NCBI GenBank assembly: GCA_023898525.1
Contig: CP060227.1
Coordinates: 957,932-1,021,931 of the forward strand
Length of the DNA stretch: 64,000 bases
Reading direction: 5' to 3'
DNA from: Candidatus Nomurabacteria bacterium
Lineage (GTDB): Bacteria; Patescibacteriota; Minisyncoccia; Phycocordibacterales; UBA918
Shown: positions 1 through 64,000 of the stretch, piece after piece
Position numbering within the stretch: the first letter of the stretch is position 1
Layout: the number at the start of each line of letters is the position of its first letter
Program-made: the position numbers and the translations under genes
Notes under the pieces: model-generated
What the model saw: the letters and a program-made list of their open reading frames with translations, nothing else
Told to the model about the DNA's origin: nothing
Database searches by the model: none

Positions 1-6611: not shown

Positions 6612-7811
6612 ATGAATAAGTCAGAAACCACTAAAAAGAGGATTTATTTGGATAATGCCGCTGCTACTCGTGTAAGGAAGGAGGTGTTGGAATCAATGAT
6701 GTCGTTTTTGACGGAGGATTTTGGTAATGCTAGTTCTATTCATGCGGAGGGCGTGCGCGCCTCGCGAGCAGTAGACGAAGCCAGAGTCTCGGTGGCGCGC
6801 ACGCTTGAGATCAAACCCGAAGGAATAGTTTTTACCGGTAACGGTACCGAAAGTAACAACTTGGCTATTTTAGGTTACATCAAACATTTACATCTAGACA
6901 AAAATGTACCATATGAAGAGATGGAGGTGGTGACTACCAGAATAGAACATCCTTCAATTAGCGAAGTGATGAAAGAGCTTGAGAGTCTGGGGGTGGCGGT
7001 GCGGTATGTAAAAGTGAATGAAGAGGGAATTATTACTCTGCTGGCTCTACAGGAGGCTTTGTCTAACAAAACCGTGTTAGTCACTTTTGCTTACGCCAAC
7101 AGTGAGGTGGGTACAGTACAGCCAGTACATAGACTAGTGCGAGCGATTCGTAAGTATGAGGAGGGGGTTGGTCATGAAATAGTTGTGCATCTAGACGCTG
7201 CGCAAGCGCCGCTCTGGCTACCGTGTGCTTTTAAACAACTTGGAGTCGATATGATGGCGCTTGATGCGGGGAAATGCCATGGTCCGAAAGGGGTAGGACT
7301 CTTGGCTATGCGAAAAGTGATAGCACTTCGGCCGATTATATTTGGCGGTGGTCAAGAAGGCGGTTTGCGACCTGGTACCGAGAATGTAGCGGGGATAGTA
7401 GGTATGGCAAAGGCTCTAGAGCTGGCTCAAGCTGATTATAAGGAAAGAGTGGAAAAAGTAGCAGGACTTCGCGATGAAACGATAAAACTCTTAGAAGAGA
7501 AAGTGGTAGGTGTGGTCTTGAATGGTGCTGTAGGTGAGAGTAGGTTAGCTAATAATATAAATATTTCACTCCCGGGATTTGATACCGAGTACGCGGTAGT
7601 GTATATGGATGCGCAGGGGATAGCTGCTAGCACCAAAAGCGCATGCGCGGGAGCGGGCGGCGGCGAGAGTGCGGTGGTAAAAGAACTGACCGCTGACGCC
7701 GCCCGCTCCCGCTCCACCATCCGCTTTTCATTAGGTGAAGATACGACTATGGAAGATTTGGAGTACGTAGTAGATGCTTTAGTAAAGTTTTGCGACCGGA
7801 TGAGGGGTTGA
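6612..7811 (+). CDS. Cysteine desulfurase (class V aminotransferase, IscS/NifS-like)
   Basis: PLP-lysine context DAGKCHGPKGVG and catalytic Cys loop STKSACAG. 399 aa. Confidence 0.8.
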   Translation: MNKSETTKKRIYLDNAAATRVRKEVLESMMSFLTEDFGNASSIHAEGVRASRAVDEARVSVARTLEIKPEGIVFTGNGTESNNLAILGYIKHLHLDKNVPYEEMEVVTTRIEHPSISEVMKELESLGVAVRYVKVNEEGIITLLALQEALSNKTVLVTFAYANSEVGTVQPVHRLVRAIRKYEEGVGHEIVVHLDAAQAPLWLPCAFKQLGVDMMALDAGKCHGPKGVGLLAMRKVIALRPIIFGGGQEGGLRPGTENVAGIVGMAKALELAQADYKERVEKVAGLRDETIKLLEEKVVGVVLNGAVGESRLANNINISLPGFDTEYAVVYMDAQGIAASTKSACAGAGGGESAVVKELTADAARSRSTIRFSLGEDTTMEDLEYVVDALVKFCDRMRG

Positions 7812-7885
7812 TTTATGTTTTATTTTAGCTATATTTAAACAAGCATAGATGTGTAATATTCATTAGAATTACAGGAGGTGGATAA

Positions 7886-8230
7886 ATGAGTATTTTAAAA
7901 AATTATTTACGTTACGTTCTAGCGCTCCCTTTTTTGTTTGTTTTGTATATGTTTTTTAGTGGTGCTAATACACCTTATGTAAATGAGCAAGATATGTACA
8001 GGGCTAGTGATACATACGTAGTTAATCTTACGTATGTTGACGAAGAGAATGATAGAATTTATTTTGACTTGATAGATTATAATAAAAAATTATTTAATGG
8101 TCGTAGGTTTATATTGATTACAGATTCATCTGGACCAAAAGAATTCGATTTTTATACCATAAATGGTGAACTTGTTCTCATTGAAAATGATAGACTAGAC
8201 CTTATCCTAAAAGTGAGAGGGATAGATTGA
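7886..8230 (+). CDS. NfeD-like small membrane protein (putative partner of the downstream SPFH protein)
   Basis: N-terminal TM segment and a C-terminal beta-rich domain. Placed immediately upstream of, and abutting, the band-7 gene. Confidence 0.4.
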   Translation: MSILKNYLRYVLALPFLFVLYMFFSGANTPYVNEQDMYRASDTYVVNLTYVDEENDRIYFDLIDYNKKLFNGRRFILITDSSGPKEFDFYTINGELVLIENDRLDLILKVRGID

Positions 8231-9106
8231 TTGTGGGGGCTGTCTACTAATTTTGTAGATGGCTCTTTCATTATCTCCTCACCAGCGTATAATAAAAATA
8301 GGTTACCAGATTCTAACTTTTTAAATATGAACTTATTTTGGATTATATTTCTTGTAGCTATTGTTTTGATTTCTTTCTTACGGGAGGTGAAGCAGTATGA
8401 GCGAGGGGTAGTACTTACCATGGGGCGTTATACAAGCTTGCGTAAGCCGGGTTGGAGTATTATCGTGCCGGTATTTCAAAAAATGTACAAAGTAGACCTG
8501 CGAGTAAAGGCGGTTGATGTGCCGGACCAAAAGGTGATTACTAAAGATAATGTATCGGCCAGTATCAATGCGGTGATTTACTATCGGGTGTCTGATGCGG
8601 CTATGGCGATACTGGAAGTAGAGGATTTTCGTTATGCGGTGTCACAGTTGGCACAGACTACGATGCGAAATGTGGTTGGTGGTGCGGAGCTTGATGAGGT
8701 TTTATCACAGCGGGAAAAATTATCGACTCAAATTCAAAATATTGTTGATGAAGAAACTAATCAATGGGGAATTAAGGTAGATAACGTTGAACTAAAAGAC
8801 TTTTTCTTACCAGAAGATATGGAGCGAACTATTGCCAAGCAAGCCGAAGCAGAAAGGGAACGACGATCAGTGATTATCAAGGCAGAAGGAGAGGTGGTAG
8901 CGGCGGAGAATATCCAAAAAGCCGCTAGGATACTTTCTAGTGCTCCAGGCGCTTTGCATCTAAGAACTCTTCAAACTCTAAATGACCTATCGTCAGATCA
9001 GTCTAATACGGTGGTATTTGCTACACCAATTGAGGTACTAAGAGCCTTTGAGGGAACGAAAGAATGGCTACAGGCCAGTGTGGCGGAGAAGACTAAGGAT
9101 AACTAG
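8231..9106 (+). CDS. SPFH/band-7 (stomatin/prohibitin-like) membrane protein
   Basis: N-terminal TM helix, SPFH core (…VDLRVKAVDVPDQKVITKDN…) and a coiled-coil C-terminus. Confidence 0.8.
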   Translation: MWGLSTNFVDGSFIISSPAYNKNRLPDSNFLNMNLFWIIFLVAIVLISFLREVKQYERGVVLTMGRYTSLRKPGWSIIVPVFQKMYKVDLRVKAVDVPDQKVITKDNVSASINAVIYYRVSDAAMAILEVEDFRYAVSQLAQTTMRNVVGGAELDEVLSQREKLSTQIQNIVDEETNQWGIKVDNVELKDFFLPEDMERTIAKQAEAERERRSVIIKAEGEVVAAENIQKAARILSSAPGALHLRTLQTLNDLSSDQSNTVVFATPIEVLRAFEGTKEWLQASVAEKTKDN

Positions 9107-9331
9107 AATAAGTTAGGAGTGACAAAATGTCTTATTAGATTTAATATTTTTTAGATATGAACAAACATCTAATTCAGGGAGACCCGCGCTCAACCAAACA
9201 TACTGATATTCAGCAAACGCCACACAGAGTCGCGCCGCGTCTTAAAGAGGTGGTAAAAAATAAGGGGACAAAAGAAGGGAAAAAAGAGGCGAAATAATAA
9301 TAGAAAACTTATAAAAAGTAATATTGTTATT

Positions 9332-9529
9332 ATGAAAATATTTCGAACATGGAGGTTTTTATGGTGGGAGGTGAGTTTGATCAAGATCTGTCTTATTTCA
9401 CTAGGGATTTTGATTGGTGTGTATTTTTATGATTACTTAGTTGGTACTGAGTGGTTGTGGTGGATATTATTTGTATTAACAGCTATTTATTTTGTAGTCA
9501 GGTTTTTTAGGGACGAAGAGGAGACTTGA
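9332..9529 (+). CDS. Small membrane protein (65 aa)
   Basis: Two hydrophobic helices. Lies upstream of the methyltransferase. Confidence 0.3.
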   Translation: MKIFRTWRFLWWEVSLIKICLISLGILIGVYFYDYLVGTEWLWWILFVLTAIYFVVRFFRDEEET

Positions 9530-9536
9530 TTTTGCT

Positions 9537-10187
9537 ATGGATGATACCAAAATACCCGAAAAGTCTGGTTACGGAGTAGATGTGGCACTTAGGCGGGCGG
9601 ATGACTTGGATCGGAAAATGATTGGTCATGTGCTTAAAAAAGATGATTCAAAAGTGCTTGATCTTGGGTCTGGAGCCGGTGGACAGTCGGTACGGCTTTG
9701 TCTCGCAGGTGCTTCTGTAACGGCGGTTGATATAGATGATTACAGTGATGAATTTCTTAAGTTAAGGGAGGAAAACAATTTGTTCTTAGATCAGTTAAAG
9801 TTTATTCAAGGCGACATTAGAAATTTAAAGGAAATACTAAAAGGCGAGAAGTTTGATGATTGTTGTCTGCAGCGAACGATTCATTATTTGTCGTATCAAG
9901 AGGCAGAAAAGTTTTTAAAGGAATTGAGAGGAATGGTTAGTGATCGTTTGTATATTTCTGTGACCGGCTTAGGCACTGCGATTGGTGAAAAGTATCCAGA
10001 TAGAAAAAAGTCTGTTTCCGAACGCTTTGCCAAATTACCTGATGAAGAGGCGGAAATTTTTAGTGTGCAAGCGCCGGTTTGTTTATATACAGAAAAAGAA
10101 TTTATAGAGTTGTTGCAAAGTTCCGGCTGGCAAATTTTGGAATCTTCGGTGTCGCAGTTTGGTAATATCAAAGCGGTGTGCTTTTAA
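9537..10187 (+). CDS. Class I SAM-dependent methyltransferase
   Basis: Motif I VLDLGSGAGGQS and an acidic motif II (VTAVDID). Confidence 0.7.
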   Translation: MDDTKIPEKSGYGVDVALRRADDLDRKMIGHVLKKDDSKVLDLGSGAGGQSVRLCLAGASVTAVDIDDYSDEFLKLREENNLFLDQLKFIQGDIRNLKEILKGEKFDDCCLQRTIHYLSYQEAEKFLKELRGMVSDRLYISVTGLGTAIGEKYPDRKKSVSERFAKLPDEEAEIFSVQAPVCLYTEKEFIELLQSSGWQILESSVSQFGNIKAVCF

Positions 10188-10290
10188 TTATTACAATTTT
10201 TAGTAAATAAAGTAACCGAGGAACGACCTTTCTGTTGTCGCTCGGGCTCCTCTTTAAGGTCGCACCTTCGTTATTTTAATGTATAATTAA
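10184..10290 (+). mobile_element. Degenerate copy of MITE-1 (carries the internal repeat ...CTCCTCTTTAAGGTCGCACCTTCGTTATTTT)
   Basis: The 10213-10279 core aligns to 49298-49358 and to the reverse complement of 36820-36890. The left TIR is degenerate (gtgcttttaattatt). Confidence 0.35.
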
Positions 10291-10295
10291 AATAT

Positions 10296-10865
10296 ATGGG
10301 CTTAATTAGTTTGTTATTAGCAGCTGTTTTGGTTGTTTTTGGCGTGGTTTATATCTTTGATGATAGTGGTAGCACTGCTAGTAAGAATGTTTTAGAAGAA
10401 AGAGTAAATACTGAACAGACAGTTGATGATATGGTGAAGCAAGTGGTTCCAGATTATATATCGGAGCAGTCATCTGCTAAAGCCGGTAACAGAACTCTTG
10501 ACTTGAGTAACCAAGGTCTAGCTAAGGTGTCGATAGATATTTTTTCTAAAACCGAACTCACTACCCTCAACCTCTCGCATAATAATCTAAGTGGAGCTCT
10601 ACCAGCTGAGGTTAGGCATTTACAAAATTTGCAAGTTTTAGATTTGAGTGACAATAACTTTACCGGGGTACCAGCAGAAATTGGTCAGCTAACTAATCTT
10701 GAGTTGCTTGATCTTTCAAATAATCCTATTACCGGCTTACCATACGAATTAGGAAACTTAAGTAACCTAAAAACTTTGAATTTAAGTGGTACAAATTACT
10801 CCAAGCAAGATTTAGAAATTATAGTTGAAAAACTACCAGTGGATGTGAAAATCATTACTAATTAG
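10296..10865 (+). CDS. Leucine-rich-repeat protein with N-terminal membrane anchor
   Basis: N-terminal TM helix and six or more LRRs (LxxLxLSxNxLSG, LQVLDLSDNNFTG, LELLDLSNNPITG...). Confidence 0.75.
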   Translation: MGLISLLLAAVLVVFGVVYIFDDSGSTASKNVLEERVNTEQTVDDMVKQVVPDYISEQSSAKAGNRTLDLSNQGLAKVSIDIFSKTELTTLNLSHNNLSGALPAEVRHLQNLQVLDLSDNNFTGVPAEIGQLTNLELLDLSNNPITGLPYELGNLSNLKTLNLSGTNYSKQDLEIIVEKLPVDVKIITN

Positions 10866-11006
10866 CATCGGTGAAAGGTGCGGGTTTGACCCAGACGTAT
10901 TTTTGTTGCAATATAGAGATACGAAACACAGAATGTGGTGGCGGTATGGTTAGACACACGGTTTTTCTGATTTCTAAGCAGTGTATCGTATAATTAAATT
11001 ATAGTT

Positions 11007-13715
11007 ATGCCTAATTTTCAAAATTTTACATCAAAGGCCAAGGAGGCAATTCGAAAAGCGCACGAGTTGGCGATTGAACGTGGGCAAAATCATGTTAGTC
11101 CGATTCATTTACTGACTGCTTTGTCGATGCAGGATGAAAGCATGGTTATTTCAATTTTAGATCGTCTGGATATTGATGTAATTGCTTTTACAGATATGCT
11201 TTTGGAGGCTATAGAAGTGGAGGAAATGCAATCTACTATTTCTCCTTCTTATCAGCTTTATCTAACACCAGAGCTGGCTAAAGCGCTTGAGTACACTGTT
11301 CGTATCTCTGAGCAAATGGGAGATTCATACATTGGAGTTGAGCATTTGTTTATTGCAATATTGGAGTACCCTGGACCGGCAGTTGAGCTACTCCGGAGAG
11401 CGGGAATTGATAAAGAGAAAGTGTTACGCACAGTGAAAGAGATTCGTGAACATAATGTTACTGACGCGCAAACACCTAAGAAGTATCGAGCTTTAACCAA
11501 ATACTCCAGAAATCTAACTAAGTTGGCTCAAGAAAACAAACTCGATCCAGTAATCGGTCGCGATGTCGAGGTGCAGCGGGTAATCCAGATACTCTCTCGT
11601 CGCACCAAGAATAATCCGGTTCTGATCGGAGAAGCTGGAGTGGGAAAGACTGCGATAGCTGAAGGTCTGGCCCAGCAGATAGTGCTTGGTTATGTGCCAG
11701 AATCAGTTAAGGATAAAGAGATTCTTTCGCTGGATCTGGGTCTTTTGGTGGCTGGAACAAAATTCCGCGGAGAGTTTGAGGAGCGGCTAAAGGCAGTTAT
11801 GAAGGAAGTGGAGGCTTCCAGCGGATCCATTATTCTTTTTATTGATGAATTGCATACGATTGTCGGAGCTGGTCAGGCTGATGGATCAATGGATGCTTCC
11901 AATATGTTGAAGCCGGCTCTGGCTCGTGGAGAGATTAGGGTCATTGGTGCCACTACTCTCAAGGAGTACCAAAAGCATATTGAAAAGGATCCAGCTTTGA
12001 CACGTCGTTTTCAGCCGGTCTTTGTAAATGAACCGACACCGGAGGATGCGGTAGCAATTTTACGTGGTTTGTCTGAGAAGTACGAGTTATTCCATGGTGT
12101 GCGTATCACCGATGACGCTATTGTGTCAGCGGTTGATTTATCTTCACGTTATATTACTGATCGTTTTCTACCAGATAAGGCGGTGGATTTGATTGACGAG
12201 GCGGCTTCGGCACTGAGAATCTCTCTGGAAAATAAGCCGGATGAGTTAGTGGTAGCTGATCGTCAGGTGCGTCGATTGGAAATCGAGCGTGAGGCGCTGC
12301 GTAAGGAGGTAGAGATATCTGAAAACAAGAAGAAGATAAAAGATCGCATCAAGGAGATAGAAAAGGAAATTGGTGAACTGAAAGAGAAGACTTCAGCCAT
12401 GGAAACTAAGTGGAACAATGAAAAATCAGCCCTGGGCGAAATCAGTAAGTTAAAGAAGGAACTCGAAGAGCTCCGAATAGAAGCCGAGACCGCGGAGGCA
12501 ATGGCTGATTTGACTAGAGCGGCTGAGATTCGCTACGACTCTATACCGAAGGTGCAAAAGTCGCTGGATGACAAGATGAAGCGTCTCAAGAAGTTGCAGC
12601 GTAGTCGTCGTTTACTAAAAGAAGAGGTAACAGAAGAAGATATTGCCGGAGTGGTATCACGTTGGACCGGCATACCGGTATCACGCATGCTAGAAGCTGA
12701 AGCTAAGAAATTGTCACGTATGGAAGAAGTGTTGCGTACTAAGGTCGTCGGGCAAGATCATGCGGTTAAGCTGGTAGCTGATGCGATTAAACGCTCTCGG
12801 GCGGGCATTGCTGACCCGAATCGACCAATTGGCTCATTCCTATTTCTTGGTCCAACCGGAGTAGGTAAGACAGAATTATCACGAGCTTTGGCTGAGTTTA
12901 TGTTTAATGATCCTGACGCTTTGCTGCGGATCGACATGTCGGAGTTTATGGAGAAGCACGCGGTCTCTAAGATTATTGGTTCACCACCTGGTTACGTGGG
13001 ACATGAAGAAGGGGGCTCAATTACTGAACGGGTGCGACATCGTCCTTATTCAGTAATTCTGCTTGATGAGGTGGAAAAGGCTCATAAAGAAGTATTTAAT
13101 ATTCTGCTGCAAGTACTGGATAGTGGTCATTTGACTGACGCTAAGGGGCGTAGAGTAAACTTCCGTAATACAGTGATTATCATGACTTCTAACATTGGGG
13201 CTGAACATATTGATAGGATGTCTACCTTTGGTTTTGCGACCGATAAGGGAGAAGAGGCACAATATGTGCAAGCCAAAGACAAGGTCATGGACAGTCTTAA
13301 GGCTTATTTCCGACCAGAATTTCTCAACCGCTTGGATGAAATTATCGTCTTTGATCTATTATCACCCGAGACCTTGCGTAGTATTGTTTCGATTCAGATT
13401 GAGGATGTACAATGCCGCTTAGAAAAGAAGGAAATTATCCTTACCATGACGGATGATGTGCTCGAATATCTGGCCAAAGAGGGGTATGATCCTAAGTTTG
13501 GTGCTAGACCGCTAAAACGTCTGATTCAAAGCAAGATACTAACTCCAGTAGCTAATATGATGGTGGGTGAAGGTATGTTGCAGCGTGGATCTGTTAAGGT
13601 AACCATGAAAAAGGGCGAGCTTAATTTTGAGGTAAAAAGAAGTGGTCAGCGGGCCAGAAGTAATTCACGTAAAAAAGCTGGCTCGAGTAAACAGAAAGAG
13701 ACGGTATCTGTGTAG
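11007..13715 (+). CDS. clpB: ATP-dependent chaperone ClpB
   Basis: Clp N-domain, two AAA+ modules (GEAGVGKT and GPTGVGKT) and a middle coiled-coil. 902 aa. Confidence 0.95.
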
Positions 13716-13737
13716 ATAATGGTGTGACCACCCATAA

Positions 13738-13770
13738 TAAAAGGCGTTTCCCGTAGGGAAACGCCTTTTA
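13738..13770. terminator. Bidirectional intrinsic terminator between clpB and the convergent gene
   Basis: aaaaggcgtttccc-gtag-ggaaacgcctttt hairpin flanked by T-runs. Confidence 0.7.
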
Positions 13771-13780
13771 TTATGGGTGA

Positions 13781-14635
13781 CTATGACTTGGTACAAACAG
13801 AGGCGATGGTAAATAAGTCACTCATGTCTACACCGCGCCTCGTGCTATTTGACTGAAGGTTGATGCTATATTGGTCTCCTGGTTCTATTGGGGCTGAACC
13901 TTTTTGTTCGGTGGAGGTTACGTGGTCCTTACTTATATACCAATAATATACACCTTCGGTGGTACGTACAGTATCTAGTCTCAAAACGGTGCTTGGGGTG
14001 TTAAGGAGAATGTCTACAGTGCTGCCTTCAAGGTATTCAGGATGCCACTTAACTTCTACAACATCACCATAACAAAATATTTCACCACCCAAAGGATAAA
14101 TTAAGGATTGCTTGTTTGGAGTGTTTGATTCTTGGTAATCAGGGTACAAGTTTACCTTCATTGGCGGCGGGTTGTATGACGGGTCTATGGTTACTGGTGG
14201 CGGTTGATTACTTCCGATTTCTTGAGGAGTAGCAGCAGGAGGATTGGTAGGTTGTATGGGTGTCGTGGTATCAAGAGAATCGTCGGTCTCAGTAATCGTC
14301 GGTGTAGGTTCTGGTGTTGTGGCTTGATTTGGTGTCGGGCTTGGTTCTGGTTTGTTTTCACTGTAGGAGGTAGTTGGTTGTATAGGTGTGGCAGGTTCTG
14401 GTGAGTCCCGCTTAAGTAAAATATAAACAGATGCAGAAGCGATAATGACAATAAAAAGTACCGCTGCAATCATCATTACAATAACAGCTCTTTTTTTCTC
14501 TGGGGCCAAAGGTGCAGCGGGTGGTGTGGGTGGTGGTGGAGCCGGAATCGGCTCATCTTGATCTGGGTTATTTTCTACCCCAACAACCTCTTCTGGTGTA
14601 GAGGTTGACTCTTCTTTGGTTTGATTTGTATTCAT
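13781..14635 (-). CDS. Pro/Thr-rich membrane-anchored surface protein with a C-terminal globular domain
   Basis: N-terminal TM helix, a long P/T/E-rich low-complexity linker, then a folded C-terminal domain. Confidence 0.5.
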   Translation of the reverse strand: MNTNQTKEESTSTPEEVVGVENNPDQDEPIPAPPPPTPPAAPLAPEKKRAVIVMMIAAVLFIVIIASASVYILLKRDSPEPATPIQPTTSYSENKPEPSPTPNQATTPEPTPTITETDDSLDTTTPIQPTNPPAATPQEIGSNQPPPVTIDPSYNPPPMKVNLYPDYQESNTPNKQSLIYPLGGEIFCYGDVVEVKWHPEYLEGSTVDILLNTPSTVLRLDTVRTTEGVYYWYISKDHVTSTEQKGSAPIEPGDQYSINLQSNSTRRGVDMSDLFTIASVCTKS

Positions 14636-14876
14636 ATAAAAAGTTTATCATAGAGATATATGGTATGGTATATGGGGTGTTGGGTATGCGTAAAAAAACC
14701 TGTCAAGGGCGTGTTGGGAGGTTTTCAGTTTGCTTTACAGTCTATTTATCCCAAGCATCTTGTATAAAACAAGTTTTTAGTAGCATATCTATTTCTGGTT
14801 CATGCAATTTATTATAGTTTAGTTATCTATAATAACCTGCTTAAATAAAGTTACCTATGTGTAACCTAAAACACTA

Positions 14877-15329
14877 TTATATAAGTCTGACTATTATATT
14901 TAGGGGAGAAATAGCATATATACTGAATATTCCAATAGACGATAATAGTTTAAGAAGAAGGAGTATCATTATAGGAGATATAACAAAATACAAGCTGCGT
15001 GCAATCTGGGGAGATACAGTTTGTCTATGTTTAGCTAAAAACCACAAATGTGGTGCAATTAGTAATCCTGCTGTATAGTCACCTAATAAACTAATTACGC
15101 CAAGCTTTATTAGAACTACGAGTAGTAATAAATATACAGATAAAAAATAATAGTATCGTTTGTTTTGTAAATCTCTTCTAATACCTGTGATAAGCAAAGA
15201 TAAAATTAAATACAGATCAAATATACTGACTGCTGAATTTATTACTTGCGTTCCACTAAGATATGCAATTACTACTAGCAATAATGCAATAGAAAGATAT
15301 TTAACCAAAATTTTATGTTCGTGTGACAT
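14877..15329 (-). CDS. Polytopic membrane protein (hypothetical)
   Basis: 150 aa with four predicted TM helices. Confidence 0.4.
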   Translation of the reverse strand: MSHEHKILVKYLSIALLLVVIAYLSGTQVINSAVSIFDLYLILSLLITGIRRDLQNKRYYYFLSVYLLLLVVLIKLGVISLLGDYTAGLLIAPHLWFLAKHRQTVSPQIARSLYFVISPIMILLLLKLLSSIGIFSIYAISPLNIIVRLI

Positions 15330-15455
15330 GAAAGCAATGCTAAACCAATGTTCTTATTTATAGTTATTCTATAATAGCTATAAATAAACAAATAATCCAC
15401 AATCCACCAATTTAATGTATTGGAATGCGCATGGGGGAAGGATTGATCCTGACAG

Positions 15456-15590
15456 TCACCAATGTATTTTGTTCCAAGTATTCACAAAATACACAGTGCC
15501 GCGATAAAATAATGTCCAAACATTATTTTATCGCCTCGTTCGTGACAAAGTCACATCACTTCGACGCATACATTAGAAAACACTTCAAAC
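15456..15590. repeat. Element-family relative E (GTCACC start, hairpin GTATTTTG / TTCCAAGTATTCA / CAAAATAC, second perfect hairpin 15501-15534)
   Basis: Its loop matches the conserved loops at 2227, 4019 and 2021. It lies directly upstream of copy D. Confidence 0.5.
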
Positions 15591-15599
15591 AAGGATTTG

Positions 15600-15706
15600 G
15601 TCACTCTCGTGGATATTTTGCTCGCAAGCTCCAAAATATCACACTCCATTGACCTCCACTCGTCGCTACAATTTTTCGTACCTCAAAATTGGCTTCGCAG
15701 CGACTC
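15600..15706. repeat. GGTCAC-family structured element copy D (107 nt)
   Basis: Starts GTCACTCTCGTGGATATTTT. Hairpin-1 stem GATATTTT/AAAATATC. Left flank ggatttg (tRNA-Tyr T-arm half). Right flank ggttcaaatccctcccggcgc (inverted tRNA-Tyr 3' end). Confidence 0.7.
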
Positions 15707-15732
15707 GGTTCAAATCCCTCCCGGCGCTACAA

Positions 15733-15760
15733 ACGACAACAGCCAAAAAGTAACTACTTT
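15733..15760 (-). terminator. Terminator hairpin downstream of tRNA-Tyr (minus sense)
   Basis: agccaaaaagta-ac-tactttttggct, a perfect 12-bp stem, followed by TTGTCGTTTGT in minus sense. Confidence 0.55.
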
Positions 15761-15776
15761 TTGGCTGGTCATTTTG

Positions 15777-15860
15777 TGCGCCGGGAGGGATTTGAACCCC
15801 CGTAGGGCGAAGCCCGTCAGATTTACAGTCTGATGCAATTGACCACTCTGCCACCGACGC
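15777..15860 (-). tRNA. tRNA-Tyr(GTA), type II
   Basis: Manual fold: acceptor GCGTCGG/CCGGCGC, anticodon stem TCAGA/TCTGA, loop CTGTAAA, long variable arm, T-arm GGGGG-TTCAAAT-CCCTC. Confidence 0.85.
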
Positions 15861-16141
15861 ATATTTATAATTTTGTAAGAACGCTTAGTTTCTACTATGC
15901 GTTCGACCTTATTTCCTCCTTTGGTCTTGCTCGTCAAAGCTTCGCAATGACTCACATCGACCAATCTGCTCGCATTCGCTCGCAGACCAGATGAAAAGTG
16001 AAACTGTTCACTTTTCATCTGGTCTGCCACCGACGCATATGTATTTGTGTACCGTAAGTATTCTTAGAGACACGTAGGCTATAAATTACCACAACCTGTG
16101 CGTTTTTAAAAGGGCTGGCTAATGGTACCATATAAAATAAC

Positions 16142-17107
16142 ATGTGGAGAATTCTTTTGGTTGTAGTGTTGATTTCGTTACCAAGTATATCTAGCGCGGC
16201 TGGACTGGTGCCTTGTGGCGGTGTTGGTGAGGAGCCTTGTCAATTTTGTCACGTCTCGCAGCTCGTAAATAATGTGACAATCTGGCTCACAGCTGCCCTG
16301 ACTTCAATTCTTATTCTAGTAATCGTGGTAATGGGTCTACATTTAGTAACTTCAACTGGTGAGGTTGACTCAAAAACCCGCGCCAAAAGATTTATCTCTA
16401 CCGCTATCGTTGGGTATATCATATTCTTGGCGGCGGCTATGATTGTTGATTTTGCTATGAAGCTAATGGTGGATAACGCAACTTATGGTTTTTGGAACAA
16501 AATTCAGTGTATAGAACAGCCGGTGGCACAAGAGGCTAGGTTATCTGCTTCTGGTTATAATGATCATATTATGACCAGTAATGAGATCAAAAATATTCCA
16601 ATTACCGGACCGGTAGCTTCTATGATCACACAAGCAGCTAACAATAATGACTTAACCGATCCTAAAAAACTTTCCTATTTCCAAGCTATAATTGCTCAGG
16701 AATCATCTAACTGCACGAATAAGGTGGGGACGGTGGCTTATGGTTGTGGACAGGTAACGGTTGATACTGCACGTCAGCTGGACCCGTCATTGCGTGGTAT
16801 GAGCGATGAGCAAATAAAAAATAAATTAATAAATGATAATGCTTATAACCTAAATCTGAGTGCGGCTAATTTTAATCGGTTACTTGGGTTGTATGGTGGT
16901 AATTATGACTCTGCTTTGGCGGCTTATAATGGAGGGTATATGGCTAACCAGCCAAGCAGAGACTGTCCTGGTCTAAATCGGTGGGAATGTGTCTGGGACA
17001 GTCCGGGTTGTTATGGTACTAATAACACAGACTGTAAGGTAAATGAAGGTTATAAAGAGACCAGAAATTATGTGACAAATATTAACAACGCCGTAAACCT
17101 AAAGTAA
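16142..17107 (+). CDS. Membrane-anchored lytic transglycosylase (SLT domain) with an N-terminal VirB2/TrbC-pilin-like two-helix module
   Basis: Signal peptide, Cys motif PCGGVGEEPCQFC and two TM helices. SLT catalytic motif AQESS and AYNGG. Confidence 0.65.
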   Translation: MWRILLVVVLISLPSISSAAGLVPCGGVGEEPCQFCHVSQLVNNVTIWLTAALTSILILVIVVMGLHLVTSTGEVDSKTRAKRFISTAIVGYIIFLAAAMIVDFAMKLMVDNATYGFWNKIQCIEQPVAQEARLSASGYNDHIMTSNEIKNIPITGPVASMITQAANNNDLTDPKKLSYFQAIIAQESSNCTNKVGTVAYGCGQVTVDTARQLDPSLRGMSDEQIKNKLINDNAYNLNLSAANFNRLLGLYGGNYDSALAAYNGGYMANQPSRDCPGLNRWECVWDSPGCYGTNNTDCKVNEGYKETRNYVTNINNAVNLK

Positions 17108-17121
17108 TTAATAAATTATCT

Positions 17122-17973
17122 ATGTCTAAAAAAAACATAATCAGCTCAAGTTTAATTGCCTTGATTTTGGTTGGGTGGATTAGTTCTGTAGAACCTGTGC
17201 AGGCGGCCTTTGTCCCTTGCGACGGCGTTGATTGTAGTTTATGTAATCTGGTTGACATGATTAATCTAATAATCCTTTGGTTGTTTGGGATAATCTTCCT
17301 TATCTTTGCGGTTATAATGCTGGTGGCTGGGTTCGGCTTAATTACGGCTGGAGGCAATCAAACAGCTCTAGATGAAGCCAAAAAGAAATTCCAGAACGCG
17401 GTTATCGGTATCATAATCGTTATGGCGGCTTGGCTCTTGATTGATACCATTATGAAAGGCTTGCTTACCGACGGTGAAATAAGTGGCTACGGCCCATGGA
17501 CTGATGTGCAGTGTCAGCAGCAGACTGTTCCAATCGAACACGGAGAATTGGGCTACGCTGGAGGTACGCCGCCGGATCCAAATATTACTGCCGAATGTAC
17601 AGACGATGCAGCTTTGATGGCTAAGTACAAAGGTTCACCGGTTGGTGTAGAAGCCCCAGGGCTTAGGAAAATGATTAATTGTTACAGGGCTGATCAGAAT
17701 ATTGAGAAGGTGTTGGATACAAACCAAATTTTCACTGTTGATAGAACACATGAACGTTGTAGCTTAACCAACGGTAATCCGGTTTGTGGCCCTTGTAGTC
17801 ACAGCAATAATTCTATGCACTATGGTCGTGGTAGTGGACAGGGAGCACGAGCAGTCGACTTTAACGCCAGAGGAGTTTCTGAGTCAACTCTCTTTGGTTT
17901 GATCAGAGAGCGACAAAAGGTGTGTGGTGGTACGTTAAATTACGAGAATAGCCATACACATATTAGTTTGTAG
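17122..17973 (+). CDS. Membrane-anchored peptidase M15 (VanY/D-Ala-D-Ala carboxypeptidase-like) with the same N-terminal pilin-like module
   Basis: Paralogous N-terminus (signal peptide, PCDGVDCSLC, two TM helices). C-terminal motifs SMHYGRGSGQGARAVD and ENSHTHISL, typical of zinc M15 peptidases. Confidence 0.6.
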   Translation: MSKKNIISSSLIALILVGWISSVEPVQAAFVPCDGVDCSLCNLVDMINLIILWLFGIIFLIFAVIMLVAGFGLITAGGNQTALDEAKKKFQNAVIGIIIVMAAWLLIDTIMKGLLTDGEISGYGPWTDVQCQQQTVPIEHGELGYAGGTPPDPNITAECTDDAALMAKYKGSPVGVEAPGLRKMINCYRADQNIEKVLDTNQIFTVDRTHERCSLTNGNPVCGPCSHSNNSMHYGRGSGQGARAVDFNARGVSESTLFGLIRERQKVCGGTLNYENSHTHISL

Positions 17974-18319
17974 TGGTTCACGTAATTTGTTTAACGTTGC
18001 GGTCACAGGTCACTAAGCTTGCTCCAAATATTCGCAATTTACTAAGTATCTTTGATTCGTAAAGCAGTGTCTAAACGCTGTTTTACCAGCTGTCGTATCT
18101 GCTTCGCTCGGTGCGACATGCTTCCGGCTCACGCTCCAGCATAAAAGTGATGAAGAGTACTCGGCGGTCACGAGTTACTAATTATTTTATTTCGTTACAC
18201 TCATAAAATAATAAGTACTCGCGACCCCGGCTCAGCTGTTTTTATTTCTGGAAAGGGAAATAAAAACATGCTTCCGCCTCCCGCTCGAGCACGAAAGTGA
18301 CGCAGGTCACTTTCTAAAG

Positions 18320-18352
18320 AAAAAGTACAATGCTGTTGCATTGTACTTTTTC
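18320..18352 (+). terminator. Intrinsic terminator
   Basis: aaaaagtacaatgc-tgtt-gcattgtactttttc, a perfect 14-bp stem followed by TTTTTCTTT. Confidence 0.65.
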
Positions 18353-18361
18353 TTTACTCGC

Positions 18362-18380
18362 GCGGGCCCACGAGGACTCG
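18362..18380 (-). other. Partial copy (19 nt) of the tRNA-Trp 3' end through mid T-loop
   Basis: gcgggcccacgaggactcg is identical to 18542-18560 of the intact gene. Confidence 0.7.
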
Positions 18381-18478
18381 GTCACTCTCATGGCTATTTG
18401 TTTCGTCTATATAACTCACAAATAGCTCATTCGTTCGACCCTGGCTTGTCGGCCCAAAGGGCCCCGACTTCGCCTTTC
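18381..18478. repeat. GGTCAC-family structured element copy C (divergent)
   Basis: GTCACTCTCATGGCTATTTGTTTCGTC... Hairpin-1 stem GCTATTTGT/ACAAATAGC carries two compensatory base-pair changes relative to copies A and B. Followed by the inverted T-arm fragment ggtcctcgtgg. Confidence 0.7.
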
Positions 18479-18542
18479 GGGTCCTCGTGGATCCTCGCTC
18501 GCAAAACAAAAGTAACCCTATTCGGGTTACTTTTGTTGCTCG

Positions 18543-18613
18543 CGGGCCCACGAGGACTCGAACCTCGGCCGCTGGTTTTGGAGACCAGCATTCTACCACT
18601 AAACTATAGGCCC
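18543..18613 (-). tRNA. tRNA-Trp(CCA)
   Basis: Manual fold: acceptor GGGCCTA/TGGGCCC, anticodon stem CTGGT/ACCAG, loop CTCCAAA, T-arm CGAGG-TTCGAGT-CCTCG. Confidence 0.85.
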
Positions 18614-18946
18614 TTAAAATGTCTGGGAGACATTCTAAGTTGAGTGAAAAACTTGGTTTGTCATACCTCATTATCACTCTACTTGCATACCTCTATTATG
18701 TGTCCGGGATAAAATTTGTTGAGTGAAATACTTAATCTGTTTAATTTAATATAGCACTATACTCACAAATCTCTCTTATGTGTCTGTAAGACATCTAAGC
18801 TGAGTGCAACACTCATTTATCTTGCTGTATTAAACAACAAGTGACAGTAATAGTAGGCGAAAGCCGGTGATTGGTCAAGAAATAACCAAGGGTTACCCTT
18901 GAGGAGGAGCTTGCGACGGAAAAGGGTAACCCTTGGATATTTCTTT

Positions 18947-19852
18947 CTAGTTGTCTAGAAGAGTTTTAACTTCCTCTTCAAGTTTATCAACATCAACTGG
19001 GAATTTTTTCCAAATTATGTCTGAATCAGCTTTTAGCCAGGTATATTGACGTTTGGCGAATTGTCTTGATTTGATTATGATTAGCTCCTGCATTTCTGTG
19101 TAAGTAATCTTATTTTGTAAGTACTCTGTAATATATCTATATTCTAGGCCAAAACTTATTAGTTTGTCTGAAGAGATACCTTGCTCGAGTAAGTTTTCTA
19201 CTTCGTCCACCATGCCTTTCTTCAGCCGGTTTTCCAGTCTGGTTTTTATTCTTTTTTCCAGATCTGCTTTGTCGATATCAATTCCTAGGATTACCCAGTC
19301 ATAAGGGGTGGATACGCCTTTGTCCGCACTAGGAACTTTACCCAGAGACTCAATTATCTCCAAAGAGCGAATTAGTCGTCGACGATTGTGTTCGTCTATA
19401 GTCTTGGCTCTAACCTCATCCTTTTCCAGTAATTTTGTAAAAAGTTCTTCGTTAGAAAGCTTTTCCAACTCAGCCCTTAAAATAGGGTTTGGCGGTACCG
19501 GCGCGGCCGCTTTGCGGCCGCGTAAAAGCTCCAGCCAAAAAAAAGTACCACCAGTCACGATAGGTAATTTATCTCGCTTCAAAATGTTTTCAATAGCCGC
19601 TTTCGCGTCACGTGAAAAATCGGCGCCGGTATATGTTTCTTTAGCTAGGTTCGCTATATCCAGTAGGTAGTGAGGCACGTCTCTCATCTCTGGGGTGGTT
19701 ATTTTACCAGAGCCAATATCCAGACCTCGGTACACTTGTCTAGAGTCAGTAGAAATAACCTCGCCACCAAGGCGAAGTGCAAGTTCCACTGCTAAATCAG
19801 ACTTGCCCGAAGCGGTTGGTCCAACAATGGCTAGGACTTTTGGTTTGGTCAT
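18947..19852 (-). CDS. miaA: tRNA dimethylallyltransferase
   Basis: P-loop GPTASGKS and MiaA core motifs. 301 aa. Confidence 0.9.
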   Translation of the reverse strand: MTKPKVLAIVGPTASGKSDLAVELALRLGGEVISTDSRQVYRGLDIGSGKITTPEMRDVPHYLLDIANLAKETYTGADFSRDAKAAIENILKRDKLPIVTGGTFFWLELLRGRKAAAPVPPNPILRAELEKLSNEELFTKLLEKDEVRAKTIDEHNRRRLIRSLEIIESLGKVPSADKGVSTPYDWVILGIDIDKADLEKRIKTRLENRLKKGMVDEVENLLEQGISSDKLISFGLEYRYITEYLQNKITYTEMQELIIIKSRQFAKRQYTWLKADSDIIWKKFPVDVDKLEEEVKTLLDN

Positions 19853-19945
19853 ACAGGGGAGTGTAGCATATTTTTCTATTTATTTTGGTGATAATAAAAT
19901 TCCCAGACTAAGCTGGGAATTAATAATTGGTGACAGGTCTTATGT

Positions 19946-20254
19946 TTAACAGTGTCGCTGCTGTTTTTCGACGACACTAATATTTTCTAGTAGAGTACGC
20001 CTACTTTCTTTTTCTTGTTTTAAGTACTTACTATGGTGTGGCCAGAAGAGAGCTTTTTTCTGCTCTTCTTCTGGCATTGAAAGAACGTCTTCGTAGTAGG
20101 AAATCCATCCTTCCGTTTTTTTGAGGTCACTTTTTAGTTGTTCGAGTGTCTGCTCGTTGTGTTGGCAGTCGGTAGTATATCTGCCAGTTGCGCTACAAGC
20201 GGATATTAAAAAAAGTGCTAAAATTAACAAAAGACCAAGACCAAGTTTTTGCAT
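19946..20254 (-). CDS. Small lipoprotein (hypothetical)
   Basis: Signal peptide with lipobox LISACS. 102 aa. Confidence 0.4.
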   Translation of the reverse strand: MQKLGLGLLLILALFLISACSATGRYTTDCQHNEQTLEQLKSDLKKTEGWISYYEDVLSMPEEEQKKALFWPHHSKYLKQEKESRRTLLENISVVEKQQRHC

Positions 20255-20364
20255 TATTGAAATCTCCTCTAAATGTTGAACTTACTGCTTAAGCAAATCA
20301 TATAAAAGGCCAATTGTCAATATTAAATTTTATAAGCTTCATGACATAATAGGCACTGTTTTGT

Positions 20365-20703
20365 TTGGAGGATAAAGTGCTTAGAAAAATACCAGATCTA
20401 GTTGATTTATTTGCAGAAAAAGTAAGAGAAAAATTGTCAGACTTTGTAAATACTCGTGTCGGTCAGTGGTTTATGAGTTTACCTCTACTTGGTCCAGTTA
20501 TTTTTTTACCAGTACAGTGGACTGCTTGGACTACTGAAAATATAGCTGAATTTCAGGATATAACCTGGCCGTTAATGATTGTATCTAATATCTCTGTTTT
20601 TATAGGTCTATGCTTCAATGGTGATTGGCGACTTAGATTGAGTTTGATTTTTTGGATACAAACTATGGTCTCCATTACTTTAGCTGGTTGGATAAGAGGT
20701 TAG
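20365..20703 (+). CDS. Hypothetical membrane protein
   Basis: 112 aa with three hydrophobic helices. The start is assigned by the ORF track. Confidence 0.35.
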   Translation: MEDKVLRKIPDLVDLFAEKVREKLSDFVNTRVGQWFMSLPLLGPVIFLPVQWTAWTTENIAEFQDITWPLMIVSNISVFIGLCFNGDWRLRLSLIFWIQTMVSITLAGWIRG

Positions 20704-20706
20704 AAG

Positions 20707-20733
20707 AAACCGCTCATAATGAGCGGTTTTTTA
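20707..20733. terminator. Bidirectional terminator
   Basis: aaaccgctcat-aa-tgagcggttttttat. Confidence 0.6.
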
Positions 20734-20736
20734 TAG

Positions 20737-20818
20737 TGGGCGTGGAGGGAGTCGAACCCTCAATCCTTGCGGAACACGATTTTGAGTCGTGCGCGTATAC
20801 CAATTCCGCCACACGCCC
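20737..20818 (-). tRNA. tRNA-Leu(CAA), type II
   Basis: Manual fold: acceptor GGGCGTG/CACGCCC, anticodon stem CACGA/TCGTG, loop CTCAAAA, T-arm GAGGG-TTCGACT-CCCTC. Confidence 0.85.
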
Positions 20819-20953
20819 ATCTGTATCTCAGAGTGTACCAGATTTGCTGAAAAATAAAAGTTATAAACAGTGGCACTTATTACTGTATGGTACAATAGTC
20901 AAATAATAGCGAACGCAAGTTCGGAGGTAATTAATTACGGTTTTTAGTATTGT

Positions 20954-22408
20954 ATGGCATTTCAGGGAGATTCAATTTTTTGGGTAGAAGTAGAAAAAAT
21001 AGTTCCAAATCCGTATCAACCACGGCGCGAGTTTGATGAACAAAAATTGCAGGAGTTAGCTGAATCAGTCCGAATGTACGGGATTTTGCAACCACTTACA
21101 GTTACTAGAAACGAGGTTCAGCGTGGAGACGGAACTTTTTATACTGAATATGAGTTGGTAGCAGGAGAGCGACGTTTGCGAGCGAGTAAATTGGCTGGAC
21201 TGACTCAAGTGCCGGTTATTATTCGTGATGGTGAAAACAACGATCAAGAAAAACTAGAACTAGCTATTATCGAAAACTTGCAGCGTGAAGATCTTAATTC
21301 TGTTGATAGGGCTATTGCCTTCAAGCAGCTCGCTGATACTTTTGGACTCTCTCATTCGCAGGTGGCCAAGAAGGTTGGTCGTAGTCGTGAATATGTCTCG
21401 AACTCCATTCGTCTTCTTGGCTTGCCTGACTATATGCTGAGCGCTCTTCGTAAAGGGGAACTCACAGAAGGGCACGCCAGAACCCTCTTGATGCTTAATG
21501 ATAAGCCGGAAGAGCAAGATGTGGTGTTTCGAGAGATTCTACTCAAGAAACTGTCAGTTCGCGAGCTAGAGAAGATTGTTCGTAAAATTGCCACTGATAA
21601 AGTGAGAAAAAAAGCCCCAGGTGAATTTGATACTGAACTCATTGAGATGGAGAAAGAGTTTATGGAGACCTTGGGAACCAGGGTGCATATTCAAAAAACT
21701 GAGTACGGTGGACAGCTAACTATCGATTATTTTTCGGTTGATGACTTGGAGATGATTTTGAAACGCATGAAAGATGATCATATAAAAATGCAACTTGGGG
21801 CGAGTGGGGATATTTCAAAGTTGGAAACACACACGCCACTCACCACGATAAAAGAAGATGAAACCGTGTCATCTAAGGTTGATGAGGAAGAGTTAATGCA
21901 TCAAGAATTCGATGAGATTGGTTTACATATACATGACGATGAAACTCGTAATAGTGTTTATGTTCACAGAGACCAAAGTCACACTCAAGAAAGTAGTAAT
22001 ACTTCAAATCTATCTGACGATGAAAAACCGGATGTGACCGATGTGCAGCCAGAGCCTGTCTCTGTGTCTGACACTGACACACCAACTTCTGCACCTAAGG
22101 TATCGGGCGATCATTATCCTAGGGCTGATTACGGCAATCCAATGCCTCAGTCACCAGAATCGCCGGTGTTATCACCGACTCAAACCGATGTACAGCAACC
22201 GAGTCCGGCTTATGCTCCTGTTAAGTCAGCTTCTGAAGCGGTTGGAGTAGAGGTAAATCATAACGAATCTGAATACATCAAACCGACGGTAGAATCTTCT
22301 GTTTCGTCTTTTCAGTCAGATCAGAACGTATCCAGTAATCCAACAAAACCGCCAGTAAAGAATACTGACGATAGTGATTTATATTCAATTCGAAACTTCA
22401 CAGTTTAG
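20954..22408 (+). CDS. parB: ParB/Spo0J-family DNA-binding protein with a long disordered S/P/T/D-rich C-terminal tail
   Basis: ParB box GERRLRAS and an HTH region. Roughly 200 aa of low-complexity C-terminus. No adjacent parA. Confidence 0.75.
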   Translation: MAFQGDSIFWVEVEKIVPNPYQPRREFDEQKLQELAESVRMYGILQPLTVTRNEVQRGDGTFYTEYELVAGERRLRASKLAGLTQVPVIIRDGENNDQEKLELAIIENLQREDLNSVDRAIAFKQLADTFGLSHSQVAKKVGRSREYVSNSIRLLGLPDYMLSALRKGELTEGHARTLLMLNDKPEEQDVVFREILLKKLSVRELEKIVRKIATDKVRKKAPGEFDTELIEMEKEFMETLGTRVHIQKTEYGGQLTIDYFSVDDLEMILKRMKDDHIKMQLGASGDISKLETHTPLTTIKEDETVSSKVDEEELMHQEFDEIGLHIHDDETRNSVYVHRDQSHTQESSNTSNLSDDEKPDVTDVQPEPVSVSDTDTPTSAPKVSGDHYPRADYGNPMPQSPESPVLSPTQTDVQQPSPAYAPVKSASEAVGVEVNHNESEYIKPTVESSVSSFQSDQNVSSNPTKPPVKNTDDSDLYSIRNFTV

Positions 22409-23952
22409 TGTCTTAATTTTTCTTCCTCATCCAAAGCTGTTCTAATACGTCGTCTAGCTAGCGAGGTGCGAGCTGAGATTAGCCATTTTTCAGTTGGTTT
22501 CGCGGATTTTCTAGTCTCAATCTCTACAATATCGCCGTTTTTTAGTTCAGAATCCAGAGGAATTAGTTTTTTGTTGACTTTGGCTGCAAAGGTTCGTTCA
22601 CCAATTTCCGAGTGAATGGCATAGGCAAAATCTATCGGGGTAGCACCGACCGGTAAATCAACTACGTCGCCGTTTGGAGTAAAGACAAAAATCCGGTTCG
22701 AAAAAAAGTCCCTCTTAATGTCTTCAATAAAGTCAGCGGTAGTTGATTTTTCTTTATCATAAGTTTGACCGATTTGTGATATCCATAGTGGTATTTTGTC
22801 TCTATGAGGAGTGCTTCTGATTTGGTAATGGTCTATAGCATCCTGGCTCTTAGAAAATGGTCTAAACAGACTTGGTATAAGACTCATAAAGATTGACGAA
22901 GTAGAGGCTTTTTCACCAGTTAAGGTTGGTTCTTTATAGGTTATATGTGAAGCCACGCCAAACTCTGCTTCGTGGTGCATTTTGCGAGTTCGGATCTGGA
23001 TTTCCATAATCAAACCATTTTGGGAGGTAACGGTAGTGTGGATGGATTGATAGCCGTTTGGTTTTGGAAAAGCAATATAATCCTTCATTCGGCCTGGTAA
23101 AGGACGCCACAACTCGTGAATAATACCCAGTGCTCGATAACAATCTTCAACTGTCGGTACGATAACTCGCATAGCTAGAAGATCATAAACACCGTTTATA
23201 TCCCAGTCTTTACGCTTTAGTTTATGATAAAGACTGTATAAGCCTTTGACCCGGTATGAGGTACTAAAATCTAGAAGCTTAGCGTCCGCCAACTTCTTCT
23301 GCAAAACTTTCCTTTCTTTTTCTAGAAGTTCGTTTGATTTACCGGTCTTTGATACTAAGAGTTCTTGAACTTTAGTGTATTCATCTGGGTATACATAAGC
23401 AAAGGCCAAGTCCTCTAGCTCCTTGCGAATCTTACCCATACCAAGGCGGTGAGCAACTGGAACATAGATCTCGAGTGTCTCACGAGCGATCCTGGTTTGT
23501 TTTTCGGCTGGTACATATTTAAGGGTTTGCATATTGTGGAGTCGGTCCGCCAACTTTATGATTAATACCCTGATGTCTTGGCTGGTAGCTACAAATAGTT
23601 TTCGTAAACTCTCGTTGTGGCGGTTTGCTCCGTAATAGCGGACTGAACCAAGTTTGGTGACACCGTCTACCAAAAAAAGTATTTCATCGCCAAATAGATT
23701 ACTAATATCTTCCGGAGTAGTATTGGTGTCTTCTACTGTATCGTGTAGTAGTCCGGCGGCAATGGTGCGAGCTCCCATGTCCATGTTAGCCAAAATCATA
23801 CCTACTTCTGCCAAATGGTTCATATATGGTTCTCCCGAGTATCTTTTTTGCTCAGCGTGAACTTTTTCTGCATAGGCAAAAGCATCTTCTACCAATTTAA
23901 TATCCTCCTCAGAAGGATTTTGCATGCGAGCTACTATGTCTTTTGCGGTCAT
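22405..23952 (-). CDS. RelA/SpoT-family (p)ppGpp synthetase/hydrolase (short, 515 aa)
   Basis: HD hydrolase domain (HD motif...HDTVED), a synthetase domain and a TGS-like C-terminus. Overlaps the parB stop by 4 nt (convergent). Confidence 0.85.
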   Translation of the reverse strand: MTAKDIVARMQNPSEEDIKLVEDAFAYAEKVHAEQKRYSGEPYMNHLAEVGMILANMDMGARTIAAGLLHDTVEDTNTTPEDISNLFGDEILFLVDGVTKLGSVRYYGANRHNESLRKLFVATSQDIRVLIIKLADRLHNMQTLKYVPAEKQTRIARETLEIYVPVAHRLGMGKIRKELEDLAFAYVYPDEYTKVQELLVSKTGKSNELLEKERKVLQKKLADAKLLDFSTSYRVKGLYSLYHKLKRKDWDINGVYDLLAMRVIVPTVEDCYRALGIIHELWRPLPGRMKDYIAFPKPNGYQSIHTTVTSQNGLIMEIQIRTRKMHHEAEFGVASHITYKEPTLTGEKASTSSIFMSLIPSLFRPFSKSQDAIDHYQIRSTPHRDKIPLWISQIGQTYDKEKSTTADFIEDIKRDFFSNRIFVFTPNGDVVDLPVGATPIDFAYAIHSEIGERTFAAKVNKKLIPLDSELKNGDIVEIETRKSAKPTEKWLISARTSLARRRIRTALDEEEKLRH

Positions 23953-24052
23953 GGGTTAATTGTATGGGGGAGTGAGAGATATGGCAAGTTTTGTAGTAAA
24001 TATGAGCCGCGAATTTCATTCGCGGCTCAATATACAACTGGTTGAAATCAAA

Positions 24053-24658
24053 TCAAAGCGACCAATTTTCCCATTCTGGAAATAATTCAAAATAATAATC
24101 AGGAACAGCTTTTTGCAGTTGTCTAAACGAAATCATTTCCGGGTTTGGACATCTCATGCAACGTCCGACAAAACCTACATACACTACACCTTCTTCATCG
24201 ACAGGGGAGACGATTATATGTCCACCATCAGCCACTACATGCTCTAGAGCGTGTAGCTGGACTCCGCGATACATATTTTGGGTTACTTTGTCAGTTTCCT
24301 TGACTAAGGCATACCCTTCGTTTTCTTCTCCCGATCCTGCGCCGCCGTCTAAATACATAGAACAGCGGAGTGAGCCGGGTAGAGATTTTGGGACATTATC
24401 AGCACCACCAAATCTACCATCAGAAGTTACAAACCACTGATGATGAACAAGTCCACCCATTCCTACTTTATGATTTTGCCAAAGTTTGAAAGCATGATTG
24501 TCGTTGGGTAAGTTACCCCAAGGGAAAGGATAGCCTAGGTTGGCAGAAAGTAATTCACTGTGTGTGGCAAGTCTAAAACCGTCAGGAATAGTTTGCGATG
24601 GATTTCTTAGTATTACTAAGTTACCGCCGGGTAAAACAATCATTTCTTTACAGTTCAT
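24053..24658 (-). CDS. Hypothetical protein (201 aa, Cys-rich C-terminus CMRCPN)
   Basis: ORF only. No confident family assignment. Confidence 0.4.
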   Translation of the reverse strand: MNCKEMIVLPGGNLVILRNPSQTIPDGFRLATHSELLSANLGYPFPWGNLPNDNHAFKLWQNHKVGMGGLVHHQWFVTSDGRFGGADNVPKSLPGSLRCSMYLDGGAGSGEENEGYALVKETDKVTQNMYRGVQLHALEHVVADGGHIIVSPVDEEGVVYVGFVGRCMRCPNPEMISFRQLQKAVPDYYFELFPEWENWSL

Positions 24659-24736
24659 GATTAGACCTCTTTGTTTAAGATATGGAACAAAAAATAACCG
24701 TTACTATACTACTCTTTGCTTGTTTAAAATAAAATA

Positions 24737-25573
24737 GTGTTGTATTGTTACGACAACATGGAAAATAATCTATTACAAAATCTAGGTATCAGTCCAGAAG
24801 AAAATAAGCTTTATATAAGTATGCTTTCATCAGGGTCGGTGACAGCGGGGGAGTTGGCCAAGCAGACTGGCTTACCACGGCCGTCGGTCTACACCGTTTT
24901 AGACAGATTGATCACCAAAGGTTTGGTAACAGAATCAAGAAAAGATAATAAAAAGATCTTCAAACCGATTCATCCTGATAAGATAATTAATCTATTTGAA
25001 GAAAAGAAAAAAGATTTAGAATTGTCTGAAAGTGAATTTAAAAAAGCTTTACCTGATATCCGCTCACTATTAAGTGATTATTATGTGTCACCAAAGTTAG
25101 AAATTTTTGATACTAAAGAAAGTTTGGAAAGAGTGCTCAAGGATATGCTTTTGTATCGAAATATCGAGACTGAAGCCTTGTGGCCGATTCAAACTATGAT
25201 TGAGACTCTGTCGCCACGCTTTTTTGACTTACACAATCGAGAGCGAATAAAGCGAAATATTTCAGTACGAGCGATTTGGCCGGAAAACCAAGTGGTCAAT
25301 TTTAAAACCCATCCTTATCTAGGATCGGGCGAAGATTTTAACCGCGAGATAAGAATCGCTCCCGGTAACATTGATTTTTCCATGGGTTACTGGATTTATG
25401 GCAAGAAGATTGCTTTTTTATCCTCCAGACAGGAGAGTTTTGGTTTTATTATCGAAAGCGCTGAGTTGGCTAAGACCTTGCGGTCGCAATTTGATATTGT
25501 TTGGAAACAGTCTAGAGCGGTAAAAATGAAGCGGGGTGATGTGGAGAGGTTTGTGAGGTCGTTGAATTCTTGA
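24737..25573 (+). CDS. TrmB-family transcriptional regulator
   Basis: N-terminal winged HTH (LAKQTGLPRPSVYTVLDRLITKGLV) and a TrmB-like C-terminal domain. Confidence 0.6.
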   Translation: MLYCYDNMENNLLQNLGISPEENKLYISMLSSGSVTAGELAKQTGLPRPSVYTVLDRLITKGLVTESRKDNKKIFKPIHPDKIINLFEEKKKDLELSESEFKKALPDIRSLLSDYYVSPKLEIFDTKESLERVLKDMLLYRNIETEALWPIQTMIETLSPRFFDLHNRERIKRNISVRAIWPENQVVNFKTHPYLGSGEDFNREIRIAPGNIDFSMGYWIYGKKIAFLSSRQESFGFIIESAELAKTLRSQFDIVWKQSRAVKMKRGDVERFVRSLNS

Positions 25574-25643
25574 ATCCCCACCTGAAACGCACAAACCCGT
25601 GCTTGAATAGTTTTGTTAGAAACCAATTCAATAACACGGGAAT

Positions 25644-26561
25644 ATGCATCAGCATCTTAATCAATCAGACCGTGCTTGTATAGCCGCTCTTTTAAGAAAA
25701 GAATATTCATACAGTGCTATAGCTAGGGTACTTGAAGTACACCCAAGCACTATTAGTCGCGAAGTGAGAAGGAATAGCAGCGGAAGCTATAGAGTCCATC
25801 ACGCACAGCGCTGTGCGAGATTGAGACGAGCAAACGCTCGGACAATGTATCGCACCATAGACACTAATGTGGTGCTAGAGCAGCACATCATCGATGGACT
25901 CAAACAAGATTGGTCGCCAGACCAAATAGTGGTGCGTTGCGGTGTTTCATCAGTGAGTTCAATCTATCGGTATTTAGAAAGACAGCCACACCTCAAGCAG
26001 TACCTGAGACGCGGTGGCAGACGCAGGCGAAAGTACGGTACCAAACGCATACCAAGCAGGTATCAAGCCAATAAACGTTCAATTCATGAGCGACCACCGA
26101 TACAGAGTATCGGTCATTGGGAGGGTGATACCGTGCTCGGGAGTGAACGGAAGCTACGTATTGTGACGTACGTGGACAAAGTCAGTGGCTATTTGATTGC
26201 CGCAAAGACTTCAGGTGGTGCCGACGCGATACATGCGCAAGCTAGAAAACAGTTTAGACATATGCCGTGCAACTCAATCACTTATGATAATGGAACCGAG
26301 TTTGCCTTGCATCAGATGATTGAGCGAGACTGCAATACCAAAGTGTATTTCGCCGACCCAGGAGCACCACATCAACGTGGTGCAAATGAGAACTGCAATG
26401 GACTCTTGCGGCAGTATTTCCCGAAAGGCACATCGTTTGCTACGATAACTAACAGCGACGTGCAGCGTGCCGTTCGAAGACTAAACAACCGACCGCGCAA
26501 ACGTCTCAACTATTTAACACCACGGGAATTCTTAGAAAAAGAAGGTGTGCATCTCAGGTGA
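25644..26561 (+). CDS. IS30-family transposase (copy 1)
   Basis: N-terminal HTH and DDE triad context (HWEGDTV, DNGTEF, ...E). 305 aa. Terminal inverted repeats not resolved. Confidence 0.85.
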   Translation: MHQHLNQSDRACIAALLRKEYSYSAIARVLEVHPSTISREVRRNSSGSYRVHHAQRCARLRRANARTMYRTIDTNVVLEQHIIDGLKQDWSPDQIVVRCGVSSVSSIYRYLERQPHLKQYLRRGGRRRRKYGTKRIPSRYQANKRSIHERPPIQSIGHWEGDTVLGSERKLRIVTYVDKVSGYLIAAKTSGGADAIHAQARKQFRHMPCNSITYDNGTEFALHQMIERDCNTKVYFADPGAPHQRGANENCNGLLRQYFPKGTSFATITNSDVQRAVRRLNNRPRKRLNYLTPREFLEKEGVHLR

Positions 26562-26664
26562 TTATTTACTATTAAATCTTGCGTAAACAACGTTTATGTG
26601 GTATAAAAGTAATGAATCTACTGGTCTTTTATAGATTTTTCTAAAACTTTTTGGAGAATAACAT

Positions 26665-27438
26665 ATGATTGAGTCAGAAAAACTGATAACAAAAGTTGGT
26701 CATCCTCAAAAATGGAATAAAGCAAATCGTGCTCGCATTGAAAAATATTATTCAATTTTTTGTGCGAAATCTTTACTTAACACTGTTATGGATCAAAATG
26801 AAGATGGGATTTGTGGTGGACCTGAGTTTGAGCTTGGGTTTGATCCTGAGGCTGAGTTTGGTCCTGATTATGAGTTTGATCCTGAGTTTAGCTGTGAGTC
26901 TGATGATGAACGCTGGCTGGAAAAAGTATTACCTGTTATTTGGTTATGTATACTTGATGGCGACGGCTTACCTGACGAAGACTTTGATACAAGTTATGTG
27001 TTGCAAGAATACGATTTGGCAAAACTTTCCTATATTTTTACTCTTTCCAAAGAAAAGAAGGATTATTATATAGGTTTTAAGGTCGCTGAACTATTTGTTC
27101 GTGCTAATCACTTCGATAAAATTTATGAATTACTTGAGTTGTGTATACGGTCCGGCTCTAGCTATTTGTATAGTACTGCAGCAGAAAGTATTCTATTTTT
27201 ATGGGGTATAGAAGATCACTTTATTAAAGTGGACCGTACACAATCTTTAATTTGTATCATGATTGATAATTCTATGAATTATAATCTTGGTTTAGATGCA
27301 GCTGCTTTAATTTCTCTGATACAAGATGGTGACCTGAAAAAAAAGCTTGCTAGAAGTTTTCATGCGAAGTTTCTTTTTAATGGGGAGTTTTTAGATTACT
27401 TCAAATCCTTAGGTTTAATGAAGTTGATTAAGTCCTAA
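26665..27438 (+). CDS. Hypothetical protein with an acidic FE(L/F)GFDPE repeat region
   Basis: 257 aa. Lies adjacent to IS30 copy 1. Confidence 0.4.
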   Translation: MIESEKLITKVGHPQKWNKANRARIEKYYSIFCAKSLLNTVMDQNEDGICGGPEFELGFDPEAEFGPDYEFDPEFSCESDDERWLEKVLPVIWLCILDGDGLPDEDFDTSYVLQEYDLAKLSYIFTLSKEKKDYYIGFKVAELFVRANHFDKIYELLELCIRSGSSYLYSTAAESILFLWGIEDHFIKVDRTQSLICIMIDNSMNYNLGLDAAALISLIQDGDLKKKLARSFHAKFLFNGEFLDYFKSLGLMKLIKS

Positions 27439-27493
27439 GATTGATTTGAATCAGCACCCGCAGAACAGAATTGTTTTGCGGGTTGTTTTATTA

Positions 27494-29854
27494 TCACCCC
27501 TGTTTCAATAACTCCACCGCCACTTCTAAAGTCAAATCTTCGGTTTTGATTTCGTCAGGGATACTGATGCGTTTGAAGCCTTTTTTGAGATAGCGGCCGG
27601 ATTTTGATTCGAAGACATTGACCAGCTTTCTGGTCGCTGGATTTACACCTAGCTCTTTAATCAAAGTTTCACCTTTACGGGTACCTTTTGGCTCTTTGTA
27701 GATTTCGAGCGCGCGTTCGTAGGTGACGGTGTAGGGGTTGTCATCACCTTTTAGAGAGCGAAAATCACCAGCGTGAGCCAAGTATGGACCGTACTGGCCG
27801 GTATTGGCTACGATAGGCTCACCAGTGGTAGGGTGCGCGCCTAGTTCGCGAGGCAGGGTTAGATACATCACTGCGTCTTTTAGAGTGACGTCTTCTGGCT
27901 TGACGCCAGCTGGTAGGGAAGCGCGTTTTGGTTTGGCTTGTTTTTTACCTTTTACTTTTTCCGGAGTTTCACCAAGTTGAACATAAGGGCCGAACTTTCC
28001 GTTCATAACAAAAATCGGTTCGCCAGTGTCTGGGTGGTTGCCGATTGGTTCGTCTGGTTTCATTTCGCTACCATCTATCAGTCTCGCTCCGTTACAATCA
28101 GGAAAGCGACTACAAGACAAGAAAGTTCCGGCTTTACCAAGCTTGATGATCATATCAGCACCACAATCCGGACAAGGAAAACCTTTTGGTCCTGGGCCGA
28201 GGTTGGTTAGTTTTTCGATATCTTCTTTATCGGCTACGGCCTTTTGGAATGGTTTATAAAAATCTTTTAGAGTCTTGGCGTACTCGCGGTCACCTTCGGC
28301 TATTTCGTCGAGCTCAGTTTCCATTTCACTGGTAAAGGTGTCGCTGATGTAGTCAGCAAAATGTTGCTCAAGGAATGAAGAAACCACGTCGCCGGTGTCG
28401 GTCGGAATCAGAGTACGACCTTCTTTGGTGACATAACCACGATCGGTAATAGTCTTCATAATAGAAGCGTAAGTAGATGGTCGGCCGATACCGCGTTTTT
28501 CGAGTTCTTTGATCAGACCAGCTTCGGTGTAGCGGTTTGGTGGTTGGGTTTGTTTGGCTTCGATGTCGATCTTCTTTAGATCAAGTGGGTCACCAGTGGT
28601 TAGTTTTGGCACTTCAGTATCTTCGCCACGAGCGGTAGTGTCGACCTTAAGCCAACCATCAAAAATAATGCGAGAACCGGTGACAGCAAAGTCAGGAATG
28701 GTTTCCTTAGCATTATCGATATTAGCGGTGATCTTGGTGCGTTTGGCGATCGCGTCAGACATTTGTGAGGCTACGGTACGTTTCCAGATTAATTCGTACA
28801 AAGCTTTTTGATCGGCGGTGCTACCGGCACTACGAATAGCAAAGTTGGTCGGGCGTACAGCTTCGTGGGCTTCTTGAGCGGATTTGCTCTTTGTTTTGTA
28901 TTTTCGTGGTTGAACGTAGTCTTTACCATACTCTTTGTTTAGTAGAGCTAAGATTTGTTTTTCTGCAACGGCGCTGATGGTCGTACTGTCGGTACGCATG
29001 TAGGTGATATGTCCGGCTTCGTAGAGTTTTTGCGCCGCGCCCATGGTGCGAGATGGCGCAAAACCTAGGCGGGTTGAAGCGACCTGTTGCAAAGTAGAAG
29101 TAGTGAAAGGTGGACGCGGCGTACGCTTGACCTCGGTCTCTTTAAGACCGGTAACTTTCCATTTGTTAGCTTCACCGACTTTTTTGATTCTTTTTGATTC
29201 TTTCTGCTCCTTTGGCTCAACCGAACAAAGGAAAGGAATGTTAGTCTTACCAGCTTTCATGTCAGCGGTCAGGGTGAAGTAGTCTTCTGGGATAAAGGCG
29301 CGAATTTCTCGCTCGCGTTCCATCACGATACGAAGAGCCGGGGATTGTACGCGACCAGCCGATAGACCGTAGCGAACTTTTTTCCAGATAAGGCCAGATA
29401 GGTCGTAGCCTACTAGGCGGTCGAGTACGCGACGGGCTTCCTGGGCTTCTTTTAGGTGGAGGTCAATTTTGCGTGGATGAGCGATGGCTTCTTTGACAGC
29501 ATCTTCGGTAATTTCGTTGAAAACCACTCGCTTGAGGTTTTTGTTTTCTTTTTTTATTAGTTCAGCCACGTGCCAAGCAATCGCCTCTCCTTCACGGTCG
29601 GGGTCGGAGGCGAGTAGTACGGCATCAGCTTTTTCGGCGGCGGCTTTTAATCCATCGATTACTTTGCCTTTACCGGGGGAAATAATGTAACGCGGTATAA
29701 AACCGCCCTCGATGTCGACGGCGTCAGTATTGCTTTTTGGTAGGTCGCGGACGTGTCCAATAGAGGACATAACCTTATAATCTTTGCCTAAATATTTTTC
29801 GATGGTCTTCGCCTTGGCTGGAGACTCAACGATTACTAAAGTTTGTTTACTCAT
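27494..29854 (-). CDS. topA: DNA topoisomerase I
   Basis: TOPRIM domain, catalytic Tyr region and C-terminal Cx2C zinc ribbons. 786 aa. Confidence 0.95.
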   Translation of the reverse strand: MSKQTLVIVESPAKAKTIEKYLGKDYKVMSSIGHVRDLPKSNTDAVDIEGGFIPRYIISPGKGKVIDGLKAAAEKADAVLLASDPDREGEAIAWHVAELIKKENKNLKRVVFNEITEDAVKEAIAHPRKIDLHLKEAQEARRVLDRLVGYDLSGLIWKKVRYGLSAGRVQSPALRIVMEREREIRAFIPEDYFTLTADMKAGKTNIPFLCSVEPKEQKESKRIKKVGEANKWKVTGLKETEVKRTPRPPFTTSTLQQVASTRLGFAPSRTMGAAQKLYEAGHITYMRTDSTTISAVAEKQILALLNKEYGKDYVQPRKYKTKSKSAQEAHEAVRPTNFAIRSAGSTADQKALYELIWKRTVASQMSDAIAKRTKITANIDNAKETIPDFAVTGSRIIFDGWLKVDTTARGEDTEVPKLTTGDPLDLKKIDIEAKQTQPPNRYTEAGLIKELEKRGIGRPSTYASIMKTITDRGYVTKEGRTLIPTDTGDVVSSFLEQHFADYISDTFTSEMETELDEIAEGDREYAKTLKDFYKPFQKAVADKEDIEKLTNLGPGPKGFPCPDCGADMIIKLGKAGTFLSCSRFPDCNGARLIDGSEMKPDEPIGNHPDTGEPIFVMNGKFGPYVQLGETPEKVKGKKQAKPKRASLPAGVKPEDVTLKDAVMYLTLPRELGAHPTTGEPIVANTGQYGPYLAHAGDFRSLKGDDNPYTVTYERALEIYKEPKGTRKGETLIKELGVNPATRKLVNVFESKSGRYLKKGFKRISIPDEIKTEDLTLEVAVELLKQG

Positions 29855-29880
29855 ATATTAGTCCTGTAACAAATACTAGG

Positions 29881-29917
29881 AATGAGGAATAAAGTCAACT
29901 GTTAGGGTGTTGAGGGG
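29881..29917. repeat. R38 direct repeat copy 1
   Basis: aatgaggaataaagtcaactgttagggtgttgagggg. A second copy lies at 30425-30460 (1 mismatch). Confidence 0.7.
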
Positions 29918-29996
29918 TGTTTAGAATAAATAAATATCGACATAATTTATTTGTTATGTTACCTTCTCTTCAGATTAACAAAGAGAGGTGATTAAA

Positions 29997-30149
29997 ATGG
30001 CAGAAGCAAGAATAGGTTGCAATAATGATTTAAAAAACCAAGGAAAAGATTGTTATTATGTGTCTCGTGAGGAGTATAGTTTTAAAGTGAATAGAAATGT
30101 TTCTAAATATTTACATAGTGATGGTATTTGGAGAAGGAGTACATCGTAA
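29997..30149 (+). CDS. Small protein (50 aa) with a strong RBS, followed by a 25-aa ORF (30159-30236) and a terminator (30262-30295)
   Basis: AGAGAGGTGA lies 7 nt upstream of the ATG. Protein: MAEARIGCNNDLKNQGKDCYYVSREEYSFKVNRNVSKYLHSDGIWRRSTS. Confidence 0.3.
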   Translation: MAEARIGCNNDLKNQGKDCYYVSREEYSFKVNRNVSKYLHSDGIWRRSTS

Positions 30150-30338
30150 TTATTAACGATGAAGAAATTTTTTCTGGTTACTTTCCGACTAGAGAAAGTG
30201 CTCAGAAAGCTCTTGATAAAGCATCATAAATTTTAATACTATTTTCATTTGATTTCACAAAGAAAGCCATGTTCGCTACATGGCTTTTATTTTTTACCGA
30301 TTCTACAACTCAGATACTAGATTTATAATGTGGTGAAT

Positions 30339-30421
30339 CATACTTTACATACCCCTGCATTTCCATATTCATCAGCAATATTCCAGCTTCTGCAGTTGGG
30401 ATATTTAGTTGTCTGATAAAG
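30339..30421. repeat. R85 direct repeat copy 1 (duplicate of the dprA 3' end)
   Basis: About 92% identical to 30882-30964. Contains the hairpin atattccag...ttgggatat. Confidence 0.7.
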
Positions 30422-30424
30422 AAA

Positions 30425-30460
30425 AATGAGGAATAAAGTCAACTGATAGGGTGTTGAGGG
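30425..30460. repeat. R38 direct repeat copy 2
   Basis: Lies immediately after R85 copy 1. Confidence 0.7.
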
Positions 30461-30550
30461 ATATCTAACATTATAAATTGTTGAAGTTCCTTGTTTAAAA
30501 AAACGCTTATATTCCGAATATTTGGATAATATAAGCGTTAGATATAAATA

Positions 30551-30865
30551 TTATTTTAGTTTAATTAATTTTATTCTTTTTCTCATTCTTTCTTCTTCCT
30601 CTTTACGTATATCTTTGTAATACTGACCGCTTTTTCCATAATCTAAGGCATTTGCACATAAAAAAAGAAAACCTAAAAATAAAATAATGAAAATAGTAAC
30701 CAAAAAACCTTCAAGTGAAATGGTTCCATTCATATTTCCCATTAAGTGAACGGGTGGTACTGGCATGGTTATACCCCTGTAGTTGTTTTTTATCAAAAGA
30801 ATCCGATTGGGTTTTAGCACAATTGTTCTAAAAAGTAAACAACCAATAAATCTCAAATTGTACAA
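30551..30865 (-). CDS. Hypothetical membrane protein (104 aa) inside cassette-like unit 2
   Basis: ORF with one TM helix and a basic C-terminus. Confidence 0.3.
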   Translation of the reverse strand: MYNLRFIGCLLFRTIVLKPNRILLIKNNYRGITMPVPPVHLMGNMNGTISLEGFLVTIFIILFLGFLFLCANALDYGKSGQYYKDIRKEEEERMRKRIKLIKLK

Positions 30866-31725
30866 TGATAGTAAGACATTTCACACTTTACATACCCCTG
30901 CATTTCCATATTCATCAGCAATATCCCAGCTTCCGCGACTGGGATATTTAGTTGTCTGATCAAGGTGTCGCGGTCGAGGGGTTCGTGGAGGAGTTTGATA
31001 ACTTTTTCCTCGAGTTCTGAAAGTTTTGGTCTAGCTTTTTGCTCGGCTTTTTTCTCTTCTATATTTAAGGCAAGGAGGATGTCGCTAGCGTCGGTGACCA
31101 TGGTGGCGCCGAGTTTTAGAAACTGGTGGGTACCATGAGAGTTTTTGGAAAAGATACTACCAGGGACAGCTAGTAGCTCGCGATTGTAGTCGACTGCCAT
31201 ACGGGCGGTGATTAGGGTGCCGGACTTGGCTCTGGCTTCTATTAGTATCGTAGCGTGTGCTAGACCGGCCATAAGACGGTTTCTTTGGGGGAAGGTCCAC
31301 GGGGCGGAGGCGGTTGTAGGTGGTAATTCCGACATCAGACCGCCGCCGCCCTCCACAATCCTCCTTGCCAAACTCTTATGACTGGCAGGATATAAAACTT
31401 TTTCATCCAGTCCACTACCAGGTACGGCTAGGGTGTACAGATTATTCTTGAGGGCGGCTTCGTGCGCTAGTCCATCTATGCCGAGCGCGAGGCCGGACAC
31501 AATCCCGACCGGGTAGCCAGCCAGTCCAGAAATAAGGTGCTCAACTACTTGCTTGCCGTAGGTGGTGTATTTTCGCGAGCCAACTACCGCTAGAAGCTTT
31601 AGTTCTCTCGGTGGCATTTGTCCTTGGTACCAAAGCTGCTTGGGCGGGTCGGGAATTTCGTGAAGAAGCCCAAGTCCTTTGTCTTTAAAATCACTGGGAT
31701 TTAGTTCTTTTATCTCACTTTCCAT
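30853..31725 (-). CDS. dprA: DNA-processing protein DprA
   Basis: Rossmann-like DprA core (AVVGSRKYTTYG...GLALGIDGLAHEAAL). Confidence 0.85.
   Translation of the reverse strand: MESEIKELNPSDFKDKGLGLLHEIPDPPKQLWYQGQMPPRELKLLAVVGSRKYTTYGKQVVEHLISGLAGYPVGIVSGLALGIDGLAHEAALKNNLYTLAVPGSGLDEKVLYPASHKSLARRIVEGGGGLMSELPPTTASAPWTFPQRNRLMAGLAHATILIEARAKSGTLITARMAVDYNRELLAVPGSIFSKNSHGTHQFLKLGATMVTDASDILLALNIEEKKAEQKARPKLSELEEKVIKLLHEPLDRDTLIRQLNIPVAEAGILLMNMEMQGYVKCEMSYYHCTI
30882..30964. repeat. R85 direct repeat copy 2 (overlaps the last 23 codons of dprA)
   Basis: The hairpin atatcccag-cttccgcga-ctgggatat lies within it. Confidence 0.7.
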
Positions 31726-31837
31726 AAATAAAGTTTAGCACGCTGTATGTTGATTATTTTAAATGGTAGATGTAGAGTAAGATAAGAATAAGTTCGTTTA
31801 ATTTTGAGATATTCTTAAAAACTGAACTCGTTCTTTT

Positions 31838-32254
31838 TTGGAGATTCTTATGAATGGTACCAATATATTAAAGCTATTCACTACTGGAGAACAAATATAT
31901 GATCGTGTTCGTACTTGGGATTTATCAAAGATAAAAGAATACGTTGTAAGTAAAGGGTTGTGTACAGATTCTGAAATAGACGCTATTGAAGCTGAGTATA
32001 AAAGATATTTGGCTATATGTTTTACGTTTCCGGAACAAGCATTCCCTACACCTGCAAAGATTGATATTTTGTGGCATCAACATATTTTGTTTACGCAAGA
32101 CTATGCGGATATGTGTGAAATTACTGGCGGTCGTTTTTTACATCATTTCCCATTTAGTGATGACAAGATGTTTAGTTTACTTGATAATCAATTACTTAAA
32201 CAAAAATATGTTGATATGTTCGGTGAAAAACCAAATAGTTTATGGGATTGTTAA
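31838..32254 (+). CDS. DUF1399/GRDP-like protein
   Basis: Motif DILWHQHILFTQDY. Confidence 0.35.
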   Translation: MEILMNGTNILKLFTTGEQIYDRVRTWDLSKIKEYVVSKGLCTDSEIDAIEAEYKRYLAICFTFPEQAFPTPAKIDILWHQHILFTQDYADMCEITGGRFLHHFPFSDDKMFSLLDNQLLKQKYVDMFGEKPNSLWDC

Positions 32255-32360
32255 TGGTTTATGTAGCCCGAATCCAAATTGTGAGGGTAAATCCTAGTTA
32301 AAATATTTTCACTCTTGACTTTTTTGTTGAGAGTGAATTTATATATAATATATACAAATT

Positions 32361-32918
32361 ATGAATACAAAATGGACAAGTTATTATTCAAATACAAATA
32401 CAAAAAGCGCTCGTCCCTTGCTTGTTGAGGCCATGCCTTATGTAAATAATGGTAAATATGCACTTGATTTAGGTTGCGGTGCAGGTAACGATACTATTTT
32501 TTTAAGAGAAAACGGTTTTACTGTGACTAGTGTAGATAGTTCATTAGAAGTTAAAAAGTATATTCCGGATGTAATAATTTCTACTTTTGAGGATTTTTCT
32601 TTTTCCACTGATAAATACGATATTGTAAATGCTCAATATTCATTACCTTTTAATTCACCAGATAGTTTTCATAAAGTGTTTGATAAAATAACTAAGTCAC
32701 TAAGGTTAGGAGGAATTTTTGTCGGTCAATTTTTTGGTGATAGTGATGAATGGTCCAAAAATAAAGACATGTCTTTCTATACAAAAGATAAAGTGTTGGA
32801 GTTTTTTAATCAGTATCATATCCATGTATTCAGAGAAAAAAAGGAGAATGGTAGATTGGCTTCTGGTGAAGCAAAATTTTGGCACGTTTTTAGTATTATT
32901 GCTGAAAAAACAAATTAA
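32361..32918 (+). CDS. SAM-dependent methyltransferase (TehB-like)
   Basis: Motif I LDLGCGAGNDTIFL. 185 aa. Confidence 0.6.
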   Translation: MNTKWTSYYSNTNTKSARPLLVEAMPYVNNGKYALDLGCGAGNDTIFLRENGFTVTSVDSSLEVKKYIPDVIISTFEDFSFSTDKYDIVNAQYSLPFNSPDSFHKVFDKITKSLRLGGIFVGQFFGDSDEWSKNKDMSFYTKDKVLEFFNQYHIHVFREKKENGRLASGEAKFWHVFSIIAEKTN

Positions 32919-32987
32919 ATTTATAGTTTAAAGATTTTCAGGTTAAGGTATAATCATAAAGATTAAAATAGGGCTATAATTGCATTT

Positions 32988-34253
32988 ATGTTAGATATTA
33001 AATTTATTCGCGAAAACGCAGATTTGGTGAAAATGGCAGCCAAGAAAAAGAAGATCAATGTTGATATTGATAAGTTAATCAGTCTGGATGACCAACGGCG
33101 GGAGCTGATGACGGTGATTGAAGGGAAGCGGGCTGAACAAAACCGTGTATCAGCTGAAATTGCTCAGTCAGGAGCTGACGAGAATAAACGAAATGAATTG
33201 ATCCGAGAAATGCAGGAGCTAAAGACTGATCTTCATATTAATGAAGAAGACTTGAAGCCGGTGATGAAAAAATGGCAAAAACTGATGCTACAGGTCCCAA
33301 ATATTCCAGACATGTCTGTACCGGACGGCGATAGTGACGCAGATAATCAAGAAATCAAGACTTGGGGGGAGCAAACAAAGTTCTCGTTTGCGGCTAAAGA
33401 CCATGTTGAGCTAATGACTAAGCATCAATTAGCGGATTTTGAGCGTGGTGTGAAGGTGCATGGTTTTCGTGGCTATTTCTTGCGCGGTGATGGAGCGCGT
33501 TTGTCTTGGGCGATTTGGAATTATGCCAATCAGTTTTTTCAGGCTAAGGGCTTTGAACCGCTGCTGGGTCCGACGATTGTGCGTAAAAGTAATTTATACG
33601 GTACCGGCCATCTACCAAACGATGCCGAGGATGTCTATAAGACTCAAGACGATGACTATTTAATCGGGACGAGCGAAGTGTCGACTATGGGCTTTTATGC
33701 TGATGAGATTATTGAGCAGTCACAATTCCCAATCAAATTCTTATCTTTCTCTCCTTGTTATCGACGAGAAGCCGGTAGTCATGGTAAAGACACAAAGGGT
33801 CTGATTCGAGTACATGAGTTTAACAAGGTGGAACAGGTGGTTTTTTGTGAAGCTTCACACGAGGAGAGTGTAAGATTGCATGAAGAAATTAATCGTAACA
33901 CTGAAGAATTTATTGAATCTTTGGGTATTCCGTATCGCACGGTAGTGAACTGTGGTGGTGACTTGGGACAAGGACAAGTGAAGAAATATGATATTGAGCT
34001 TTGGGTACCAGGTGAGAAAACTTATCGAGAGATCAGCTCAGCTTCCTACTTCCACGACTTCCAAACTCGTCGCTTCAATATCCGCTATCGTGACGCTGAG
34101 GGTAAGATGCGCTACGCTCACTCTCTAAACTGTACTGCCATCCCAACTCCGCGTATCTTGGTCTCCTTGATCGAAAACTTCCAGCAAGAAGACGGTTCAA
34201 TCGTGATACCGGAAGCGCTACGACCATTTATGGGTAAGGATAAGATCGGATAG
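32988..34253 (+). CDS. serS: Seryl-tRNA synthetase
   Basis: N-terminal coiled-coil and class II motifs (…FRGYFLRG…, …GSHGKDTKGLIRVHEF…). 421 aa. Confidence 0.95.
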   Translation: MLDIKFIRENADLVKMAAKKKKINVDIDKLISLDDQRRELMTVIEGKRAEQNRVSAEIAQSGADENKRNELIREMQELKTDLHINEEDLKPVMKKWQKLMLQVPNIPDMSVPDGDSDADNQEIKTWGEQTKFSFAAKDHVELMTKHQLADFERGVKVHGFRGYFLRGDGARLSWAIWNYANQFFQAKGFEPLLGPTIVRKSNLYGTGHLPNDAEDVYKTQDDDYLIGTSEVSTMGFYADEIIEQSQFPIKFLSFSPCYRREAGSHGKDTKGLIRVHEFNKVEQVVFCEASHEESVRLHEEINRNTEEFIESLGIPYRTVVNCGGDLGQGQVKKYDIELWVPGEKTYREISSASYFHDFQTRRFNIRYRDAEGKMRYAHSLNCTAIPTPRILVSLIENFQQEDGSIVIPEALRPFMGKDKIG

Positions 34254-34254
34254 T

Positions 34255-34593
34255 ATGGCAACAATTGAAGATTTTGAAAAGGTTGATATCAGACTAGGGA
34301 AGATTGTCGAGGTGCAGGATTTTCCGGAGGCGCGCAAACCAGCGTACAAACTAAAGATTGATTTTGGTGAGGAAATAGGTGTGAAAAATTCGAGTGTACA
34401 GCTCGTGGGTACTTATGAAAAAACGGAACTGGAAGGGCTTTTAGTAGCGTGCGTGGTAAACTTTCCACCTAGACAAGTTGGTCCGTTTATCTCTGAGGTT
34501 CTGACTTTAGGCTTTAAAAATCAGGCTGGTGACGGGTATGTGTTGGTGACTCCATCTAAGGAGACGGTAAGGGTGGGTGATAGGCTGTGTTAA
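34255..34593 (+). CDS. tRNA-binding domain protein (Trbp111/CsaA-like OB fold)
   Basis: 112 aa. Motif VDIRLGKIVEV...KLKIDFGEE. Confidence 0.7.
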   Translation: MATIEDFEKVDIRLGKIVEVQDFPEARKPAYKLKIDFGEEIGVKNSSVQLVGTYEKTELEGLLVACVVNFPPRQVGPFISEVLTLGFKNQAGDGYVLVTPSKETVRVGDRLC

Positions 34594-35740
34594 AAAACTC
34601 CCAGGGTAAACCGAGAGTTTGTGTTCAACAATAATTTATTCAATTTGCTCTCGCTCTTTGCGAGAGGTGAATAACCAAATGAGAATAAATAATATGTAAA
34701 TTGCAATTCCAGATAATACTACCTTAAATTGGTCTAACATTCTTCTTTCTCCTTGTACATTACTCAATCTCGGCTTCGCCAAAAAATCCTGCAATTTTTT
34801 TTGGTGCGACAAGAATAATTACTGATAGTAACAAAAGTGCTGCTAAAGCCTTGTAGTCATATTTAAAGATCATTTGATGCCTCCCAGTAGAAATTTACTG
34901 TGATTTATTTATAACACATCTACAGATTATGTAAAGCGTTTTTTGAGCAAATAGGGTGTTTTTGAAAAGATGGCAAGGATTTTGGTCCTTGTATTTACCA
35001 GATTACAAAGTGATAATCATGTCGCTATTGGATTTATTTTAAGAATCGTGGTATAAACCAAAAGTATTCATAACTCTCAAAAAGGAGGAAGACATGAATA
35101 TATTGAAGATATTGGTCTCTAACCGGATAGCCCTTGCACATTCAATAGTGTTTTTATGCACAGGGAGTCTTATACTTAGTTCATGGTTTAGCACACCGCT
35201 ACCATTTATCGGGTATGTTCTTTATCTGATTATAATTAATTATGCAGAGTATGTTCACTGGCGGGATATGAACCCAGTTCCTCTAAATAAACGCTAATTC
35301 TAGTTCAAAAACTAGTTAAAGTCCTTGATATTTTTATTGGGGACTTTGTTTTTTATTAAAGTAAGTATAAGCCTAAAAGTACAAACGGTAATAAACGAAA
35401 AAGCCGGCTCCTAAAAATACAGTGCCGGCTTTTGCTTTGTCTCATGATTCCTCTATCATCTTTACCTCTGCGATGGCAGCGGCGGTTTCAATGGTTTTGA
35501 AACTTTGCGCAGCGGCAGAGTTAAGAGAGGTAAATGCTTCGGTGAAGAAGTGAGACAAAGCCCATAGAATTATAATAAAACCAATTGCTTTAAACATATT
35601 TGTGGATGTTAAGACCCCGACGACACTTGTTATTAATAAGTGTCAAAAATAATAAAGATGGGGCGCAATTGATTTGAAGAACCAGCTGACGGCAATATAC
35701 CACAAATTTTAAATATTGCAACTGTAAAGTCCTGAATTCT

Positions 35741-36764
35741 CACCCTAATTGCACAATCCTTTGCACCCTAATTGCACAGGTCAAGATGACATACATACTG
35801 CTTTTGTATGTCACACAAACAAATAGGACCGGAAGACTGGCCGGTTATTTCACGTATGCTCAAAGCGGGATACTCAGGAGTGGAGATTGCGCACATTATC
35901 AACAAAGATCCAAGTGCGGTTAATAGACATATTAAAGCGTATGGTGGTCGGGATAGATACGATGCTCGCGAGGTTCGCAGAAAGAAAAAACAGGCACGTA
36001 TCATTGCTATGGAAGGTACTAGAATACTCAAAGGAGTATTATTACGAGAAGTGAAACGATTATTAAAACAACACTACTCACCGGAACAGATAGTCGGAGT
36101 ACGTGATGACATCTCTGCGAGCACTATCTACCGATACATTAACGAACGAGCTCCACACCTTAAACAATTTCTTCGTTCTCAGAAAGGCAAGTATCGGCGC
36201 AAACGAGGCACCAAAATACGTGAAAAAGTTCGTGAAAGAGCCAAGAAACGTCGTATTGATGAACGACCGCCCATTATTGAACGTCGCTCCCGTTTGGGAG
36301 ATTGGGAGGGAGATACTATGCTGGGAAGAGACAAACGAGTACGTATTGTCACCTTCGTTGATCGCAGAAGCGGGTATCTAATTGCGTATCTTCTGCCAAA
36401 ATTAAATGCTACTTTACTCACTAAACTGGCGGTGGAAAAATTCAGGCGTATACCCAAAAACAAACGAAAGACCGCTACCTTTGATAACGGTACCGAGTTC
36501 AGTGACTGGGAACGGTTTGAGAAACAAACGAGTATGACTGTGTACTTTGCTTATCCATACCACTCTTGGGAGCGTGGTACCAATGAAAATACTAACGGGC
36601 TACTTCGACAATATTTTCCGAAAGACTTGGATTTCAACACCATTACTCCACAAGAACTTTCTGAAGCGGTTCGTCGTATAAATCATCGTCCTAGAAAGAG
36701 ACATAATTTCAAGTCTCCACATCAGATATTTTGGAAGTGATGGTCTGTGCAATTAGGGTGGTGA
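35741..36764 (+). mobile_element. IS30-family insertion sequence (copy 2) with identifiable inverted repeats
   Basis: The left IR caccctaattgcaca (duplicated in tandem at 35741 and 35763) pairs with the right IR tgtgcaattagggtg (36749-36763). The transposase ORF lies between them. Confidence 0.65.
35808..36740 (+). CDS. IS30-family transposase (copy 2, distinct sequence from copy 1)
   Basis: DDE context DWEGDTM, DNGTEF and a C-terminal E. 310 aa. Confidence 0.85.
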   Translation: MSHKQIGPEDWPVISRMLKAGYSGVEIAHIINKDPSAVNRHIKAYGGRDRYDAREVRRKKKQARIIAMEGTRILKGVLLREVKRLLKQHYSPEQIVGVRDDISASTIYRYINERAPHLKQFLRSQKGKYRRKRGTKIREKVRERAKKRRIDERPPIIERRSRLGDWEGDTMLGRDKRVRIVTFVDRRSGYLIAYLLPKLNATLLTKLAVEKFRRIPKNKRKTATFDNGTEFSDWERFEKQTSMTVYFAYPYHSWERGTNENTNGLLRQYFPKDLDFNTITPQELSEAVRRINHRPRKRHNFKSPHQIFWK

Positions 36765-36776
36765 TTCAAGAGTGTA

Positions 36777-36908
36777 TTGGTAACTAGACTAATTAAAATC
36801 AAGTAAAATAAGGGAATAACGGAGGTGCTACCTTAAAGAGGAGCGATGAGCGACGGGGAAAGGTTGTTCCTCGGTTATTTTCTATACAAATTAATTAGCA
36901 CAGGTGCC
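36777..36908 (-). mobile_element. MITE-1 copy (inverted orientation) immediately after the IS30 copy-2 right end
   Basis: Right TIR aattaattagcacaggtgcc. The internal sequence is the reverse complement of the 49298-49358 core. The left TIR is degenerate (ggtaactagactaattaaaa). Confidence 0.45.
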
Positions 36909-36977
36909 TTTCTAGTATTCTATATACTCTGAATATTCAGCTACCGCCACACACTTTTCGTGTGATAACATAAGCGG

Positions 36978-37877
36978 ATGAAGTTTAGTCGTGCGAAGAA
37001 AAAAAAGACCTATTTAGCACCCGAGAAGTGGCTTATTATTAAGCAGATTGCGTTAGGGGTGCTTTTGTTTACTCTACTTGGTCTTATAATTACCGGTGTT
37101 TGGTATGGTACTCGTGTTTCTTCCTTAACGATTAGCGATGTGACTGTGTCCGACGGTCAAACGATTCGTGCGGAAACAGTTAAAAAGATAGCTGCGCAGG
37201 AATTGGTTGGTGAATATTGGCATTTAGTGCCACGGCAATTTTCTTGGTTTTATCCTCAAGAAGATATCATAGAAAAGGTACAGGAAATTGAACGTATTAA
37301 GGATGTGGCGGTGGAAAGAGTTTCGGGAACAGAGATCCGTATAACTTTTAGTGAATATGAGCCAGACGCATTGTGGTGTGATGAAGACGACGGCGAGTGT
37401 CACTTTCTAGATGACCGGGGCTTTGCCTTCGGCAAAGCCCCGGCTCTAGCCGGTGAAAGTCTTCTTCGCTACTACAAAGCGGGCGAAGGGCCTCGTGCAC
37501 AAGAAAACATCACTACCACTCTGGATTATTTGAGCACAAAGAAGATGGTTGACTTACTAAAAGATATTGATTGGTATGTAAACAGGGTTGAGATTGATGC
37601 GGTTCGCGATGTATTTTATTCATTGTCCGGTGACAGTGAACTTCGTGCTTCTCTTACAGATGATCCGATTGAGACTTTCGATTACTTTCAAACCCTTATC
37701 CGCTCTGAGGAATTTACTCATCTAAAACCCGGTAATTTTAAGTATGTCGACCTGCGCTTCGGCGAGAAATTGTATGTTAATGAAGAGGTGGGTGTGGAGG
37801 ATGAAGTGGCCAGTAGTACCGATCCTGTGAACGAAGAAATGTCTGAGTTGCTGGAAGAAGTGGATGAGGAGGAATAA
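36978..37877 (+). CDS. FtsQ/DivIB-like cell-division protein (POTRA domain), acidic C-terminus
   Basis: N-terminal TM helix and a POTRA-like region (...ISDVTVSDGQTIRAETV...ERVSGTEIRITFSEYEPDALW). Confidence 0.45.
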   Translation: MKFSRAKKKKTYLAPEKWLIIKQIALGVLLFTLLGLIITGVWYGTRVSSLTISDVTVSDGQTIRAETVKKIAAQELVGEYWHLVPRQFSWFYPQEDIIEKVQEIERIKDVAVERVSGTEIRITFSEYEPDALWCDEDDGECHFLDDRGFAFGKAPALAGESLLRYYKAGEGPRAQENITTTLDYLSTKKMVDLLKDIDWYVNRVEIDAVRDVFYSLSGDSELRASLTDDPIETFDYFQTLIRSEEFTHLKPGNFKYVDLRFGEKLYVNEEVGVEDEVASSTDPVNEEMSELLEEVDEEE

Positions 37878-37949
37878 CTGGGAGAAGTTGACACTCAGTG
37901 ATAATAAACTATTCTTTACACAGCTTGGTCTGGATGGAGGTCTTAGATA

Positions 37950-38192
37950 ATGAAGCTTAAACTAAACAAATGCCCTCACTGTGCCGCTCCACAACTTTAT
38001 AAGAGCCAGGAAGTGGTTTTGATAAAAAGTGAACCAAAGGTTGGTGGTAACGGAACGGACTTTTGGGTTGAGTGCGGTTGTTGTAGGACGCGGTCTGGGA
38101 AGTGGGATACAGAGCATAAAGCACAATATCATTGGAATAGAAGAAATAAGGAATATGATTCTAGTGAGTTGGCAGAGTGTGGTTTTTTGTAA
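37950..38192 (+). CDS. Lar-family zinc-ribbon protein (restriction alleviation-like)
   Basis: CPHC...CGCC four-cysteine arrangement. 80 aa. Confidence 0.4.
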   Translation: MKLKLNKCPHCAAPQLYKSQEVVLIKSEPKVGGNGTDFWVECGCCRTRSGKWDTEHKAQYHWNRRNKEYDSSELAECGFL

Positions 38193-38206
38193 ATTTAGAG
38201 ATAAAA

Positions 38207-38240
38207 AAGTAAACGCTGGTTTTAAACAAATCAAAACCAG
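38207..38240 (+). terminator. Intrinsic terminator
   Basis: aaacgctggtttt-aaacaaatc-aaaaccagcgttt followed by TCATATT. Confidence 0.55.
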
Positions 38241-38340
38241 CGTTTTCATATTATATTGACACTGCTCGATATTAAGTGTACTTTTTTGGCAGATGTAAAT
38301 GTAGAAAATAATTCTAAATATCCTAAAAAGGAGGACTGAT

Positions 38341-39108
38341 ATGGATATTAATCGTACTTTGACTTACTGTTTTATCTACTTAATGTTTGTATTTACATTT
38401 TTTCAGATCTGGGAACCTGTGTTTACTGAGTATTCCAGACAGAAAGACAAAGCAACGGAAGAAATGTATGCGCTTGTACCAGACATTAGTTTGGTTCAGT
38501 TGCAGGATAATTTGAGTGAGATAAGATGCTTACTGGATAATGGTGTTGGAAGTCGTCCAGAAGCAAAATTCGAAACTCTTTTTCTAATAGAGAAATCTGA
38601 ACAGTCTATTGCAAAAATGACGTGGCAGGCAAGAACAAAAGGCTATAGCTTTGAAAAACTTCAGTATTATCAAGAGGTTTTGTCTCACTACCGGTATGAA
38701 TTTAGTAGTCTTCAAAAGTACTACCAGGCTGAATTCGGAGTAGATAAAATGATGAGTGCTGGTAAGGATTATCTGACTCGTACTGATGGAGGGGTAAAGA
38801 AGTATCCTGTAATTGACTATTCGACAGTCCAACCTTTGTTTCTACAGGCGTACGTTCATACAATCGTGCCTGCAATGCTCTTTTTTATGCTTCGTCTTTA
38901 TCAAAAAGGACTTAGTGTTGCTTTGGAGCTTTGGAGGGTGATGTTGTGGTCTTTGATATGGTTTGTTGGTGTATGGAAATACCCAAGAAACATTCTTAGA
39001 GCTGAGCAATTGCGAAGTATGTGCAGGTTTGTTGGTGGTCTAATCTCTGTATTAGTGTCTATATTGCCAATGTCTAGTCTAGTGAAGGCGGCTGATAAAA
39101 AAAGGTAG
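38341..39108 (+). CDS. Hypothetical membrane protein
   Basis: 255 aa with several TM helices in the C-terminal half. Confidence 0.35.
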   Translation: MDINRTLTYCFIYLMFVFTFFQIWEPVFTEYSRQKDKATEEMYALVPDISLVQLQDNLSEIRCLLDNGVGSRPEAKFETLFLIEKSEQSIAKMTWQARTKGYSFEKLQYYQEVLSHYRYEFSSLQKYYQAEFGVDKMMSAGKDYLTRTDGGVKKYPVIDYSTVQPLFLQAYVHTIVPAMLFFMLRLYQKGLSVALELWRVMLWSLIWFVGVWKYPRNILRAEQLRSMCRFVGGLISVLVSILPMSSLVKAADKKR

Positions 39109-39130
39109 GCCTAAGCAAGATGAATCATCT

Positions 39131-39931
39131 GTGCAGCTTGATAATTATGCTTTTGCTGACATTGTGACTGGTCCAAGCTTGAGCGACGGTTTTTTTGCAA
39201 GGACTACACGTCTAGGTACTACGGTAAACACCCTAACTCCATTTGGTTTTCGGGGTGAAGTAGAGCTTATCGATATTGATAAGTCGGGAAGTAATTTCCT
39301 AAGACAGGCTTACTTTCAGTACGATACTGGTTCGTGGAAACATAGGTTGGGGCGATTGTTTCTCGGGGCTGGTTTTTCTACACCACCACCGTTTAAATTA
39401 AGGACAGTTAATTATCCAGGTTCTCCATACAATTTACATGCATGGGGAATACAAACACTCGGCAATCTTTCAGATACTACAAGCGCTGTACTGGATATTT
39501 CTACTAGAAGCGGAGTAGCTTTTTCGGATCCAGGTAGTTTTGGTGGATTGGAAGCTTCGGGAAGGATTCAGTATGAAATAAATTCTTCTTCTCTAGCTCC
39601 TTCTTTTCAAGTTGGGCAAGGTTTCTACCGTGTAGGGATTGATGGTACTTATAAGTTTTCAGATAAGTTTGATGCTTATGGTGCTGTTCATTTGGCAAAA
39701 GAGGGTGGATTGTTGAAAAAAATTGGACATCTGTTCGTAGGCTGGAAAGTATTTAAGGGTGTTGAACTTCATACTCAAATAATCTATCGTCAAAAGCAGA
39801 GTATTTGGTGGACTAATGGTATCAGGCTGTCGGATCCTTCTGATAAGTTTTCGATAACTTTGGACCATGAACATTCTTTGGTGGAAGGGGTACCTTCAGG
39901 AACCTTTGTCCGCCTTCAGTTTGTTTATTAA
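39131..39931 (+). CDS. Hypothetical protein (beta-rich, C-terminal aromatic residue)
   Basis: ORF only. Confidence 0.35.
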   Translation: MQLDNYAFADIVTGPSLSDGFFARTTRLGTTVNTLTPFGFRGEVELIDIDKSGSNFLRQAYFQYDTGSWKHRLGRLFLGAGFSTPPPFKLRTVNYPGSPYNLHAWGIQTLGNLSDTTSAVLDISTRSGVAFSDPGSFGGLEASGRIQYEINSSSLAPSFQVGQGFYRVGIDGTYKFSDKFDAYGAVHLAKEGGLLKKIGHLFVGWKVFKGVELHTQIIYRQKQSIWWTNGIRLSDPSDKFSITLDHEHSLVEGVPSGTFVRLQFVY

Positions 39932-39998
39932 GAAAACAATAAGTTTTAAAAGGTGAACAGCATCTCGTGCTTTTTGGCGAGGTGCTGTTTTTTCTTAA

Positions 39999-40526
39999 AT
40001 GGTAGACACGTCATTGACAGTTTTAATAAATAATGTGATTATATCAGGCGTATTTTTAAAAAGGAGTACCTTAATGTTTTTTGGTTATGCTAAGTTTATG
40101 CAAGACGAGTGGCCCAGCATAGAGCTTGTGATAGATGGAATGGGAGGGGTAGAAGTTGTTTTGGTTGATGATGAGCTTATAAAAGCGGCTTCAAAACTTA
40201 TTTATGAATACCGTAAATTGAATGGTGTAAAAGATTATAACGAAGCTGAATATCGTAGATTAAAACGTCATAATAATGAACATACCTATACTTTTAATAG
40301 TGAATATAGTTTTAAAAGTATGCGTATGCATGCCGCACAAAAGCTTAAACAAGAAATTAATGTATGTAAAAAACTTTTGAAAATTAGAAGAAACGTTACT
40401 AGGCATTATGCTAAGAAATACGATTCCATTTTCGAAAAAATAACTATAGATCTACAAAGAAAGGAAGAGGTTATGAAAAGAGTAAAAGAGGTTTTAGATA
40501 CCTCTGAGATTTATGAACTTGAATAA
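39999..40526 (+). CDS. Hypothetical protein
   Basis: ORF only. 175 aa. Confidence 0.35.
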   Translation: MVDTSLTVLINNVIISGVFLKRSTLMFFGYAKFMQDEWPSIELVIDGMGGVEVVLVDDELIKAASKLIYEYRKLNGVKDYNEAEYRRLKRHNNEHTYTFNSEYSFKSMRMHAAQKLKQEINVCKKLLKIRRNVTRHYAKKYDSIFEKITIDLQRKEEVMKRVKEVLDTSEIYELE

Positions 40527-40607
40527 TTCATCCTTTTAATTAACGAATCACATGACTTAGCTGGTTGTGTGATTTTTTATTATTTCTATAGAATATCCTT
40601 TTGAATT

Positions 40608-41648
40608 ATGGTAAAACAAACATCTATGAACTTCTGGGAAAAGTTACCAAAACCTTTTTATATATTGGCGCCGATGGCGGATGTTACGGACGCGCCTTTT
40701 CGGCGTGTGATCGCCAAATACAGCGCGCATAAGCGGGCAGATGGAACCGACGGTGGTCCTGACGTGACTTTTACTGAGTTTGTGTCGGCAGATGGCTTGG
40801 CGCGAGCGACTCCAGAGGGAAAAAAGAAGCTAATGGCCGATCTCATTTATACTGATACAGAGCGACCGATTGTAGCGCAGCTTTTTACTAGCAATGAAGA
40901 ACATATGGAGGCAGCGGCTAGGCTATGTCGTGAGCTGGGGTTTGATGGGGTGGATATCAATATGGGTTGTCCAGATCGGTCAATCGAAAAGCAGGGTTGT
41001 GGCTCAGCGATGATAAAAAATCCAGAAGTAGCAAAGAAGATTATTCGGGCGGCCAAGCGTGGGGCAAAGATGGGTGAGATAGACGGAATTCCGGTGTCAG
41101 TCAAAACTCGCCTTGGCTACAACCGTGACCAGCTGGAGGAATGGTTGCCGGTAATCTTGGAAGAAAAACCTGCAACTATTATCCTTCATGGCCGGACTCG
41201 TAAAGAAATGAGTAAAGTACCAGCACGTTGGGAAAGGATAAAGCGAGCGGTTGAGCTTCGTGATGAACTACAAAAGGGTCTTGAACATAAGACATTGATT
41301 GTTGGTAATGGGGATGCTTTGTCGCTCGAAGATGCGCGCCAGAAAGCGGAGCTTTCTGACGCTGACGGAGTAATGCTCGGTCGAGCGGTTTTTGGTAATC
41401 CGTGGCTATTTCATCCGGAAAAAGACGCTAGTAATGTGCCTATAGAAGAAAAACTACGGGTGATGGTAGAACACTCGGAATTATTTGCTGGACTTCTACC
41501 TTTCAAAAACTTTTCTATTATGAAAAAACATTACAAAGCCTATGTTAAAGACTTTCCTGGAGCGCATGAACTTAGAAATAAGTTAATGGAACAAAATACC
41601 GCGGGTGAGGTAAAAGAGGTGGTTGGAGATTTTCTGTTAACCAGGTAA
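40608..41648 (+). CDS. dus: tRNA-dihydrouridine synthase
   Basis: TIM-barrel Dus motifs (LAPMADVTD, catalytic Cys in NMGCP). Confidence 0.85.
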   Translation: MVKQTSMNFWEKLPKPFYILAPMADVTDAPFRRVIAKYSAHKRADGTDGGPDVTFTEFVSADGLARATPEGKKKLMADLIYTDTERPIVAQLFTSNEEHMEAAARLCRELGFDGVDINMGCPDRSIEKQGCGSAMIKNPEVAKKIIRAAKRGAKMGEIDGIPVSVKTRLGYNRDQLEEWLPVILEEKPATIILHGRTRKEMSKVPARWERIKRAVELRDELQKGLEHKTLIVGNGDALSLEDARQKAELSDADGVMLGRAVFGNPWLFHPEKDASNVPIEEKLRVMVEHSELFAGLLPFKNFSIMKKHYKAYVKDFPGAHELRNKLMEQNTAGEVKEVVGDFLLTR

Positions 41649-41716
41649 TTGCTGTGCAGGGTTTTCCACCACTGTTTTACATAACTACTTTGAATACTTG
41701 TTAGAATATACTGAAG

Positions 41717-42058
41717 ATGGATGAAATATTGCACGCCAACATTTTTTTCTTTGTTGCTACTGTAGCGACGGTTGTTTTTATGATATTGATTTCTGTTATT
41801 CTCTATCATGTTCTAAGGATAATCAAATCTATCAGGCGTATTATTGAAAAAATTGAAGCTGGAAGTGAAATCTTGGCTGGTGATATCTCTGATCTTAGAG
41901 CGCAGTTTATGAATGGTGGGTTTATTTCTCGTCTCCTGGCACTCTTTATGGGCTTTAGCAATTCTTACCATAGTGACGACGATGAGGAAGAGGATCGGCC
42001 AAAAAGGCGATCTTCAAGAAAGAGAAGGGCTAGAGTAAGAGACGCAGATGATGAATAA
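41717..42058 (+). CDS. Membrane protein with an acidic/basic C-terminal tail
   Basis: 113 aa. One TM helix. Confidence 0.35.
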   Translation: MDEILHANIFFFVATVATVVFMILISVILYHVLRIIKSIRRIIEKIEAGSEILAGDISDLRAQFMNGGFISRLLALFMGFSNSYHSDDDEEEDRPKRRSSRKRRARVRDADDE

Positions 42059-42089
42059 TTTTAATAATTTTTAATATTTAAATTTAAGT

Positions 42090-42512
42090 ATGGCAACAAA
42101 CAAGAAGGGGGGTAATAAAGATAACGGACTAGGAGTGGCAGTAGGACTGGGAGCGGTGGCAGCGGCTGTCGGGGCGTACTTTATGTATGGTAGTAAAAAA
42201 GCGGCTAAGAACCGCAAGGCGGTAAAGAGTTGGATGTTCAAAGCAAAAGCAGATGTTTTGGAAGCGCTTGAGAATACGCAAGACATGACCAAGAAAGAGT
42301 ACGAAAAATTAATTGATACCGTTGGTACTTCATATGCCAATATTCAGAGTGCCACTAAAACAGATTTGGCTGGTTTTAAAAAAGAAATGAAAGAACACTG
42401 GCTTGAAATTGCTAAGACAGCAGCACCAAAGAAAGCTCCGGCTAAGAAAAAGCCAGCTAAAAAAGCAGCACCAAAGAAAGCTCCAGCTAAAAAAGCAGCT
42501 AAGAAGGAATAA
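42090..42512 (+). CDS. Lys/Ala-rich histone H1-like protein (AKKAAPKK repeats) with a hydrophobic N-terminus
   Basis: C-terminal KAP-type repeats. A terminator follows at 42526-42560. Confidence 0.45.
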   Translation: MATNKKGGNKDNGLGVAVGLGAVAAAVGAYFMYGSKKAAKNRKAVKSWMFKAKADVLEALENTQDMTKKEYEKLIDTVGTSYANIQSATKTDLAGFKKEMKEHWLEIAKTAAPKKAPAKKKPAKKAAPKKAPAKKAAKKE

Positions 42513-42525
42513 ATTATTAGATTTA

Positions 42526-42560
42526 AAAAGAACCGCGCCGTAGGCGCGGTTCTTTTTAAA
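42526..42560 (+). terminator. Intrinsic terminator
   Basis: aaaaagaaccgcgcc-gtag-gcgcggttctttttaaa. Confidence 0.7.
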
Positions 42561-42610
42561 TACACACCCTGTTTTTCATCCTGAATCACAGATGTTATTA
42601 TAATCTTATT

Positions 42611-43486
42611 ATGCATAGAACTTTGGGTCTAGTTACTTTTTTAGTTGTGTCCGTTTTAATGCTGTTTAATAACGACAGTGTATTACCTAATCAGCAACTG
42701 GCTTCAGCCGCTGCTTCTTTCGCTGAGCCACAATTTTGGATTGCTGAAGATGCGAAAAGAGAAATTTCAGAATTACCGGTGGCTGATTTTGCTATTTTTG
42801 ACGCTATAACTGGTGAAATCTTGGTCACTAAGTCTAAATATGGTAATCAAAAGCTTCCGATTGCTTCGGTAACTAAGCTAGTGACCGCTAGTGTAATTAA
42901 TGATGATCTTGATCTAGGAGTAATGACAACGATCACTAAGGCTGATGTCGACACTGAGGGGCGGTCGGGTAAGTTAAAGGTAGGTGAAGAATATACTTAT
43001 AGAGAGCTGCTTTTCCCGCTACTCTTGGAGTCATCAAATGACGCGGCGACAGTCTTTGAAAGAGTTACTGGTGGTGACTTAATAAGTGCTATGAATTCCT
43101 TTGCGCAAGGTCTGGGAGCGGCTAATACCTCTTTTGCAGACGCTTCTGGATTATCAAGTAGGAATGTGTCGACTGTCAGTGATTTAGCGTTAATTACTTC
43201 GTATTTATACCAAAACCAATCTCATGTTTTGGATATCACAAAACTGTCACAGTACATTGGTCCGTACACTGGGTGGGTAAATAATAATCCGGTCTTAGGA
43301 AGTGATTATGTGGGTGGCAAGCATGGCTACACCGAAGCCGCTAATCGTACCATAGTTTCTCTATTTAATGAGGATTTCACAACTGGAAAAAGAGTGGTTG
43401 GTTATGTGGTGCTTGGTAGTGATGATGTACGCTCTGATGTTGCTACTCTTCGTCAGTTTGTTGCTCAGGCGGTTAAATATGAATAA
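42611..43486 (+). CDS. Serine-type D-alanyl-D-alanine carboxypeptidase (PBP5 family)
   Basis: SxxK (ASVTKLV), SxN (ESSND) and a KTG-like motif (KHGYT). Confidence 0.75.
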   Translation: MHRTLGLVTFLVVSVLMLFNNDSVLPNQQLASAAASFAEPQFWIAEDAKREISELPVADFAIFDAITGEILVTKSKYGNQKLPIASVTKLVTASVINDDLDLGVMTTITKADVDTEGRSGKLKVGEEYTYRELLFPLLLESSNDAATVFERVTGGDLISAMNSFAQGLGAANTSFADASGLSSRNVSTVSDLALITSYLYQNQSHVLDITKLSQYIGPYTGWVNNNPVLGSDYVGGKHGYTEAANRTIVSLFNEDFTTGKRVVGYVVLGSDDVRSDVATLRQFVAQAVKYE

Positions 43487-43504
43487 TCTGTTATACTAGT
43501 CTCT

Positions 43505-44539
43505 ATGACAGAACACGGAGCGTTATATAGAAAGTACCGTCCGCAGACATTTGCCGACGTACGTGATCAGGATCACATTGTTAAAGTTTTAGAAGGAGCG
43601 ATTGAGAAGGGTGAGATACCCCACGCCTTACTTTTCTCGGGTACTCGCGGTACTGGTAAGACTACGCTGGCGCGTATATTTGCCAAAGCTATTGGTACTA
43701 AGAGCGTCGATCTCTACGAGATCGACGCTGCTAGCAATCGTGGTATCGACGACGTGCGCGAACTAAAAGAAGCGGTACATACCGTCCCGTACGAATCAAA
43801 ATACAAAATATACATTATTGACGAGGTGCACATGCTGACCAAAGAAGCATTTAACGCGCTCCTTAAGACTCTAGAGGAGCCACCAGCGCACGTGGTGTTT
43901 ATTTTAGCGACGACTGAGGAAGAAAAACTTCTCGACACTATTCTGTCTCGCTGTTTGGTTTTTCGTTTCCGCTCTCCATCGCGTGCGGTCTTGGCCGATA
44001 CGGTGACTGATGTGGCGAAGAAAGAAGGTTTCACTCTGTCCACTGAAGCGGCTGCCTTGATCGCGATTGCGGCCGACGGATCTTTTCGTGATGCTTTGGG
44101 TGTGACACAAAAGGTGATTATGGCTTCGGGAGATGAGATTGGTGACGTCGATGAGGTAGCTGAAATCATTGGCGCACCAAAGCGTGAAATTATCACTGAT
44201 TTGCTACGATCACTGCATGATAAGAATGTCGAATTGGGTCTAGAGGCGGTTGCTAAAGCAACCGCCTGCCACACGGACGTCAAACTCTTACTAAAACTTC
44301 TTCTAGAACACGTACGAGCTGTAATGTTGCTGCGTAATCGACCTCAAGATCAATCGGTCCTGGAATCGTACAATACCGATACTCAGACTTTACTTAATGG
44401 TTTTGCCAAAGAAGCGACTAATTCTCTAAACTCCCACTTACTATTGAAGCTAATTACCGCCGCTGAACAGTCCACCCGCTCACCACTACCGTATTTACCC
44501 TTGGAGATTGTGGTGGTGGAGCATTGTGAGAAGGTTTAA
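43505..44539 (+). CDS. dnaX: DNA polymerase III gamma/tau (short, 344 aa). Delta' (holB) not excluded
   Basis: Walker A GTRGTGKTT, SRC motif TILSRCLVF. Clamp-loader AAA+ fold. Confidence 0.65.
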   Translation: MTEHGALYRKYRPQTFADVRDQDHIVKVLEGAIEKGEIPHALLFSGTRGTGKTTLARIFAKAIGTKSVDLYEIDAASNRGIDDVRELKEAVHTVPYESKYKIYIIDEVHMLTKEAFNALLKTLEEPPAHVVFILATTEEEKLLDTILSRCLVFRFRSPSRAVLADTVTDVAKKEGFTLSTEAAALIAIAADGSFRDALGVTQKVIMASGDEIGDVDEVAEIIGAPKREIITDLLRSLHDKNVELGLEAVAKATACHTDVKLLLKLLLEHVRAVMLLRNRPQDQSVLESYNTDTQTLLNGFAKEATNSLNSHLLLKLITAAEQSTRSPLPYLPLEIVVVEHCEKV

Positions 44540-44548
44540 TCTTTTATT

Positions 44549-45178
44549 ATGAGAAGGGTATATATAGTTAGGCATGGATTGACTAATAGCGATGCACAGG
44601 GTCTAGTACAAACAGCTGATTCGGCTTTGTCAGAAGAGGGGATTAAACAGGCGGAGGCCCTGGCTGAACGTTTTTGTCATCTTAAGTTTGACCATCTGCT
44701 AGCCAGTGATTACAAGCGGGCGGTAGAGACAGCTGAGTATATATCCGCCAAAACTAAGAAGAAAGTTGAAACTTCAAAGTTGCTGCGAGAAATGCGTCGT
44801 CCTAGTCAGTACCAAAATAGTCCAAGTAGTTCACCCGAATACCGTGCCTATCTAAAATTAGCCGATGAAAATGTGGCGGATAAAAATTGGCGTATGGGTG
44901 ACGGTGAGAATTTTTACGACGTACTTGAAAGGATTAAAGGACTCTTTTCATTAATTGAGGCAAGTGACGGCGATTTTGTTTTAATTACACACGCTCGGAT
45001 GACAAAGTTAATTACACTTTATGTGATGATGAAAAAACAACCAGATCCCCTTGTGTGGCGGATAGTGATGAATAACGTTATAACGACAAATACCGGTATA
45101 ACATCCCTTGTGTTTAATGATAAGCATGGTCACTGGCAACTTGAGAGCTTTAATGATAAGGCACATTTTGCAGAATAA
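44549..45178 (+). CDS. Histidine phosphatase (phosphoglycerate mutase-like) family protein
   Basis: RHG motif (VYIVRHGLT). Confidence 0.65.
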   Translation: MRRVYIVRHGLTNSDAQGLVQTADSALSEEGIKQAEALAERFCHLKFDHLLASDYKRAVETAEYISAKTKKKVETSKLLREMRRPSQYQNSPSSSPEYRAYLKLADENVADKNWRMGDGENFYDVLERIKGLFSLIEASDGDFVLITHARMTKLITLYVMMKKQPDPLVWRIVMNNVITTNTGITSLVFNDKHGHWQLESFNDKAHFAE

Positions 45179-45200
45179 TAATTTAGATAATTAAGAAAAT

Positions 45201-45821
45201 ATGGATGTTTACCTTATACGCCATGGAGAGACTGATGGAAATGTCGCCAGACGACACCAGCACGACAAGACCGATATAAATGAGATCGGTACGGCGCAAA
45301 CTAAAGCGATTGCTAAAGCTATAAAGCGAATCAACCCAACTCATATTGTGACCAGTACCAATTTGCGAGCAGTGGAGACAGCGAAACTGATTATAATCAC
45401 TTGTGAACTAGACCTGATACCAGAGACCAGCACGGCCTTTGAAGAGATACGGCGACCAAGCTGGCTCATTGGCAGTAGTCATTTTAGCCTTATTTCAGCC
45501 CAGTATATGTGGCATTGGTTTTTTGATTATAAGTTGAAAGGGGAGATGGAAACCTATACCCCTTTCCTTGGACGTATTATTGAAGCTAAGCGGTATTTAG
45601 AATCATTGCCAGACGATGCGCGAGTAGTTGTAGTATCGCACTCAGTTTTTATCAATATCTTTCTTGAGCACCTTTGTGTTGAAAAAAGAATGAGTTTTTG
45701 GCGAGCGATGAAGCGTCTCTGGAAGGTATTTACCATGCCTAATACTAGTATGATTCATCTGCGTCACGTGCATTCTGAGGGTGGTTGCCACTGGGAAATT
45801 GTGTCTGATAGGGTTAAGTAA
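45201..45821 (+). CDS. Histidine phosphatase family protein (paralogue)
   Basis: RHG motif (VYLIRHGET). Confidence 0.65.
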   Translation: MDVYLIRHGETDGNVARRHQHDKTDINEIGTAQTKAIAKAIKRINPTHIVTSTNLRAVETAKLIIITCELDLIPETSTAFEEIRRPSWLIGSSHFSLISAQYMWHWFFDYKLKGEMETYTPFLGRIIEAKRYLESLPDDARVVVVSHSVFINIFLEHLCVEKRMSFWRAMKRLWKVFTMPNTSMIHLRHVHSEGGCHWEIVSDRVK

Positions 45822-45930
45822 AATAATCCTGAGTAACTAATGTAACCATAGTGCATATCCTACACTTGAAACTTACGCTCATTATGGCACTATAGTGCGA
45901 CGTGCACTATTTGTAGCACAGATTTATTTT

Positions 45931-46005
45931 TGCCGGATCGTTTGGTAGTAGGACTCCGTAAAACAGTCTCCCAGACTGTTTTACCTAGTACTGTCTATCG
46001 GTTTT
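45931..46005 (+). pseudogene. Degenerate tRNA-Gln-like copy in which hairpin H replaces the anticodon arm
   Basis: tgccggatcgtttggtagtaggac + CCGTAAAACAGTCTCCCAGACTGTTTTACCTAGT + actgtctatcggttttgattgg. The T-arm is degenerate. Confidence 0.55.
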
Positions 46006-46055
46006 GATTGGTTGAAATAAACCATGAGCAAATAATAAATCACAACAAACAACAT

Positions 46056-46075
46056 TGCCGGATCGTCTAATGGTA
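46056..46075 (+). other. 5'-half fragment (20 nt) of tRNA-Gln
   Basis: tgccggatcgtctaatggta is identical to 46141-46160. Confidence 0.7.
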
Positions 46076-46103
46076 TGTGAACATACAAACTGCGTTCGTA
46101 CGG

Positions 46104-46244
46104 AAACAAAAGAGGTATTTTAAATATTCATGTCTATCGCTGCCGGATCGTCTAATGGTAGGACTACGGTTTCTGGTACCGTCTATCGGGGTTCGAGTCC
46201 CTGTCCGGCAGCGATGGTCGGGAATTAAAATACCTCTTTTGTTT
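46104..46244. repeat. Perfect 20-bp inverted repeats bracketing the intact tRNA-Gln
   Basis: aaacaaaagaggtattttaa (46104-46123) and ttaaaatacctcttttgttt (46225-46244). Confidence 0.8.
46141..46211 (+). tRNA. tRNA-Gln(CTG)
   Basis: Manual fold: acceptor TGCCGGA/TCCGGCA, anticodon stem ACGGT/ACCGT, loop TTCTGGT, T-arm CGGGG-TTCGAGT-CCCTG. Confidence 0.8.
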
Positions 46245-46270
46245 TTCTCACTCACATTGTTTGTTGTTTT

Positions 46271-46342
46271 AGGACTCCGTAAAACAGTCTCCCAGACTTT
46301 TACCTAGTACCGTCTATCGGGGTTCGAGTCCCTGTCCGGCAG
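46271..46342 (+). pseudogene. 3' portion of a tRNA-Gln-like gene carrying hairpin H followed by an exact copy of the tRNA-Gln 3' 34 nt
   Basis: aggac + hairpin H (46279-46303) + accgtctatcggggttcgagtccctgtccggcag, identical to 46178-46211. Confidence 0.6.
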
Positions 46343-46429
46343 CAAATGTAAAAAGAATAGCTTCTACCTTATTTTTGGAAGTTTTTATATGGTCTATGTA
46401 CAAAATTATTGTGATAAACTGATATTGCT

Positions 46430-47410
46430 ATGCCAAAAAAGAAAGAGATTGGTCCAATGGTCATTTACCAAACAAAGTCTGGTGCGCTTGAATTGCGTGG
46501 GGATGCGAAGAAAGAGACTTTGTGGGCGACTCAAGCTCAGATTGCACAAGCATTTGATGTTGATGTACGTACTATAAACGAGCATATAAAAAATATTTAT
46601 AAGACTGAGGAGCTGTTTGAGAAGTCAACTATCCGGAAATTCCGGATAGTTCAAACTGAAGGGAAGCGTACGGTTAAACGTGAAATGAATCACTATAATC
46701 TAGATATGATTATTTCGGTTGGTTATCGAGTAAACAGTAAGAAGGCGACTCAATTTCGTCAATGGTCCACCAAGACACTTCGTGAACATATTGTCAAGGG
46801 TTACACTATAAATCGTAAGCGAATAGGACATAATTACGATATTTTTATGAAGGCTGTAGCGGACGTTCAGGCACTACTACCTGAACATGTCACTCTTGAC
46901 CCTAAGACAGTACTTGAACTTATTAAGGAGTTTGCTTCAACGTGGGTTTCACTTGATGCATATGACAAAGAATCTCTAGAAATCAAAGGGGTGACCAAAA
47001 AGCGTGTGACGCTTGTGGGTGCGGATTTACGCAATGCGATCAATGAGCTTAAGTACGAACTTGTGCGTAAAGGTGAGGCTGCTGATATATTTGCGTCTGA
47101 ACGTAGAGAGGGAGATGTGGAAGGTATTGTTGGAAATGTTATGCAGTCTTTTGATGGAAAGTTCGTATATTCTACAGTAGAAGAAAAAGCTGCTCATCTT
47201 CTATATTTTATGGTCAAGAATCACCCATTCATCGACGGAAATAAAAGGTCTGGTGCTTTTGCGTTTGTATGGTTTCTTAGAAAGACAGGTGTACGTGGAG
47301 CTAAAAATATAAACCCAGCAGCCCTCACAACCCTAACTCTTCTTATTGCAGAAAGTGATCCAAAGCAAAAGGATCAAATTGTTGCTTTGGTAACTCAAAT
47401 GTTGAAGTAG
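46430..47410 (+). CDS. RhuM-family N-terminal domain fused to a Fic/Doc domain
   Basis: Fic motif HPFIDGNKRSG. The N-terminal region is RhuM-like (…NHYNLDMIISVGYRVNS…). Confidence 0.75.
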   Translation: MPKKKEIGPMVIYQTKSGALELRGDAKKETLWATQAQIAQAFDVDVRTINEHIKNIYKTEELFEKSTIRKFRIVQTEGKRTVKREMNHYNLDMIISVGYRVNSKKATQFRQWSTKTLREHIVKGYTINRKRIGHNYDIFMKAVADVQALLPEHVTLDPKTVLELIKEFASTWVSLDAYDKESLEIKGVTKKRVTLVGADLRNAINELKYELVRKGEAADIFASERREGDVEGIVGNVMQSFDGKFVYSTVEEKAAHLLYFMVKNHPFIDGNKRSGAFAFVWFLRKTGVRGAKNINPAALTTLTLLIAESDPKQKDQIVALVTQMLK

Positions 47411-47464
47411 TGGGAGTTTTTAATATTAAAGTAGCTAATGTGATGTGGGTGTTGATGGGCAGGT

Positions 47465-48127
47465 ATGGGTAGACTTAGATACTGCCAAGGAATATATGGA
47501 ATCAAAGTGTTAAAAGGTTCTCAATCTACACCAGCTTTTGATATACTTACATGCATGAAAACAGCAATCATTATTCACGGAATGCCTGGCAAGGAAGGAT
47601 ATTTTAATCCAGAAAACGACGCTGAATCTAACTGTCATTGGTTACCTTGGATTCAAAGACAGCTTATTGTAAATGGTATTTTAGCTCAAACCCCCGAAAT
47701 GCCTGAGCCTTATACTCCAAATTATGAAAAATGGTTTTCACTGTTCTCTCAATTCAAGGTGGATGAGCAAACAGACCTTATTGGACATAGTTGCGGGGCA
47801 GGATTTTTACTACGCTGGCTTAGTGAAAATAAATTATCGGTCGGTAAGTTGGTTCTTGTTGCTCCATGGATGGATCCAGATAATGAACTGGGAGACGATA
47901 ATAGTTTTTTTGACTTCGAAATAGACCCTGAGTTGGTTCAAAGAACTAAAGGAATATACACCTTTAATTCTTTAGATGACGATCGTGCTGTTCATGAAAG
48001 TGTTAGAAATATTCTTGAAAAACTACCTAAAAGCAATTTGATTGAGATGAAGAACATGGGACACTTCACTTTTTCTTCTATGCGCACGAGAGAATTTCCC
48101 GAACTTGCTACTGCTTTACTCAAATAA
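47465..48127 (+). CDS. Alpha/beta hydrolase (serine hydrolase, YdeN-like)
   Basis: GxSxG motif GHSCGAG. 220 aa. Confidence 0.55.
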   Translation: MGRLRYCQGIYGIKVLKGSQSTPAFDILTCMKTAIIIHGMPGKEGYFNPENDAESNCHWLPWIQRQLIVNGILAQTPEMPEPYTPNYEKWFSLFSQFKVDEQTDLIGHSCGAGFLLRWLSENKLSVGKLVLVAPWMDPDNELGDDNSFFDFEIDPELVQRTKGIYTFNSLDDDRAVHESVRNILEKLPKSNLIEMKNMGHFTFSSMRTREFPELATALLK

Positions 48128-48199
48128 GCATTTATGTAGTTGTTTACTGAGTAAAACACGAAGGAGTGATGAGAGGAGGGTTGGATAATTGTAGTTGCT

Positions 48200-48325
48200 C
48201 CTAGGCTGGACCTCGTGGTAAATACTTGGTTTGTGAGGATTACGGAGCGATAAGGATTGTTGATGTTGGGGTTTGAGGGTGTTTGGCGAAAATGGTGGCT
48301 GAACCTGTTTCTGTGACCCCATTAC
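48200..48325 (+). repeat. Intergenic repeat B copy 1
   Basis: ...GGTTTGTGAGGATTACGGAGCGATAAGGATTGTTGATGTTGGGGTTTGAGGGTGTTTGGCGAAAATGGTGGCTGA... preceded by a half-palindrome cctaggctggacctcg. Confidence 0.65.
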
Positions 48326-48411
48326 TGCTATTTCCCTGTATAATCTAGTATAGTATAGTTGCTAAAATTATTCATAATAATGGAAATATTCTATTTACAA
48401 CCTTAAATAAC

Positions 48412-49083
48412 ATGCCAAATGAAGTTATCTTTTTTTTAATTTTATCAATTGACCTCGCACTTATTCTTTTCGCATTTAGACTTGGAAAGGAGTGGTTGTT
48501 CGCTGCAATTGCAGCGAACATGATTATTGTGAATTTTACATCATCTTTGCTTATTCCATTATTTGGCTTTGTTGCAAGTGCGGCTGCTGTTACATATGCA
48601 GCAATTTTTTTAGCAACAGATATTCTTACTGAGCATTATGGAAAGAAAGAAGGTTATAAATCTGTATGGATTGCATTCACAATGACATTGCTGTTTGTAG
48701 TTATAACGCAGTTAGTTTTATCATTTGATTCTATTTCTGACACAGCGTCTCTTAGTGAGTCGATGAGAAAAGCGTTAGAAGCAAGCCCCAGAATTGCTTT
48801 GGCAGGATTAACGGCATACCTTGTCGCTCAGAACTTTGATATTTGGTTTTATCATTTAATTCATTCAAAAACTGGTCCGAGACTTCTTTGGCTTCGCAAC
48901 AACTTGAGTACTATGGTTTCTCAAGCGATTGACTCTGTTATATTTTTCTCAATTGCATTTGTCGGAGTACTTCCATTTGTAGTAATTGTACAACTTATTA
49001 TAACTGGGTATGTAGCAAAGCTTGTGGTGGCTGTTATTGATACTCCTTTTGTTTATTTAAGTTATCTGATTAAAAAGAAGTAA
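48412..49083 (+). CDS. Putative queuosine-precursor transporter (YhhQ/DUF165-like)
   Basis: 223 aa, six TM helices and DUF165-like topology. Confidence 0.45.
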   Translation: MPNEVIFFLILSIDLALILFAFRLGKEWLFAAIAANMIIVNFTSSLLIPLFGFVASAAAVTYAAIFLATDILTEHYGKKEGYKSVWIAFTMTLLFVVITQLVLSFDSISDTASLSESMRKALEASPRIALAGLTAYLVAQNFDIWFYHLIHSKTGPRLLWLRNNLSTMVSQAIDSVIFFSIAFVGVLPFVVIVQLIITGYVAKLVVAVIDTPFVYLSYLIKKK

Positions 49084-49149
49084 AGTAAACGGTAGTAATA
49101 GGAAAATGAGGATAAGTATAATGTTTTAACATTAGAGTGTTAATTCTCT

Positions 49150-49256
49150 CGAGGTCCATCCTAGGGGTTCCCCCAGGATGGACCTCGGGGTCTGTAAGGA
49201 TAATGGAGCGATAAGGATTGTTGGTGCTGGGGTTTGAGGGTGGGTGATGTAGCCGT
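49150..49256 (+). repeat. Intergenic repeat B copy 2 (3' part replaced by a MITE insertion)
   Basis: Perfect palindrome cgaggtccatcctagggg-ttc-ccccaggatggacctcgg followed by GGAGCGATAAGGATTGTTGGTGCTGGGGTTTGAGGGTG. Confidence 0.65.
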
Positions 49257-49389
49257 GGTACCTGTGCTAATTAATTTCTTTAGAAAATAACTGAGGAACC
49301 ACCTTTTCCCGTTGCTCTCACCACTCCTCTTTAAGGTCGCACCTCCGTTATTTTCTTTATTTTACTTGATTTTAATTAGCACAGGTGCC
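49257..49389 (+). mobile_element. MITE-1 (133 bp) with 18-bp terminal inverted repeats GGTACCTGTGCTAATTAA / TTAATTAGCACAGGTGCC
   Basis: Perfect TIRs. The internal core 49298-49358 is shared with 10213-10279 and with 36820-36890 (inverted). Inserted into repeat B copy 2. Confidence 0.6.
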
Positions 49390-49465
49390 AGCCGTAATGG
49401 TTGACATAAGACATTATTTGTGTTATCTTATGGTTGGCAATTTCGCCTACAAACAGGAGAAATAA

Positions 49466-50392
49466 ATGTACAAAAAACTATGTGCAATTTTAATTTTCGT
49501 AGCAATATTTTTGTCCGGCTGTTCAACAGAGTCAATTAACGGAGGTGAAGTTGGTGTTATCCAAGATAAACCCTTTTTCTTTGGAAATGAAGGTTTTCGA
49601 GAACATGTTGAACCGCAAGGTAGAGTTGTTACCTGGCTCACTTCAGATATTCACAAAGTATTCATAGCACCACAAACGATACGGATATCTGTAGATGATC
49701 TAATGTCAAAAGATAAAGTACCTTTAGATTTTGACATTGCCGTAACCATAGAATCAACTAGTCCGGAAACTGTGTGGAAAATGCTTAGTCAGTACGGTGG
49801 AGGAGTCACACATACATTTAACAAGTTTGTCTTACAAGGCACCTACACACAAGAAGGTGTTTTAATTAGGCCAACAGGTGAATTTATGAGTCACCTTCGC
49901 GATAAGGTAAAGACTTACGCAATGGACGAGTATGTAGTAGGTCAAACAATGGAAGGTAAGACATCTTCTGCCAGTAAGGACACAGAAGAATCTCTTGTTT
50001 CTTACGTTAATAGTTTTTTGGAAAGCAGAGGTGTTGAAATCAGGGTTGTGAATATAGCTTTAGGAAGAGCGATACCTCCACAGGGTGTAAAAGACTCTAT
50101 GGAAAGGACTGCAGAGCAAATACAAAGAGTGAGAACAGAAGCAGAAAGAGAGCAGGCTGAAATCTCACGAAAGAATGCAGAAAAGGCTGCAGCTGATGCA
50201 GATAAACAATATATGGAAGAACTTGGTATAACTTCTGAGCAGTACTTAAAAATCAGAGAACTGCAGATGGTTGAAAACGTTTGCGGTAAATCAGCAAAAG
50301 ATCTAAAAGATAATGATCAACAAGGTAATAAACCTCGTTGTATGCTGGTTTATGGCCAAGCCTTACCAACAATAAGTACATCAATGGATTAA
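49466..50392 (+). CDS. SPFH/band-7 domain lipoprotein
   Basis: Lipobox LSGCS, SPFH core and a C-terminal coiled-coil. 308 aa. Confidence 0.65.
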   Translation: MYKKLCAILIFVAIFLSGCSTESINGGEVGVIQDKPFFFGNEGFREHVEPQGRVVTWLTSDIHKVFIAPQTIRISVDDLMSKDKVPLDFDIAVTIESTSPETVWKMLSQYGGGVTHTFNKFVLQGTYTQEGVLIRPTGEFMSHLRDKVKTYAMDEYVVGQTMEGKTSSASKDTEESLVSYVNSFLESRGVEIRVVNIALGRAIPPQGVKDSMERTAEQIQRVRTEAEREQAEISRKNAEKAAADADKQYMEELGITSEQYLKIRELQMVENVCGKSAKDLKDNDQQGNKPRCMLVYGQALPTISTSMD

Positions 50393-50405
50393 AATTTCAT
50401 TGTTA

Positions 50406-50431
50406 AATCCCCGACAACCTCGGGGATTTAT
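50406..50431 (+). terminator. Intrinsic terminator
   Basis: aaatccccga-caacc-tcggggattt followed by ATTTATG. Confidence 0.55.
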
Positions 50432-50461
50432 TTATGTTTTTGTAGTTTTTACTTTATTTTG

Positions 50462-50600
50462 TCCCGAGGGTAACCCTCGGGATAGGTTTGGTTTGTGAAG
50501 AAGGTGGAGCGATAAGGATTGTTGATGCTGGGGTTTGAGGGTGGTTGGTGAAAATGGTGGCTGACCCCATTTACTCATTTACTCATTTACTCATTTACTG
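50462..50600 (+). repeat. Intergenic repeat B copy 3 plus CATTTACT tandem repeats (x4)
   Basis: Palindrome cccgagggt-aa-ccctcggg then ...GGAGCGATAAGGATTGTTGATGCTGGGGTTTGAGGGTGGTTGGTGAAAATGGTGGCTGACCCC, followed by catttactcatttactcatttact. Confidence 0.65.
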
Positions 50601-50731
50601 GCTGACCCTATTTACTGCGTTTATCCCATTTATCATTATGTATATATCAAAGATGACGGATATACCACCATTTAAACTTTTACCTTGTCTGTGAGTTTAC
50701 AATTTATAATTATGGCGTATATTAGATATAT

Positions 50732-51448
50732 ATGGAAGATAATTCTTTGGTTTTTCTTTCGAGTCATATAGCTCTGAGCTTTGAAAAGCCTTTACTCTCA
50801 CCTGAAAACCATTATGTTGATTTGAATACCAAAATGAAGGGTATTTTTGGTGATTCTCCCGATATTAATCCAGTACCATTTGTAAGTAACGATAGAGAAT
50901 TATTAGATTCTCCTGTGGTTCAGGCTGTGTCAGAAGATGGTAAATATCAGTTAAATATAGCCAGAGGCAGAATAGACTTCTATAGACATGCAACACTTAA
51001 CGAGATTGCATTTTCTGACACAAAAGAAGATTTCTTAGCAAAAGCGTTACAGATTACAGAAATAACAACATCTTCTTTGGGTGTAAAGTGGATGGGCTTT
51101 GTTGTTGCTTATATTTACGTAAATAATAATCTAAAAACTGTATCTCACAACGTTTTAAATTCAGATATCGTAGATATAAATCCTGGAGATTCAAATTCAT
51201 TCTTTGCTAGAAATACTAACAAAATAAATGTGGGTAAAGTTTTATCAAACAACTTAATTGCAATTGGGTCTGGAACTGCCAGTAAGGAAAAACAAGAGCC
51301 GGTACAAGGTATTATGATAAATCAAGATTTTAACACAAGAGCTTCAGAGAATATTATTGATAAGGACTTTGTTAAATTATACATTGATGAATCAGAAAAA
51401 CTTATTAAGGTAGGTGAAGTTTTAAGAATCCTAAAAATTATTATATGA
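50732..51448 (+). CDS. Hypothetical protein (238 aa), first gene of an AT-rich three-gene operon
   Basis: ORF only. Overlaps the next gene by 4 nt (ATGA). Confidence 0.5.
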   Translation: MEDNSLVFLSSHIALSFEKPLLSPENHYVDLNTKMKGIFGDSPDINPVPFVSNDRELLDSPVVQAVSEDGKYQLNIARGRIDFYRHATLNEIAFSDTKEDFLAKALQITEITTSSLGVKWMGFVVAYIYVNNNLKTVSHNVLNSDIVDINPGDSNSFFARNTNKINVGKVLSNNLIAIGSGTASKEKQEPVQGIMINQDFNTRASENIIDKDFVKLYIDESEKLIKVGEVLRILKIII

Positions 51449-51987
51449 GTCTAGCTATACAGAATTATTCTTACAATACATCTGGCAAGACAGCTTTCAG
51501 AGATTTTTTTGTAAATGATAGTACTGCTGGCATACCTAGTCCTTATGCTAAGAGGTTTATTTATACAAATCGTTATGATTACGTACATTCATTTAAGCCA
51601 GAGGGTCCTATTTTTGATACCGATATTAGTAGAGGAAAAAAAGCGTCTGAGCTAAATAAAAAAATAGTTTCAAATTATTTAGATGCTTTTCAAATTGAAA
51701 ATTCAATAATAAAACCAGAAAAAGTTAGAAGTTTTTTGATTAAAAACAGAAGTATTTTTGGTAAATTAACCAAGTTGATAACACTTGCTCTGGCAGATTA
51801 TCAAGATTTGATAGAGAGTATATGTTTGAGGGTTTTAGCTGATGAATCAGGTAAGCAGGAGTTTGTACTAGTTGAATTTAATTTGAACGAAGAAATTGAT
51901 GTAGATGATTCAATAGAGATAGATGATGATTTTAAGTATAAAAACCCTGATTTGTCCAATAATCTAATAAATTTTGATTTTGTATAA
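51445..51987 (+). CDS. Hypothetical protein (180 aa, acidic C-terminus), second gene of the operon
   Basis: ORF only. Overlaps the next gene by 1 nt (TAATG). Confidence 0.5.
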   Translation: MSLAIQNYSYNTSGKTAFRDFFVNDSTAGIPSPYAKRFIYTNRYDYVHSFKPEGPIFDTDISRGKKASELNKKIVSNYLDAFQIENSIIKPEKVRSFLIKNRSIFGKLTKLITLALADYQDLIESICLRVLADESGKQEFVLVEFNLNEEIDVDDSIEIDDDFKYKNPDLSNNLINFDFV

Positions 51988-52391
51988 TGTCTTTTGATTG
52001 GAATAATTATTTAGAGTTAGCAAAAGTTTTAAGAGATGACTCTACAGTTGTAACAAATAATTTAACTGAAGCACAGCAAAGGTCGTCGGTCAGTAGAGTA
52101 TATTATTCAGCTTATAATTTAGTTCTTTCTCACGCAAAAACCCTAGGCTATTCTTTCCCGTACTTAAGAGATTCTAAAACAGGTAAACCTCTTACGGGTT
52201 CCCATGCTGATCTGATACAATTTTGCAAAGACCATACAGATCCTGTTATTAACAATATAGCCCGAGATCTTGAGTCTTGCAGGAATTCTAGAGTAATAGC
52301 GGACTACGAAGATGATTTTCCCGAATTAAATAAGAAAAACAAAATTGCGATTAAAAAAGTAACGAGGATTTTAAAAGTGCTTAATCCATAG
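51987..52391 (+). CDS. Hypothetical protein (134 aa, alpha-helical; weak HEPN/Abi-like flavour, unverified), third gene of the operon
   Basis: ORF only. The C-terminal segment ...ESCRNSRVIADYEDDF... is suggestive but not a canonical Rx4-6H motif. Confidence 0.45.
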   Translation: MSFDWNNYLELAKVLRDDSTVVTNNLTEAQQRSSVSRVYYSAYNLVLSHAKTLGYSFPYLRDSKTGKPLTGSHADLIQFCKDHTDPVINNIARDLESCRNSRVIADYEDDFPELNKKNKIAIKKVTRILKVLNP

Positions 52392-52541
52392 ATTAGCTTT
52401 TTTATTACTTGGTTTTAAATTACAAATAGGTAAAAAACAACAAGCAACTAAAATCTACTCTCTACTCTTATTGCAATAAACCCCTACCTAAATTACTATA
52501 ATGTACACACGTATACTAACAGTAATAATTTCAAATAAAAT

Positions 52542-53090
52542 ATGTCCTTACTAAACACTCTTAATCTTTTGTTTGCTTCTGGTGGACTCGTTTTGGCGGT
52601 GGTGACCATTGGCTTGTATGTAGATTATTTCTATAACCAAAGTAAGTTTTTTGACCGTTGGCTGGCTCGGTTTGCTTGGTCGATTGTTATGGTGACTACT
52701 ATCGGTAGTGTAGCTATTACACTTCTATACTCGGAGTATTTTGGTTTTGTGCCATGTTCACTTTGTTGGTTGCAACGGATTGCCATGTATCCGCAGGCTT
52801 TGCTTTCGGTGATGGCTTTCAGAATGAAGGAGCGCGTATTTTTCCCGCTATACAGTATTGCTTTGTCGGTATTTGGTTTTGTGGTCGCTGTCTATCACTA
52901 CATCTACCAAATGCAACCAAAAGAAGAATTGGCTAACGGCGTCATGCCTTGCTTGGCTGATGGTTCGGCTGACTGTGCGACTAAGGTGATTGATATGTTC
53001 GGCTTTGTGACCTTCCCGCTATTGTCCGCGATAACTTTCGCTTTCTTGATTGTGGTGTATTTGAATATGCGGAGGGGAGGGAGAGAATAG
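52542..53090 (+). CDS. Disulfide bond formation protein B (DsbB/BdbC family)
   Basis: Four TM helices with Cys pairs CSLC and PC...C in the periplasmic loops. Confidence 0.7.
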   Translation: MSLLNTLNLLFASGGLVLAVVTIGLYVDYFYNQSKFFDRWLARFAWSIVMVTTIGSVAITLLYSEYFGFVPCSLCWLQRIAMYPQALLSVMAFRMKERVFFPLYSIALSVFGFVVAVYHYIYQMQPKEELANGVMPCLADGSADCATKVIDMFGFVTFPLLSAITFAFLIVVYLNMRRGGRE

Positions 53091-53153
53091 GTCTTCACTT
53101 TTTCGTTTTTATCCTTAGAACTAAACAGGCTAGGGAAAATAAAATTAGCGCAT

Positions 53154-53187
53154 TAAAAAACAACCGGATGAACGGTTGTTTTTTTAA
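53154..53187. terminator. Bidirectional terminator
   Basis: aaaaaacaaccg-gatgaa-cggttgttttttt. Confidence 0.65.
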
Positions 53188-53192
53188 TGCGC

Positions 53193-53285
53193 TTATTCGT
53201 TGCCGCTTCCTGCCACATCATCACCTTCAGGCTGTCCAACTCCATCGTCGGGTTCAACAGCTGGGTTCTCTTCACGATCTTCCAT
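53193..53285 (-). CDS. Small acidic peptide (30 aa), not in the ORF track
   Basis: MEDREENPAVEPDDGVGQPEGDDVAGSGNE. Ends directly at the terminator. Confidence 0.25.
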   Translation of the reverse strand: MEDREENPAVEPDDGVGQPEGDDVAGSGNE

Positions 53286-53430
53286 ATATTTATTCTAAAT
53301 TTTATATACGAATAAAATTCGACCGTCACTCTTACTATTATACACGATTGATTGTTATGTATTGAGTTGTTAATTTAATTATGTATTTAGTAAAATTGGC
53401 TCTAGCTCAAAGTTAATATATAATCACAGC

Positions 53431-53847
53431 ATGAAAAGGATAATAATTTGCTGTTCAATATCAGTATCTGGTGACGTTTTACCTATTAAAAAAGATTTAG
53501 AAAAAATGGGTTTTGCAGTAGAAATTCCTTTTGGTGTTCAACAATATATTGATAACGGATATAAACATATAAGTGAGACTGAAAGAATGCAGAATAAAAT
53601 AGATATGGATTTAATTACTCGCTACTACAAAAGGATACAGGATAGCGATTATGTACTTATTATAAATACAGAGAAGGGGGGGAAAGAAAATTATATTGGT
53701 GGAAATACCTTTCTTGAGATGGGATTTGCTCACGTTCTAGGTAAACCTATGTTTGTTTTGAATCCATTGCCAGAAGTTTCTTATCGGGATGAGCTAGAGG
53801 CTATGAACTTAAAGGTTATTAACGGTGATTTGGGGTTGATAAAGTAG
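53431..53847 (+). CDS. Nucleoside 2-deoxyribosyltransferase-like protein (NDT/Rcl fold) paralogue 1
   Basis: Motif IGGNTFLEMGFAHVLGKPMFVL, matching the NDT-family catalytic Glu context. Confidence 0.55.
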   Translation: MKRIIICCSISVSGDVLPIKKDLEKMGFAVEIPFGVQQYIDNGYKHISETERMQNKIDMDLITRYYKRIQDSDYVLIINTEKGGKENYIGGNTFLEMGFAHVLGKPMFVLNPLPEVSYRDELEAMNLKVINGDLGLIK

Positions 53848-53896
53848 TTTTGCATCCAATAAGATCCCTGTTGATTTTTTGTTATAATACAAACTA

Positions 53897-54301
53897 ATGA
53901 ACAACTTCTCGCACCAAGCTTTAGAACTAAAAGAAGAATGGCCTTTGGTCTATACGGCCATGTCTAAGCATTTGTTTTATTACCGAATGTTTATTTCAAA
54001 ATACGTGTTGGAGCAGAGCGCTGTACCACTGAATCCTTTTATGGTGTTTGACTACTTTATGCTTGATGTTGTTGATCGGGATCTGGTGCGACAGGGTAAC
54101 AACAGTATGGTCAGGCGGAGTGATGAAATCTGGGTGTTTGGTCCGGTTAGTAACGGGGTTTTGGCTGAAGTGCAGATCGCTAAAGAGCAAGGAAAACCGG
54201 TGAAGTACTTTAAAACAGATAAGCCTCATACCATAATTTCGATAGATAAATTGGAAGTGGAAATGGAAGATGAGGTGAAGGAGTTTAGGGAGAGTCTGTA
54301 A
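53897..54301 (+). CDS. Nucleoside 2-deoxyribosyltransferase-like protein paralogue 2
   Basis: Motif VFGPVSNGVLAEVQIAKEQGKPVKYF. Confidence 0.55.
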   Translation: MNNFSHQALELKEEWPLVYTAMSKHLFYYRMFISKYVLEQSAVPLNPFMVFDYFMLDVVDRDLVRQGNNSMVRRSDEIWVFGPVSNGVLAEVQIAKEQGKPVKYFKTDKPHTIISIDKLEVEMEDEVKEFRESL

Positions 54302-54374
54302 TGTTTTATTTAGGTATTTTATTAACTTACATTAACCTGAGTCAAAGTGATTTAAATCTGCTAAACTTATATTA

Positions 54375-54623
54375 ATGGCAACAAAAATCGCTAGTGGTGT
54401 GGTGCATACTGTACCTAAAGACATGAGAGAGGCCCTCACTGCTTCTGAAAAGATAAGTGAAGCGTGGAATAGTCTTACTCCATTGGCGCGGAATGAGTGG
54501 ATTTGTTGGACAATTTCGGTCAAAAAGTCAGAAACTAGAAAGGACCATATAAAAAGAATGAGTCATGATATCACTCATGGTAAACGACGTCCTTGTTGCT
54601 GGCCAGGCTGCTCACATCGCTAA
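54375..54623 (+). CDS. YdeI/OmpD-associated family small protein
   Basis: 82 aa. Motif ...WNSLTPLARNEWICWTISVKKSETR... Confidence 0.4.
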   Translation: MATKIASGVVHTVPKDMREALTASEKISEAWNSLTPLARNEWICWTISVKKSETRKDHIKRMSHDITHGKRRPCCWPGCSHR

Positions 54624-54665
54624 TTTTAAACTTTTAATTTTCAAACTTATTTAGTAACATAGGGT

Positions 54666-55397
54666 ATGAAAAAGTTTTTAATCTTACAATTACGTCCCGA
54701 AGACGAAACTTCAGATAATGAATACGAAGCTTTTTTGAAGTTTGGTGGTCTTAAGGCCGAAGAAACTGAGCGGATTCGCATTGAGAAAAATGGTATTCCA
54801 GAACTAAATTTAGATAATTACTCAGCGATTATTGTTGGTGGGAGTCCGTTTGATATCAGCACTCCAGAAGACAAAAAAAGTGCTGTCCAGAAGAAGATCG
54901 AGGCTGATTTTAAAAAATTGTTTGACGAAGTAATTGGGAGGGATTTTCCTTTTCTTGGGGCTTGCTCCGGTAATGGGCTTTTGGGCAATTATTGTGGAGC
55001 GACTATTTCTAAAAAGTATGGCGAAGCGGTGGGTGGAGTTGATATTATTTTGACTGAAGAAGGGAAGAAAGATCAGTTGCTGGTCGGTCTACCAGAGACT
55101 TTTCGGGTGTTAGTGGGACATAAAGAGGCGTGTGATTCGACTCCTAAAGGCGCCGTATTATTGGCCTCTAGTGCTACTTGTCCAGTAGAGATGTTTCGAG
55201 TTAAGAACAATGTTTACGCTACCCAGTTTCACCCTGAGGGTGATGCCGAGGGTTTTACTGTTCGTATCAATATCTACAAACACCACGGATATTTCCCGGC
55301 TGAAGATGCTGAAAAGTTGATAGAAGCGGTAGAGAAAGAAGATACTCCGCATGCTCAAGAAATATTGCGTCGATTTGTGGAGATATTTCGAAAGTAA
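54666..55397 (+). CDS. Class I glutamine amidotransferase-like protein
   Basis: Nucleophile elbow LGACSG and His in TQFHPE. Confidence 0.7.
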   Translation: MKKFLILQLRPEDETSDNEYEAFLKFGGLKAEETERIRIEKNGIPELNLDNYSAIIVGGSPFDISTPEDKKSAVQKKIEADFKKLFDEVIGRDFPFLGACSGNGLLGNYCGATISKKYGEAVGGVDIILTEEGKKDQLLVGLPETFRVLVGHKEACDSTPKGAVLLASSATCPVEMFRVKNNVYATQFHPEGDAEGFTVRINIYKHHGYFPAEDAEKLIEAVEKEDTPHAQEILRRFVEIFRK

Positions 55398-55401
55398 TTA
55401 T

Positions 55402-56622
55402 TTAAGGCAGAAGTCTTACAAATCGTCTTTTGCCAATTTTTAGTACAGTTGGTTTTGTGACCTGGCCTGGTAATTCGGCAATTTTTTCACCGGTTTCCAT
55501 GTCTCTAATACTACCGGCCTGCAGGAGACGTCTTAATTCACTCTTGGATTCTACAATCTTCTCACTTAAGAGGTTATCTACATACGGAGCTGAAAACTCC
55601 GGTATGTCTTCAGGAACCTGACCTTTTTGGAAGGTTTCGACAAAATGATTTTCTGCCTGTTTGGCCCCGTTTGCTCCGTGGTACATACTGGTTATTTCAT
55701 GAGCTAACCTCATCTTTGTATCACGCGGATTGGTTTCTTTGGCAAAAATTCCAGAAATTTCACTTAAGGGCACGTTGGTGCAGTCAATAAAGAGCTGATG
55801 CATGTTTTCGTCTGGCTGGGCCATGATGGCTCCATACATGGTTTCGGCGTCAAAGTCGAGAAAAACACCGGTACCTTGTGATTTTGACATCATTTTTTCA
55901 CCAGTTTTTGGGTTTTCTAAGAGAGTGGTTATAAAAACAAATTTGTCCTTATCTTTGAGCTTTTTTAGCAGAGTGCGACCAGCCAGAGCGTTGAATTTTT
56001 GATCAGAGCCACAGACTTCCATATCAACTTCCATAGCGACTGAGTCGTAGCCTTGCATTAGTGGGTAGAAAAGTTCGTGCAAATAAAGTGGCTTATTTTC
56101 AGCTAAGCGTTTTTCAAACATGTCGCGTTCAATCATCTGCTGGACAGTGAAGTGTGAAGCTAGACCTATAATATCTTCAAAATTAAGGGCGGCCAACCAA
56201 TCGTGGTTGTACAAAATAGTGACCGGATTTTCTTTGTTATCGATATCTATAATTGGTCTGATCTGATTCAGCCAGGACTTGGTGTTCTCTACTACTTCTT
56301 CTCGGGTAAGTTGCTTGCGCGCGCTGTCACTTTTGTCGGTGGGGTCACCGATTCGAGAGGTAAAATCACCAATTAAAAAGATGATTTCGTGGCCGAGCTG
56401 ACGAAATTTTTCAAGTATAAGGTAATTGGTTGCATGACCGATGTGTAGGGAGGTGCCGGTCGCGTCGGTACCAATGTACATTTTTAAGCGTTGTCCAGAC
56501 AAAAGCTTTCCTCTAAGCTCTTCTTTGCTTGGTAAAATCTCTTTAACTGATCTTTGGAGTAATTCCTCGATCTTGTTTTTGTCAGTATTTACTTCCATGA
56601 TGTTTAATTTAATGAATTTCAA
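55402..56622 (-). CDS. tyrS: Tyrosyl-tRNA synthetase
   Basis: HIGH-type motif GTDATGTSLHIGH, KMSKS (KMMSKSQG) and a C-terminal S4-like domain. Confidence 0.85.
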   Translation of the reverse strand: MKFIKLNIMEVNTDKNKIEELLQRSVKEILPSKEELRGKLLSGQRLKMYIGTDATGTSLHIGHATNYLILEKFRQLGHEIIFLIGDFTSRIGDPTDKSDSARKQLTREEVVENTKSWLNQIRPIIDIDNKENPVTILYNHDWLAALNFEDIIGLASHFTVQQMIERDMFEKRLAENKPLYLHELFYPLMQGYDSVAMEVDMEVCGSDQKFNALAGRTLLKKLKDKDKFVFITTLLENPKTGEKMMSKSQGTGVFLDFDAETMYGAIMAQPDENMHQLFIDCTNVPLSEISGIFAKETNPRDTKMRLAHEITSMYHGANGAKQAENHFVETFQKGQVPEDIPEFSAPYVDNLLSEKIVESKSELRRLLQAGSIRDMETGEKIAELPGQVTKPTVLKIGKRRFVRLLP

Positions 56623-56684
56623 TATAGCATATAACGGTGAGTGTTTGAAATGCGGCTTGGTGTAGTTTTGATATACTAATTGTC

Positions 56685-57203
56685 ATGAAATTCCCAAAAG
56701 ACATTTTGATAATTGATTTTGAAGGCTTAAAGAAGCCTGTCCAAATCGGTGCGGTTTTATTAGATAAAGAAACGTTAGAAGAGAAAGATCATTTTCTTTC
56801 TTATATTTATGCTGATTTAGATGGCTATGTAAGTTCTGTTTCTGGTATTTCGCAAGACATGATTGATGGCGCACCGAAACAAGCTGACGTAGGAAAGGTG
56901 TTTTATGAAAAATTTGGTACAGATGTGTTTTTATCAGCTTTTGTGCAAGATCTTGATATAAGCCATCTTAAGAAGTTGTTAGCTGAGGCCGGCTTTGAAT
57001 TTAAAGAGTATGATTTTCGTATTTTAGACATATGGCCAATTGCCTATACTTATTTACTAAAACAAGAATATCAGGGTGACTATCGCTCTGATCCTATATT
57101 TAGAGAATTTGGCATAAAACCACGCGGGCTACATAATGCGCTAGAGGATTGTCGTATTGCGGCTGAAGTTTTACGTATAATTCTAGAAAAGAAAAATAAT
57201 TAG
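56685..57203 (+). CDS. DnaQ-like 3'-5' exonuclease (DEDDh)
   Basis: Exo I ILIIDFEG and Exo III HNALEDCRIAAEV. Confidence 0.7.
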   Translation: MKFPKDILIIDFEGLKKPVQIGAVLLDKETLEEKDHFLSYIYADLDGYVSSVSGISQDMIDGAPKQADVGKVFYEKFGTDVFLSAFVQDLDISHLKKLLAEAGFEFKEYDFRILDIWPIAYTYLLKQEYQGDYRSDPIFREFGIKPRGLHNALEDCRIAAEVLRIILEKKNN

Positions 57204-57242
57204 TGTGAGAAATCTTGAATAACTATTACAGGAAAACAAGTT

Positions 57243-57608
57243 ATGAAAATATACGTATCCCACTCAAATCAATTAGATTATGAAAATGATTTATATATTC
57301 CTATACGTCAGTCTAGATTAAATAGTGAACATAAATTTGTTTTACCACACGAAGGCGGACAGAATATTAATTCTAAAGAGGAAATAAAGTCTAGTGATTT
57401 ATTTATTGCTGAAGTATCTTTTCCTTCAACTGGTAGTGGGATAGAGATTGGTTGGGCTGAGTCCTTTGGAATTCCGCTTTTGTTTATATATAAAAAGGGT
57501 AATAAAGTGCCTGGCTCATTAAAGTTTTTGTCTGGAGAGTTTTTAGAATATGAAAATTCTGATGATTTTATCGAAAAAATAACCAATTATCTAGAAAATA
57601 TTAGCTAG
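57243..57608 (+). CDS. Nucleoside 2-deoxyribosyltransferase-like protein paralogue 3
   Basis: Motif STGSGIEIGWAESFGIPLLFIY. Confidence 0.5.
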   Translation: MKIYVSHSNQLDYENDLYIPIRQSRLNSEHKFVLPHEGGQNINSKEEIKSSDLFIAEVSFPSTGSGIEIGWAESFGIPLLFIYKKGNKVPGSLKFLSGEFLEYENSDDFIEKITNYLENIS

Positions 57609-57624
57609 AAATTGCATTTAAAAA

Positions 57625-58143
57625 ATGAAAAAAGGGATAAAGTTACCAAAAAAGTTTTTTGAGCGGGAGGCGGATGTGGTGGCGCAAGAGCTTTTGGGGA
57701 CGATACTTTGCGTACGGGTAGGGAATGAGGTGGTGCGACTGCCGATTACTGAGACCGAAGCCTATATGGGACCACATGATCTAGCTAGTCATTCGTCTAA
57801 AGGACGGACTAAGCGGACTGAGGTTATGTATGGTCCGGCTGGGGTGATCTATGTGTATTTGATTTATGGTATGTATCATATGTTGAATTTTGTGACCGGT
57901 GCTGATGGAGCGGCGGTGTTGATACGTGGAGCTGGTAAGTATGATGGCCCCGGGAAGCTTACCAAGGTACTTGCTATTACTAAAGAGAAAAGTGGATTAT
58001 CATTAGGGGAAGAGAGTGGGTTGTGGGTGGAGGCGCGGCCTACGGCCGCGCCTCCTTCTCACCAAGTCACACCTCGTATTGGTGTCTCCTATGCCAAAGT
58101 ATGGGCAGATAAGCACCTAAGATTCGTGATTGACAGTGAATGA
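57625..58143 (+). CDS. DNA-3-methyladenine glycosylase (Mpg/AAG family)
   Basis: Motifs ITETEAYMG and VMYGPAGVIYVYLIYGMYHMLN. Confidence 0.8.
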   Translation: MKKGIKLPKKFFEREADVVAQELLGTILCVRVGNEVVRLPITETEAYMGPHDLASHSSKGRTKRTEVMYGPAGVIYVYLIYGMYHMLNFVTGADGAAVLIRGAGKYDGPGKLTKVLAITKEKSGLSLGEESGLWVEARPTAAPPSHQVTPRIGVSYAKVWADKHLRFVIDSE

Positions 58144-58152
58144 AATTGAAGA

Positions 58153-59049
58153 ATGTTTTGGTTATTTTTGATATCATTATTGAATATAAATTGTCAGCAT
58201 AAAATTACATTTATGAATTATATTGTAAACAGAGTCTCTCTTAGTGTTATCTTATTAGGACTATTAGTTCTTAGTTATCCAGCTTATGCTCATGAGCGTG
58301 GTGTACTGGAAGTGGAGGTTGGCAGTGGTGTGGATGGAGCTGTATCTGCTCATGATACTGACTTCACTGATGATAGTGATAGTGGTACGGTGGCTGAGAT
58401 AGATACTAAAACTACTATTGAAGCTAATATGTCTGGTTCAAGAGACAATGCTGAGGTTGGTGGAACCGAGGATATAAATATCGGTGTTGGAGAACAAAAA
58501 TCAGCTGACAAGAGCAAAGAGGACAAGGAAGAAGGTGAAGAGGGTGAAGATGGGGAAGGGATGGGGCATGCTTCAATGGTGTCTGTCTCAGCTAAAGAAA
58601 TACGAGGTTGGGATCCAGAAGAGAAAAGAGAGTTTCTGACTACTGTAAAGACTCATGCTGAAGTGAAGTCCAATCAGGATCTAGAGAATTTTGCAAAGGG
58701 CGTTATGGTAGAAGATGAGGAGGTGGAAGATATTGAAGTTACAGAAAAAAGTGTGAGTGTTAAGTATAATGTACCAGCTAAATTCCTTGGTCTTTTCAAG
58801 TCCGAAATTGAACAAGAGACCACTGTTACTTTTGGCGATGGTGAGCATGGGAAAGTCAAAGTTCGTTATCCTTGGCACCGTATTTTCTTCAAGGTAGACA
58901 AACAAGTGCAAGAAGAAGCTTTGACAGAGATTTTATTGCCAGAAATTGATGACGAAGTGTTGGTAACGGCGGAAGGGGAGGCTGTCACACCGGCCGCTAA
59001 AGCAAGTATTGTGGCGCGCGTGGTGGCAGCTTTGAAGTTGAATTCCTAG
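58153..59049 (+). CDS. Acidic secreted/anchored protein (hypothetical)
   Basis: Signal/TM segment and a highly acidic low-complexity middle region. Confidence 0.4.
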   Translation: MFWLFLISLLNINCQHKITFMNYIVNRVSLSVILLGLLVLSYPAYAHERGVLEVEVGSGVDGAVSAHDTDFTDDSDSGTVAEIDTKTTIEANMSGSRDNAEVGGTEDINIGVGEQKSADKSKEDKEEGEEGEDGEGMGHASMVSVSAKEIRGWDPEEKREFLTTVKTHAEVKSNQDLENFAKGVMVEDEEVEDIEVTEKSVSVKYNVPAKFLGLFKSEIEQETTVTFGDGEHGKVKVRYPWHRIFFKVDKQVQEEALTEILLPEIDDEVLVTAEGEAVTPAAKASIVARVVAALKLNS

Positions 59050-59091
59050 ATTAAACTAGACTAAATAAAATATAAGTAAAAACATCCCTGA

Positions 59092-59421
59092 TTGGGGTGT
59101 TTTTTGTTCTTTAAGAAATCTTGCAAAGCTCTATATGTTAAAATAAATTTAAAGATTTTTTGTATGACAAAGGAAACCAGCTTTAAGTTACCCTATGCTC
59201 TGTCATTAGCTTTACAGCTAGGCTTTCTGATTGTTTCTTCAGTGGTGGGTTTTTTGGGGGTTGGGTTGTGGCTTGACAGTGTTACCGGTAAGGGTCCGAT
59301 TTTTCTTTTACTTGGGATCATTGTTGGTGTTGTTACTGGTGTTTATGAGTCATATATAATGGTAAAGCCATTAACAAAATCAACTGAAACTAAAAGTGGA
59401 AATGAGCTGGAAAATACATGA
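59092..59421 (+). CDS. ATP synthase protein I-like small membrane protein
   Basis: Two TM helices. Lies directly upstream of atpB with a 4-nt overlap. Confidence 0.4.
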   Translation: MGCFLFFKKSCKALYVKINLKIFCMTKETSFKLPYALSLALQLGFLIVSSVVGFLGVGLWLDSVTGKGPIFLLLGIIVGVVTGVYESYIMVKPLTKSTETKSGNELENT

Positions 59422-60161
59422 TAGATATTAACTTACAAGCCGAATATGTACTTGAGATTTTTGGGCTATCAGTTACCAATACCTTTTTGACTACTGTCAT
59501 AGCCAGTTTACTACTTATCTTTGCCGCCTTGTTGTTCAAGGTACTTTATAAATCTGATGTAAATAAAAACGTCTTTGTTAAAGGGTGGCATATTGTGATC
59601 TATGAGTTATTAAAGTTGGCTGACGCTATAACTGGAGATAGAAAACTCTCACGTCGTTTGCTGCCGCTCATGGCTACTTTGTTTTTGTTTATTTTTACCA
59701 CTAATTTAATTGCTTTACTGCCAGGATTTTTAGGTTCTTTGTATGTTGTGGTGGGTGAAGATTATTTGTCTTTATTTCGTTCGCCCAACAGTGATTTGAC
59801 TACTACCACGGCCTTGGCTTTGATAGCGGTATTTTCTATTCAGTATTTTTCCATAAAGACTTTAGGGTTTGTTAGTTATGTAAAAAGATTTTTAAATTTT
59901 ACCGGTATCTTGCCATTCATTCTAGGTTTGTTTGAAGCGTTGTCTGAGCTGTTGCGGGCCTTGTCTTTTTCTTTTCGTTTGTTTGGAAATGTGTTTGCGG
60001 GAGAGGTGTTGTTGATCGTCATCGCCTTTTTAGTCCCTTATATATTACCGGTACCGTTTATGGTGTTGGAGGTGTTTGTTAGTGTTATTCAGGCCTTTAT
60101 CTTCTGTATACTAACTCTTACCTTCATCAGGCTTAGTGTGCAGAGTGATTTGAGAGGATAA
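59418..60161 (+). CDS. atpB: F0F1 ATP synthase subunit a
   Basis: Conserved Arg in ...LSFRLFGNVFAGE... Five TM helices. Confidence 0.85.
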   Translation: MIDINLQAEYVLEIFGLSVTNTFLTTVIASLLLIFAALLFKVLYKSDVNKNVFVKGWHIVIYELLKLADAITGDRKLSRRLLPLMATLFLFIFTTNLIALLPGFLGSLYVVVGEDYLSLFRSPNSDLTTTTALALIAVFSIQYFSIKTLGFVSYVKRFLNFTGILPFILGLFEALSELLRALSFSFRLFGNVFAGEVLLIVIAFLVPYILPVPFMVLEVFVSVIQAFIFCILTLTFIRLSVQSDLRG

Positions 60162-60219
60162 CTTTTTCAAAATGGCTAGCTTGGTTTGTTATACTGATTA
60201 TTGTAGTAGGGGAAATTAA

Positions 60220-60441
<222 letters not shown>

Positions 60442-60475
60442 GCGCTTGTTGCGCTAAAAGAATTTTGCTTCTTTT

Positions 60476-60850
60476 TTGTATATGCAGCTTTTAGGTATTT
60501 TAGGGATAGATATATGGTTGTTAATTGCGCAAATTGTTAATTTTGCGCTTTTGTTGTGGGTTTTGACAAGGCTTGTATATAAGCCTCTGATAAGGCGGAT
60601 TGAACAGGACGAAGATGTTATTGCTAGGGTAAAAGAGGCTGAGATAGCGCTAGTAGAGAAAGAAAAGAAACTAGAAGGTAAGCAAAAACGCTATGAAACT
60701 AGAGTAAAAAACAAGGCTAAATCAATAATCGCTGAAGCTGAAGAGATTGCTGTCGAGGTAAAAGAGAGAGCAAAAGAAGAAACTGAGCGAGAGAAGGCGG
60801 CGGTTTTAGCTCAAATCCGCCAGCGTTTAAGTGAAATAGATAAAATATGA
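60476..60850 (+). CDS. atpF: F0F1 ATP synthase subunit b (short, 124 aa)
   Basis: N-terminal TM helix and a charged coiled-coil. Overlaps the atpA start. Confidence 0.6.
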   Translation: MYMQLLGILGIDIWLLIAQIVNFALLLWVLTRLVYKPLIRRIEQDEDVIARVKEAEIALVEKEKKLEGKQKRYETRVKNKAKSIIAEAEEIAVEVKERAKEETEREKAAVLAQIRQRLSEIDKI

Positions 60851-62303
60851 CTAAAGTAGCTGACTCAGGAAAAATTGTAACTTTTTACGCTGGTGTAGCG
60901 ACTGTTGAGGGTTTGGTTGGAGTTTCCATACATGAAGTACTAAACGATAAAAACGGTGAGCCGGCGGCAGTAGTAATCGGATTTACTTCCAAACACGTGG
61001 AAGCACTGTTTATTGATGAAAAATTTAATATCGCAGAACCGGTTTATGCCAGTGGTCACCCATTTTCAATTTCAGTTTCAGACGCTTGGTTGGGACGAGT
61101 GGTTGACGGACTAGGGCGACCAATTGATGAATTTGCGCCAATCCCTGAGGGGAAGGAAATGTCGGTATTTTTACAGGCTCCGCCAATAATTCACCGCAAG
61201 CCTATTACCAGACCGTTAATAACCGGAATTAAGATCATCGATGCCACTTTGCCACTTGGTCGCGGACAGCGTGAGCTTATAATTGGAGACAGGAAGTTAG
61301 GGAAAAGTACTATTGCCACTGATATAGTTTTAAATCAAAAAAACGCTGAAGAGCCAGTGTACTGTATTTATGTTTTATGTGGTCAACGTACCACTAAGTT
61401 GGTGGAACTTAAAAATCAGCTTGAAAAAAATAACGCTACTGTCTATACGACTGTTGTGGCCGCTTTGGCCAGTGATTCGTACTTAGCTCAATACTTGGCT
61501 CCGTTTGTCGGCTGTACTCTGGCTGAGCATTTTCGCAACACTGGTCGCGACGCTCTGATTGTTTATGATGATTTGTCCAAACACGCCAAGGTTTATCGAG
61601 ACATTTCGCTTGTTCTAAAGCGTGTACCTGGTCGCGAAACTTACCCTGGTGACGTTTTTGCTCTCCATGCCACTTTGCTTGAGCGAGCGGCACAATTGTC
61701 TGATGATCAAAGCGGCGGATCTCTAACAGCCTTGCCTATCGTGGAAACGTTGGAAGGTGATATTACAGCTTTTATACCAACCAACATTATTTCCATTACT
61801 GATGGTCAAATTTATCTGGAGCATGGTTTGTTTAGAAAAAAGTTTTTACCGGCGGTAAATGTCGGGTTGTCAGTATCTAGGGTTGGGGCGGTAGTTCAGC
61901 CACCGGTTCTTAAATCAGTTTTAGGAGGGATTCGTTTGGCCTTAGCGCAACACAAGGAATTACAAAAACTCTCACAGCTAGAAACGGTAGTTAGCGAAGA
62001 AGCTAGAGTTAACATTCACCGTGGTGATCTGTTACTTAAAATTTTGACTCAACCAAAGCACACCTTAGTCACCTACCCTGAACAAACTGTTTTATTTTAT
62101 GCAGTAGAGAATGGTCATTTTGATGATTTAGTGGAGGAGGAGTGGGCTGACTTCATGCATCTGTTTTTAGATTTGCTTAGAAGTCGTTATCAAAAAGTTT
62201 TGGGAAGTATCGCGTCCGGTGTTTTTGATGATGAATTGAAGGAAACAATTAAAGCCATTGTCGCTGATTTTAAGGAAGAATTTGTGGTGCAAAAAAAATC
62301 TGT

Positions 62304-62307
<4 letters not shown>
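60847..62307 (+). CDS. atpA: F0F1 ATP synthase subunit alpha
   Basis: GRGQRELIIGDRKLGKST Walker A. 486 aa. Confidence 0.9.

Positions 62308-64000
<1,693 letters not shown>

Follow-up and report, generated by a model that had tools for sequence, protein, structure and literature searches.

The window analysed here, a 64-kb stretch of the genome of a Candidatus Nomurabacteria bacterium (CPR, Paceibacterota), was studied together with 8-kb loci from other genomes. Its minus strand carries an intact tRNA-Tyr(GTA) gene at 15776-15860, identified by ARAGORN and by the Rfam tRNA model (60.1 bits), without an encoded CCA. On the plus strand, positions 15593 to 15860 present in succession a copy of part of the T-arm, a structured element, an inverted copy of the tRNA 3' end, a terminator hairpin and the intact tRNA-Tyr, all of which had been recognised in the first-pass annotation and are indeed present. 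The terminator-like hairpin (15740-15767, both strands; terminator scoring and inverted repeat I10) has a 12-bp stem and is the centre of an extended palindrome formed by the tRNA-Tyr 3' end and its inverted copy. This copy, which we call B' (15707-15737, minus strand), was defined by sequence identity and comprises tRNA-Tyr nucleotides 53-73 plus the trailer; 15707-15727 is the reverse complement of tRNA positions 15778-15798 at 21 of 21 nucleotides (blastn E=1.8e-6 within the window), and the inverted repeat extends to 31 nt with 87% identity (15707-15737 versus 15768-15798). On the minus strand B' is complementary to the tRNA-Tyr 3' end, and it also provides the gene-proximal strand of a closing helix, P0. 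The element proper, 108 nt long and of the type that we name E (15599-15706, minus strand), was delimited by pattern, alignment (A3), covariation and folding. Its sense strand reads GAGUCGCUGCGAAGCC...GAGAGUGACC and forms two hairpins, P2 and P1, joined with P0 in a three-way junction. At its distal end lies B'' (15593-15599, minus strand; repeat family D5), a 7-nt direct copy of the tRNA-Tyr T-loop and T-stem (CAAAUCC in the sense orientation): the plus-strand letters ggatttg are identical to tRNA-Tyr 15788-15794. B'' constitutes the distal strand of P0 and is the sole remnant at that place of a displaced tRNA 3' end. Open reading frames over the Tyr region (e.g. 15710-16030) overlap the tRNA and are merely mechanical.

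Two further units of similar style surround this arrangement. At 15456-15590 (minus strand; repeat family D10 and folding) lies a degenerate, older element resembling the second type of the family, F, whose sense strand folds with -50 kcal/mol (z = -3.1) into three hairpins, at 15463-15493, 15501-15534 and 15542-15554. The first of them bears a TCCAAGTATTC loop, a motif found again at 2014-2040 and 4012-4038 (family D10). This stretch had been taken for a more divergent relative of 15600-15706 with a conserved loop; the loop hairpin is there, and the relationship is not that of a close copy, the F profile search having failed to detect 15456-15590. Beyond it, at 15426-15449 on the minus strand, a displaced tRNA 3'-end fragment with T-loop, T-stem and acceptor strand reads GGAUCAAUCCUUCCCCCAUGCGCA on the sense strand; it does not derive from tRNA-Tyr, and no parent tRNA was found among the sequences examined. 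The third unit is located on the 5' side of tRNA-Tyr (15905-16040, minus strand; inverted repeat I14, 27-nt arms, 93%) and consists of a hairpin with a stem of about 20 bp (15983-16026) and an E-like body (P1 at 15923-15962). There, the tRNA-Tyr leader and the first 13 nt of the tRNA are copied at 16024-16040, repeating 15848-15864. This unit is absent from the orthologous locus L003.

The pattern GGTCACNCTCRTGGMTATTTDKYTCG occurs at four sites of the window (3786, 4351, 15599 and 18380), with none expected from shuffled sequences, and a fifth, more diverged copy of the element starts at 2148. The architecture seen at tRNA-Tyr, which had already been likened to that at tRNA-Cys and tRNA-Trp, is found also at tRNA-Leu(UAA) and tRNA-Leu(UAG), making five element-bearing tRNAs in the window. 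All five copies lie on the plus strand and 3' of a minus-strand tRNA, flanked to the left by a T-arm copy in antisense and to the right by a T-loop copy in sense orientation. The E-type copy at tRNA-Trp (18380-18476, minus strand; inverted repeat I9 and pattern) lies between two long copies of the tRNA-Trp 3' end, an antisense one at 18344-18380 and a sense one at 18478-18514, and an F-type copy occupies the distal part of the same array (18163-18318, minus strand; F profile, 89 bits). At tRNA-Cys the E-type copy (4351-4469, minus strand; inverted repeat I3, 39-nt arms, 92%) adjoins a 79-nt near-perfect palindrome (4461-4539) that contains the tRNA 3' end. At tRNA-Leu(UAA) the E-type copy (3786-3904, minus strand; repeat families D2, D6 and D9) is accompanied by a second unit, of a type named D, at 3986-4050, and displaced tRNA-Leu 3' ends are found at 3766-3786 and 3964-3985. 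The copy at tRNA-Leu(UAG), identified by repeat and fold analysis (2148-2262, minus strand), is a diverged E/F-type one and has a D-type unit at 1988-2052. In total, at least 10 units are located behind five tRNA genes within the 64 kb. Behind the tRNA-Lys of the window there is also a 1.2-kb insert with open reading frames (2407-3606).

About 100 further copies were identified in Patescibacteria genomes and metagenomes. The F pattern was found at 56 genome loci, around 48 of them from Patescibacteria (Kaiser-, Nomura-, Zambryski- and Campbellbacteria), and the E pattern in 23 metagenome contigs; the element is widespread in Paceibacterota. Nearly all copies are situated directly 3' of a gene, usually a tRNA gene and sometimes rplE, on its sense strand, behind the terminator hairpin and in the orientation of the gene. 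The suggestion that side and strand relative to the tRNA should be tallied was followed for 52 loci of Patescibacteria. Of the 53 profile hits with a tRNA within 500 nt, 49 lay downstream and on the tRNA's own strand, and the spacing between element and tRNA end was fixed at 38-41 or 63-82 nt. At least 15 tRNA species carry the element behind them, Trp, Lys and Val recurring across many genera. In six genomes the element follows rplE, and the flank there copies the last rplE codons. The tRNA is therefore only the usual target, the more general one being the 3' end of the upstream gene by its terminator. It had been proposed that the interpretation would be refuted if elements were found equally often away from tRNAs without T-arm-like flanks. 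This is not the case: the copies not associated with tRNAs still carry flanks copied from their neighbour. Head-on replication conflict was discarded as a driver, since the GC skew of the element-sense strand showed no bias (negative in 28 loci, positive in 21).

The units, of about 105-150 nt, belong to one superfamily with two types that share homologous ends (5'-GAGRCG...GUGAC-3' in the sense orientation) and differ in the point at which the tRNA copy is joined, in the T-loop (positions 55-57) for type E, which includes the Tyr copy, and at the acceptor end (positions 71-73) for type F. The tRNA-sense strand is predicted to fold into a compact three-way junction made up of the closing helix P0, hairpin P2 and the long hairpin P1; G.A-rich internal loops are also apparent in it. 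The alignment of 27 F sequences contains 35 pairs with 97.3% of the cells paired, and 24 pairs show compensatory changes. Its covariation is 0.520, compared with 0.200 in shuffles (reached in 0 of 500); sliding the partners gave no more than 0.072. The E alignment (17 sequences, the Tyr copy among them) gives 34 pairs, 95.8% of cells paired and a covariation of 0.315 against 0.123 in shuffles (again 0 of 500). The first-pass annotation had described the element along the plus strand, but the fold is carried by the tRNA-sense (minus) strand: for the Tyr element the values were -34.0 kcal/mol for the minus strand versus -25.9 for the plus strand, the sense strand was favoured in six of the seven window copies that were folded, Tyr included, and among 50 copies the sense-strand fold was the more stable in all and had the lower z-score in 41. 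On that strand G.U pairs outnumber A.C combinations 18 to 5 in F and approximately 38 to 5 in E (e.g. pair 81:134 is GU in 10 sequences and AU in 7, and pair 12:73 is GU in 16). Compensatory changes and G.U tolerance on one strand are the generic criteria for a structured RNA, and both are fulfilled; since the G.U excess fits single-stranded DNA of the sense strand equally well, the strand asymmetry leaves the choice between RNA and single-stranded DNA unsettled.

What varies from copy to copy are the flanks, which are taken from the local target. The 3' end of the upstream gene itself is reproduced on both sides, inverted in the gene-proximal flank B' and in direct orientation in the distal flank B''; the direct copy measures between 7 nt and at least 62 nt and may cover T-arm, acceptor, trailer and terminator. 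Direct repeats arising in this way have 7 nt at Tyr and reach 62-95 nt in loci L083 and L010, the one in L083 being a perfect 62-nt repeat. At each of the five window loci the B''-type flank agrees with the local tRNA, apart from one substitution at Leu(UAA), and the T-loop variants CGATT, CAATT, CAAGT, CAAAT and CGAGT of these loci are echoed in both flanks. For the 10 nt that follow CCGYCTC, a reverse complement agreeing in 9-10 of the 10 positions abuts the tRNA body at a constant distance of about 74-80 nt. At nine tRNA-Trp loci whose trailers differ each flank matches its own trailer, and in L043 the pairing of B' with the local trailer includes a sense-strand G.U wobble. The scheme of target-derived flanks is identical in all 17 aligned E copies which, together with the tally of side and strand, upholds the initial inference that the recurrence reflects a specific mechanism and not chance. 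In type F a target-matching 10-mer lies between the conserved parts P2 and P3, and the older E copies have a B' whose acceptor part is scrambled. The copy adjoining the tRNA has the best-matching flanks, and repeated events give arrays. Because the target is duplicated, the tRNA remains intact and its old 3' end is displaced downstream. An origin of the copies from mature tRNA (a retro origin) was rejected, as no copy has a non-templated CCA and trailer and terminator are included; the latter fact implies that the copies derive from the gene or its primary transcript.

Comparison with related genomes, for which no strain-level pair before and after an insertion was available, revealed empty sites and signs of recent copying. 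In L003 the orthologous tRNA-Tyr, tRNA-Trp and tRNA-Leu have plain terminators and no element. In L039 the Cys-Leu-Lys-Leu cluster is compact, its spacers measuring 32 nt and 1 nt, and has no element at Cys or Leu(UAA); the same cluster is enlarged by elements in the window, where the ancestral tRNA-Leu 3' end still abuts tRNA-Lys. The window copies at tRNA-Cys and tRNA-Leu(UAA) are 97.5% identical (compared with 3786-3904; 96% over 127 nt), and their flanks are unrelated despite this identity of the element. Tandem units that are 100% identical occur in L010, L043, L051 and L061. Identical copies were also noticed at contig ends. A mobile element is generically expected to differ in presence or absence between orthologous sites and to have near-identical copies at sites that are not homologous, and both conditions hold here: at the level of sequence comparison, it is established that the family has been gained, lost and recently copied between different tRNAs.

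Searches for known families and partner proteins gave no match. With Rfam 15, at gathering thresholds and with E values up to 5, no family matched the element; in the window only tRNAs and chance-level miRNA/sRNA hits were obtained, with nothing on 15456-15740, there were no hits in 12 related loci, and those over other copies were far below threshold (SurA, 21 of 100 bits required; CsrC, 20.8/61; isrK, 20/50). When 544 open reading frames from about 75 loci were clustered, no recombinase or reverse transcriptase recurred near the copies, and the recurring neighbours were housekeeping only (pilins, MiaA, ParB, PolA, ribosomal proteins). A Pfam scan of window open reading frames, which was not exhaustive, detected two proteins with an rve domain (DDE integrase) as its sole hits of transposase type, no reverse transcriptase and no TnpB. 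A relation to the omega RNA or guide scaffold of IS200/IS605-TnpB systems found no support, there being no TnpB, IscB or Tas in the scanned window frames or the recurring families. The arrays, of 100-450 nt, contain no open reading frame, and no integrase was seen within or beside them. TIGR arrays, whose unit size is different from that of the element, were discarded on this ground and for the lack of an effector and the position; a group I intron was excluded because the tRNA is intact, RF00028 does not match and there are only two hairpins plus P0. A full-text literature search returned no description of the element, and the family is apparently undescribed so far.

Taking these data together, we consider, with a probability of roughly one half, that this is a structured, non-autonomous mobile element whose insertion duplicates the target and spares the tRNA; the mode of insertion and any role in the host are inferred only. 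The element could be carried on read-through transcripts of the tRNA, or be present as single-stranded DNA of the sense strand, and might spread by copy-choice (template switching) without encoding any enzyme. Synthesis would switch onto an element template at a microhomology in the T-loop or the terminator, copy the element, turn back on itself across the junction within the element's fold, so that target sequence supplies P0 and the extended terminator palindrome, and then rejoin the target. From the strong sequence conservation we infer recognition of the fold by a trans-acting factor. No donor or intermediate was seen, whether free, circular or RNA, nor any trans-acting enzyme. It has been reported that Patescibacteria lack group II introns (bioRxiv 10.1101/2025.07.03.662931), which removes the obvious source of reverse transcriptase. 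Transcription of the element from the tRNA promoter is uncertain, since a terminator hairpin with a good T-tract precedes the element and read-through would be needed. Further points count against this reading: the F type, with its target 10-mer between P2 and P3, does not fit simple fold-back copying, some copies look old and constrained (see the F copy at tRNA-Trp below), and the same tRNAs (Trp, Lys, Val) are occupied in many genera. Other insertion models that were considered, namely an integrase with a circular form, target-primed reverse transcription (TPRT) with target-site duplication, fold-back from the terminator and insertion at the base of a cruciform, fit some copies and fail for type F.

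The mobile reading does not preclude that the element serves the host in cis as well, which it may, and a purely functional alternative is possible, though it seems unlikely to us. According to it, the element would be a cis-acting RNA module, a 3' extension of the primary transcript of the tRNA or mRNA, in which B' pairs with the last nucleotides of the upstream RNA and its trailer to give a stalk around the terminator that serves processing or stability, and the conserved three-way junction binds a protein; copy number would then reflect the need of each gene instead of mobility. The structure on the sense strand, the fixed spacing to the tRNA end, the fact that B' follows the local trailer in every genome, wobble in L043 included, and the occupation of Trp, Lys and Val in many genera would all be expected. 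So would the conservation of the F copy at tRNA-Trp, which is about 97% identical between the window and L004 across a deep divergence, with MiaA only 71% identical and the neighbouring hairpin diverged; this points to a resident copy under long-term purifying selection, and hence to a host function, more than to a decaying parasite. However, the element is dispensable, being missing at three tRNAs of L003 and at Cys and Leu(UAA) of L039, and only 45 of 81 tRNAs are occupied even in loci chosen for its presence. Nor does such a module need differing copies stacked behind a single tRNA, each with a displaced 3' end. The scrambled acceptor part of B' in older E copies also speaks against it, and recent duplication is indicated by the near-identity of copies at different tRNAs and by the identical tandem units. 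A more speculative proposal, which we regard as doubtful, is an RNA-based mobile element of a new kind, or the guide RNA of an unknown enzyme, with P0 and the gene-proximal arm rewritten from the target at each insertion; it would be self-retargeting, have no protein gene and home to the T-loop, which is universally conserved, or to the acceptor end of tRNAs without inactivating them.

A single-stranded-DNA recombination cassette, analogous to integron attC or the attP of CTX phage, appears improbable. The sense strand would fold as DNA and be acted upon by a host tyrosine recombinase (Xer-like) or an HUH enzyme, the tRNA 3' end playing the part of attI, so that promoter-proximal insertion, cassette arrays and occasional cargo genes would result. 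This would account for strand-specific folding that tolerates G.T and not A.C, for the uniform orientation of the arrays with the best-matched unit adjoining the tRNA, for identical tandem units, and for inserts with open reading frames at the same junctions, as in L014 (about 0.7 kb between two F units) and at window 2407-3606. The integron attC repeats of Vibrio cholerae are about 125 nt long, and the element is comparable in size and conservation. Against this, recombinases, integron-type integrases included, do not recur near the copies, the paired core sites of integrons are conserved and here both arms of P0 vary with the target, and duplications of up to 62-95 nt with an inverted target copy are unlike known products of site-specific recombination.

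Direct repeats of a tRNA 3' segment around a regenerated tRNA are a hallmark of integrative elements. Such repeats are found here (family D9 and others), as is the 1.2-kb insert with open reading frames after tRNA-Lys, so the elements might be end remnants (leftover attL/attR) from ordinary, integrase-mediated integration and excision of larger islands or prophages at tRNAs. This is very unlikely, as integrases are normally specific for one tRNA and a single covarying structure of about 110 nt lies behind at least 15 tRNA species and rplE, no integrase gene is in or beside the arrays, and the extra inverted copy and the fixed junctions (55-57 or 71-73) would remain unexplained. An independent small-RNA gene on the plus strand, convergent with the tRNA and sharing a bidirectional terminator with it, is scarcely credible: a hairpin with a T-rich tail comes after the plus-strand copy and in several loci a plus-strand protein gene ends just upstream, but the plus-strand fold is the weaker one in 50 of 50 copies, conserved positions would become A.C mismatches, and promoter-like sites upstream of 15599 on that strand are at chance level (2 versus 1.7 expected in the region).

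Genomes of CPR/Patescibacteria are of about 1 Mb and highly streamlined, yet the 64 kb of the window hold at least 10 such units and others occur in relatives throughout Paceibacterota. If it is mobile, its mode of insertion would combine direct and inverted duplication of the target and never break an essential tRNA, and it would account for the clutter of tRNA fragments and for assembly breaks at copies in some MAGs. If it is functional, an abundant, conserved RNA fold whose role is unknown would sit on tRNA 3' ends in a major uncultured radiation. In either case, the family provides a well-supported covariance model that is so far absent from Rfam.

Among known systems, islands and prophages that integrate at tRNAs through tyrosine integrases share with the element the duplicated tRNA 3' segment, with the intact tRNA on one side and the displaced fragment on the other, the arrays produced by successive events and the T-loop region, a frequent crossover site. 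The direct tRNA 3'-segment repeat expected of att sites is met and the encoded integrase is not: the element has only about 110-150 nt, uses many tRNAs and rplE, and shows duplications of variable length (7 to more than 60 nt) plus an extra inverted target copy. Integron attC sites and cassette arrays are likewise structured, strand-specific, of about 60-140 nt and uniformly oriented beside a promoter-proximal site, with cassettes that may or may not hold an open reading frame; the element, in contrast, has neither IntI nor R/L core boxes, and its paired arms are copied from the target. Group I introns have been described from tRNA genes of Patescibacteria (Nakagawa et al., bioRxiv 10.1101/2025.07.03.662931), and the phylum, the class of target gene and a structured RNA with a guide-like segment complementary to the flanking exon are common to both. 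Those introns interrupt the anticodon loop (position 35/36) and have the group I catalytic core (P3-P9), whereas the element leaves the tRNA uninterrupted, is about half the minimal size of a group I intron and has no Rfam group I match. Class C group II introns, too, occupy a site directly 3' of a terminator hairpin and are oriented like the gene upstream. These (IIC) introns reportedly insert just after intrinsic terminator hairpins, as Robart, Seo and Zimmerly are said to have found in 2007; the element differs from them in lacking group II domains and a reverse transcriptase, in its size of around 110 nt and in the duplication of the target. Finally, MITEs, REP/BIME/REPIN sequences, the Correia elements of Neisseria and the RPEs of Rickettsia are short, multi-copy, non-coding and hairpin-rich, often adjacent to terminators and lineage-specific, as the element is. 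They have fixed terminal repeats of their own and short target duplications of fixed length, and the definition of a MITE is not met here, the flanking inverted repeats varying with the local tRNA T-loop and the direct repeats ranging from 7 to 62-95 nt. Unlike all of them, the element is a strand-specific three-way junction with RNA-type covariation, flanks copied from its target, and strict position and orientation.

At tRNA-Tyr(GTA), encoded on the minus strand (15776-15860), a reading of the plus strand gives in succession a copy of the T-arm sequence ggatttg (from 15593, identical to 15788-15794 in the gene), the element proper (108 nt, 15599-15706), an inverted copy of the tRNA-Tyr 3' end (15707-15727, a 21/21 reverse complement, with 87% agreement when extended to 31 nt), a hairpin at 15740-15767 with a 12-bp stem that scores as a terminator in either direction, and the tRNA itself. 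This is, piece by piece, the order reported in the first-pass annotation, and the recurrence at five tRNA genes claimed there is borne out, the layout being identical at tRNA-Cys, tRNA-Trp, tRNA-Leu(UAA) and tRNA-Leu(UAG). A degenerate 26-nt pattern of the element start matches four of these window sites, with none expected by chance; we regard the finding as genuine, well outside what chance would produce, and the proposal of a specific mechanism as supported. The window contains eight tRNA genes, and its genes are those of an ordinary chromosome (ClpB, IF-2, MiaA, ParB, TopA, type IV secretion pilins).

The divergent relative with a conserved loop, also proposed in that annotation, is a degenerate three-hairpin relative (15456-15590), one of whose loops, TCCAAGTATTC, was seen again at two other tRNA loci of the window (repeat family D10). 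This old unit is flanked at 15426-15449 by the 3' end of another tRNA of unknown identity, which suggests that the flank of a donor was carried along with it. A unit of the same style is present on the 5' side of tRNA-Tyr (15905-16040), consisting of a copy of the leader together with nt 1-13 of the tRNA, a hairpin whose stem measures ~20 bp, and an E-like body. A 5'-side array of tRNA fragments was also observed in L010, a related locus from outside this genome (1592-1911), where several repeats of ~95 nt upstream of tRNA-Lys(CUU) each include a tRNA-Lys 5' fragment (CCGCCCATAGGTGTCTTGG...); there is an assembly gap within that region.

Two junction types could be distinguished, which have in common their architecture and their ends (5'-GAGRCG...GUGAC-3' on the tRNA-sense strand). 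E copies, including that of tRNA-Tyr, join the tRNA sequence in the T-loop (nt 55-57), and F copies at the acceptor end (about nt 71-73), frequently with a third hairpin, P3. In both, the target is the source of the element flanks. The 10 nt that follow the conserved CCGYCTC (plus strand) of F copies correspond to the final 3-6 nt of the tRNA and its trailer, and their reverse complement is found, with 9-10 of 10 positions matching, ~74-80 nt away and abutting the tRNA body. At nine tRNA-Trp loci of different genomes each F 10-mer fits its own, distinct trailer, in copies behind rplE the variable 10-mer corresponds to the last codons of that gene, and in E copies both flanks show the same T-loop variant as the local tRNA. 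These matches define a sense-strand unit, gene...B - terminator hairpin - B' - P2 - P1 - B'', where B is the 3' end of the gene, B' its complement and B'' its direct repeat, so that B' can pair either with B, extending the terminator stem, or with B'', forming the closing helix P0. The B:B' palindrome is perfect through the acceptor stem at tRNA-Tyr and tRNA-Cys; elsewhere B' is scrambled in its acceptor portion, with the T-loop and trailer parts still matching. Since no copy contains a non-templated CCA, and trailer and terminator are included, the source must be the gene or its primary transcript rather than the mature tRNA.

The fold is a three-way junction formed by P0, whose strands are the two flanks, the hairpin P2 and the long hairpin P1, with conserved, purine-rich internal loops. 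The F alignment has 35 pairs, with 97.3% of cells paired, compensatory double changes at 24 pairs and a covariation of 0.520 (shuffles, 0.200; slid partners, no more than 0.072); the E alignment (the Tyr copy and 16 metagenome copies) has 34 pairs, 95.8% paired, and a covariation of 0.315 versus 0.123. Folding was better on the tRNA-sense strand in 50/50 copies, with a better z-score in 41 of them, and in six of the seven window copies folded. G.U pairs exceed A.C pairs on that strand (18 versus 5 in F, about 38 versus 5 in E), and the functional strand is therefore the minus strand at tRNA-Tyr, as RNA or as single-stranded DNA, which these tests do not separate. Invariant stretches such as AAAUAUCCACGAGAGUGACC are common to E copies of unrelated metagenomes and different tRNAs, and the F copies at tRNA-Trp in the window and in the related locus L004 share ~97% identity, above the identity of the tRNA itself, with the adjacent terminator hairpin and E copy diverged. 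Judging from this sequence constraint, we infer that the fold is recognised by something. No Rfam family matches the element.

Scanning the conserved core of the copy at 18166-18318 against one genome per GTDB species gave 56 loci, ~48 of them in Patescibacteria (Kaiser-, Nomura-, Zambryski- and Campbellbacteria), the rest being consistent with chance or mis-binning; the pattern of the Tyr-copy subfamily was present in 23 metagenome contigs. In a census of 78 profile hits at 52 loci, 49 were downstream of a tRNA on the same strand, three nominally upstream ones were inside tRNA clusters, a single hit on the opposite strand lay between convergent tRNAs, and 25 had no tRNA within 500 nt, many of these at contig ends. 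Distances from the tRNA end fall into two groups, 38-41 nt in copies lacking P3 and 63-82 nt in those that have it, and no bias relative to GC skew was found. Six Paceibacterota genomes (L009, L041, L044, L045, L058 and L023) have an F element behind rplE (ribosomal protein L5), and one further copy, in L059, is behind another protein gene. The element is a member of a widespread family of structured elements specific to Paceibacterota, apparently undescribed; searches of the literature gave no account of it.

Copies come and go between relatives. The orthologous locus L003 (MiaA 73% identical) has plain terminators and no profile hit at tRNA-Tyr, tRNA-Trp and tRNA-Leu(CAA), and also lacks the 5'-side unit of tRNA-Tyr; in L004 (MiaA 71%) arrays are present with different members. 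The Cys-Leu(UAA)-Lys-Leu(UAG) cluster, element-expanded in the window, is compact in L039 (spacers of 32 nt and 1 nt), and an ancestral tRNA-Leu 3' end, CTCGGCACA (3684-3692), still abuts tRNA-Lys in the window, which shows that older 3' ends were displaced as insertions followed one another. The Leu(UAA) and Cys copies are 96-97% identical over 119-127 nt, with unrelated, locally derived flanks. Tandem units are 100% identical to each other in L010, L043, L051 and L061, and two MAGs have identical copies at contig ends.

Larger inserts were also observed. Between tRNA-Lys(CUU) and tRNA-Leu(UAG) the window has 1.2 kb (2407-3606) with three sense-strand ORFs, for a 48-aa membrane peptide and two proteins, one of 171 aa in which TIAHELGHM forms an HExxH motif and one of 129 aa; the equivalent interval contains an F element alone in L039 (171 nt) and with other sequence in L043 (440 nt). 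Two F units behind tRNA-Trp in L014 are separated by ~0.7 kb of GC-rich inserted DNA (7260-7870), in which an ORF of unknown function spans up to 127 aa. Since it is joined at the same point of the acceptor end, this insert resembles a form of the cassette that carries cargo.

Other repeats were noted in the window. The tRNA-Gln(CUG) locus (45931-46343) is rearranged differently: a 5' fragment (46056-46075) and a 3' part (46270-46343), the latter with a 12-bp hairpin, GTAAAACAGTCTCCCAGACTTTTAC, in place of the anticodon arm, bracket an intact tRNA-Gln flanked by 18-nt inverted repeats, with a further pseudo-copy at 45931-46000; a hairpin resembling that of the 3' part is present at 4268-4291. 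A repeat of ~75-120 nt with core AAAATAACGGAGGTGCGACCTTAAAGAGGAG is present in both orientations (10200-10277, 36789-36908, 49257-49379), one copy adjoining an ORF with an rve domain (DDE integrase core; 35808-36740). This and a second rve-domain ORF (25644-26561), whose HTH_38 domain suggests an IS30-like type, are probably IS transposases, and no link between them and the tRNA elements was found. An 85-nt G-rich family (48226-48310, 49187-49271, 50488-50572) precedes three neighbouring genes, one for a Band_7/SPFH protein, and may be a shared leader. A 15-nt tandem repeat (42411-42509) encodes the AKKAAPKK-type Lys/Ala-rich, histone-H1-like-looking tail of a 140-aa ORF (42090-42512).

We give a probability of about 0.5 to the element being a non-autonomous mobile structured element; the ORFs compared around ~75 loci show no recurrent recombinase, reverse transcriptase or nuclease. 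Copy-choice synthesis best explains how direct and inverted target copies come to bracket a compact fold, although this specific chemistry is inferred and held with considerably less confidence than the mobile reading. The growing strand would jump to an element template at microhomology in the T-loop or terminator, copy the element, pass over the element's own folded junction or turn at the terminator hairpin, and return to the target, so that the segment between the two switch points would be duplicated and the tRNA left intact. The scheme suits E copies well but F copies less so, since two conserved parts of the element enclose the target 10-mer in the F type. That the unit is instead a cis-acting 3' module of the host is the main rival, which we consider unlikely, and an integron-like cassette system acting through single-stranded DNA is more doubtful still.

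Among known systems, the group I introns of Patescibacteria tRNA genes can be set aside, since they interrupt the anticodon loop (bioRxiv 10.1101/2025.07.03.662931). Like tRNA-integrating islands, the element regenerates the tRNA and stacks displaced 3' ends, but it has no integrase, measures 110 nt and uses many targets. In size and terminator context it resembles MITE, REP and Correia-type repeats, from which it differs in that the repeats flanking it are copies of target sequence.

What the first reader, a model, noticed from the sequence alone, without database searches (positions are those of the whole stretch)
16142..17973. Paralogous gene pair fusing a VirB2/TrbC-pilin-like N-terminal membrane module to two different peptidoglycan hydrolases (SLT transglycosylase and M15 peptidase)
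Both proteins start with signal peptide, PCxGV..C..C motif, TM helix, short charged loop and TM helix. That is the topology of conjugative pilins. They then diverge into an SLT domain (AQESS...AYNGG) and an M15 zinc peptidase (SxHxxGxAxD...HxH). Hydrolases anchored through a pilin-like module suggest localisation to a T4SS or pilus-like apparatus, or a CPR-specific cell-wall remodelling machine relevant to episymbiotic attachment.
Basis: partly seen in the sequence, partly recalled or inferred. Interest (0 to 1): 0.55.

Follow-up and report, generated by a model that had tools for sequence, protein, structure and literature searches.

The report
Wall-cutting enzymes on pilin-like anchors
Two neighbouring genes of an ultra-small (Patescibacteria) bacterium each join a conjugative-pilin-like membrane hairpin to a different cell-wall-cutting enzyme; this pairing is conserved and widespread but I found no paper describing it, and it may be the wall-opening part that studies of these bacteria's type IV secretion system report as missing.

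Summary
ORF A (16142-17107, 321 aa) and ORF B (17122-17973, 283 aa) form a two-gene operon in a Candidatus Nomurabacteria genome.

- **N-termini:** both pass Pfam T4SS_pilin (PF18895) above its curated cut-off. They share a signal peptide, four invariant Cys and an alpha-helical hairpin. A profile of the module retrieves genuine short pilins at E down to 6e-36.
- **Protein A:** carries a family-1 lytic transglycosylase domain with the catalytic Glu-Ser intact.
- **Protein B:** has no Pfam hit in its C-domain, but a confident model matches only Hedgehog/DD-peptidase (LAS) folds. It keeps invariant H/D/HxH residues and aligns to positional equivalents that do pass Peptidase_M15_3.
- **Conservation:** the pair sits in a vertically inherited core slot (tRNA-Tyr | pair | tRNA-Trp | miaA | ParB...) in every relative examined. 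The SLT gene stays while the second gene's LAS domain is swapped among four types; one genome has a plain pilin there.
- **Wider family:** every fused domain that Pfam recognises is a peptidoglycan hydrolase.
- **T4SS link:** no T4SS gene lies in the window or near the pair in any locus.

Best reading: membrane-tethered wall hydrolases that use the pilin pathway, equivalent to VirB1. A T4SS-independent autolysin role is not excluded.

The parts
16142..17107 (+). Gene A: pilin-module::lytic transglycosylase fusion (321 aa). Identical to P0068, which NCBI annotates as 'lytic transglycosylase domain-containing protein' of Candidatus Nomurabacteria.
   Evidence: ORF; Pfam PF18895 + PF01464; exact database match.
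16142..16201 (+). A: Sec signal peptide (residues 1 to ~20; predicted cleavage SSA|AG).
   Evidence: Read from the sequence. This is the least conserved region (0.30 mean pairwise identity). The cleavage site is inferred.
16205..16516 (+). A: VirB2/TrbC-type pilin module (residues 22-125). It comprises Cys25, Cys33, Cys36, helix 1, a short loop, helix 2, the G-x-W motif and Cys123.
   Evidence: PF18895, 33.3 bits against a cut-off of 26.6, residues 39-104; own N-module HMM 3e-39; invariant Cys.
16667..16945 (+). A: family-1 lytic transglycosylase (SLT) core, residues 176-268. Catalytic Glu187-Ser188, a GCGQ motif, and AYNGG at 260-265.
   Evidence: Pfam SLT above cut-off; invariant E187/S188/N263/G265; profile hits to Slt70, Pseudomonas Slt, MltC and MltE structures, best E 2.5e-13; PHROG endolysin families.
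16952..17104 (+). A: conserved Cys-rich C-terminal tail (residues 271-321; C275, C283, C290, C298; ...ETRNYV...).
   Evidence: Alignment A5. This is the most conserved region of A (0.63). Part of it aligns to the end of Slt structures.
17122..17973 (+). Gene B: pilin-module::LAS (Hedgehog/DD-peptidase-fold) putative zinc peptidase fusion (283 aa). Identical to P0001, hypothetical protein H6779_04850.
   Evidence: ORF; Pfam PF18895 only; exact database match; genome record GCA_020632175.1.
17122..17205 (+). B: Sec signal peptide (residues 1-28; predicted cleavage VQA|AF).
   Evidence: Read from the sequence; AF2 helix 3-21; low conservation 0.25. The cleavage site is inferred.
17209..17520 (+). 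B: VirB2/TrbC-type pilin module (residues 30-133). It comprises Cys33, Cys38, Cys41, helix 40-75, a turn at A-G-G-N, helix 80-114, the GPW motif and Cys131.
   Evidence: PF18895, 32.7 bits against 26.6; TrbC E 0.076; AF2 pLDDT 86-92 over the hairpin; own HMM 8e-40.
17521..17586 (+). B: poorly conserved, low-confidence linker (residues 134-155).
   Evidence: pLDDT 50-60; 0.24 mean pairwise identity.
17587..17970 (+). B: LAS-type (Hedgehog/DD-peptidase fold) domain, residues 156-283. Proposed Zn ligands are His233 (17818-17820), Asp246 (17857-17859) and His280 (17959-17961), with His278 and His227 also invariant. Six conserved Cys.
   Evidence: AF2 domain model pLDDT 91.5, pTM 0.82. The top 7 Foldseek PDB hits are all Hedgehog N-domains, then LdcB, all at E >= 0.05. 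BFVD hits 'Peptidase M15A, C-terminal'. hhalign to the M15_3-positive type-E domain gives E 9e-4. No Pfam hit.
15776..15860 (-). tRNA-Tyr(GTA): conserved upstream border of the slot.
   Evidence: same position in 8 related loci.
18542..18613 (-). tRNA-Trp(CCA): conserved downstream border of the slot, followed by miaA (18947-19852, minus strand).
   Evidence: same position in 8 related loci.

Best explanation
A and B are a co-transcribed pair of extracytoplasmic peptidoglycan hydrolases. A cuts the glycan strand (family-1 lytic transglycosylase). B cuts the peptide part (a divergent LAS/M15-like zinc peptidase). Each is built on a complete VirB2/TrbC-type T4SS pilin module.

Proposed mechanism:
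1. Sec export and signal-peptidase cleavage leave the helical hairpin in the membrane with both ends outside, as for VirB2 propilins (inferred).
2. Conserved Cys form disulfides, probably C1-C2 and C3-C4. The C3-C4 bond would clasp the start of helix 1 to the segment after helix 2 (weakly supported).
3. A flexible linker of roughly 20-50 residues holds the catalytic domain in the wall layer (inferred from the model and conservation).
4. The module has the sequence of a real pilin and is as conserved as the catalytic core. The enzymes are therefore taken to enter the same membrane pool and assembly site as the plain pilins of the Patescibacterial T4SS-like machine. There they open the wall locally, which is the role played by VirB1-type hydrolases (PrgK, TraG-pIP501, CwlT) in monoderm conjugation systems (inferred; the least certain step).

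I put the domain identities and topology at about 0.85 confidence. The T4SS/pilin-pathway coupling is about 0.45, and that is the figure given as the overall confidence.
For: - **Pilin module:** PF18895 is above its cut-off in both proteins. The module profile finds genuine short pilins at E 6e-36 to 1e-20, several of which also hit PF04956. One is P0216, a complete 141-aa four-Cys pilin inside a three-gene pilin array.
- **Constraint on the hairpin:** it is as conserved as the SLT core (0.45-0.51 against 0.51) and much more conserved than the signal peptide or linker.
- **Hydrolase domains:** for A; for B.
- **Conserved pairing:** in 9 of 9 related loci an N-module-SLT gene is followed directly by a second N-module gene. 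Its C-domain belongs to one of four LAS-like types. Type E passes Peptidase_M15_3 and HH_signal. So one glycan cutter plus one peptide cutter is what selection keeps.
- **Wider family:** 18,381 cluster representatives carry the module. Among 60 of its close relatives with unclassified tails, the only enzymatic domains Pfam recognises are wall hydrolases: SLT_3, VanY, M15_3, M15_4, NlpC/P60, Extensin-like_C and SLT.
- **The slot is a pilin locus:** L015 has a plain 124-aa pilin there.
- **Literature:** most Patescibacteria with VirB2-like pilins have no detectable VirB1, and pilin genes are often not next to virB4 (PMC12102498). VirB4 is reported in 19 of 20 Nomurabacteria listed.
- **Disulfide machinery:** a DsbB gene in the window fits disulfide-bonded exported domains.
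Against: - No T4SS gene (VirB4, VirB6, PrgI/VirB3, VirD4) is in the 64-kb window or within 10 kb of the pair in any related locus.
- The pair sits among housekeeping genes in a deeply conserved, vertically inherited arrangement, which fits a housekeeping role equally well.
- Whether this genome has a T4SS at all could not be checked.
- No T4SS pilus has yet been seen in any Patescibacterium, so the label 'pilin' for PF18895 is itself an inference (PMC10633639, PMC12857230).
- The N-module profile matches no solved pilin by sequence.
- All structural matches for B's C-domain have E >= 0.05.
Confidence: 0.45

Rival explanations
1. Housekeeping autolysins. The two enzymes are the cell's routine wall-remodelling pair for growth, division or daughter-cell separation. 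The pilin-derived hairpin now serves only as a membrane tether that limits their reach. They work independently of any T4SS.
For: - The locus is core, vertically inherited and syntenic among IF-2, IscS, ClpB, miaA, ParB, RelA, TopA and DprA, even where protein A is only 31-48% identical.
- No T4SS gene is nearby in any locus.
- A 1.09-Mb genome needs some wall hydrolases.
- The window also encodes an S11 DD-carboxypeptidase, so ordinary peptidoglycan metabolism is present.
Against: - The hairpin keeps pilin-specific sequence and is as conserved as the catalytic core. A plain tether should need only hydrophobicity.
- A plain pilin occupies the same slot in L015.
- The same module is fused again and again to different wall hydrolases across thousands of clusters. 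That argues the module brings a specific property to these enzymes.
Confidence: 0.3
2. Modular pilins. A and B are polymerised, at low stoichiometry or at the tip or base, into a VirB2-type filament together with plain pilins. The filament then carries wall-cutting enzymes to the host cell and breaches the host wall during episymbiotic attachment or feeding.
For: - The pilin module is complete, and the catalytic domain follows the C-terminal, outward-facing end through a flexible linker.
- The combination of a glycan cutter and a peptide cutter is what phage lysins and interbacterial effectors use. This comparison rests on my own knowledge.
- Patescibacteria are largely episymbionts with an essential T4SS and pilin arrays (PMC10633639).
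- Type IV (not T4SS) 'modular pilins' with bulky C-terminal modules, such as Streptococcus sanguinis PilB, are a precedent. This also rests on my own knowledge and was not checked here.
Against: - No filament has been observed, and there is no evidence that a 15-20 kDa C-terminal domain can be packed into a VirB2-type pilus.
- Strict one-copy, core-genome conservation looks more like a self-directed function than host-range adaptation.
- Against that, the domain swapping in gene 2 would fit adaptation to different host walls.
Confidence: 0.13
3. An ordinary two-helix membrane anchor with no real relation to pilins. This is the refutation condition named by the first reader.
For: Hydrophobic helices can give spurious profile hits. 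The N-module profile finds no solved pilin.
Against: - Pfam's curated cut-off is passed by both proteins and by 60 of 60 relatives.
- Matches to short pilins have E down to 6e-36 at 30-60% identity, including non-hydrophobic positions: four Cys, G-G-N turn, A-K, G-P-W.
- Several relatives also hit TrbC/VirB2.
Confidence: 0.03
4. A prophage or lysis cassette: two endolysins with signal-anchor N-termini, inserted between two tRNA genes.
For: The pair is flanked by tRNA-Tyr and tRNA-Trp. A's SLT domain hits PHROG endolysin and lytic tail families.
Against: - The two tRNAs and the pair are in the same order in 8 divergent genomes.
- No phage genes are nearby.
- B and the neighbouring ORFs have no PHROG hit.
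- GC content is unremarkable.
Confidence: 0.02

Closest known systems
VirB2/TrbC-type T4SS pilins of Patescibacteria (Pfam PF18895 T4SS_pilin, related to PF04956), e.g. the essential pilin array of Southlakia epibionticum ML1
   Same: The layout is the same: signal peptide, two long hydrophobic helices joined by a short loop, and both ends outside. Both proteins pass the Pfam cut-off and are 30-60% identical to plain 120-160 aa pilins. Some of those pilins carry the same four-Cys signature.
   Different: A and B carry a 150-200 residue enzymatic domain after the module, whereas plain pilins end a few residues after helix 2. The genes are not in a T4SS cluster or a pilin array. They occupy a fixed housekeeping slot.
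VirB1-type cell-wall hydrolases of monoderm conjugation systems (PrgK of pCF10, TraG of pIP501, CwlT of ICEBs1, TcpG of pCW3)
   Same: They are membrane-anchored and extracytoplasmic, and they combine a glycan-cleaving and a peptide-cleaving activity (as cited in PMC12102498).
   Different: In those proteins both activities are in one polypeptide. The anchor is a plain N-terminal TM helix, the peptidase is CHAP or NlpC/P60 (Cys) rather than a LAS metallopeptidase, and the gene lies inside the T4SS operon. Here there are two proteins, each on a pilin module, away from any T4SS gene.
Family-1 lytic transglycosylases (Slt70, Pseudomonas Slt, MltC, MltE; Pfam SLT PF01464)
   Same: The catalytic Glu-Ser and AYNGG motifs are present. 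Profile E-values to solved Slt structures are 2.5e-13 to 1e-10.
   Different: GCGQ replaces GLMQ. A Cys-rich tail is added. The enzyme is tethered by a pilin hairpin instead of being soluble or a lipoprotein.
LAS zinc peptidases with the Hedgehog/DD-peptidase fold (MEROPS M15: VanX/VanY, LdcB, phage M15 endolysins; Hedgehog N-terminal domain)
   Same: The predicted fold's only consistent matches are Hedgehog N-domains and LdcB. H...D...HxH residues are invariant. The domain is homologous, by hhalign E 9e-4, to positional equivalents that pass Peptidase_M15_3 and HH_signal.
   Different: B has no Pfam M15 hit. The spacing is H-x12-D because of a Gly-rich insertion, not H-x6-D. There are six conserved Cys. 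All structural E-values are >= 0.05.
Modular type IV pilins (pilin module plus a functional C-terminal module, e.g. Streptococcus sanguinis PilB/PilC). Cited from my own knowledge, not checked here.
   Same: The concept is the same: a pilin module used as a carrier for a globular functional domain.
   Different: It is an unrelated pilin family (type IVa pilins with a class III signal peptide) and a different machine (T4P, not T4SS). The attached modules are adhesive rather than enzymatic.

Membership tests
T4SS pilin, VirB2/TrbC-like (Pfam PF18895 / PF04956) | Match to the curated family model above its gathering score | tested here: met
   PF18895 scores 33.3 bits (A) and 32.7 bits (B) against a cut-off of 26.6. 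PF04956 is only E 0.076 for B. 60 of 60 relatives hit PF18895 and some also hit PF04956.
T4SS pilin, VirB2/TrbC-like (Pfam PF18895 / PF04956) | Cleavable leader followed by two hydrophobic helices joined by a short polar or basic loop | tested here: met
   AF2 places helices at 40-75 and 80-114 with a turn at A-G-G-N, followed by E-A-K-K-K. Signal peptides with A-x-A sites can be read from the sequence.
T4SS pilin, VirB2/TrbC-like (Pfam PF18895 / PF04956) | Small protein (mature ~70-130 aa) consisting of the pilin module only | tested here: not met
   A is 321 aa and B is 283 aa, with 150-200 aa catalytic domains after the module.
T4SS pilin, VirB2/TrbC-like (Pfam PF18895 / PF04956) | Encoded with T4SS genes (virB4, virB6, virB3) | tested here: not met
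   There are none in the 64-kb window or within 10 kb in L001 and L005-L014. In Patescibacteria only 1135 of 1948 assemblies have a pilin near virB4 (PMC12102498), so this feature is not strict.
T4SS pilin, VirB2/TrbC-like (Pfam PF18895 / PF04956) | Polymerises into a T4SS-dependent filament | not testable with these tools
   This needs microscopy or biochemistry. No such filament has been reported for any Patescibacterium.
Family-1 lytic transglycosylase (Pfam SLT PF01464) | Match to the family model above its gathering score | tested here: met
   27.4 bits against 21.3, residues 176-268. Profile hits to Slt70, Slt, MltC and MltE structures, best E 2.5e-13.
Family-1 lytic transglycosylase (Pfam SLT PF01464) | Catalytic Glu in the E-S motif, plus the GLMQ and AYNxG motifs | tested here: met
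   E187-S188, Q204, A260, N263 and G265 are invariant and G264 is nearly invariant in 32 sequences. GLMQ is replaced by GCGQ.
Family-1 lytic transglycosylase (Pfam SLT PF01464) | Cleaves MurNAc-GlcNAc bonds, forming 1,6-anhydroMurNAc | not testable with these tools
   Needs an enzyme assay.
Peptidase M15 / LAS (Hedgehog/DD-peptidase fold) | Match to a curated M15 family model | tested here: not met
   B's C-domain has no Pfam hit even at E <= 10. Type-E equivalents at the same position in L009 and L012 pass Peptidase_M15_3 (29.1 and 25.5 bits against 23.2), and the L009 protein also passes HH_signal (26.2 against 22.1).
Peptidase M15 / LAS (Hedgehog/DD-peptidase fold) | Zinc-ligand motif H-x(3-6)-D ... 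H-x-H | tested here: inconclusive
   H233, D246, H278 and H280 are invariant, but the spacing is H-x12-D. hhalign places a 6-residue insertion between the His and the Asp.
Peptidase M15 / LAS (Hedgehog/DD-peptidase fold) | Hedgehog/DD-peptidase fold | tested here: inconclusive
   The model is confident (pLDDT 91.5). The top 7 PDB hits are all Hedgehog N-domains (TM up to 0.46, 111 columns, rmsd 2.9 A; 30% identity over 60 columns), followed by LdcB. All have E >= 0.05. BFVD hits M15A peptidases weakly.
Peptidase M15 / LAS (Hedgehog/DD-peptidase fold) | Homology to a bona fide member shown by profile comparison | tested here: met
   hhalign of the B profile against the type-E (M15_3-positive) domain gives E 8.9e-4 and 38% identity over 48 columns covering the motif region. 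The hhalign probability is only 23%.
VirB1-type T4SS wall hydrolase of monoderms (PrgK / TraG / CwlT) | Membrane-anchored extracytoplasmic protein combining glycan-cleaving and peptide-cleaving domains | tested here: inconclusive
   Both activities are predicted and both proteins are anchored, but they are split over two proteins and use a different peptidase class.
VirB1-type T4SS wall hydrolase of monoderms (PrgK / TraG / CwlT) | Encoded within the T4SS operon and required for its function | tested here: not met
   The gene location requirement is not met (see the context calls above). The functional requirement cannot be tested here.

The most novel reading that the evidence does not exclude
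A and B are the first 'modular' VirB2-type pilins. These would be pilin subunits that carry an enzyme, with the two outside ends of the hairpin clasped by a disulfide (an analogue of the head-to-tail cyclisation of T-pilin and TrbC). They would be incorporated into a T4SS-dependent filament of a monoderm episymbiont, which would then carry a lytic transglycosylase and a zinc peptidase to the host cell wall. The repeated swapping of the second enzyme domain would reflect adaptation to different host wall chemistries.
Probability: 0.12. Interest if true: 0.85.

Novelty: new variant of a known kind. Interest (0 to 1): 0.5.

Why it matters
Patescibacteria are a very large, mostly uncultured part of bacterial diversity. 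Their T4SS-like system and its VirB2-like pilins are essential in the one species tested. Nobody yet knows what the system does, whether it makes a pilus, or how it crosses the cell wall.

The 2025 survey of 3,035 genomes concluded that most lineages with pilins lack a VirB1 hydrolase (PMC12102498). The fusions described here would be counted as 'pilins' in such screens, yet they carry exactly the two activities a VirB1 equivalent needs. They therefore offer a concrete and testable candidate for the missing wall-opening function.

They also show that the pilin module is used over and over as a carrier for wall hydrolases: SLT, SLT_3, M15_3, M15_4, VanY, NlpC/P60 and four Pfam-orphan LAS types. 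The B-type domain is in addition an undescribed, Pfam-orphan branch of the Hedgehog/DD-peptidase superfamily.

Tried and rejected
1. **B-family profile against PDB sequences:** no hit at E <= 10. The N-module profile gave only a spurious de novo design. Sequence alone therefore cannot tie either part of B to a solved structure.
2. **Foldseek with the full-length B model:** the signal was diluted by the hairpin. Repeating with a domain-only model gave consistent hits, but they were still weak.
3. **Pfam on B's C-domain and on types C and D:** no significant M15 hit. hhalign of B against type C and of C against E was not significant. Only B against E links up.
4. **Search for further copies of the module in the window:** none.
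5. **Search for T4SS genes:** I scanned almost all ORFs of 170 aa or more across the window and in the flanks of related loci. The insertion between miaA and ParB in L005 and L006 looked promising but is a copper-ATPase/DsbD/cupredoxin cassette.
6. **Genome-collection scan:** it returned only 8 loci because the back-translated pattern was narrow.
7. **This genome's VirB4 status:** I tried to find it in the supplement of PMC12102498. The assembly is not in the stored part of the table.
8. **P0206 in L004:** it looked like a stand-alone pilin in the same slot, but it is the N-terminal half of a split A-type gene. I rejected it as evidence.
9. **Heme-binding reading of the CxxCH motif in A:** rejected because the His is not kept in the B family.
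10. **Prophage/lysis-cassette reading:** rejected on synteny.
11. **Promoter and terminator scan:** not above the shuffled expectation.
Full report
**1. What is there**

The window is part of a Candidatus Nomurabacteria (Patescibacteria, class Paceibacteria) genome. Both proteins have exact matches in public records: P0068 is A and P0001 is B (locus tag H6779_04850). They occur on a 1,087,875-bp contig and in assembly GCA_020632175.1.

ORF A (16142..17107, 321 aa) and ORF B (17122..17973, 283 aa) are on the + strand, 14 nt apart, so they are very probably co-transcribed. BLASTP aligns them only over residues 7-131 of A and 11-139 of B (33% identity, E 1e-18). The C-terminal parts are unrelated in sequence.

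**2. The N-terminal module**

Both N-termini pass Pfam T4SS_pilin (PF18895) above the curated cut-off: 33.3 and 32.7 bits against 26.6. B also touches TrbC/VirB2 (PF04956) at E 0.076.

AlphaFold2 with a 32-sequence alignment predicts a signal-peptide helix followed by two long helices (40-75 and 80-114). They are joined by a four-residue turn, at pLDDT 86-92.

Four Cys are invariant in both families: three just after the predicted signal-peptidase site and one about 17 residues after helix 2. All four are present in 329 of 394 module sequences. The 15 sequences that lack the third Cys also lack the fourth, while keeping the first two. This suggests C1-C2 and C3-C4 disulfides. The C3-C4 bond would clasp the two outside ends of the hairpin. 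The evidence is weak because the sequences are related by descent, and I could not read distances from the model. A DsbB gene in the window (52542-53090) fits an oxidising export pathway.

A profile of the module alone (alignment A4) retrieves 68 short proteins of 108-195 aa at E down to 6e-36. Nearly all are annotated PF18895 and several also PF04956. Some of these come from short contigs and may be fragments. Others are certainly complete:
- P0216 (141 aa, four Cys) is the first gene of a three-gene pilin array.
- P0203 (124 aa) is followed by a tRNA gene 47 nt after its end.

Within each family the hairpin is as conserved as the SLT catalytic core (mean pairwise identity 0.45-0.51 against 0.51). 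It is far more conserved than the signal peptide (0.25-0.30) or the linker (0.24-0.33).

The 'ordinary double-TM anchor' alternative is therefore rejected. One caveat remains. The module matches no solved pilin by sequence, and 'pilin' is itself an inferred label for PF18895, because no T4SS filament has been observed in Patescibacteria (PMC10633639, PMC12857230).

**3. The catalytic domains**

*Protein A.* It passes Pfam SLT (27.4 bits against 21.3). The family alignment keeps the catalytic E187-S188, a GCGQ version of the GLMQ motif, and AYNGG. The family profile hits solved lytic transglycosylases (Pseudomonas Slt, E. coli Slt70, MltC, MltE) with E from 2.5e-13. A conserved four-Cys tail follows.

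*Protein B.* Its C-domain has no Pfam hit even at E <= 10 and no sequence match in the PDB. A domain-only AF2 model is confident (pLDDT 91.5, pTM 0.82).
- Its seven best PDB matches are all Hedgehog N-terminal domains. The best local match has TM 0.46 over 111 columns at rmsd 2.9 A, and identity reaches 30% over 60 columns.
- The M15B LD-carboxypeptidase LdcB follows (TM 0.45-0.47).
- Every one of these E-values is 0.05 or worse.
- The viral library gives 'Peptidase' and 'Peptidase M15A, C-terminal', also weakly.
- H227, H233, D246, H278 and H280 are invariant.

The decisive link comes from the neighbours, described next.

**4. The pair is conserved, and the second enzyme is swapped**

In all nine related loci with both genes in view (L001, L005-L012), an N-module-SLT gene is followed directly by a second N-module gene of about 294-336 aa. 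These loci are labelled Paceibacterota, Parcubacteria and, for three MAGs, Saccharibacteria.

The second gene's C-domain falls into four sequence types:
- **Type B:** the window and L005.
- **Type C:** L001, L007, L008, L010, L011.
- **Type D:** L006.
- **Type E:** L009, L012.

Type E passes Pfam Peptidase_M15_3 (29.1 and 25.5 bits against 23.2), and the L009 protein also passes HH_signal (26.2 against 22.1). Type C reaches HH_signal at E 9.5e-4, which is below the cut-off.

hhalign of the B-type profile against type E gives E 8.9e-4, with 38% identity over 48 columns. The alignment covers exactly ...H-S-x-x-S-x-H-Y...A-V-D...H-x-H. It shows that B carries a six-residue Gly-rich insertion, so its spacing is H-x12-D rather than H-x6-D.

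B is therefore a divergent member of the LAS (Hedgehog/DD-peptidase) superfamily. It is not shown to be a member of any curated M15 family. What selection keeps at this locus is one glycan cutter plus one LAS peptidase, each on the same module.

**5. Genomic context**

The order is RbfA-IF2 | IscS | ClpB | ... tRNA-Tyr | pair | tRNA-Trp | miaA | tRNA-Leu | ParB | RelA | TopA | DprA | SerRS. It holds in the window and in L001, L005, L006, L008, L009 and L011-L014, even where A is only 31-48% identical.

This is a core, vertically inherited slot. It is not an island: the flanking tRNAs are part of the synteny, and there are no phage genes.

In L015 the same slot holds only a plain 124-aa pilin that hits PF18895 and TrbC, so the slot is a pilin locus.

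No VirB4, VirB6, VirB3/PrgI or VirD4 gene occurs in the 64-kb window or within 10 kb of the pair anywhere. Pilin arrays in L002 and L016 are also far from any T4SS ATPase. The published survey found pilins near virB4 in only 1135 of 1948 assemblies. Absence of linkage therefore weakens a T4SS role but does not exclude it.

The T4SS status of this genome could not be checked. VirB4 is reported in 19 of the 20 Nomurabacteria assemblies on the part of Table S1 that I could read.

**6. How general is it**

An exhaustive HMM search with the window's two modules finds 18,381 cluster representatives at E <= 1e-3 and 1,601 at E <= 1e-10. The closest 150 break down as follows:
- 18 are stand-alone.
- 7 contain 5-8 tandem copies of the module.
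- The rest are fusions: 59 to the A-E domain types and 66 with tails that my HMMs did not recognise.

I scanned 60 of those 66 against Pfam. All 60 hit PF18895. The fused enzymatic domains that Pfam recognises are all wall hydrolases: SLT_3 (7), VanY (5), Peptidase_M15_4 (4), Peptidase_M15_3 (2), NlpC/P60 (2), Extensin-like_C (2) and SLT (2). The only other fused hit is one Flg_new_2 repeat domain.

'Pilin module plus wall hydrolase' is thus a broad and recurrent architecture, not a peculiarity of this genome.

**7. What is known**

Automated annotation already shows the domain pair. JGI, for example, names one homologue 'Type IV secretion system pilin/Transglycosylase SLT domain'. Pfam's SLT_3 is the accession next to T4SS_pilin.

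I found no paper that describes or discusses the fusion. The dedicated survey (PMC12102498) treats VirB2-like pilins and VirB1-like hydrolases as separate components. It concludes that most genomes with VirB2 lack VirB1, and it notes that in S. epibionticum a peptidase and a lysozyme homologue next to virB4 are essential.

**8. Interpretation**

*Shown:*
- the two ORFs and their paralogous N-modules;
- membership of PF18895;
- SLT identity of A;
- LAS-superfamily affinity of B;
- conservation of the pair and its slot;
- swapping of the second catalytic domain;
- the generality of pilin-hydrolase fusions.

*Inferred:*
- the topology (both ends and the catalytic domains outside);
- the disulfides;
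- the role.

I favour a VirB1-equivalent role in the pilin pathway of the T4SS-like machine (0.45). The reasons are that the module keeps pilin-grade sequence constraint, the slot can hold a plain pilin, the same module has been recruited repeatedly and specifically by wall hydrolases, and a VirB1 is otherwise missing.

The main rival is a T4SS-independent housekeeping autolysin pair (0.30). The housekeeping synteny and the absence of linked T4SS genes favour it. The most novel reading not excluded is that these are modular pilins that place the enzymes on a filament to attack the host wall (0.12-0.13).

**9. Verdict**

It is a new variant of known kinds (VirB2-like pilin, VirB1-like hydrolase) that is visible in databases but not described in the literature I could search. 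Interest is moderate. It bears directly on an open question about an essential but unexplained machine in a major bacterial lineage, but the functional link is still inferential.

Noticed in passing
window 15982-16027: A perfect 21-bp inverted repeat with a 4-nt loop lies between tRNA-Tyr and gene A, about 115 nt upstream of A's start codon. No T-run follows, and the terminator scan did not call it.
   Followed up: no
window 52542-53090 (+): A DsbB homologue (disulfide-bond formation; PF02600, E 1.2e-15). It is relevant to the many conserved extracytoplasmic Cys in A and B. The two small ORFs just downstream (53431-53847, 53897-54301) were not examined.
   Followed up: partly
window 25644-26561 (+) and 35808-36740 (+): Two transposase-like genes (HTH_38 plus an rve integrase core, IS30-like) in an otherwise syntenic housekeeping region.
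   Followed up: no
window 46430-47410 (+), next to tRNA-Gln 46141-46212: A RhuM-family/Fic-domain protein directly after a tRNA gene, possibly a small integrated element or a toxin-like gene.
   Followed up: no
window 13781-14635 (-) and 14877-15329 (-): Just upstream of the pair are a 284-aa Pro/Thr-rich single-TM protein and a 150-aa polytopic membrane ORF. Neither has a Pfam or PHROG hit. Unannotated ORFs of 119-188 aa on the minus strand sit upstream of the pair in L001 and L004.
   Followed up: no
proteins P0254 (583 aa), P0255 (552), P0257 (820), P0258 (555), P0284 (501), P0292 (433), P0308 (606): 'Poly-pilin' proteins containing 5-8 tandem copies of the pilin module in one polypeptide. 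They were among the very best hits of the module profile. I could not tell whether they are real multi-hairpin membrane proteins or pilin arrays fused by gene-calling errors.
   Followed up: partly
L002 10001-11177 and L016 10001-12153: Arrays of 3-5 PF18895 pilin genes sit directly downstream of an SBP_bac_1 (ABC-transporter solute-binding) gene. The context GyrA - methyltransferase - SBP - pilins - x - Band_7 is conserved, and no T4SS ATPase lies within 10 kb.
   Followed up: partly
L015 10001-10375: In one genome the slot between tRNA-Tyr and tRNA-Trp holds a plain 124-aa pilin instead of the hydrolase pair. A 1765-aa Hydrolase_2 (SleB-like) protein lies next to ClpB (486-5783).
   Followed up: partly
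window 16205-16260 (A residues 22-40); alignment A5: The A family has a conserved C-x-x-C-H at the start of the module, which has the form of a heme-c attachment motif. The His is not conserved in the B family (N/D/H/K), so heme binding is unlikely.
   Followed up: partly
Pfam PF18895 / PF18896: Pfam SLT_3 (PF18896, 'lysozyme like domain') is the accession right after T4SS_pilin (PF18895), and it is fused to it in 7 of 60 proteins scanned. The two models were probably built from one fusion protein, so curators have seen the architecture without it reaching the literature.
   Followed up: no
L004 10001-10925: P0206 (171 aa) looks like a stand-alone pilin. It is actually the N-terminal half of an A-type gene (near-identical to the start of P0176), followed by an overlapping 141-aa ORF. 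This is probably a frameshift or an assembly error.
   Followed up: partly
L005 13522-17235 and L006 6880-10587: In two genomes a copper-handling cassette is inserted between miaA and ParB. It comprises a P-type ATPase with an HMA domain, an HMA-DsbD_2 protein and a cupredoxin-like protein.
   Followed up: yes

Follow-up and report, generated by a model that had tools for sequence, protein, structure and literature searches.

In the 64,000-nt stretch of DNA analysed here (the window), an inserted unit that we call element C lies behind the tRNA-Trp gene. The locus comprises the following features, listed in the direction of the tRNA strand:

18542..18613, minus strand: tRNA-Trp(CCA), the host gene (ARAGORN and Rfam)
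18497..18542, minus strand: trailer and GC-rich terminator-like hairpin with A-rich 5′ and T-rich 3′ flank
18479..18494, minus strand: antisense arm GGATCCACGAGGACCC, the complement of two tRNA-Trp segments, the 3′ strand of the T-stem and that of the acceptor
18380..18478, minus strand: element body, which starts with GAA and ends with GTGACC (folds, RNAalifold, covariance model)
~18443-18474, minus strand: hairpin HPa (folds)
18426-18441, minus strand: 5′ core of the body, GGGTCGAACGAATGAG
18393..18426, minus strand: hairpin HPb, the subject of the original prediction, in which a 9-bp outer stem is followed by tandem G.A (UGAG/CGAA), then by a short inner stem and the apical loop
18380-18393, minus strand: 3′ core of the body, CCATGAGAGTGACC
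18361..18379, minus strand: copy 2, GAGTCCTCGTGGGCCCGCG, which repeats 19 nt of the tRNA-Trp 3′ end without mismatch (repeat family D17)
18312..18355, minus strand: second terminator-like hairpin, after copy 2, overlapping several weak Rfam chance matches
18163..18300, minus strand: decayed type 1b element (GGGGTCGCGAGTACTTA...TTAGTAACTCGTGACC), the next one in the tRNA-Trp array (repeat family D7)

The T-loop junction C56|R57 of tRNA-Trp falls between 18560 and 18559. Copy 1 (18559-18543) is read as the present 3′ part of tRNA-Trp, supplied by the element, and copy 2, which starts directly after the T-loop TTC, as the displaced native 3′ end. The trailer segment (18497..18542) forms the centre of a long imperfect palindrome extending from copy 1 to the arm, and in the predicted folds the arm pairs with copy 1 or copy 2 to form helix P0. 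Helix P1 consists of GGUCG and UGACC. The covariance model matched element C at 18374-18442 (E = 2.8e-16) and the type 1b element at 18163-18228 (E = 0.004). No promoter-like site was found directly upstream of element C on either strand. The original prediction had described this locus as a divergent element copy at tRNA-Trp. It is not a plain repeat but an insertion unit in the tRNA T-loop, with an antisense arm matched to the tRNA and a duplicated tRNA 3′ end.

Written on the tRNA strand, the unit has the order GGTTC | RANYCC... (replacement 3′ end), trailer, terminator, arm, body | displaced 3′ end. The arm ends with ...GAA, the body with ...GTGACC, and RANYCC... follows as the displaced native 3′ end; GTTC is the 5′ flank in every case. 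The sequence past GTGACC copies the tRNA from R57 on, often through the discriminator, and copy 2 is often only 6-8 nt long. The arm is the reverse complement of that tRNA segment; its median length is 13.5 nt, and the longest arm has 28 nt. The tRNA is kept intact because a new 3′ end and a terminator come with the inserted unit. The former 3′ end remains as a direct repeat and the junction is in the T-loop, as is characteristic of tRNA/tmRNA islands. The element is a structured unit of ~130-190 nt, located in the T-loop of tRNA or tmRNA genes and carrying its own replacement 3′ end. At one locus of the collection (L020) and in window copy A the present tRNA 3′ end differs from copy 2, and the arm matches the present tRNA, which indicates that the arm and the new 3′ end travel together. 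We infer that the long direct repeat was most likely carried in by the element and would then not be a target duplication.

As a single strand, the unit is almost wholly base-paired. The body is a three-way junction of P0, HPa and P1-HPb, and the junction C|R lies at the stacking point of two helices. In type 1 elements helix P1 (GGUCG/UGACC|) ends at the junction, and the ends of type 2 and type 3 elements read GAACC-TGTAA-GGTTC|. A single extra arm base, 15-16 nt from the junction, occurs in ~20 of the ~30 alignable arms; this extrahelical base of the arm:3′-end helix is often exactly opposite the boundary between acceptor end and discriminator. Between a tRNA and the element adjacent to it there is almost always a terminator-like hairpin.

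Six further copies in the window were analysed:

3767..3904, minus strand: copy A, the second in the tRNA-Leu(TAA) array (covariance model, E = 4e-17)
4343..4482, minus strand: copy B, behind tRNA-Cys (covariance model, E = 2e-17)
15593..15728, minus strand: copy D, behind tRNA-Tyr, with a divergent type-1 body (covariance model, E = 6e-9)
2131..2266, minus strand: copy X, behind tRNA-Leu(TAG) (covariance model, E = 1e-4)
3976..4050, minus strand: type-2 element, the first behind tRNA-Leu(TAA) (repeat family D3; weak covariance-model match)
1978..2052, minus strand: type-2 element, the second behind tRNA-Leu(TAG) (81% identity to 3976-4050)

Covariance-model matches in the window were on the tRNA strand in every case. 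Copies A and B are 96% identical. Copy A has the arm GGAATTGAA, its body ends at 3786, and its copy 2 is AAGTCCCGCCCTCGGCACA. The 22-nt antisense arm of copy B is perfect and forms with the tRNA 3′ end a 31-bp perfect palindrome; its copy 2 is just 8 nt, and there is no T-tract between tRNA-Cys and the arm. Copy D, with an arm of 21-22 nt, carries one extra base opposite the acceptor-end/discriminator boundary, and its core has undergone compensatory replacement of AUG/CAU by GUG/CAC and, in P1, of G.U by A-U. In copy X the arm is GAGGACTTGAA and the HPa loop GAATACTTGGAG, and the unit ends with GGTGACC followed by AAGTCCTCTCCCGCGCA. The type-2 element at 3976..4050 is built differently: arm GGGAATTGAA, GAGGTTAGTCAG, a hairpin, CGACAACCTGTAC and a terminal TGTAA hairpin, ending in ...GTTC before AATTCC. 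Consensus promoter matches inside element X and the type-2 copies were not in excess (10, against 8.3 +/- 3.1 in shuffles).

The HPb stem of element C, read on the plus strand, is GCTATTTGT (18393-18401) paired with ACAAATAGC (18418-18426), and that of copies A (~3799-3832) and B (~4364-4397) is GATATTTAT / ATAAATATC. Relative to copies A and B, element C has exchanged A:T for C:G and A:T for G:C, with compensation at both positions; the two compensatory double changes that had been claimed are therefore present in the window sequence. The hairpins listed as further family members, at 15612, 4010, 2218, 15464 and 2012, were likewise found as stated. They do not, however, represent one covarying stem: the pooled set mixes the type-2 hairpin with HPb from copy D and HPa from copy X, and the compared positions are non-homologous, coming from different modules or element types. 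The 13-nt loop said to be common to several of them, CGAATACTTGGAG on the tRNA strand, occurs exactly at 2227 and 4019 and with 1-3 mismatches at 18022, 15472 and 2021. It belongs to this genome rather than to the family, since the type-2 elements of two other loci (L003 and L048) have different loops. Within the window the loop motif, allowing up to 3 mismatches, is not enriched (22 matches, against 16 +/- 4 expected).

Covariation of the HPb stem was then evaluated in 58-81 homologues from other genomes, and was far above that of shuffled and slid controls. In the condensed alignment of 58 distinct homologues 91.7% of the cells were paired, against 80.3 +/- 0.5 in shuffles, and 184 cells carried double changes, against 56 +/- 9. 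The covariation score was 0.305 (0.105 in shuffles) and was reached by none of 500 shuffles; slid controls scored at most 0.073. Among 77 distinct covariance-model matches 94.8% of the cells were paired, and 15 of the 19 pairs showed compensatory changes. The homologues had been gathered by a pattern that fixes the flanking core, and the invariance of the core is thus ascertained, not measured. The RNAalifold consensus of the homologues supported the body fold, including helix P1. HPa, HPb and the terminator hairpin are mutually unrelated. Because pairing is kept while the sequence changes, selection acts on secondary structure. The wider alignment across genomes gave an excess of compensatory pairs rather than independent mutation of the stem positions, and 'RNA or DNA secondary structure', the level at which selection had originally been claimed, is appropriate: pairing is preserved in the window and in ~80 homologues.

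About 190 copies of the element were found in Patescibacteria MAGs and metagenomes. A 23-base core pattern occurred at 57 loci in contigs representing one genome per species, where by our own rough estimate ~2 chance matches are expected, and all named records of this set are MAGs of the Patescibacteria group. Metagenomes contributed 114 further loci. In IMG/VR viral contigs the core pattern had no match. A tRNA gene on the same strand precedes ~40 of 65 copies in one set and 65 of 125 in another. The distances between tRNA end and core cluster at 99-125 nt, ~250-320 nt and ~450-520 nt, which is the pattern expected of arrays. The host tRNAs include those for Ala, Arg, Asn, Asp, Cys, Gln, Gly, His, Leu, Lys, Phe, Ser, Trp, Tyr and Val, and besides these at least 15 tRNA species tmRNA also hosts elements (loci L034 and L039). 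No account of this element family was found in the searchable literature. The closest paper, on group I introns located in Patescibacteria tRNA genes (PMC13011429), does not mention these elements.

It is possible, if on the whole unlikely, that the elements are structured non-coding RNAs, produced from the read-through transcript of the tRNA gene and spread by duplication of the copies. Such an RNA could act as a ribozyme, serve in processing or regulation, or be a tRNA-like minihelix; its three-way-junction fold would be closed by the antisense arm together with the sense segment. Several observations fit this explanation. The element strand is the tRNA strand throughout, covariation is strong, and the 134-nt fold of element C has z = -7.1 with RNA parameters (-4.6 with DNA parameters). 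The more stable fold was that of the sense strand, not of the antisense strand, in all 59 copies, and in these copies G.T (in RNA, G.U) pairs exceed A.C by 36 to 20; with DNA parameters the strands are roughly equal in folding. Purine-rich internal loops with tandem G.A adjoin the conserved core nucleotides, and tandem G.A suits RNA as well as DNA. The junction C|R is inside the conserved core, where ribozyme cleavage sites are also placed, and the T-tract that would follow a terminator hairpin is absent from copy B.

Other results point away from an RNA product. At gathering threshold Rfam 15 recognised only 8 tRNAs in the whole window, and at E <= 10 the interval 18300-18620 gave just weak, unrelated chance matches, so that the proposed Rfam comparison yielded no family at either level; hammerhead, twister, pistol, hatchet, HDV-like, HEARO/omega RNA and tRNA-like families all remained without a match. 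By eye, the GA-rich core could be read neither as a hammerhead (CUGA is absent) nor as a K-turn, which would have a 3-nt bulge instead of the symmetric loops with tandem G.A. Element C has no promoter-like site directly upstream, the terminator-like hairpin stands ahead of the arm in nearly all adjacent copies, and with a copy 2 of often 6-8 nt a defined 3′ domain is not kept. The tandem arrays, the truncated copies, the replacement seen at strain level and the cargo genes are the behaviour of mobile DNA. The apical loops are mostly GNA triloops, GCGAAGC-type mini-hairpins being abundant, and GNRA tetraloops never occur. GNA triloops without GNRA are a signature of stable DNA mini-hairpins. 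Together, the terminator-like hairpins before the arm, the missing upstream promoter at element C and the triloops weakly favour DNA over RNA, and the term 'RNA hairpin' in the original prediction is not borne out by the Rfam, promoter, terminator and triloop results. HPb is the distal arm of a three-way-junction module and not a stand-alone RNA gene.

Signs of mobility came from comparison of the loci. L034 and L039 share the same tmRNA and upstream region, yet differ in trailer, arm and body. Tandem arrays were seen in L025 (three copies), L041, L044, L051 and L109, and cargo lies between tRNA and element in L031, L006 and L109. In one MAG the bodies at the Arg-gcg, Arg-tcg and Phe tRNAs are ~98-100% identical, and within one MAG those at the Asp and Leu tRNAs are 100% identical. 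Where bodies are near-identical across tRNAs of one genome the 3′-end/arm pair is nevertheless locus-specific, and a homologous trailer-terminator module is found behind different tRNAs of one MAG. Neither excised circles nor empty sites nor reads across a circle junction were observed. Identical-protein look-up with ClpB and MiaA, used to find strain variants, yielded nothing beyond the MAG itself and short Logan contigs. One short Logan contig ends, by our arithmetic, inside tRNA-Trp.

No candidate enzyme emerged near the elements. Pfam and NCBIfam searches of the ORFs flanking the window elements detected no recombinase or transposase; the neighbours in the window are housekeeping genes, and the families found in these ORFs are SET, M78 peptidase, RbfA, IF-2, T4SS pilins and MiaA. 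All-against-all comparison of 694 ORFs from 57 loci revealed no recurrent element-linked ORF family, only syntenic housekeeping clusters. Two candidates were rejected. In L149 a large serine recombinase is part of a 7.2-kb island at tRNA-Gln, adjoining a type-1 element. Between island and element lies a decayed copy of a tRNA 3′ end, including GGCTCG, and the island is therefore a later, separate insertion. The cargo of L031 and L006, DUF6671 with a zinc ribbon, was considered as a transposase. DUF6671 occurs with element remnants in L060 yet without them in L061, and is therefore not established as the enzyme. The DUF6671 family has 2496 homologues at E <= 1e-5, mostly on one or few contigs each, and did not match any solved structure.

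We regard it as quite improbable that the elements are inert leftovers of integrase-driven islands or prophages, with the body as the attR-proximal end and hairpins that have no role of their own. Insertion in the T-loop region, a restored 3′ end and a displaced direct repeat are classical for tRNA-integrating islands, the L149 island beside a type-1 element is of that kind, and cargo genes do occur in three loci. Decay, on the other hand, would not maintain covarying stems. A compact unit of ~110-130 nt with intact pairing recurs ~190 times, at 15 or more tRNA species and mostly with no island, near-identical bodies stand at different tRNAs within one genome, and the L149 island is separate and no integrase is linked to the elements. 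That the hairpins are chance products of AT-rich sequence with coincidental compensation is practically negligible: the stems are short and AT-rich and the loop motif is not enriched in the window, but fold z-scores of -4.6 to -7.1, the 57 + 114 loci where ~2 were roughly estimated and covariation far beyond shuffled and slid controls refute it.

From the sequence comparisons we conclude that the family probably consists of small, non-autonomous, T-loop-specific integrative elements of Patescibacteria tRNA and tmRNA genes, most likely mobile, which would act as folded single-stranded nucleic acid, with DNA weakly favoured over RNA. Identical bodies at different tRNAs could also result from gene conversion between resident copies instead of from transposition. 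In the proposed mechanism the integrative element would move as a folded single strand, in which the arm:3′-end helix presents a mimic of the target duplex beside the recognition module. A strand transferase encoded in trans may make one cut behind (G)TTC in the T-loop and another behind GACC/GTTC, where the element ends, and join the strands. Candidates for this putative enzyme are an IS91/IS200-like HUH enzyme or a recombinase that acts on folded single-stranded DNA, as IntI and XerCD do. Body and terminator module would then be a conserved 'chassis', whose 3′-end/arm pair is re-matched to each tRNA, and repeated insertions would stack into tandem arrays, at times with cargo genes.

Elements of this kind share traits with several known systems. 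With tRNA/tmRNA islands of the T-loop class they have in common the T-loop junction, the carried replacement 3′ end, the displaced direct repeat and the tandem arrays. They differ in their size of only ~130-190 nt, in having no integrase, in the antisense 3′-end copy and covarying three-way junction at the right junction, and in that a single body family is used at 15 or more different tRNAs. Integron attC sites and the CTXphi attP(+) site (IMEX) are similar in combining conserved structure with variable sequence, in the two inverted arms of one strand that form a target-mimicking duplex, possibly in an extrahelical base at a set position, in a variable terminal structure, and in the layout hybrid site, inverted arm, loop, hybrid site. 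The target of the elements, however, is the tRNA T-loop and not attI or dif. Their junction, GGTTC|RANYCC or GTGACC|RANYCC, misses the R-box GTTRRRY, the fourth base being C instead of R; neither an attC core (RYYYAAC...GTTRRRY) nor a dif-like XerC/XerD site is present at the element junctions, and the conserved core has no attC counterpart.

Members of the IS91 family insert at GTTC, have a subterminal palindrome at terIS and use a single-stranded DNA circle as the inserted form (bioRxiv 10.1101/2025.01.24.634351). The elements resemble IS91/IS801/IS1294 in the putative target tetranucleotide 5′-GTTC directly 5′ of the element and in the subterminal palindrome by a terminal cleavage tetranucleotide, type-2 elements ending ...TGTAA-GGTTC; one-ended transposition of IS91/IS801/IS1294 can, moreover, take up flanking DNA. 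IS91-type insertion takes place beside a 5′-GTTC/CTTG tetranucleotide and makes no target duplication. Unlike in IS91, no gene for an HUH Y2 transposase lies near any copy at the loci examined, type-1 elements end with GACC, and a tRNA 3′ end with matching antisense arm is present. The IS200/IS605 PATEs and TnpB/IscB omega RNAs are likewise small, non-autonomous and hairpin-dependent and insert 3′ of a short motif, and the sequence just past the element 3′ end is the uninterrupted target, as an omega-RNA guide would be. In contrast to PATEs, the left- and right-end hairpins of the element are unrelated, HEARO/omega RNA families in Rfam did not match, and no tnpA, tnpB or iscB is nearby. REP/BIME, Correia-type and RPE MITE-like repeats are also short, intergenic, hairpin-forming and multi-copy, and often stand just after terminators, but have fixed termini, no target-derived arms and no duplication or replacement of a tRNA 3′ end. 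Classical MITEs have constant terminal inverted repeats and a short TSD, whereas the inverted 'ends' of the element, arm and sense copy, vary with the tRNA.

A more far-reaching version, which we consider improbable, takes the antisense arm as a guide. The element would then be a re-programmable, nucleic-acid-guided insertion module, composed of the chassis and an exchangeable pair that is re-templated from the tRNA gene entered, and it would repair the gene that it interrupts. In a stronger form, the three-way junction would itself catalyse cutting and joining at C56|R57 and represent a novel class of ribozyme or DNAzyme-like molecule; this would account for the absence of an element-linked protein.

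If the integrative-element interpretation is correct, Patescibacteria hold a phylum-wide family of the smallest known mobile elements that target tRNA genes. The genomes of these bacteria are tiny and their tRNA genes mostly single-copy, and insertion into such an essential gene is harmless because the element carries the missing piece. That a constant chassis is joined to a sense/antisense pair fitting the target suggests recognition of the target by base-pairing or by a folded-strand mimic of it. This principle is shared by integron cassettes, CTX-type phages, IS110 bridge RNAs and omega RNAs, and is undescribed for tRNA T-loops. A trans-acting enzyme and a circular single-stranded intermediate of ~190 nt are predicted. 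The elements would also explain assembly breaks at tRNA genes and the clutter of tRNA fragments in MAGs of the candidate phyla radiation, where the covariance model built here can be used to annotate them.

On the window, which is densely coding and has a GC content of about 0.40, seven of the eight tRNA genes lie on the minus strand, and the tRNA-associated elements are described on this tRNA strand. In the element behind tRNA-Trp (copy C) the stem of the hairpin first noticed, HPb, is GCTATTTGT / ACAAATAGC (plus strand 18393-18401 / 18418-18426), whereas in copies A and B, behind tRNA-Leu(TAA) and tRNA-Cys, it is GATATTTAT / ATAAATATC. Both stem differences are compensated on the opposite strand, as the original prediction had stated, and the further hairpins that it listed are present as described. 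The loop CGAATACTTGGAG occurs twice in exact form in the window, and three more times with 1-3 mismatches.

The layout of the unit is seen at the Trp locus. On the tRNA strand, tRNA-Trp runs to ...GGTTC and a junction, followed by GAGTCCTCGTGGGCCCG, the tRNA 3′ end (copy 1, read as supplied by the element), a trailer and a GC-rich hairpin flanked by A-rich and T-rich sequence. Downstream of this hairpin lies the arm, GGATCCACGAGGACCC-GAA, antisense to the tRNA 3′ part. The body is 99 nt long and has the 3′ terminus CCATGAGAGTGACC; a second junction leads to copy 2, read as the displaced native 3′ end (GAGTCCTCGTGGGCCCGCG, 19 nt), an exact repeat of the tRNA 3′ end starting directly after the T-loop TTC. 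Another hairpin lies downstream of copy 2. The same layout, with the sequences of the local tRNA, was found behind tRNA-Cys (B), tRNA-Leu-TAA (A, second in line), tRNA-Tyr (D) and tRNA-Leu-TAG (X). The 134-nt unit is predicted to fold into a three-way junction (z = -7.1 with RNA and -4.6 with DNA parameters): P0 is the arm paired with the sense copy, HPa is the second branch, and P1 (GGUCG/UGACC) runs via symmetric purine loops into HPb. By our arithmetic, one short Logan contig from the same organism terminates inside tRNA-Trp, which would fit an assembly break caused by these repeats.

RNAalifold, applied to 60 copies, recovered P0, P1, an AUG/CAU extension and HPb. Covariation was scored in a gap-free condensed alignment of 58 distinct copies, whose columns comprise 8 nt of the arm, GAA, a linker, the 5′ core, 9 nt from each end of HPb (linker-joined), the 3′ core and 8 nt of copy 2. 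Paired cells amounted to 91.7% (80.3 ± 0.5 in shuffles) and double-change cells to 184 (56 ± 9 in shuffles). The covariation score was 0.305 versus 0.105 after shuffling; none of 500 shuffles reached this value, and slid controls scored at most 0.073. In a model-fitted alignment of 77 distinct matches, which is biased towards the model's own structure, 15 of 19 pairs had compensatory changes, core pairs of divergent members included; the invariance of the core sequence flanking HPb was imposed by the search pattern, which fixed the core. The covariation in the two alignments establishes that selection acts on the structure of these elements, in agreement with the original prediction.

The search pattern has 23 specified bases and spans both cores. 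It matched 57 loci in one-genome-per-species contigs (about two expected by chance, by our own rough estimate), and all named records among them are MAGs of the Patescibacteria group (Paceibacteria, Parcubacteria, Kaiserbacteria or 'Saccharibacteria'). Metagenomes yielded 114 additional loci and viral contigs none; no Rfam family matched. R1, a covariance model of the P1-HPb domain, had six significant matches in the window, each of them on the tRNA strand, as well as weak partial matches to type-2 hairpins there; the window and the 57 genome loci together gave 81 members.

About 40 of 65 copies in the genome set lie behind a tRNA gene of the same strand, and 65 of 125 metagenome copies have an arm-matched tRNA upstream. 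The host genes include at least 15 tRNA identities and tmRNA; copies apparently lacking a host tRNA were explained by group I introns in the tRNA, by tmRNA or by contig ends. ARAGORN misses some host tRNAs because of their group I introns (L026 and L059; L063 is listed alongside). The distances from tRNA end to core cluster at 99-125, ~250-320 and ~450-520 nt, corresponding to array positions one, two and three. After GTGACC, copy 2 always starts at R57, and its identity to the tRNA (median 7 nt) often reaches the discriminator. The same tRNA segment, in reverse complement, makes up the arm (median complementarity 13.5 nt), which always terminates at its 3′ end in ...GAA or ...GAACC, the complement of (GG)TTC, and P0 retains at least 6-7 bp in every copy. 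The arm complements the tRNA 3′ strand rather than repeating the 5′ strand; the base facing G, a U in the 5′ strand of tRNA-Tyr, is C in the arm. A single extra base, mostly A, is present in the arm at about 20 of about 30 alignable loci. It lies 15-16 nt from the junction, facing the point where the last nucleotide of the acceptor stem meets the discriminator, and is reminiscent of the extrahelical bases in attC sites of integrons.

Several loci bear signs of mobility. In L020 and window copy A the present 3′ end differs from copy 2, and it is the present tRNA that the arm matches. In L034 and L039 the tmRNA and its upstream sequence are identical, and divergence is complete from the first base past the acceptor end: trailer, terminator and arm differ, and the bodies are related but not the same. 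Arrays are frequent: L025 has three tandem units of 126 nt, and mixed-type arrays occur in L041, L044, L051, L006, L011 and L109. Short copy-2 segments directly abutting the next arm look like central deletions of a long palindrome. Cargo was found in L109 (a 212-aa ORF) and in two MAGs, where genes for a zinc-ribbon and a DUF6671 protein separate tRNA-Ser from the elements.

In MAG JBKBPM01, 1-3 positions distinguish the bodies at tRNA-Arg(gcg), tRNA-Arg(tcg) and tRNA-Phe, and their trailer-terminator modules are homologous, whereas the tRNA 3′ segment and the arm are wholly different from locus to locus and complement each other at every one. DALYDM01 has 100% identical bodies at tRNA-Asp and tRNA-Leu, and copies A and B of the window share 96% identity. 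Identical bodies could also have arisen by gene conversion among resident copies. The near-identical bodies with a locus-specific 3′ segment and arm imply a unit made of a constant chassis and a target-matched pair. The junctions, 3′-end replacement, arrays, modular conservation and the conserved fold are demonstrated. A mobile element carrying a replacement tRNA 3′ end is the most likely reading as a whole, at moderate confidence, and we are more confident of the anatomy of the unit.

The nature of the folded strand was assessed from several features. The tRNA-sense strand was more stable than its complement in all 59 copies, and G.T pairs outnumbered A.C pairs (36 vs 20); both favour a strand-specific single-stranded fold. 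A terminator-like hairpin with a T-rich 3′ flank stands between tRNA and arm in nearly all of 31 adjacent cases (by inspection). Neither strand has a promoter-like site directly upstream of element C. Triloops predominate at the HPb apices; GNA accounts for at least 14 of 32 (more if one-pair closures such as G-GAA-C are counted), and none of 14 HPb tetraloops is GNRA. HPa has GCGAAGC 21 times and ACGAAGT seven times. GNA triloops and d(GCGAAGC) form unusually stable DNA mini-hairpins. Terminator hairpins, the lack of a promoter at C, GNA triloops and GCGAAGC weakly favour DNA over RNA; on the other side, copy B has no T-tract and both strands fold about equally with DNA parameters. The conserved pairing of the originally proposed hairpin was confirmed; the features above do not show it to be an RNA.

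The unit from copy 1 to GTGACC might excise and insert as a circle of ~190 nt. Its single strand would form a near-continuous rod of terminator stem, trailer/antitrailer, tRNA-3′-end/arm helix with one bulge, and three-way-junction cap, with the GACC/RANYCC joint placed between two stacked helices. The arm helix could mimic the right half of the double-stranded T-loop target, and a trans-acting enzyme would cut the target after (G)TTC and the element after GACC (type 1) or GTTC (types 2 and 3). Shared T-arm sequences may aid re-matching of arm and 3′ end to a new tRNA; ATTCCCGCCC is common to tRNA-Cys and tRNA-Leu-TAA, hosts of copies B and A. We regard the single-stranded DNA and trans-enzyme part as rather doubtful. 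Among the closest precedents are integron attC and CTXphi attP, both folded single-stranded DNA sites, and the IS91 family, whose members target GTTC, bear a subterminal palindrome at the terminating end and insert as a single-stranded DNA circle (bioRxiv 10.1101/2025.01.24.634351).

Neither a recombinase nor a transposase nor a reverse transcriptase was found linked to the elements. The large serine recombinase of L149 was rejected as their enzyme: it sits in a separate 7.2-kb island, which entered later, as indicated by a decayed tRNA 3′ copy between island and element. The type-1 element here is the older one, and the island went in proximal to it; two or more unrelated kinds of element strike tRNA 3′ regions in these genomes. 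The DUF6671 family is large, its members lying mostly on one or a few contigs, and comparison with solved structures gave no match. The cargo protein at tRNA-Ser has 287 aa and four CxxC motifs, and its partner is of the TFIIB type. The L060 homologue is flanked by type-3 and type-1b remnants, the L061 homologue follows tRNA-Glu without element remnants, and DUF6671 seems to associate with tRNA genes. Element types of the same logic with different bodies are listed with these and other loci; types 2 and 3 have a terminal hairpin with the loop TGTAA, whose 3′ strand (G)GTTC is joined straight to RANYCC.

Other element types, cargo loci and features at tRNA genes (window positions unless a locus is named)
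Type 2: arm-GAA, GAGGTTAGTCAG, hairpin, CGACAACCTGTAC
Type 3: GCCCGATTGAGC, hairpin, GCCAATTGGGGTAC
Additional end type: ...GGTGACCGTCAGGAC, in L011, L025 and at ~15440-15460
3976-4050 and 1978-2052; L003, L012, L033, L048, L109: other element types
L031 5267-6502 (minus), L006 2794-4032 (minus), L060 3001-3864, L061 3001-3870: DUF6671 loci
L149 2663-10060: island at tRNA-Gln(TTG) with large serine recombinase, KAP-family NTPase, methyltransferase and SDR
2077-2096 (minus): tRNA-Leu(TAG) fragment AGCAATCTGTGGGGGCTTAAAC, variable arm to T-stem 5′ strand, between element X and a type-2 copy; a left-hand piece, unlike the usual 3′ piece
2488-3362 (minus): two-gene islet between tRNA-Lys and tRNA-Leu(TAG), M78/IrrE-type metallopeptidase and small membrane protein, reading frames overlapping
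4255-4290: hairpin AAAAGTGTCTGGGAGACACTTTT upstream of tRNA-Leu(TAA), related to the hairpins at 18620-18850
15861-16044 (minus): 5′ side of tRNA-Tyr, mirror-image arrangement
18620-18850 (plus): three tandem units of ~79 nt upstream of tRNA-Trp, each a small hairpin (TGTCTGGGAGACA, TGTCCGGGATAAAA, TGTCTGTAAGACA) and then GTTGAGTGAAA; their TGTAA loop is seen again in type-2 terminal hairpins
45930-46345 (plus): mosaic tRNA-Gln(CTG) locus

At tRNA-Tyr the first 14 nt of the tRNA and AT-rich upstream sequence are repeated at 16023-16044; next come a hairpin, a short antisense piece (TCTGC), a body of ~120 nt and then the real gene, an arrangement suggestive of a second type of element, one entering the D-arm and supplying a new 5′ end and promoter. 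In the tRNA-Gln(CTG) mosaic the intact gene (46141-46212) is nested in an older tRNA-Gln-like gene broken after GGTA in the D-loop (5′ piece 46058-46078, 3′ piece ~46273-46345), with inverted repeats (AAACAAAAGAGGTATTTTAA / TTAAAATACCTCTTTTGTTT) on either side of the insert. A hairpin insert of 24-26 nt in the anticodon region occurs both in the older gene and in a third, truncated copy (45932-46000).

A literature search retrieved no description of these tRNA T-loop elements; as far as searched, the tiny structured elements targeting the tRNA T-loop in Patescibacteria are a family so far undescribed in the searchable literature. A consensus scan found sigma-70-like hexamers inside elements at 2232-2260 and 1985-2013 (minus strand) and 4008-4037 (plus strand), the -35 (TTGAAA) being made of the arm end ...CTTGAA plus A, and the -10 (AATACT) coming from the conserved loop GAATACTTGG. 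Promoter-consensus matches within other elements did not exceed the shuffled number, and the sites are probably due to chance, since the regional total is no higher than in shuffles; they would be of importance if the elements drive outward transcription.

Follow-up and report, generated by a model that had tools for sequence, protein, structure and literature searches.

Homology-facilitated illegitimate recombination (HFIR) proceeds by one-sided homologous anchoring in Acinetobacter and S. pneumoniae. Tandem accretion at the 3' end of a gene is represented by the CIMEs beside ICESt1 and ICESt3 at fda, and comparative genomics of bacterial pangenomes has given rise to the concept of chromosomal hotspots, where horizontally transferred genes collect between conserved core genes. 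The CPR bacteria (Patescibacteria) have tiny genomes with few recognizable mobile elements, and their gain of accessory genes is poorly documented. Transformation products related to HFIR, with one-sided homologous anchoring, are described (PMC3240628). Transformation-generated merodiploids of 100 to 900 kb were formed between pre-existing repeats (PMC3784515), and tycheposons occur in arrays with partial tRNA copies (bioRxiv 10.1101/2020.12.28.424599).

We analyzed the spacer between dprA and topA in a 64-kb stretch of DNA (the window), where two AT-rich modules are bracketed by the repeats R38 and R85. Comparison with relatives indicates that this spacer is a recurrent gene-insertion hotspot of a Paceibacteria (CPR) lineage, not a new kind of mobile element. 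The locus is laid out as follows.

27494 to 29854, minus strand: topA, 786 aa, an open reading frame with Pfam Toprim and Topoisom_bac in the source annotation; it is the right-hand core gene of the hotspot if the locus is followed in the dprA direction.
29866 to 29916, minus strand: intact topA promoter, identified by alignment and by the TTGACA-N14-TAGTATTT found before topA in relatives.
29866 to 29880, minus strand: conserved block CCTAGTATTTGTTAC after R38(1), part of the intact topA promoter.
29881 to 29916, minus strand: R38(1), in which the -35 TTGACT (29893 to 29898) is preceded by 19 nt and followed by 12 nt of spacer.
29917 to 30309, plus strand: module 1 (X1), 393 nt, GC 29.5%, transcribed towards dprA.
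30310 to 30421, minus strand: displaced dprA 3' end (pseudo-copy), reading to IRQLNIPTAEAGILLMNMEMQGYVKYDSPHYKSSI and a stop; it consists of R85(1) (30339 to 30421), a native-type tail (30313 to 30338) and the stop codon (30310 to 30312).
30422 to 30424, no strand: 3-nt joint of R85(1) and R38(2), AAA on the plus strand, an apparently novel illegitimate junction.
30425 to 30460, minus strand: R38(2), a truncated topA promoter copy that keeps the -35 with 19 nt before it and 12 nt of spacer after it but lacks CCTAGTATTTGTTAC.
30461 to 30852, minus strand: module 2 (X2), 392 nt, GC 27.6%, AT-rich, with a 71-aa open reading frame and a terminator.
30853 to 31725, minus strand: dprA, 290 aa, with Pfam DNA_processg_A and DprA_WH; it includes R85(2) (30882 to 30964, codons 254 to 282) and tail 2, CEMSYYHCTI-stop (30853 to 30881), which is divergent but of the family type.

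A preliminary description of this DNA had reported R38 and R85 as paired repeats. Both pairs are real: each repeat occurs twice, and a search for further copies in the window found no third copy of either. The R38 copies (29881 to 29916 and 30425 to 30460) are identical at 35 of 36 positions, with a longest common exact stretch of at most 21 nt, and a search of the whole 64 kb at up to three mismatches returned 2 matches against 0 expected. The R85 copies (30339 to 30421 and 30882 to 30964) agree at about 78 of 83 positions; a window search with their 40-nt core likewise gave 2 matches against 0 expected, and a repeat search extended the pair to 118 nt at 81% identity (30304 to 30421 and 30847 to 30964). 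The copies are offset by 544 nt for R38 and 543 nt for R85. R85 had been placed inside the last 23 codons of dprA, but it actually covers codons 254 to 282 of 290, ending 9 codons before the stop codon, within the DprA winged-helix domain (Pfam residues 228 to 280). Beyond it, both tails remain weakly homologous (18 of 33 nt) as far as a stop codon in the same register, so that copy 1 reads to GYVKYDSPHYKSSI-stop and the live dprA to GYVKCEMSYYHCTI-stop. The differences between the R85 copies are unevenly spread: 5 fall in the upstream 40 nt and 15 in the 33-nt tail, while the 41 nt at the centre have none. Copy 1 is similar to the allele of relative L062 and copy 2 to that of L002. Such mosaic divergence is not the clock-like decay that a duplicate made in place should show.

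The distal R85 is followed by a native-type tail that closes with a stop codon in frame, and it therefore reads as the displaced 3' end of dprA, in keeping with the earlier view that R85 duplicates the end of that gene. The tail of copy 1 matches the dprA tails of relatives (KYESPHYRSLV-stop), with nucleotide matches ending 15 nt short of the stop. The tail of copy 2 has no nucleotide-level alignment with relatives, yet it is of equal length and conforms to the pattern of the family, E-x3-Y-x3-[ILV]-stop; with this family-type tail, the incoming DNA restores the dprA 3' end. As for R38, the sequence TTGACA-N14-TAGTATTT lies upstream of topA in 33 of the 43 relatives with topA downstream. Alignment thus identifies R38 as the upstream half of a conserved host topA promoter and not as the end of an element. 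R38(2) is probably inactive, based on the missing conserved block CCTAGTATTTGTTAC. At the R38|R85 joint, the promoter spacer ending in CTCATT is connected via TTT to dprA codon 254, an apparently novel fusion of two host-type sequences. This junction was not found in JGI metagenomes.

The interiors of the two modules had been called unrelated, and we agree. X1 and X2 agree in register at 32.5% of positions, where the background is 28.9 +/- 2.2%, and on both strands their local alignments score no better than shuffles. Searches for hidden homology by purine/pyrimidine and other two-class patterns, or as base-specific, DGR-like conservation, gave nothing significant. X1 contains a 50-aa open reading frame (29997 to 30149) preceded by the ribosome-binding site AGGTGA, perhaps a second one of 33 aa (30128 to 30229), and, as predicted earlier, an intrinsic terminator on the plus strand (30262 to 30288; z -5.5). 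The 50-aa product has no homologue beyond an identical copy on a Logan contig. For the second module, a 104-aa frame had been proposed, but it begins at a TTG within dprA, and a 71-aa frame (30551 to 30766, minus strand) is called in the source record; the shorter frame is the likelier gene. It lies on the same strand as dprA, with no terminator between the two, and is followed by an intrinsic terminator (30502 to 30539, minus strand; z -4.2) with a U-run at 30495 to 30501. Its predicted membrane protein is a strict orphan: searches of 5.8 billion and of 1.84 billion proteins returned no match but the protein itself. Pfam found nothing on the small frames of the locus, Rfam gave only tRNAs elsewhere in the window at the gathering threshold and two chance-level matches in the locus at a permissive one, and phage and plasmid collections held no match. 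GC content is 28 to 30% in the modules and 48 to 50% in the flanking genes. Both modules are presumably expressed. Their near-equal interior lengths, 393 and 392 nt, have a chance of about 0.3 to 1%, estimated from the spread of insert sizes, and are predicted by no recombination model.

We then compared the dprA-topA spacer across relatives. It is no longer than 120 nt in 24 of 42, mostly 57 to 80 nt, and this short spacer is the ancestral state. The modules had been taken for gained DNA; these 24 short spacers and the different inserts at the same place in the closest relatives bear this out, and no relative has both modules in the window's arrangement. Different inserts occupy the spacer in each of L002, L003, L004, L030, L062, L065 and L066; the last three are the informative ones among 7 loci retrieved from metagenomes with a degenerate dprA-end pattern. 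Altogether, 8 close relatives contain at least 12 distinct modules, and the hotspot measures 0.2 to 2.5 kb, exceeding 5 kb in L004.

Partial copies of the dprA 3' end recur in these inserts. L004, which has an array of co-oriented single-gene cassettes, carries three extra copies (59, 18 and 41 nt) and L030 carries one (52 nt); all stand between single-gene cassettes, start 7 to 23 nt after the stop codon of a cassette frame and finish at the dprA stop codon. With the 112 nt of the window, the duplicated segment thus varies by event: 112, 59, 52, 41 and 18 nt. In L004, the 4 copies have no core in common except the final 17 nt of dprA. L066 also has partial dprA copies between single-gene cassettes, and it combines the Fic cassette and joint of L004 with, downstream, the module of L030. 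One of its cassette genes is preceded by a topA promoter copy that is full-length though diverged; together with the copies of the dprA end, this means that both flanks of the hotspot become duplicated. A RhuM/Fic gene in the window was considered as a link to the L004 Fic cassette and dismissed, the Fic motif being all they have in common.

The flanks themselves carry signs of recombination. Identity between the window and L002 is 95 to 97% over the final ~190 nt of dprA and over the initial ~240 nt of topA, against 80 to 90% farther from the spacer (P about 6e-5 for the dprA end); there was no such rise against six other relatives. A donor strain with X2 alone, or a strain with X1 alone, was not found by metagenome, protein and exact-variant searches. 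A search with the DprA C terminus gave no candidate donor with tail 2, and exact look-ups of hypothetical single-module DprA variants found them absent.

Several classes of element were tested against the locus. No tyrosine or serine recombinase was recorded among the called genes of the window from ~1 to 54 kb, based on Pfam annotation, which shows only three IS30-like rve transposases; nor was one seen in L004, where the scan covered the larger open reading frames up to ~5 kb from dprA. The modules thus encode no recombinase, as stated before, and none was seen near them. We rejected an integron (no Phage_integrase match in the window annotation and no attC-type fold) and a transposon, MITE or insertion sequence (no bounding inverted repeats, and a target duplication that varies from 18 to 112 nt). 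A search for inverted repeats bounding either module found none. A simple tandem duplication fails on the unrelated interiors, as only the 36-nt and ~118-nt ends match. Attachment-site-like folding of the attC type was not significant for the repeats, and single-strand folds of the R38-R85 joint and the L004 joint gave z of -0.2 to -1.35. R85(2) holds a 9- to 10-bp palindrome (DNA fold z about -3) that is absent in L003, L004 and L030; we ruled out an attC-like or dif-like role because it is lineage-specific. Sequence left of R38(1) weakly resembles the R85 end, probably a chance likeness of AT-rich sequence to the promoter -10 block. The locus has the features of a horizontal-transfer hotspot between core genes, with the same brackets, different content and an empty state elsewhere, and those of homology-anchored recombination at one border, where the R85 alleles are mosaic and window-L002 identity rises beside the spacer.

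We propose, with confidence that is evenly balanced, that the locus originated by homology-anchored and illegitimate recombination at a gene-insertion hotspot, probably after DNA uptake; we infer the uptake and the order of events from the arrangement. Donor DNA from a related strain would have carried a dprA 3' end, tail 2, X2 and a topA promoter, and the recipient genome would already have had dprA, tail 1, X1 and a topA promoter. The first exchange would have been homologous, in or upstream of R85, and the other end, broken 12 nt past the promoter -35, would have been attached by illegitimate joining to codon 254 of the resident dprA. By an alternative route, a 543-bp circle containing the joint could have yielded the same product through a single crossover in R85. 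The live dprA would then end in the imported tail, with its old 3' end stranded downstream, and only the distal promoter copy would be complete and drive topA. Unit 2 could be lost or regained when the R85 copies recombine in the RecA manner, and therefore no dedicated recombinase would be needed. In this reading, the R38(2)-R85(1) segment between the modules would be a recombination scar, with a topA promoter piece fused to a dprA piece that extends from codon 254 over a native-type tail to the stop, and the two AT-rich orphan-gene modules of the window, each with its own terminator, would have been acquired independently. Against the proposed origin stand the interiors of 393 and 392 nt, the failure of the searches to turn up a strain with X2 alone or X1 alone, and the tidy spacing of 7 to 23 nt after cassette stop codons in L004 and L030, which is not obviously expected of random illegitimate joints.

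The main rival, which we consider unlikely, is site-specific accretion, with the dprA 3' end as attB. Integrase-less cassettes or decayed elements would be inserted serially by a tyrosine or serine recombinase encoded elsewhere, duplicating the att core each time, as in CIME/ICE accretion or tycheposon arrays. The direct repeats of a gene 3' end around the insert and the family-type C terminus restored by the incoming copy are what it would produce, and the co-oriented L004 cassettes speak for it as well, since behind each of them, at a distance of 7 to 23 nt, comes a dprA 3' copy whose end coincides with the stop codon. So do the Fic-cassette joint that L004 and L066 share ahead of different downstream DNA, and the R85(2) palindrome, although this palindrome is missing from L003, L004 and L030. 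However, neither the annotated ~54 kb of the window nor the surroundings of the L004 array contain a recombinase, and independent events have no fixed core in common, although site-specific integrative elements and CIME-type accretion are marked by both features. The 17-nt L004 core is only about 7/15 identical between the window copies, so the window exchange must have occurred elsewhere, in R85, where the identical 41-nt block sits while the tails match at 18 of 33 nt. In addition, the upstream extent of the dprA copies ranges from 18 to 112 nt, and the window joint has a fragment of the host topA promoter where an element arm would be expected. On these grounds, the site-specific mechanism implied by the preliminary description is not supported. 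One homologous and one illegitimate exchange fit the sequences better than an att site with an integrase acting in trans.

Two steps in place, which we regard as quite improbable, could also give the head-to-tail layout with its periods of 544 and 543 nt. A 543-bp tandem duplication, from dprA codon 254 to the topA promoter spacer, would have been followed by homologous recombination with a differently loaded strain that replaced the tail and interior of one unit. The novel R38|R85 junction is expected of a tandem duplication, and the flanks show signs of recombination tracts. Yet this path requires two rare events although a single one would be enough, the new insert must match the length of the old one within 1 nt by chance, no residual similarity links the interiors, and the partial dprA copies that L004, L030 and L066 carry at different lengths are left unexplained. 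Finally, an assembler could have concatenated two co-existing single-module strains (false haplotypic duplication). The source is a metagenome-assembled genome, and such an error would have this shape, in which alleles A and B are separated by a piece of the right flank and a piece of the left flank and enclosed by the outer flanks. A Logan contig of SRR12358676 ends exactly where a k=31 graph would branch between R85 variants, showing both variants in the reads without implying linkage. We nonetheless hold an artefact to be highly improbable. The joint includes sequence present in neither flank, R85(1) is not continued into dprA for the k-1 bases that a graph bubble demands, and the R38 exact stretches of at most 21 nt permit no k=31 cycle. 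Identical DprA and TopA are encoded on a 1,087,875-bp contig, though both assemblies may stem from the same data, and structures of this kind are seen in L004, L030 and L066, whose assemblies are independent.

The proposed exchange resembles HFIR in that one border is homologous and the other, an apparently new junction, would connect unrelated sequences with no need of a dedicated recombinase; partial target duplication is a possible product, and the host of the locus, an uncultured organism, encodes DprA, the transformation-specific RecA loader. Classical HFIR products, however, are usually insertion-deletions and not anchor duplications, and the present locus is known from sequence alone. 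Unlike the merodiploids, it spans 0.5 kb and has a new joint. With CIMEs and tycheposons it shares serial insertions at one gene end, partial gene-end copies as bounds, newer units that push older ones outward, and some units without an integrase. It differs from them in having no integrase nearby, units of 0.5 to 1 kb with one or two orphan genes, variable repeat lengths and exchange positions, and a host promoter fragment in the window joint. The co-oriented single-frame cassettes of L004, each followed by a repeat, recall an integron array, but the locus has no intI, attI or attC-type hairpin, and its repeats are coding fragments of dprA. As in core-gene hotspots, the accessory genes enclosed by dprA and topA differ among nearly all close relatives, signs of recombination mark the flanks, and the cargo is mostly without known function. 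Compared with these, the locus is very small, lies in a streamlined CPR genome and bears duplicated-flank scars that are not usual for such hotspots.

A more far-reaching idea, which we think doubtful, is that partial dprA 3' ends, along with topA promoter copies, might act as portable homology arms. A cassette that lies between them could then pass into the naive dprA-topA locus of a related cell, giving CPR bacteria an integrase-free exchange of cassettes that needs only DNA uptake and RecA and is centred on the gene for a transformation-specific recombination mediator. In a more novel variant, an unrecognized trans-acting recombinase at the dprA end might build integron-like arrays such as that of L004.

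For annotation, the last 10 residues of the window's DprA are proposed to be imported, and the spacer would contain a pseudo 3' end and a promoter copy that is probably dead. The locus provides a sequence-resolved example of a very small core-gene hotspot that accumulates orphan modules and leaves duplicated-flank scars. Should the modules have been captured by homology-anchored recombination following DNA uptake, these scars, the displaced dprA end and the truncated topA promoter, would record single acquisition events. Such scars could be searched for systematically to gauge recombination-driven gene gain in uncultured lineages.

In this Paceibacteria ("Nomurabacteria") metagenome-assembled genome, we found both direct repeats that bound the two units between topA and dprA where the preliminary description had placed them.

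27494-29854, minus strand, topA
29881-29916 and 30425-30460, the two copies of R38 (35/36 identical)
30339-30421 and 30882-30964, the two copies of R85 (about 78/83 identical)
30853-31725, minus strand, dprA

Each repeat occurs exactly twice in the whole 64-kb window and not at all in shuffled sequences, with copy-to-copy offsets of 544 nt (R38) and 543 nt (R85). The interiors of the two modules, X1 (29917-30309, 393 nt) and X2 (30461-30852, 392 nt), are unrelated, as had been claimed: in-register identity (32.5%, versus 28.9 +/- 2.2% at other offsets) and local alignment on both strands (scores equal to those of shuffles) are at background level, and we looked for a transition-only or base-specific pattern and saw none. 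The lengths of these unrelated interiors are one base apart, a match with an estimated chance of ~0.3-1% given the distribution of insert sizes among relatives, and one predicted by none of the models considered. GC content is 28-30% in both modules and 48-50% in the flanking genes.

In the reading direction of dprA, R85 corresponds to codons 254-282 of 290, within the winged-helix domain of DprA. The distal (topA-side) copy, R85(1), stays in frame for nine further codons and reaches a stop at the matching relative position, ending ...IPTAEAGILLMNMEMQGYVKYDSPHYKSSI, versus ...IPVAEAGILLMNMEMQGYVKCEMSYYHCTI for the live dprA; the C-termini in relatives read KYESPHYRSLV*, KYDSPYYRCM.., and the like. 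At nucleotide level, the dprA genes of relatives match the distal copy nearly up to its stop codon but the live copy only up to the end of R85; the distal tail is of the native type. The live tail still conforms to the family pattern E-x3-Y-x3-[ILV]-stop and is therefore a dprA tail of diverged origin rather than random sequence. Differences between the R85 copies number 5 in the upstream 40 nt, 0 in the central 41 nt, and 15/33 in the tail; copy 1 resembles the allele of one relative's dprA locus (L062), and copy 2 that of another (L002). Within copy 2, in the dprA coding sequence, lies a perfect palindrome of 9-10 bp (ATATCCCAG-N9-CTGGGATAT, 30920-30948; single-strand fold z about -3), which is also present in L002 (5770-5800), weakened in copy 1, and absent from loci L003, L004, and L030.

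R38 represents the upstream half of the promoter of topA: 19 nt of upstream sequence, the -35 element (TTGACT), and 12 nt of the spacer. In 33 of 43 relatives, TTGACA-N14-TAGTATTT stands directly upstream of topA. The topA-side copy, R38(1), runs on into a conserved CCTAGTATTTGTTAC block and then the topA start codon. The dprA-side copy, R38(2), ends before that block, and three bases link it to R85(1). Thus, the stretch between the modules is a chimera of a truncated topA promoter and a displaced dprA 3' end.

Because this joint holds sequence absent from both flanks and R85(1) has no continuation into dprA, the tandem is unlikely to be an assembly-graph artefact. A Logan contig (SRR12358676) is identical to window positions 29024-30371 and ends exactly 30 nt past the T/C variant separating the R85 copies, as would be expected of a k=31 graph with both variants in the reads. 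Identical DprA and TopA are also on record on a 1,087,875-bp contig, and three independent assemblies contain like structures, which speaks for a biological phenomenon.

Scanning one genome per species yielded 56 dprA loci. The spacer between dprA and topA is <=120 nt, mostly 57-80 nt, in 24 of the 42 relatives with topA downstream, and a short spacer is the ancestral state. The closest relatives of the window all have an enlarged spacer of differing content; rather than sharing both modules in the same arrangement, which would have spoken against gain or loss, they carry different inserts. L002, whose DprA is 90% identical to that of the window, has R85 and R38 once each, together with an unrelated insert of 1.04 kb carrying a 301-aa membrane ORF; homology with the window stops at the tail-side end of R85 and restarts at the start of R38. 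Yet another insert is found in each of L003, L062, and L065. Downstream of dprA in L004 lie three single-gene cassettes in one orientation, encoding a Fic protein and ORFs of 248 and 223 aa; 7-23 nt behind each comes a partial dprA 3' copy (59, 18, and 41 nt) that terminates at the stop codon. L030 has one extra dprA copy (52 nt) after a 131-aa membrane ORF. A metagenome fragment, L066, carries the Fic cassette of L004 with the same joint, then the module that in L030 comes after the dprA remnant, and then a diverged full topA promoter copy upstream of a homologue of the L030 membrane gene. Both flanks have therefore been copied in part repeatedly within the window's subclade, where cassettes occur in varying combinations; outside it, none of the other relatives has such a copy. 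A match in L005 (13 nt, E 0.008) lies ~2.1 kb beyond the topA start and is probably due to chance.

Other features of these loci were observed. Three Kaiserbacteria-type loci (L014, 5831-6308; L015, 2835-3378; L020, 5877-6328) hold in the same spacer a conserved 131-aa ORF with no Pfam match, flanked by 23-32-nt copies of a palindrome (CTAAACCTACCTGTWWACAGGTA) about 420 nt apart. This unit is a cassette of a different kind in the one hotspot; its palindromes may serve as operators. The L030 dprA (Parcubacteria OLB19, 5001-5875) is apparently frameshifted, with a protein match ending at residue 204, an in-frame stop at 5645, and the 3' end continuing in a different frame; either the gene is a pseudogene or the sequence contains an error. 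The L004 locus has, 1.5 kb upstream of its dprA (3197-3526), a gene with a TfoX_N domain, a domain family known from competence regulators. Further down that island (9606-10612) are two 49-nt repeats, 100% identical and 958 nt apart, and TGAATAAAGTGGAGAA occurs there four times; these features suggest a second repeat-bounded cassette series.

In the window, a 71-aa predicted membrane ORF (30551-30766) lies downstream of dprA with no terminator in between, and a strong intrinsic terminator follows it in X2 (30502-30539, z -4.2). On the strand opposite to dprA, X1 carries a 50-aa ORF whose ribosome-binding site is AGGTGA, perhaps another small ORF, and a terminator (30262-30288, z -5.5). Neither product has homologues among 5.8 billion proteins, nor has the 71-aa product in a further set of 1.84 billion, and the modules have no matches in Pfam, Rfam, or phage and plasmid collections. 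R38(2), which has no conserved -10-proximal block, is probably dead as a promoter, the displaced dprA end is probably untranslated, and topA is probably driven by the complete promoter copy.

Site-specific integration into the dprA 3' end, as the preliminary description had suggested, is not supported by the window's joint, where a host promoter fragment stands in place of an element arm. The duplicated dprA segment extends upstream by 112, 59, 52, 41, and 18 nt, differently in every event. The copies in L004 all share just the final 17 nt of dprA as a core; between the window copies this stretch is only about half identical, so exchange in the window occurred elsewhere, in R85. The module was correctly said to encode no recombinase: no tyrosine or serine recombinase families, only IS30-like transposases (two confirmed, one assumed), were found among called genes (window ~1-54 kb), and no such recombinase was found near the L004 array. 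The modules have no terminal inverted repeats, and the joints no attC-like folding. A dedicated system acting at the dprA end is kept alive by the tight gap from cassette ORF to next dprA copy in L004 and L030, tidier than random illegitimate joints, but we consider it improbable.

General recombination is what the mosaic R85 differences and the flanks point to. Over ~190 nt at the 3' end of dprA and ~240 nt at the 5' end of topA, the window and L002 are 95-97% identical, compared with 80-90% further out (P about 6e-5 for the dprA end); no such rise toward the spacer was seen against six other relatives. These signs, with the evidence against a site-specific system, lead us to favour homologous plus illegitimate exchange, putatively one homologous exchange in or near R85 and one illegitimate joint between R38 and R85. 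The donor would be a close relative with X2 as its insert, contributing either a linear fragment, as in homology-facilitated illegitimate recombination (HFIR), or a 543-bp circle taken in by a single crossover. We infer DNA uptake as a step; competence genes have been noted in Patescibacteria (PMC12455944). Once formed, the tandem could lose or regain unit 2 by recombination between the R85 copies, and cassettes lying between flank copies could spread to naive loci via ordinary homologous recombination. That the flank copies act as portable homology arms, or that an unrecognised recombinase acts in trans, is, taking the two together, a doubtful prospect.

Several other repeats were observed in the window. 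Around tRNA-Gln(CTG) (46141-46212), a locus at 45931-46343 holds several partial copies: a tRNA-like variant (45931-46010) that carries an additional hairpin (AAAACAGTCT-CCC-AGACTGTTTT) and whose 3' end is decayed, a 20-nt 5' fragment (46057-46076), and a 3' fragment (46270-46343) that repeats this hairpin and has an almost perfect T-arm and acceptor. The two fragments would form one variant tRNA gene, split by 193 nt that hold the real tRNA and are flanked by inverted repeats (46107-46126/46226-46245); a RhuM/Fic gene follows (46430-47410). This locus shares the dprA theme of a partial conserved-gene-end copy beside a small module. Two confirmed IS30-like transposase genes (HTH_38 + rve; 25644-26561 and 35808-36740, both plus strand) lie about 10 kb apart on either side of the topA-dprA-serS region, and a 310-aa ORF (1130-2062, minus strand) is assumed to be a third copy; we found no link between them and X1 or X2. 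An 85-nt intergenic family has three copies, 65-87% identical (48226-48310, 49187-49271, and 50488-50572), spaced 961 and 1301 nt apart among small genes. A 127-nt direct repeat (3778-3904/4343-4469, 96% identical) has 35-nt relatives at 15593 and 18374; all adjoin tRNA genes, share the shorter motif GGACTTGGTCACTCTCATGGATATTTATTTCGTCT, and may be a common tRNA-flanking element or a promoter.

Judged from its sequence, the dprA-topA locus behaves as a small hotspot of horizontal transfer that bears scars of accretion. Its layout resembles the tandem accretion of integrative elements at a gene end known from CIMEs and tycheposons (10.1101/2020.12.28.424599), but it fails the recombinase and fixed-core tests. 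Its junction logic would be similar to that of HFIR (PMC3240628) and of transformation-generated duplications (PMC3784515). We regard the locus as a new instance of a phenomenon of known kind, found in a little-studied lineage.
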